6,198 bases of DNA from a virus. Its lineage: Duplodnaviria > Heunggongvirae > Uroviricota > Caudoviricetes. This document shows positions 1 through 6,198 of this stretch, piece by piece. The notes below the pieces were generated by a model, which saw only the letters and a list, made by a program, of their open reading frames with translations, made no database searches and was not told the origin of the DNA. The DNA is taken from the IMG/VR virus record IMGVR_UViG_2563366980_000008; one strand, written 5' to 3'. Positions within the stretch are counted from its first letter, which is position 1. The number at the start of each line of letters is the position of its first letter. A program made the translations under genes and the position numbers.

Positions 1-2721
1 CAATACAGCGGTATCTGGGACGGAACGTTTAAGCCAGCATACAGCAACAACATGGCCTGGTGTCTGTGGGATATGCTGACCCATCCGCGCTACGGCATGG
101 GGAAGCGTCTCGGTGCGGCGGATGTGGACAAATGGGCGCTGTATGTCATCGGCCAGAATTGCGACCAGTCGGTGCCGGATGGCTTTGGTGGCACGGAGCC
201 GCGCATCACCTGTAATGCCTGGCTGACCACACAGCGCAAGGCGTGGGATGTTCTCAGTGATTTCTGCTCGGCGATGCGCTGTATGCCGGTATGGAACGGG
301 CAGACGCTGACGTTCGTGCAGGACCGACCGTCGGATAAGGTGTGGACCTATAACCGCAGTAATGTGGTGATGCCGGATGATGGTGCGCCGTTCCGCTACA
401 GCTTCAGCGCCCTGAAAGACCGCCATAATGCTGTTGAGGTGAACTGGATTGACCCGGATAACGGCTGGGAGACGGCGACAGAGCTTGTGGAGGACACGCA
501 GGCCATTGCCCGTTACGGTCGTAACGTCACGAAGATGGATGCCTTTGGCTGTACCAGCCGGGGGCAGGCACACCGCGCCGGGCTGTGGCTGATTAAAACG
601 GAACTGCTGGAGACGCAGACCGTGGATTTCAGCGTGGGTGCTGAAGGGCTTCGCCATGTACCGGGCGATGTCATTGAAATCTGCGATGATGACTATGCCG
701 GTATCAGCACCGGTGGTCGCGTGCTGGCGGTGAACAGCCAGACCCGGACGCTGACGCTCGACCGTGAAATCACGCTGCCATCCTCCGGTACCACGCTGAT
801 AAGCCTGGTTGACGGTCAGGGTAATCCGGTCAGCGTGGAGGTCCAGTCCGTCACCGACGGCGTGAAGGTGAAAGTGAGCCGTGTTCCTGACGGCGTTGCA
901 GAATACAGCGTGTGGGGGCTGAAGCTGCCGACGCTGCGCCAGCGCCTGTTCCGCTGCGTGAGTATCCGTGAGAACGATGACGGCACGTATGCCATCACCG
1001 CCGTGCAGCATGTACCGGAGAAAGAAGCCATCGTGGATAACGGGGCGCACTTTGACGGTGACCAGAGCGGCACGGTGAATGGTGTCACGCCGCCAGCAGT
1101 GCAGCACCTGACCGCCGAAGTCACCGCAGACAGCGGGGAATATCAGGTGCTGGCGCGCTGGGACACGCCGAAGGTGGTGAAGGGGGTGAGCTTTATGCTT
1201 CGCCTGACCGTGGCAGCGGATGACGGCAGTGAGCGGCTGGTCAGCACGGCCCGGACGACGGAAACCACATACCGCTTCAGGCAACTGGCGCTGGGGAACT
1301 ACAGGCTGACAGTCCGGGCGGTAAATGCGTGGGGGCAGCAGGGCGATCCGGCATCGGTATCGTTCCGGATTGCCGCACCGGCAGCGCCGTCGCAGATTGA
1401 GCTGACACCGGGGTATTTTCAGATAACCGCCACGCCGCATCTTGCGGTTTATGATCCGACGGTACAGTTTGAGTTCTGGTTCTCGGAAAAGCGGATTGCG
1501 GATATCAGGCAGGTTGAAACCACAGCACGCTATCTTGGCACGGCGCTGTACTGGATAGCCGCCAGTATCAATATCAAACCGGGCCATGATTATTATTTTT
1601 ACATCCGCAGTGTGAACACCGTTGGCAAATCGGCATTTGTGGAGGCTGTTGGCCAGCCGAGTGATGATGCATCCGGCTATCTGAATTTTTTCAAAGGAGA
1701 GATAGGGAAAACCCATCTGGCTCAGGAGTTGTGGACGCAGATTGATAACGGTCAGCTTGCGCCTGACCTGGCTGAAATCAGGACGTCCATTACGGGTGTC
1801 AGCAATGAAATCACGCAGACCGTCAATAAGAAACTGGAAGACCAGAGTGCAGCGATCCAGCAGATACAGAAGGTTCAGGTTGATACAAATAATAACCTGA
1901 ACAGCATGTGGGCTGTGAAGCTGCAGCAGATGCAGGACGGACGCCTTTATATCGCGGGTATTGGTGCCGGTGTTGAGAATACTCCTGACGGTATGCAGAG
2001 TCAGGTGCTGCTGGCGGCGGACAGGATTGCGATGATTAATCCTGCGAATGGCAACACAAAGCCGATGTTTGTTGGGCAGGGCGATCAGATATTCATGAAC
2101 GAAGTGTTCCTGAAATATCTGACGGCTCCCACCATTACCAGCGGTGGCAATCCCCCAACGTTTTCACTGACACCTGATGGTCGACTTTCTGCGAAAAATG
2201 CGGATATCAGCGGTAACGTGAACGCGAACTCCGGGACGCTCAACAACGTCACGATTAATCAGAACTGTCGGATTCTGGGAAAACTGTCAGCTAACCAGAT
2301 TGAAGGTGATATTGTCAAAACGGTGGGAAAAGCCTTTCCGAGAAATGGCAGTTATGCCAGCGGTACAATAACGGTCACTGTGTACGATGACCAGGCTTTT
2401 GACCGTCAGATAGTAGTCCCCCCCGTTCTGTTTCGTGGGGGTAAGCATGAAAACTTCAACAGCAACAACCAACAGTCATACTGGTATTCAACCTGTAAGC
2501 TGCAGGTACTGAAGAACGGACAGGAAATCTTTCAGCAACCCGCGACGGATGTCAGCAGGGTATTTTCATCAGTCATTGATATGCCTGCCGGACACGGCCA
2601 TGTCACCCTGACTTTCAATGTTTCTTCATATGGTGCTAATAACTGGACGCCAACGACCAGTATCAGCGACCTTCTTGTTGTTGTGATGAAGAAATCTACA
2701 GCCGGTATCAGTATCAGTTGA
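1..2721 (+). CDS. J: Host specificity / tail tip central fibre protein J, C-terminal ~906 codons (5' partial; gene continues upstream of window)
   Basis: Frame 1 is open from position 1 ([17 protein letters not shown] precedes the first Met at 52) and ends at TGA 2719-2721. The size, the central region of fibronectin-III-like repeats (about aa 340-540 of the ORF) and the position directly upstream of an Stf-like gene match the lambda J family, recognised from memory. Internal reverse-strand ORFs are treated as artefacts. Confidence 0.88.
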
Positions 2722-2740
2722 ATTTTATAACCCAGATACG

Positions 2741-2768
2741 GGCGCCAGAAATGGCGCCTTTTTTATTT
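2741..2768 (+). terminator. Rho-independent terminator between J and the fibre gene
   Basis: Perfect 6-bp GC stem ggcgcc (2741-2746), loop agaaat, ggcgcc (2753-2758), followed by the T-tract ttttttattt (2759-2768), 20 bp after the J stop. Confidence 0.7.
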
Positions 2769-2779
2769 GTGGAGTGAAT

Positions 2780-4903
2780 ATGGCAGTACAGATTTCAGGC
2801 GTGCTGAAAGACGGTGCAGGAAAACCGATACAGAACTGCACCATTCAGCTCAAAGCAAAACGTAACAGCACCACGGTTGTGGTGAACACGGTGGCCTCAG
2901 AAAATCCGGATGAAGCCGGACGTTACAGCATGGATGTCGAGTATGGCCAGTACAGCGTTATCCTGCTGGTTGAAGGTTTTCCGCCTTCACATGCCGGGGC
3001 CATCACCGTGTATGAGGATTCTAAGCCGGGGACATTGAATGATTTTCTGGGCGCTGCAACAGAAGATGATGTTCGTCCGGAGGCACTGTATCGTTTTGAA
3101 AAGATGGTGGAAGAGGTGGCACGCAACGCTGAAGCCGCCTCTCAGAGCGCAGCGGCAGCAAAGAAATCAGAAACAGCAGCGGCATCGTCCAGGAATGCGG
3201 CGAAAACATCAGAGACGAATGCAGGTAACAGCGCGAAAGCGGCAGCTTCTTCAAAAACAGCCGCACAAAACGCAGCAACAGCGGCAGAACGTTCAGAGAC
3301 AAATGCCCGTGCGTCAGAAGAAGCCTCCGCAGACAGTGAAGAGGCTTCCCGCCGTAATGCAGAGTCAGCCGCTGAAAATGCCGGAGTCGCCACCACAAAA
3401 GCGCGGGAGGCCGCAGCAGACGCAACAAAGGCCGGGCAGAAAAAGGATGAGGCTCTGTCGGCAGCGACACGGGCTGAAAAGGCGGCAGACCGCGCAGAAG
3501 TCGCAGCGGAAGTGACTGCAGAGCCCTATGCGAATATAGTGCCGCCGCTGCCTGATGTGTGGATACCGTTTAACGATTCACTGGATATGATTGCGGGTTT
3601 TTCTCCGGGCTATAAAAAAATAGCTATTGGTGACGATGTGGTTCAGGTCGCCAGTGATAAACAGGTTAATTTCAGTCGCGCATCAACGGCAACATATATC
3701 AACAAATCTGGCGAACTGAAAACGGCGGAAATTAATGAGCCGCGATTTGAGTGTGATGGCCTGCTTATTGAGGGACAAAGAACGAACTACATGCTCAATT
3801 CGGAAAGTCCAGCCAGCTGGGGGAAGTCATCAAACATGGATGTGCCCGAAACCGGGACAGATAGTTTTGGTTTTACTTATGGAAAGTTTGTCTGCAACGA
3901 TTCTCTGGTTGGGCAAACTTCGGCTATTAATATGGCATCAATTGCTGCAACAAAGTCAGTTGATGTCTCAGGCGATAACAAGTACGTGACAACCTCATGC
4001 CGTTTTAAAACAGAACGACAGGTAAGGTTACGTATACGGTTTGATAAGTATGATGGTAGTGCAACAACTTTTCTTGGCGATGCGTACATTGATACGCAAA
4101 CGCTTGAAATTAATATGACAGGTGGGGCTGCCGGCAGAATTACGGCACGAGTCAGGAAGGATAAGACCACAGGCTGGATTTTTGCAGAGGCAACGATTCA
4201 GGCAATTGATGGTGAGTTAAAAATAGGCTCTCAGATACAGTATTCTCCTGAGCGGGGTGGGGCAACAGTATCTGGTGACTATATTTATCTTGCCACCCCA
4301 CAAGTAGAGAATGGGCCGTGTGTATCATCATTTATTATTTCAGGAGGCAGCGCAACGACAAGAGCCAGTGATTTGGTTAGTATCCCCACCAGAAATAATC
4401 TTTATAAGTTACCATTTACTTTTTTACTTGAGATTCATAAAAACTGGGATATTGCACCAAACGCCGCACCCCGCGTGTGGGATATAGCAGCAGCCAATAC
4501 CGGGCAATCAGCAATTGCAGCAATCAACAGAGGTAGTGGTAAGTTATATATGAGTCTGTCAAACCCTTCAGGCTTGTATGTTAATAGCGCAGCGACAGAT
4601 GTATTTGCAGAGAAAACCACATTTGGATGTATTGCAAAAGCTGATGGTCACTTTCATGTGGTGACAAATGGTAAAGCGGTTAATGAAGTTTATTGTGAAT
4701 ATAATGGTGTGACCGCTGATAAAAATATCCGATTTGGAGGGCAGACGAATACTGGAGAACGACATCTGTTTGGCCATATTCGCAATTTCCGCATATGGCA
4801 TAAAGAATTAAATGACAGGCAAGGTAATGACTCCAACTTATTGATAGTGTTTTATGTTCAGATAATGCCCGATGACTTTGTCATGCAGCTCCACCGATTT
4901 TGA
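2780..4903 (+). CDS. stf: Side tail fibre protein (lambda Stf-like N-terminus); 3' end altered by IS1 insertion. Native coding sequence runs to 4822, and the last 27 codons plus stop (4823-4903) are read from IS1
   Basis: N-terminus [38 protein letters not shown]...[16 protein letters not shown]...GFPPSHAG is near-identical to the lambda Stf N-terminal domain as recalled from memory. GGAG at 2771-2774 precedes ATG 2780 by 5 nt. The ORF track starts at in-frame GTG 2774, but ATG 2780 matches the lambda start MAV. The frame crosses the IS1 boundary at 4823 and stops inside IS1 at 4901-4903. Confidence 0.85.
3130..3520 (+). repeat. Ala/Ser/Thr-rich degenerate repeat region (fibre shaft) inside stf
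   Basis: Translation is low-complexity: [58 protein letters not shown]... with recurring SETNA motifs. Nucleotide near-repeats tcagagacgaatgc (3209-3222) and tcagagacaaatgc (3293-3306) lie 84 bp (28 codons) apart. The high-GC repetitive sequence generates spurious ORFs in other frames on both strands. Confidence 0.65.
4814..4822. repeat. 9-bp target site duplication (left copy) of IS1: gacaggcaa
   Basis: gacaggcaa lies immediately outside the IS1 end at 4823, and the identical 9-mer lies immediately outside the other end at 5591-5599. IS1 typically generates 8-9 bp duplications. Confidence 0.93.
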
Positions 4904-5341
4904 GAACGACAGCGACTTCCGTCCCAGCCGTGCCAGGTGCTGCCTCAGATTCAGGTTATGCCGCTCAATTCGCTGCGTATATCGCTTGCTGATTACGTGC
5001 AGCTTTCCCTTCAGGCGGGATTCATACAGCGGCCAGCCATCCGTCATCCATATCACCACGTCAAAGGGTGACAGCAGGCTCATAAGACGCCCCAGCGTCG
5101 CCATAGTGCGTTCACCGAATACGTGCGCAACAACCGTCTTCCGGAGCCTGTCATACGCGTAAAACAGCCAGCGCTGGCGCGATTTAGCCCCGACATAGCC
5201 CCACTGTTCGTCCATTTCAGCGCAGACAATCACATCACTGCCCGGCTGTATGCGCGAGGTTACCGACTGCGGCCTGAGTTTTTTAAGTGACGTAAAATCG
5301 TGTTGAGGCCAACGCCCATAATGCGGGCTGTTGCCCGGCAT
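4838..5341 (-). CDS. insB: IS1 InsB (InsB' frame; functional transposase is the InsAB' fusion made by -1 frameshifting)
   Basis: 167-aa [67 protein letters not shown]... matches IS1 InsB. It is in the -1 frame relative to insA and overlaps its 3' end. Confidence 0.95.
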
Positions 5342-5535
5342 CCAACGCCATTCATGGCCATATCAATGATTTTCTGGTACGTACCGGGTTGAGAAGCGGT
5401 GTAAGTGAACTGCAGTTGCCATGTTTTACGGCAGTGAGAGCAGAGATAGCGCTGATGTCCGGCGGTGCTTTTGCCGTTACGCACCACCCCGTCAGTAGCT
5501 GAACAGGAGGGACAGCTGATAGAAACAGAAGCCAC
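5260..5535 (-). CDS. insA: IS1 InsA (transposition inhibitor / N-terminal part of the InsAB' transposase)
   Basis: 91-aa ORF with a zinc-finger-like CxxC...CxxC N-terminus (CPSCSATDG...CSHCRK) and the C-terminus ...[11 protein letters not shown], matching IS1 InsA from memory. Confidence 0.95.
5278..5284 (-). other. IS1 programmed -1 ribosomal frameshift motif A6C (AAAAAAC) at the insA/insB' overlap
   Basis: On the - strand the insA codons read CAC TTA AAA AAC TCA (H-L-K-N-S); the + strand shows gtttttt at 5278-5284. This is the slippery heptamer known to produce InsAB' in IS1. Confidence 0.85.
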
Positions 5536-5590
5536 TGGAGCACCTCAAAAACACCATCATACACTAAATCAGTAAGTTGGCAGCATCACC

Positions 5591-5599
5591 GACAGGCAA
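5591..5599. repeat. 9-bp target site duplication (right copy) of IS1: gacaggcaa
   Basis: Identical to 4814-4822 and directly abutting the IS1 terminus at 5590. Confidence 0.93.
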
Positions 5600-5613
5600 T
5601 TAAAAGAGGTCGT

Positions 5614-5892
5614 ATGAAAGATTTAACTTTGAAGTTTCATGACAAACTGCAGTTTAAGGCCTTCCTGTCATCTCTTGACTGGGAGGAGGATGAAGACCTC
5701 CAGAATAAACTGTTAGTCGATGAAATTGGTTTCACCTACACAGAAACAGGGGTAACAGAAGAGGGAGAACCTGTCTGTGTCCGGAATGACGGTTATTTTG
5801 TCAACATTCGCATTCTTGATGACTTGTTTGATGTTTCTGTATTCTCTGATTATGTCGTGGAGCTGGAAACACCGCTTCGGGAATGGAGCTGA
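5614..5892 (+). CDS. Hypothetical acidic 92-aa protein, unrecognised; originally translationally coupled to the fibre gene
   Basis: ATG 5614 is preceded by AAGAGG (5603-5608) and the ORF ends at TGA 5890-5892. The protein is rich in D/E (WEEDEDLQNKLLVDEIG..., TEEGEP...), has no predicted transmembrane segment, and matches no family I can recognise by eye. With IS1 and one target-duplication copy removed, the fibre stop TGA (5615-5617) overlaps this ATG as ATGA. Confidence 0.6.
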   Translation: MKDLTLKFHDKLQFKAFLSSLDWEEDEDLQNKLLVDEIGFTYTETGVTEEGEPVCVRNDGYFVNIRILDDLFDVSVFSDYVVELETPLREWS

Positions 5893-5904
5893 AAGGAGGA
5901 AATA

Positions 5905-6198
5905 ATGGATATAAGCCCCTTACTTCATGCGCTTTGTGCTGTGGCTGCGCAGATACTGGTTGGTCTTTTTACCGGAAACTGGGCTTACGGAGCGATAGCC
6001 GGTTGTACGTTCTTCATTGCGCGTGAACATACCCAGGCAGAATATCGCTGGATTGAAATGTTCGGGCATGGCAAGCGAATGAATATGCCGTGGTGGGGCG
6101 GTTTTGATCCGCGAGCTTGGGATGTGGCAAGCCTGATGGATTTTGCTGTGCCGGTGGTGGCGTGTCTGCTGGTCTGGCTGTTGGTTAATCGTGGGTGA
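5905..6198 (+). CDS. Hypothetical small membrane protein (97 aa, about 2 predicted transmembrane segments), unrecognised
   Basis: Strong Shine-Dalgarno AGGAGG (5894-5899) precedes ATG 5905 and the stop TGA is at 6196-6198, the window edge. Hydrophobic stretches LLHALCAVAAQILVGLFTGNWAYGAIAGCTFFIA and LMDFAVPVVACLLVWLLV flank a Trp-rich loop (EYRWIEMFGHGKRMNMPWWGGFDPRAWD). The start is 12 bp after the previous stop, so the two genes are likely co-transcribed. Confidence 0.6.
   Translation: MDISPLLHALCAVAAQILVGLFTGNWAYGAIAGCTFFIAREHTQAEYRWIEMFGHGKRMNMPWWGGFDPRAWDVASLMDFAVPVVACLLVWLLVNRG

Follow-up and report, generated by a model that had tools for sequence, protein, structure and literature searches.

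The window examined here, a 6,198-nucleotide stretch of Escherichia coli prophage DNA, contains a side tail-fibre gene that runs into a copy of the insertion sequence IS1 five codons before its native stop. This raises the questions of whether the junction records a genuine and recent transposition, and of what has become of the fibre. Taken as a whole, the locus very probably reflects the recent transposition of a resident IS1 into the 3′ end of the side tail-fibre gene of strain KTE55, an event that probably impairs the distal domain of the fibre.

IS1 and its insertion site

Alignment identified a complete IS1 (NF033558 transpos_IS1) at positions 4823–5590 on the minus strand, its transposase genes running opposite to the fibre gene. 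The element is exactly 768 bp long in the window sequence. An inverted-repeat search recovered imperfect terminal inverted repeats of 23 nt that are 78% complementary: the right repeat (IRR, 4823–4845) is the entry point of the fibre reading frame, and the left repeat (IRL, 5568–5590) overlaps a promoter-like insA site (minus strand, 5583–5556). The IRL of IS1 is known to be partly overlapped by the IS1 promoter (PMC12428005). Both transposase reading frames lie on the minus strand, i.e., insA (5260–5535; 91 aa, GTG start), which contains an A6C slippery site for −1 frameshifting (5278–5284), and insB′ (4838–5341), which is joined to insA by that frameshift. The resulting InsAB′ transposase is intact at 232 aa, as expected from the original prediction that the element is undamaged. 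Profile searches matched NF033558 transpos_IS1 and a Zn-binding domain in these open reading frames, and a 232-aa protein with Zn_ribbon_InsA, HTH_Tnp_IS1, and DDE_Tnp_IS1 domains is likewise called in the public annotation of the source scaffold. IS1 is already annotated at this position in the public record.

The element is an intact isoform of the IS1A family. It is identical to K-12 IS1A at 762 of 768 aligned positions (99.2%; six substitutions) and to a copy in strain UTI89 at all 768; the UTI89 copy is located at 1292700–1293467, in the same orientation and about 10 kb downstream. Copies that are 100% identical are present in many genomes, and the median E. coli genome has IS1 in 11 places. 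Of the copies in K-12, only those with the consensus sequence show appreciable transposition (PMC12428005); the present isoform departs from that consensus at six positions.

The 9-bp sequence GACAGGCAA flanks the element on the left (4814–4822) and on the right (5591–5599). The window contains no further copy; each of the two lies directly against an end of IS1, and their identity stops at 9 bp on either side. Four other two-copy repeats of 9–10 nt were found between positions 4600 and 5800, whereas a given 9-mer would match by chance at one fixed place with a probability of about 4e-6. The repeat alone is therefore within chance, and the weight rests on its position at the ends of IS1.

Deletion of IS1 and one copy of the repeat restores ...CATAAAGAATTAAATGACAGGCAATTAAAAGAGGTCGTATGA and a 686-aa open reading frame from the ATG at 2780 (688 aa from an alternative GTG start at 2774), with the C-terminus ...NDRQLKEVV-stop. 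This reconstruction was compared with related genomes. UTI89, S88, APEC O1, ATCC 25922, and many others match the 1,024-bp reconstructed locus at 100% identity, and at least 80% of it is carried by 452 of the 5,426 complete E. coli genomes. A 22-mer spanning the empty site, AATGACAGGCAATTAAAAGAGG, is present in 35 IMG/VR viral contigs. GACAGGCAA is single-copy in the empty sites of UTI89, hundreds of genomes, and these 35 contigs. Relative to UTI89, the flanks contain no mismatches over 5,430 nt and the extra sequence is exactly IS1 plus 9 bp. The original prediction had placed the element and its duplication at the coordinates found on re-reading the window, and had proposed the empty-site sequence, an uninterrupted fibre ending in LKEVV, and a true target duplication; related prophages bear out all of these.

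The target is thus of the kind known for the IS1 family, i.e., 8–9 bp that are duplicated around the element and single-copy when empty. It is also AT-rich, with 66–69% AT within 15–50 bp compared to 48% for the window. The event is a clean and ordinary case of textbook IS1 transposition, of an already known kind. A resident IS1, presumably the copy near ymgA, would have transposed into the AT-rich 3′ end of the fibre gene; the transposase would have made staggered cuts 9 bp apart, the repair of which would have duplicated GACAGGCAA.

The fibre and its altered terminus

The 3′ part of gene J, encoding the tail-tip attachment and host specificity protein, occupies positions 1–2721 on the plus strand and is cut by the start of the window. 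It matches the Pfam families Phage-tail_3, Ig_J, Ig_J_second, Phage_Tail_Tip, and Ig_GpJ_C, and is annotated as gpJ in UTI89. The fibre gene begins directly downstream at 2780. Its N-terminus matches PF08400 phage_tail_N (residues 1–131; E 1e-68; 229.9 bits against a cut-off of 26.6), its middle NF048003 GTA_spike_fiber (residues 329–529; 55.3 bits against a cut-off of 36), and it aligns with the tail protein family phrog_1419 up to the final profile position. No gene for a Tfa-type assembly chaperone is found immediately 3′ of the fibre gene, where genes for proteins of 92 and 97 aa lie instead. The protein belongs to the lambda Stf-type side tail fibres and has a lectin-like β-sandwich at its end, in agreement with the initial placement of the locus in a lambdoid prophage.

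The lectin-like domain emerged from structural modeling more clearly than from profiles. PF13385 (Laminin_G_3) matched residues 560–680 below its gathering score (22.7 bits against 27.6; E 1.2e-4), and a profile search of PDB sequences gave no match for this domain. Modeling of the full-length monomer gave a poor result (pLDDT 46.6), whereas an AlphaFold2 model of residues 515–686 reached a pLDDT of 89.1 and a pTM of 0.82. Foldseek matched this model at E ≤ 0.001 to 396 structures, including pentraxins, CBM40, and the botulinum toxin (BoNT) Hc lectin domain (probability 1.0; TM 0.6–0.68). The C-terminal domain is accordingly modeled as a concanavalin-A-like two-sheet jelly-roll β-sandwich. Its last strand is placed at residues 665–673 and is followed by a helix at 679–685; the final block has a pLDDT of 67, with the last two residues less confident.

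This fibre module is common to lambda-like, Seuratvirus, T5-like, and rV5-like coliphages, and its last ~45 residues are the best-conserved part across the lambda-like, Seuratvirus, and T5-like phages. We surveyed tail length in 57 representatives, clustered at 50%, that align through the junction position. The protein ends five residues past this position in 44 of them, six residues in ten, seven in two, and eight in one; none of the 57 has a longer tail. Among 40 aligned sequences, 38 have L, I, or M at residue 682 (L682 in the reconstructed fibre); at position 685, hydrophobic residues predominate, with L, I, or V in 26.

In the window, the fused gene (2780–4903, plus strand) encodes 707 aa, comprising 681 native and 26 IS1-encoded residues, with its stop at 4901–4903. 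The LKEVV codons and TGA of the native gene are orphaned downstream of the element (5600–5617), as judged from the reconstruction and from the UTI89 coding sequence, which ends 18 nt past the junction. The original prediction that five native residues are lost is correct, but the gain amounts to 26 codons (4823–4900) rather than 27. The IS1-encoded residues begin with GNDSN and continue into a hydrophobic stretch of ten residues. Since the junction falls after Q681, the predicted helix 679–685 is split, and in the model GNDSN breaks it. As the tail is five to eight residues long in all 57 relatives, a 26-residue tail from IS1 probably harms the fibre tip. The suggestion that the C-terminus matters is likewise strengthened by the location of the lost residues in the best-conserved stretch of the family and by the nearly fixed length of the terminal tail.

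We infer that the distal domain is most likely misfolded or at least impaired, and that side fibres are lost or weakened. With the reading frame passing through the IRR and LKEVV replaced, the helix that follows the last strand of the sandwich would no longer be completed and the tip would suffer. By analogy with lambda PaPa, weaker side fibres may reduce primary adsorption to surface glycans and leave fewer smooth hosts within reach, while infection via J would be kept. In lambda-type phages, side fibres are accessory rather than essential, according to the comparison of Ur-lambda with lambda PaPa (PMC11990801).

The best-surviving alternative is that the insertion is real but without functional effect, such that folding, assembly, and binding of the fusion fibre survive because the exchange concerns just a short tail beyond the domain. 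We consider this unlikely, though it deserves more weight than any other. The last strand ends eight residues before the junction and the core sandwich is untouched in the model, so a partly functional fusion fibre is possible, and the model is less confident for the final residues. Furthermore, a far greater loss at the C-terminus does not prevent particle production in Escherichia phage 3W (OM475430.1). An IS66-family element of ~2.5 kb, encoding TnpA, TnpB, and TnpC and flanked by a clean 8-bp duplication corresponding to window positions 4700–4707, removes 43 C-terminal codons from the same gene of this phage, which was nevertheless recovered from lysogens. Particles can therefore form without the fibre terminus, but this is silent on the quality of adsorption. 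Against the alternative stand the tail of five to eight residues in all of these distant relatives, the conserved character of L682 and position 685, and the sequence of the foreign residues, a helix-breaking GNDSN followed by a hydrophobic 10-mer. Impairment of the distal domain remains the better reading.

Neighboring genes, related lesions, and the age of the insertion

Downstream of the junction, a 92-aa gene (5614–5892, plus strand; phrog_1361) is preceded by the Shine–Dalgarno sequence AAGAGG (5604–5609), which lies inside the orphaned fibre end; the ATG of the gene overlaps the native fibre stop (ATGA). The gene is a conserved companion of the fibre module, with the same position and overlap in five phages of four lineages; one of these is near-identical, and the other four show 49–53% identity. 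Searches of Pfam, NCBIfam, PADLOC, and PDB gave no match for its product. It is followed by a 97-aa gene (5905–6198, plus strand; phrog_1443), whose product has no match in Pfam or NCBIfam; in the context of UTI89 and ev017, no further phage-strand gene separates it from the sitABCD cargo. According to the UTI89 map, the prophage is lambda-like, ~47 kb long, and integrated at icd, with a full set of genes from int/xis through J to the fibre, followed by sitABCD and a partial icd. The fibre in the phage record Lambda_ev017 is identical, and the record also has the sit cargo. Jouyvirus and Bievrevirus prophages from gut E. coli can be induced.

In KTE55, the 92-aa gene no longer overlaps the stop of the fibre gene (ATGA) but has kept its own ribosome-binding site, AAGAGG. 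Late transcription in such phages is Q-antiterminated, and the UTI89 prophage carries a QuuD-type antiterminator. Any polarity on downstream genes is therefore expected to be weak. The event is probably neutral for the bacterium.

Other lesions affect the same region in related prophages. Three independent insertions fall within 1.2 kb, i.e., the IS66-family element of 3W (4700–4707), IS1 (4814–4822), and an IS3-family element, seen in one genome, at about 5901–5907. Frameshifted fibre alleles, which may include sequencing errors, also occur near codon 647, at a run of A residues (4721–4725). Selection in lysogens would explain such repeated hits if lysogens gain from disarmed side fibres or from altered expression of the 92-aa and 97-aa genes; the insertions and the frameshifts would both fit. 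We regard this as improbable. Within the window, AT content is highest in this region and IS1 favors AT-rich targets, non-essential prophage genes gather insertions neutrally, and each event is rare, with the IS1 junction in one strain and the IS3-family insertion in one genome. A more specific proposal, hardly less improbable, is that the nearly invariant C-terminal helix docks the 92-aa protein, its constant neighbor, as an adaptor or chaperone, which in branched-fibre phages carries a second distal fibre, and that lysogen selection disarms side fibres; KTE55 would then hold a natural separation-of-function allele. If so, disarming side fibres could, for example, stop released virions from re-adsorbing to sister cells.

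Turning from selection to the preferred reading of a neutral, recent transposition, the window sequence is that of E. coli KTE55 (GCA_000351505.1), for which the 707-aa fusion protein is on record (ELE13452.1). In an index of 153 billion genes, the fusion occurs on one contig only, from KTE55. The occupied site is absent from all 5,426 complete E. coli genomes, and the 25-mer across the junction was not found in GTDB representatives, JGI metagenomes, or IMG/VR contigs. Because the occupied site is unique and the IS1 is identical to the resident UTI89 copy, the insertion is recent and strain-specific, being confined to KTE55 among the assemblies searched. KTE55 itself shares the ST95/UTI89-like background in which such identical copies reside. 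The recent origin first proposed is upheld by the same searches and by the unmutated flanks.

These data also bear on an older, inherited insertion, with IS1 present before lysogeny or fixed in a sublineage. Phages can transmit insertions, given that packaged relatives carry IS elements (IS66 in 3W), but the failure to find the occupied site or its junction elsewhere, the identity of the flanks with UTI89, and the absence of mutations in IS1 and its duplication make this very improbable. Misplacement of IS1 into the fibre gene during assembly or scaffolding is hardly credible: although the KTE55 sequence comes from a draft scaffold in which 3,355 N interrupt gene J up to just before window base 1 (2.8 kb upstream of the fibre gene), and multi-copy repeats such as IS1 often confuse short-read assemblies, both junctions lie in uninterrupted sequence free of N, the flanks join precisely once IS1 and 9 bp are removed, and a perfect duplication of a unique target at both IS1 ends is beyond any assembler.

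On its own, the finding matters little, since IS1 in a non-essential prophage gene is textbook biology. However, the allele exchanges five residues for 26 exactly where a widespread, uncharacterized lectin-tipped fibre module is most conserved, and could be used to probe the roles of the 92-aa companion protein and of the helix at the fibre terminus. Together with the nearby IS66 and IS3-family insertions, it illustrates the decay of accessory tail-fibre genes in sitABCD-carrying ExPEC prophages. The insertion also provides a typing marker for the KTE55 lineage.

Comparison with known elements and fibres

The element resembles the IS1 copies of K-12 (IS1A/IS1E type) in its length of 768 bp, imperfect terminal inverted repeats, insA/insB′ organization, A6C frameshift, and 9-bp duplication. 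It differs from K-12 IS1A at six bases, being the isoform of UTI89/ST95-type genomes and many plasmids. IS1 is described as a 768-bp element that generates 8–9-bp duplications, with chromosomal transposition being mainly replicative (PMC12428005).

Like lambda Stf, the interrupted protein is an accessory fibre with a PF08400 N-terminal domain, encoded directly after J. In contrast to lambda Stf, its distal half consists of a GTA head-spike-fibre domain and a ConA-like lectin domain, and the gene is followed by the 92-aa gene rather than tfa. The stf gene of lambda PaPa likewise suffered a spontaneous disruption in or near its coding region, and J-mediated infection can remain (PMC11990801); the lesion there is a frameshift, whereas here it is an insertion sequence. 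The 3W allele has an independent insertion near the 3′ end of the same gene (~97–99% nucleotide identity), but it involves a different element, costs 43 codons rather than five, and is in a phage genome record, not only in a chromosome.

The middle domain matches the head spike fibre of RcGTA, Rcc01080 (PDB 6tb9; E 6.6e-10); this match excludes the C-terminal domain hit by IS1, and Rcc01080 sits on the capsid rather than the tail. A counterpart of the terminus is Gp22, the proximal lateral tail fibre of the T5-like phage IrisVonRoten (Bas32), whose last 150 residues are 45% identical and share the same terminal motif, and whose gene is followed by the same 92-aa gene overlapping the fibre stop codon. 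The authors of that work predicted a protruding lectin-type ("galectin-like") domain at the C-terminus of Gp22 (PMC11990801), which agrees with the fold found here. The two fibres differ at both ends of the assembly: the N-terminal anchor of Gp22 is of the T5 Ltf type and that of the present fibre of the lambda Stf type, and IrisVonRoten has a gene for a second, T-shaped distal fibre that attaches to Gp22, whereas KTE55, UTI89, and ev017 have none.

IS1 in the side tail-fibre gene

The 768-bp element at 4823-5590 of the window, which starts with GGTAATGACTCC and ends with GGCAGCATCACC, is IS1 by every feature examined. Its 23-nt terminal inverted repeats (4823-4845 and 5568-5590) are 78% complementary. 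On the minus strand, it carries insA (5535-5260; 91 aa) and an A6C slippery motif (5278-5284), and a -1 shift into the insB' frame yields an InsAB' of 232 aa. The public annotation records the same 232-aa product, with zinc-ribbon, helix-turn-helix, and DDE domains. Only 6 of 768 positions differ from IS1A of K-12, and identical copies occur on the chromosomes and plasmids of many ExPEC and APEC strains. One such copy lies in UTI89 (1292700-1293467; 4201-4968 of comparison locus L009) between ymgA and ymgF, approximately 10 kb downstream of the fibre site and in the same orientation. A UTI89-type copy near ymgA, known here from UTI89, is a plausible donor for the fibre insertion. At the position of the UTI89 copy, K-12 presumably has ariR and ymgC, which suggests an IS1-associated deletion there. 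The anatomy of the window element agrees with that described for IS1, including the 8-9-bp duplication, and chromosomal IS1 transposition is mainly replicative (PMC12428005).

The window contains two copies of GACAGGCAA (4814-4822 and 5591-5599). Each is flush with an IS1 end, and identity is limited to the 9 bp on both sides. Four other pairs of 9-10-nt repeats occur within 4600-5800; nine-base repeats alone are thus not rare here, so the evidential weight lies in the placement of the repeat and in the existence of the empty site, i.e., the locus with a single copy of the target and no IS1. The target is 66-69% AT within 15-50 bp, compared to 48% for the window without IS1, and GC content in the window is lowest in the fibre gene's 3' half. 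IS1 is known to favour AT-rich targets, which this composition matches. A preprint on IS1A and capsule in E. coli HS was set aside as not relevant, since it concerns another phage and another locus.

The fibre reading frame runs from an ATG at 2780 (with a GTG two codons upstream, at 2774) to a stop at 4901-4903. Its last codon before IS1, into which it continues in frame, is CAA (Q; 4820-4822). The original prediction counted 27 IS1-derived residues, but the IS1-encoded tail in fact comprises 26. Removal of IS1 and one repeat restores a fibre of 686 aa, as had been proposed.

Distribution of the empty and occupied sites

The predicted empty-site 22-mer was recovered from 35 IMG/VR viral contigs. 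A 1,024-bp reconstruction of the uninterrupted locus was 100% identical to UTI89, NU14, S88, IHE3034, APEC O1, ATCC 25922, ABU 83972, and many others, thereby bearing out the expectation that relatives lacking IS1 would carry this sequence. Among 5,426 complete E. coli genomes, 452 contain at least 80% of this locus; 426 records reach at least 99% identity. The flanks of IS1 in the window (4,822 and 608 nt) align to UTI89 with 0 mismatches, the two alignments sharing precisely the 9 bp, and the native 686-aa allele is part of a 2,232-member cluster. The occupied site was not observed elsewhere: the best single-place coverage of window 4300-6100 was at most 57% among the complete E. coli genomes, and a junction 25-mer was not found in GTDB species representatives, JGI metagenomes, or IMG/VR. 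The 707-aa fusion is encoded on one contig only, KB732695.1 (GCA_000351505.1), as ELE13452.1, 'hypothetical protein A1SI_01907 [Escherichia coli KTE55]'. No record matched a 709-aa product starting at the GTG; the recorded form is the 707 aa from the ATG. Both an assembly artefact and an ancient insertion were weighed as explanations of IS1 in the fibre gene and rejected. We conclude that the event in KTE55 is a recent, strain-specific IS1 insertion in a non-essential prophage gene, and that the original prediction read it correctly.

In UTI89 and many other genomes, PGAP splits the uninterrupted 686-aa frame (4481-6541 of the UTI89 locus, L001; 2780-4903 in the window) into two features: a 'pseudogene' for a prophage tail fibre N-terminal domain with its C-terminus missing, and an overlapping same-frame CDS of 574 aa, 'phage head spike fiber domain-containing protein'. 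This two-feature call is an annotation artefact, since the fibre DNA is one open frame.

The UTI89 locus is a lambda-like prophage adjoining icd that covers approximately 47 kb, with the integrase gene at one end and a partial icd copy at the other. Its genes are ordered int, xis, exo/bet/gam, the repressor region, replication genes of O/P type, an antiterminator of QuuD type, lysis, terminase, portal and head, tail genes to J, the fibre gene, and the genes for proteins of 92 and 97 aa. The prophage ends with sitABCD on the opposite strand and then the partial icd copy (attR). The sitABCD iron/manganese transporter is prophage cargo, flanked by the 97-aa gene and the partial icd (L001 7214-10663; L004 4490 onward), and also occurs in the records of Lambda_ev017 and phage 3W; this virulence-associated transporter is therefore phage-borne. 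The Lambda_ev017 (Jouyvirus) record contains a fibre C-terminal half that is 100% identical, both small genes, and sit genes, and prophages of related genera can be induced from gut E. coli; the fibre's phage type is thus active in nature. A literature search on ev017 returned irrelevant matches only. In the KTE55 scaffold (L002), base 1 of the window directly follows a gap of 3,355 Ns within J (3867-7221), whereas in UTI89 these flanks are just 931 bp apart. The stated gap length may be too large, or J may contain additional DNA in KTE55, such as another IS. An Rfam search of the whole window detected no RNA family.

Other disruptions lie nearby. Escherichia phage 3W (OM475430.1), which derives from lysogens, has an IS66-family element of approximately 2.5 kb in the same fibre gene (345-2876 of comparison locus L013), with Pfam-confirmed TnpA, TnpB, and TnpC and an 8-bp duplication, TATAATGG, that corresponds to window 4700-4707. 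This element is situated 43 codons before the fibre stop and removes those 43 codons. In FDAARGOS_1301 (NZ_CP070111.1), an IS3-family element of approximately 1.3 kb with an annotated programmed-frameshift pseudoknot lies a short distance upstream of the start codon (ATG) of the 97-aa gene, at about 5901-5907 (2332-3638 of comparison locus L010), in sister prophage DNA that is otherwise 100% identical. Frameshifted fibre alleles (P0089, P0137, P0172) diverge from the native sequence at about codon 647, in the A-run at 4721-4725 (window 4718-4726); that of P0089 represents a cluster of 599 members. These alleles may reflect real decay or, for some of them, homopolymer sequencing errors. Together, these disruptions suggest that this end of the prophage is under relaxed selection and offers AT-rich targets, and they give no sign that the IS1 event is special.

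The fibre tip and its downstream genes

Domain searches assign fibre residues 1-131 to PF08400, the N-terminal domain of lambda Stf-type fibres (E 1e-68), and residues 329-529 to the GTA head-spike-fibre domain (NF048003; PDB 6tb9 Rcc01080, E 6.6e-10). Residues ~100-250 form an alanine-rich stretch that is predicted to be helical in a low-confidence model, and Laminin_G_3 gave a weak, below-threshold match to residues 560-680. In 228 phage records, the C-terminal 438 residues of the fibre are found again, and phages carrying this module include lambda-like phages, the Seuratvirus VogelGryff, the T5-like VSe12 and IrisVonRoten, and rV5-like phages.

Against PDB sequences, the sole match of the C-terminal 165 residues was a chance one (E 0.085). 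AlphaFold2 modelled the full-length native fibre poorly from a 19-sequence alignment (pLDDT 46.6), and we took this model as a hint only. Residues 515-686, the last 172 of the fibre, were modelled with confidence from an alignment of 40 sequences taken from distant representatives (pLDDT 89.1; pTM 0.82). This modelled tip resembles concanavalin A-like lectin folds, namely pentraxins, the sialic-acid-binding CBM40, and the botulinum toxin Hc lectin domain (Foldseek probability 1.0; TM 0.6-0.68), and is hence predicted to adopt such a fold. These CBM40 modules rank with the best structural matches to the tip (window 4322-4822 plus 5600-5614), and UTI89-type hosts presumably make a polysialic-acid K1 capsule. 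With sequence identity of 12-17%, the modelled likeness to CBM40 is only a lead to a possible receptor.

In the model, the last beta-strand spans residues 665-673 (GHIRNFRIW) and is followed by a short helix at 679-685 (DRQLKEV), which the IS1 junction after Q681 splits. The final ~45 residues are the best-conserved part of the family, with the C-terminal signature HLFGH[IV]RN[FL]R[IV]WHKxLTDxQ[LIM]K[E]x[VI]. Among 1.84 billion representative proteins searched there were 73 hits, 57 of them aligned through the position of Q681. Beyond that position, 44 of the 57 continue for five residues, 10 for six, two for seven, and one for eight; none ends more than eight residues past it. The IS1-encoded tail opens with the helix-breaking GNDSN and also contains a hydrophobic stretch, and the beta-sandwich core of the fusion is intact. 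We infer that the insertion would destabilise the distal lectin-like domain or remove an interaction surface.

The gene for the 92-aa protein (5614-5892) overlaps the native fibre stop (ATGA). Homologues occupy the same position in five phages of four lineages, overlapping the fibre stop by 1 or 4 bases, and share 49-53% identity in the four phages whose protein is not near-identical to that of KTE55. This conserved position and overlap indicate that the 92-aa protein is a conserved partner of the fibre module. It matched no PDB sequence, and neither it nor the 97-aa protein (5905-6198) matched Pfam, NCBIfam, or PADLOC. In the window and in comparison loci L004-L008, the 92-aa gene (phrog_1361) invariably comes after the fibre module. 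The gene that succeeds it is a second fibre gene or a chaperone gene in Tritos, VogelGryff, VSe12, and IrisVonRoten, and the 97-aa gene in KTE55, UTI89, and ev017. In Tritos, the second fibre gene is succeeded by a 294-nt gene of the same size as the 97-aa gene.

At the occupied site, fibre translation ends 711 nt before the ATG of the 92-aa gene and any translational coupling is therefore lost; the gene retains its own AAGAGG at 5604-5609. IS1 is polar, and lambda-type antitermination was found in classical work to relieve such polarity. Since this prophage type encodes a Q-family antiterminator, only weak polarity is expected during late transcription. A promoter and terminator scan of 4600-6198 picked up just two features: on the minus strand, the promoter-like site already known for insA, and on the plus strand, a weak terminator-like hairpin inside IS1. 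Neither count exceeded the shuffled-sequence expectation, and the scan gave no evidence of an outward promoter.

Expected phenotype and comparison with known fibres

Lambda PaPa, which is without side fibres, infects through J, whereas Ur-lambda requires side fibres to cross the O16 O-antigen layer (PMC11990801). Because side fibres are accessory, a phage with the fusion fibre would most likely still form particles but adsorb poorly to smooth or encapsulated natural hosts. The effect on the bacterium is probably neutral. The insertion falls entirely within known biology and the IS1 event has little significance in itself; its small practical value is that the KTE55 fusion, as a natural allele, could help to study the fibre tip, which is widespread but uncharacterised, together with the 92-aa protein.

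The homologue in IrisVonRoten, Gp22, is described as a proximal lateral fibre; a 'galectin-like' domain projects from its C-terminus, and the distal T-shaped fibre of this phage attaches to it (BASEL-II; PMC11990801). LtfA and LtfB of DT57C were considered as the closest analogue and rejected, as they end in an autocleaving pfam13884 chaperone domain that is absent here. Although the KTE55 fibre gene is without a tfa-type neighbour, N-terminal domain and gene position identify the fibre as lambda Stf-type.

What the first reader, a model, noticed from the sequence alone, without database searches (positions are those of the whole stretch)
5600..6198. Two unrecognised small genes directly downstream of the fibre gene: a candidate non-canonical fibre chaperone or a cargo (exclusion/defence) module
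The slot immediately 3' of a lambdoid side-tail-fibre gene normally holds a tail-fibre-assembly (Tfa) chaperone of about 190 aa. Here it holds a 92-aa highly acidic protein, too short and unlike Tfa as I recall it, followed 12 bp later by a 97-aa predicted 2-transmembrane protein with a Trp-rich loop. Before the IS1 insertion the first gene overlapped the fibre stop as ATGA, implying translational coupling and therefore a functional link to the fibre. Alternatively the pair is a moron of the kind that often encodes superinfection exclusion or anti-phage defence at the tail-fibre end of prophages. Both proteins are unrecognised by eye, which makes this the most likely place for something undescribed. 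IS1 now separates them from the fibre operon and may silence them through polarity.
Basis: partly seen in the sequence, partly recalled or inferred. Interest (0 to 1): 0.62.

Follow-up and report, generated by a model that had tools for sequence, protein, structure and literature searches.

The report
Fibre helper gene plus membrane cargo gene
The two small genes after the phage tail-fibre gene are real, conserved and unstudied, but they are two separate things: the first always accompanies one type of tail-fibre tip and is most likely its folding helper, and the second is a very widespread small membrane protein that temperate phages carry as the last gene after their host-recognition genes.

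Summary
Gene A (5614..5892, 92 aa, pI 4.1) and gene B (5905..6198, 97 aa) exist. IS1 (768 bp, 4823..5590, 9-bp target duplication) sits five codons before the fibre stop. The uninterrupted allele (phage 21, 100% identical) has the predicted ATGA overlap.

Neither protein matches Pfam, NCBIfam, PADLOC or PDB. Both fold confidently (pLDDT 90 and 93) without informative structural neighbours.

The two genes are not one module.
- **Gene A** follows every fibre examined that carries this ~430-aa lectin-tipped C-terminal cassette. That holds in lambdoid, T1-like, T5-like, Dhillonvirus, Queuovirinae and rV5-like phages, almost always with a stop/start overlap.
- These fibres have neither a Tfa gene nor an intramolecular chaperone domain. 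The alternative cassette in rV5 and all eight distal fibre genes examined do have that domain.
- A is therefore most likely a new family of trans-acting fibre chaperone or cap.
- **Gene B** has a different GC content. It also follows tailspikes, P2-type fibres and J proteins in other temperate phages, has decayed in a virulent phage, and is a stand-alone chromosomal gene in Sphingomonadales.
- B is most likely a captured inner-membrane cargo gene, possibly for exclusion or lysogenic conversion. Its function is not shown.

The pair occurs in 1126 of 5426 complete E. coli genomes, including BL21(DE3).

The parts
2780..4822 (+). Side tail fibre gene, native part. It equals phage 21 CPT_21_22 residues 1-681. 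The ORF now runs on into IS1 and stops at 4903.
   Evidence: PF08400 N-terminal domain, NF048003 GTA_spike_fiber domain and Laminin_G_3. It is 100% identical over 681 aa to the phage 21 fibre. The annotated ATG start is taken from phage 21.
3551..4822 (+). Exchangeable C-terminal fibre cassette of about 430 aa (spike-fibre domain plus lectin-like LamG tip). Gene A always travels with it.
   Evidence: This region is 46-56% identical in fibres of lambdoid, T1-like, T5-like and Dhillonvirus phages whose N-termini differ. GC is 39-46%, as in gene A. The start coordinate is approximate.
4814..4822 (.). Left copy of the 9-bp target-site duplication, GACAGGCAA.
4823..5590 (-). IS1 element, 768 bp, with insA/insB on the minus strand.
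   Evidence: Exact insertion relative to phage 21, with imperfect inverted ends. insA/insB ORFs are. RefSeq annotates an IS1B family transposase in a related record. The IS1 own-promoter-like site at 5583-5556 is on the minus strand.
5591..5599 (.). Right copy of the target-site duplication.
5600..5617 (+). Orphaned last five codons (LKEVV) and stop of the fibre gene. The stretch contains gene A's Shine-Dalgarno GAGG (5606-5609) and the ATGA overlap (5614-5617).
   Evidence: Sequence read. Junction identical to phage 21.
5614..5892 (+). Gene A: 92-aa acidic alpha/beta protein (phrog_1361). It is the constant companion of the LamG-tipped fibre cassette and a candidate trans-acting fibre chaperone or cap.
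5894..5899 (+). AGGAGG ribosome-binding site of gene B.
   Evidence: Phage 21 annotates an RBS here.
5905..6198 (+). Gene B: 97-aa three-helix inner-membrane protein (phrog_1443) with the near-invariant motif REHTQAEYRWI..FG.GKR.NMPWWGGFD..AW. It is the last gene of the rightward late operon.

Best explanation
The region holds two unrelated functions placed side by side.

**Gene A** belongs to the fibre. It is part of a horizontally exchanged cassette made of the ~430-aa lectin-tipped C-terminal fibre module plus a 92-aa acidic protein. It is translated by coupling to the fibre stop codon (ATGA). Its most likely role is a dedicated trans-acting folding or trimerisation chaperone for this fibre tip, possibly staying bound as a cap or joint. 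It would do the job that a C-terminal intramolecular chaperone domain or a Tfa protein does for other fibres.

**Gene B** is cargo. It is a small inner-membrane protein of a family spread across Proteobacteria. Temperate phages of three morphotypes have captured it and keep it as the terminal gene behind their receptor-binding genes. Its near-invariant Trp-rich motif most likely faces the periplasm. Its most likely role is lysogen-benefiting envelope modification or superinfection exclusion.

**IS1** is a recent, strain-specific insertion. It removes the last five fibre residues and uncouples A from the fibre.

**Shown:** anatomy, synteny, independence of A and B, purifying selection, and lack of homology to known families.
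**Inferred:** chaperone activity, topology, and an exclusion or conversion role.
For: **Gene A**
- tblastn finds it in 145 phage records, in every listed row beside or overlapping an annotated tail or tail-fibre gene where the record carries annotation.
- In 21 records that appear in both tables, A starts 15-18 nt after the end of the matched fibre segment.
- Annotated loci show fibre followed by A in phage 21, HannyBb, IrisVonRoten, tonn, KarlBarth, KarlJaspers, JenP1, PhiR49_2, 2G7a, FFH1 and EmilHeitz.
- The small ORFs in FFH1 and EmilHeitz, missed by tblastn, match the A profile (E = 8e-14 and 3e-18).
- The fibres share only their C-terminal ~430-500 aa.
- In 78 of 80 IMG/VR loci the upstream ORF ends in the LamG motif with a 4-nt overlap.
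- Natural swap: rV5 gp41 and the EmilHeitz fibre are 89% identical over 909 aa and then diverge. rV5 has a Peptidase_S74 intramolecular chaperone and no gene A. EmilHeitz has the LamG module plus gene A. The next gene is 99.5% identical in both.
- All 8 distal fibre genes downstream of A carry their own Peptidase_S74 domain. The LamG-tipped fibres have none, and no Caudo_TAP gene follows them.
- A is retained under purifying selection in cassettes that lack a distal fibre (p21 against R49_2: pN 0.24, pS 0.89).
- A shares the cassette's low GC.

**Gene B**
- More than 577 protein clusters.
- It follows a P22-like tailspike with a 4-nt overlap, a tfa gene in phiHAP-1, a P2/HP1-type fibre in Aeromonas, and J plus a 72-aa ORF in Comamonas.
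- In E. coli lambdoids it is the last plus-strand gene before convergent sitDCBA, invertase or int genes.
- A frameshifted remnant lies behind a tailspike in the virulent phage HC6.
- It is a stand-alone gene among housekeeping genes in three Sphingomonadales contigs.
- GC is 51-52% against 39-46% for the cassette.
- Lys/Arg are enriched in the helix 1-2 turn and the C-terminal tail and absent from the N-terminus. This gives an N-out/C-in three-helix topology with the conserved motif in the periplasm.
Against: - No physical evidence links A to the fibre. No co-fold could be run, and no virion proteomics covering an A homologue was found; rV5, the only phage with proteomics checked, lacks A.
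- A identity does not track the lectin-domain allele (r = 0.27). If A is a chaperone, it must recognise a conserved feature rather than the variable tip.
- In most virulent phages A sits between a proximal and a distal fibre gene. That position also fits a structural joint.
- For B, no promoter or terminator of its own was found. It is often translationally coupled to a late gene, which is atypical for a prophage-expressed moron.
- No exclusion or defence family matches B.
- The loop of B carries 4.6 Lys/Arg on average, so the topology is not certain.
Confidence: 0.55

Rival explanations
1. Gene A is a structural joint or adaptor, comparable in role to T4 gp35/gp36. It would sit at the end of the proximal fibre and dock the conserved N-terminus of a distal fibre protein.
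For: In HannyBb, IrisVonRoten, tonn, KarlBarth, KarlJaspers, JenP1, FFH1 and many E. coli prophages the order is proximal fibre, then A, then a distal fibre. The distal fibre's first ~35 residues are conserved (M-A/V-T-x-T-x-I-P-x-D-I-T-x-L-K) while the rest varies. The IrisVonRoten record calls the A homologue 'tail fiber protein'. PMC11990801 models Gp24 attaching to a proximal fibre, naming it Gp22 in one place and Gp23 in another.
Against: A is kept intact and under purifying selection where there is no distal fibre gene: phage 21, 2G7a, PhiR49_2 and EmilHeitz. A identity and distal N-terminus identity do not track each other. A bound chaperone could serve both roles, so this rival overlaps with the best explanation.
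Confidence: 0.25
2. Gene B has a late, lytic-cycle function tied to receptor-binding proteins or to lysis. Examples would be a holin-like or lysis-timing protein, or a factor that limits re-adsorption of progeny. It would not be a lysogen-expressed cargo gene.
For: B overlaps the stop of the preceding late gene in JEP4, phiHAP-1, Aeromonas and several other loci. No own promoter was found. Its size, three helices, N-out/C-in topology and basic C-terminal tail resemble class I holins (the holin comparison rests on my own knowledge). Partial homologues occur in virulent jumbo Aeromonas phages.
Against: Phage 21 and the P22-like phages have separate complete lysis cassettes (own knowledge). The long, near-invariant polar and Trp-rich loop is unlike holins. 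Stand-alone chromosomal copies in Sphingomonadales argue against a lethal holin. B has decayed in the virulent phage HC6. No Pfam holin family matches.
Confidence: 0.15
3. A and B together form one two-gene exclusion or defence moron.
For: In E. coli lambdoid prophages close to this one, A and B are adjacent in 75 of the 76 IMG/VR loci with enough sequence after A to judge. The pair occurs in 1126 of 5426 complete E. coli genomes.
Against: Each gene has its own distribution. A occurs without B in T1-like, T5-like, Dhillonvirus, Queuovirinae and rV5-like virulent phages. B occurs without A in P22-like, P2-like and J-linked contexts and in non-phage chromosomal contexts. A distal fibre gene separates them in many prophages. 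There is a GC break between them. PADLOC gives no hit.
Confidence: 0.04
4. Gene A is an acidic DNA-mimic anti-restriction or anti-defence protein (Ocr/ArdA-like) that happens to lie near the fibre gene.
For: A is strongly acidic, with pI 4.1 and a net charge of about -14. The whole family has pI 4.05-4.6.
Confidence: 0.03

Closest known systems
Tail fibre assembly proteins Tfa (lambda Tfa, P2 gpG, Mu gpU; Pfam PF02413 Caudo_TAP)
   Same: A separate small protein is encoded directly 3' of a fibre gene and exchanged together with the fibre tip. TfaMu stays bound to the tip after assembly (as cited in PMC10579305).
Intramolecular chaperone domains of fibres and tailspikes (Peptidase_S74; K1F endosialidase, T5 pb1)
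   Same: The function occupies the same slot. In rV5-like phages, the cassette 'tip + IMC' and the cassette 'LamG tip + gene A' replace each other at the same point of an otherwise 89% identical fibre.
   Different: Gene A is a separate polypeptide and has no Peptidase_S74 match. It has no autoproteolytic Ser-Lys site that could be recognised.
Alteromonas phage fibre chaperone 'caps' (V22 gp27, A5 gp9; PMC10579305)
   Same: A small cognate chaperone gene lies just downstream of a fibre gene. The pair is shared between unrelated phage morphotypes. A possible second role is a transient cap.
   Different: Those chaperones are reported to resemble intramolecular chaperone domains in predicted structure. 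Gene A's fold does not. No sequence relation was seen.
Small membrane superinfection-exclusion or conversion proteins of temperate phages (T4 Imm/Sp, P22 SieA, HK97 gp15, D3 Iap, epsilon15 polymerase inhibitors); comparison from my own knowledge and PMC10883804
   Same: Gene B is a small inner-membrane protein carried by temperate phages at the end of the virion gene block. This is a position where lysogenic-conversion genes often sit.
   Different: There is no sequence or profile similarity to any described family. B has cellular homologues outside prophages. No phenotype is known.

Membership tests
Tfa / Caudo_TAP tail fibre assembly protein | Matches Pfam PF02413 (Caudo_TAP) | tested here: not met
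   hmmscan of gene A at E up to 1 gives only a chance LUD_dom hit. There is no NCBIfam hit.
Tfa / Caudo_TAP tail fibre assembly protein | Encoded immediately downstream of the fibre gene whose tip it serves | tested here: met
   The ATGA overlap is present in phage 21 and in 78 of 80 IMG/VR loci. The same position is held in 11 annotated phage loci.
Tfa / Caudo_TAP tail fibre assembly protein | Needed for folding or trimerisation of the fibre tip and binds it | not testable with these tools
   This needs co-expression or a multimer prediction. The structure tool folds single chains only.
Intramolecular chaperone (Peptidase_S74) | C-terminal Peptidase_S74 domain in the same polypeptide as the fibre | tested here: not met
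   The window fibre and the EmilHeitz fibre tip lack it, and gene A lacks it. rV5 gp41 and all 8 distal fibres have it.
Any solved chaperone or adaptor fold | Structural similarity of the gene A model to a solved structure | tested here: not met
Moron (independently acquired cargo gene in a prophage) | Composition and distribution differ from the flanking phage genes | tested here: met
   For gene B: GC is 51-52% against 39-46% upstream. It occurs behind unrelated receptor-binding genes and in non-phage chromosomes.
Moron (independently acquired cargo gene in a prophage) | Own promoter and terminator, with expression from the repressed prophage | tested here: inconclusive
   Consensus scans find no sigma-70-like promoter or intrinsic terminator around A and B in phage 21 or in the window. 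Such scans are weak evidence, and expression could not be tested.
Known superinfection-exclusion or defence families | Profile match to a described exclusion or defence protein | tested here: not met
   PADLOC gives 0 families for both proteins. Pfam and NCBIfam give none.
Known superinfection-exclusion or defence families | Blocks infection when expressed | not testable with these tools
   An experiment is needed.
Class I holin | Three transmembrane helices, N-out/C-in, basic C-terminal tail, and location in a lysis cassette | tested here: inconclusive
   The helix count and charge distribution fit. However, B is not in a lysis cassette in any E. coli locus seen. It has no Pfam holin match and has stand-alone chromosomal homologues.

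The most novel reading that the evidence does not exclude
Gene A founds a new, structurally unrelated class of trans-acting fibre chaperone or cap. This class would be obligatory for the LamG-tipped lateral fibres used by many coliphages, including BASEL model phages, and would be interchangeable in evolution with intramolecular chaperone domains. Gene B would be a new, widely conserved periplasm-facing inner-membrane factor that temperate phages of three morphotypes attach to their receptor-binding modules. It would alter envelope glycan display or block incoming genomes. About a third of complete E. coli genomes carry it.
Probability: 0.3. Interest if true: 0.7.

Novelty: new variant of a known kind. 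Interest (0 to 1): 0.5.

Why it matters
**Gene A.** Receptor-binding modules are the main target of phage host-range engineering. Transplanted fibres often fail because a cognate chaperone is left behind. If gene A is required for this very common lectin-tipped fibre cassette, it must be moved with the fibre. The cassette occurs in 205 phage records spanning lambdoid, T1-like, T5-like, Dhillonvirus, Queuovirinae and rV5-like phages. Gene A would also be a chaperone solution unrelated to Tfa and to intramolecular chaperone domains.

**Gene B.** It is an unstudied protein with an almost invariant 30-residue motif from alpha- to gamma-proteobacteria. It is present in 1903 of 5426 complete E. coli genomes, including BL21(DE3). 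That makes it an easily testable candidate for a new prophage-encoded envelope function.

Tried and rejected
1. **Profile search of gene A against 1.84 billion representatives.** It gave only 77 hits. The long multi-stretch hits are TPR or PKD repeat proteins, so they are composition artefacts and not relatives.
3. **Tai tail-assembly-inhibition systems (PMC11364771).** I considered these because they pair defence and counter-defence genes near tail genes. They lie upstream of the packaging module and target J or needle proteins, so they are not relevant here.
4. **DT57C LtfA/LtfB branched fibres (PMC10713586).** No small intervening protein is involved, and that fibre type is different.
5. 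**rV5 virion proteomics.** I checked this to see whether an A homologue is structural. rV5 itself carries the IMC cassette and has no gene A, so the data do not bear on the question.
6. **Mirror-tree style correlation of A with fibre segments.** The fibres are too mosaic for this to discriminate between partners.
7. **NC-SV prophage sRNA svsR (PMC12803456).** It maps to cI, not to this region.
8. **Literature searches.** Searches by protein accession and by descriptive terms found nothing on either protein.

Full report
**1. What is in the window**

The window is the right end of a lambdoid late operon.
- The C-terminal part of the J tail-tip protein runs to 2721.
- A side tail fibre gene starts at 2780. 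It has a PF08400 N-terminal domain, an Ala-rich stalk, an NF048003 'GTA head spike fibre' domain and a Laminin_G_3 / concanavalin-like tip.
- An IS1 element follows, then the two small genes of the finding.

Apart from IS1, the sequence matches phage 21 (OL657228). There are no mismatches in the 608 bases to the right of IS1 and 45 mismatches in the 4822 bases to its left.

**2.

- Gene A is 5614..5892 (92 aa; 22 acidic against 8 basic residues; pI 4.1).
- Gene B is 5905..6198 (97 aa; six Trp). A 12-nt spacer with AGGAGG separates them.
- IS1 is exactly 768 bp (4823..5590), flanked by a 9-bp duplication (GACAGGCAA), with insAB on the minus strand.
- Removing IS1 restores the phage 21 junction, in which the fibre stop and gene A's start overlap as ATGA. 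The same overlap is present in 78 of 80 IMG/VR loci that carry gene A.
- None of the loci inspected has this IS1, and no complete E. coli genome covers the junction. The insertion is therefore recent and strain-specific.
- IS1 replaces the last five fibre residues (LKEVV) with 26 IS1-encoded residues and breaks the coupling. Gene A keeps its GAGG ribosome-binding site.

Both genes are real coding genes. Non-synonymous differences are far rarer than synonymous ones: dN/dS is about 0.15-0.4 for A and 0.2 for B.

**3. Neither protein belongs to a described family**

- Pfam, NCBIfam and PADLOC give nothing. The PHROGs that contain them (1361 and 1443) have no function.
- Profile searches against all PDB sequences give nothing significant.
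- The phage 21 annotators used HHpred and still called them 'hypothetical' and 'putative membrane protein'.
- Full-text searches by accession and by description found no paper on either.
- Both fold with high confidence in AlphaFold2.
  - A has pLDDT 90 and is a small beta-alpha-alpha-beta4 domain.
  - B has pLDDT 93 and three helices.
- Foldseek against viral models finds only uncharacterised phage proteins for A.

**4. Gene A belongs to the fibre**

- tblastn finds A in 145 phage records, beside or overlapping an annotated tail or tail-fibre gene in every listed row where the record is annotated.
- These include virulent T1-like (tonn, KarlJaspers), T5-like (IrisVonRoten, L6jm), Dhillonvirus (KarlBarth) and Queuovirinae (JenP1, KurtStettler) phages.
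- The fibres upstream share only their C-terminal ~430-500 residues (46-56% identity). Their N-termini fit their own tails.
- The fibre tip is found in 205 records. In two groups where tblastn had not found A (T5-like FFH1 and the rV5-like myovirus EmilHeitz), the small ORF directly after the fibre matches the A profile (E = 8e-14 and 3e-18).

The clearest evidence is a natural swap.
- rV5 gp41 and the EmilHeitz fibre are 89% identical for 909 residues and then diverge.
- rV5 ends in a receptor-binding part with a Peptidase_S74 intramolecular chaperone and has no gene A.
- EmilHeitz ends in the lectin-tipped module followed by gene A.
- The next gene is 99.5% identical in both.

Where a further 'distal' fibre gene follows A, all eight examined carry their own Peptidase_S74 domain. 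The lectin-tipped fibres have neither such a domain nor a Tfa gene. Trimeric fibres generally need one or the other (established knowledge of Tfa, gp38/gp57A and intramolecular chaperones). Gene A is the only candidate in the cassette.

A also shares the cassette's low GC of 39-46%. It is retained under purifying selection in cassettes without any distal fibre: phage 21, 2G7a and PhiR49_2.

**5. What remains open for A**

- A's sequence does not track the allele of the last 160 fibre residues. Phage 21 against 2G7a shows A at 93% and the tip at 45%. Phage 21 against KarlJaspers shows A at 51% and the tip at 82%. If A is a chaperone, it recognises a conserved feature of the fold.
- In most virulent phages A lies between the proximal fibre and a distal fibre with a conserved ~35-residue N-terminus. 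A role as a bound joint cannot be excluded and may coexist with chaperoning.
- The BASEL paper models the IrisVonRoten distal fibre Gp24 on a proximal fibre. It calls that fibre Gp22 in a legend and Gp23 in the text, and it does not discuss the 92-aa Gp23.

**6. Gene B is something else**

- It has over 577 clusters in the protein collection, from Escherichia, Aeromonas, Comamonas, Leclercia and others. A genome scan adds Alphaproteobacteria and Desulfovibrio.
- The segment REHTQAEYRWI..FG.GKR.NMPWWGGFD..AW is almost invariant across all of them, while the helices vary.
- In phages it sits directly behind whatever receptor-binding gene ends the virion block:
  - a P22-like tailspike, with a 4-nt overlap;
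  - the tfa gene of Halomonas phiHAP-1;
  - a P2/HP1-type fibre in Aeromonas;
  - J plus a small ORF in Comamonas;
  - in E. coli lambdoids, either gene A or the distal fibre gene.
- In every E. coli locus seen, it is the last plus-strand gene before convergent genes.
- In the virulent phage HC6, a frameshifted remnant of B lies behind a tailspike. This suggests that it is dispensable outside lysogeny.
- In three Sphingomonadales contigs it stands alone among housekeeping genes in three different neighbourhoods. Pfam scans of upstream neighbours across 59 loci show a mix of tail proteins and housekeeping enzymes.
- B's GC (51-52%) differs from the cassette upstream.
- Lys/Arg counts suggest N-out/C-in with three membrane helices and the conserved motif at the periplasmic face: N-terminus 0.04, helix 1-2 turn 0.83, C-tail 2.0. 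This is an inference, because the loop itself carries 4.6 Lys/Arg balanced by 4.0 Asp/Glu.

**7. Mechanism for B**

The best reading is a captured cellular membrane protein kept by temperate phages as a terminal cargo gene. It would act at the periplasmic face of the inner membrane. That is where O-antigen and other undecaprenyl-linked glycans are processed and where incoming phage DNA crosses. The outcome would be lysogenic conversion or superinfection exclusion.

Evidence against this reading:
- No promoter of its own was found.
- It is frequently translationally coupled to late genes.

A late lytic role, including a holin-like one, is therefore kept as a rival.

**8. Are A and B a pair?**

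- In E. coli lambdoid prophages they usually lie together. They are adjacent in 75 of the 76 IMG/VR loci with enough sequence after A to judge.
- 1126 of 5426 complete genomes carry both at 80% coverage or more. This includes the Rac remnant of BL21(DE3).
- A further large set has fibre, divergent A, distal fibre, then B. The phage 21 / window arrangement looks like that arrangement minus the distal fibre gene.
- Beyond this group each gene goes its own way, so the adjacency reflects position and not joint function.

**9. Verdict**

- The chaperone idea for A is supported by comparative evidence but is not shown.
- The cargo idea fits B only.
- The 'single module' idea is rejected.
- Both families are undescribed. 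The roles proposed for them are of known kinds.

Noticed in passing
window 4823..5590 (with 4814..4822 and 5591..5599): The IS1 insertion has a perfect 9-bp target duplication. It is absent from the three IMG/VR loci checked directly and from 78 of the 80 IMG/VR loci, which keep the intact fibre-to-A junction. No complete E. coli genome covers 80% or more of the region. It therefore looks recent and specific to the source strain. The fibre ORF reads 26 codons into IS1 (to 4903).
   Followed up: yes
L003 3927..4958, L006 4789..6513, L007 4792..5466, L008 4770..5066, L013 4297..6039, L090 3755..4432, L091 3289..4344: The gene after A in many phages is a distal fibre. Its first ~35 residues are conserved (M-A/V-T-x-T-x-I-P-x-D-I-T-x-L-K) while the rest varies, and each carries its own Peptidase_S74 intramolecular chaperone. 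The conserved N-terminus looks like a docking peptide. KarlJaspers annotates this gene as a 'putative lateral tail fiber chaperone', which the domain content does not support.
   Followed up: partly
L097 (rV5 gp41/gp40) against L012 (EmilHeitz bas49_0026-0028): Within Vequintavirus, one fibre gene exists with two alternative C-terminal cassettes, 'tip + IMC' or 'LamG tip + gene A', between 89% and 99.5% identical flanks.
   Followed up: yes
L093 2965..3120 (Escherichia phage HC6, unannotated): A frameshifted remnant of gene B (…RRRANIPWWGGFDWRAWDLPSLLD) lies just after a tailspike gene in a virulent siphovirus. The same match is seen in ST1UNAM, ZCEC08, PBM-2 and PBM-3.
   Followed up: partly
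L096 4278..5726 (E. coli BL21(DE3), Rac prophage remnant): BL21(DE3) carries a truncated fibre fragment (245 aa), then gene A, gene B and a tail-fibre-assembly gene remnant, upstream of pinR. This is the position where K-12 has stfR-tfaR. A tfa remnant also follows B in strain MS1494 (L099 4815..4934). This suggests the whole block replaced an older stf-tfa pair by recombination inside tfa.
   Followed up: partly
L084, L086, L088 (Sphingomonadales contigs): Gene B homologues (44-59% identical, motif intact) are single genes among housekeeping genes in three different neighbourhoods, with no phage genes nearby. Only about 30 alphaproteobacterial species were hit by the exact-motif scan, so the gene appears to be accessory there too.
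   Followed up: partly
L009 6970..7521 and L094 2499..2996: A phrog_3108 protein of unknown function lies near gene B in both a Comamonas prophage and Aeromonas phage 62AhydR11PP. This is a possible second recurring neighbour of B.
   Followed up: no
L134 3001..3279 (IMG/VR contig): One prophage has a nonsense mutation at codon 11 of gene A (K11stop), with the fibre and gene B intact.
   Followed up: no
PMC11990801, Fig 12 legend against main text: The paper names the IrisVonRoten proximal fibre Gp22 in the legend and Gp23 in the text. bas32_0023 is the 92-aa gene A homologue, which is otherwise not discussed.
   Followed up: partly
L001 6700..10149 (phage 21); also L002, L089, L098, L099: The sitABCD iron/manganese transporter operon lies convergent to, and about 90 bp beyond, gene B in phage 21 and many E. 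coli prophages. The window ends at gene B's stop codon, just before this point.
   Followed up: no
L002 3440..5856 (Lambda_4C10): Another phage of this group has a different mobile element (three 'mobile element protein' genes) inserted between the fibre gene and gene A. The same junction has therefore been hit by insertion sequences more than once.
   Followed up: no
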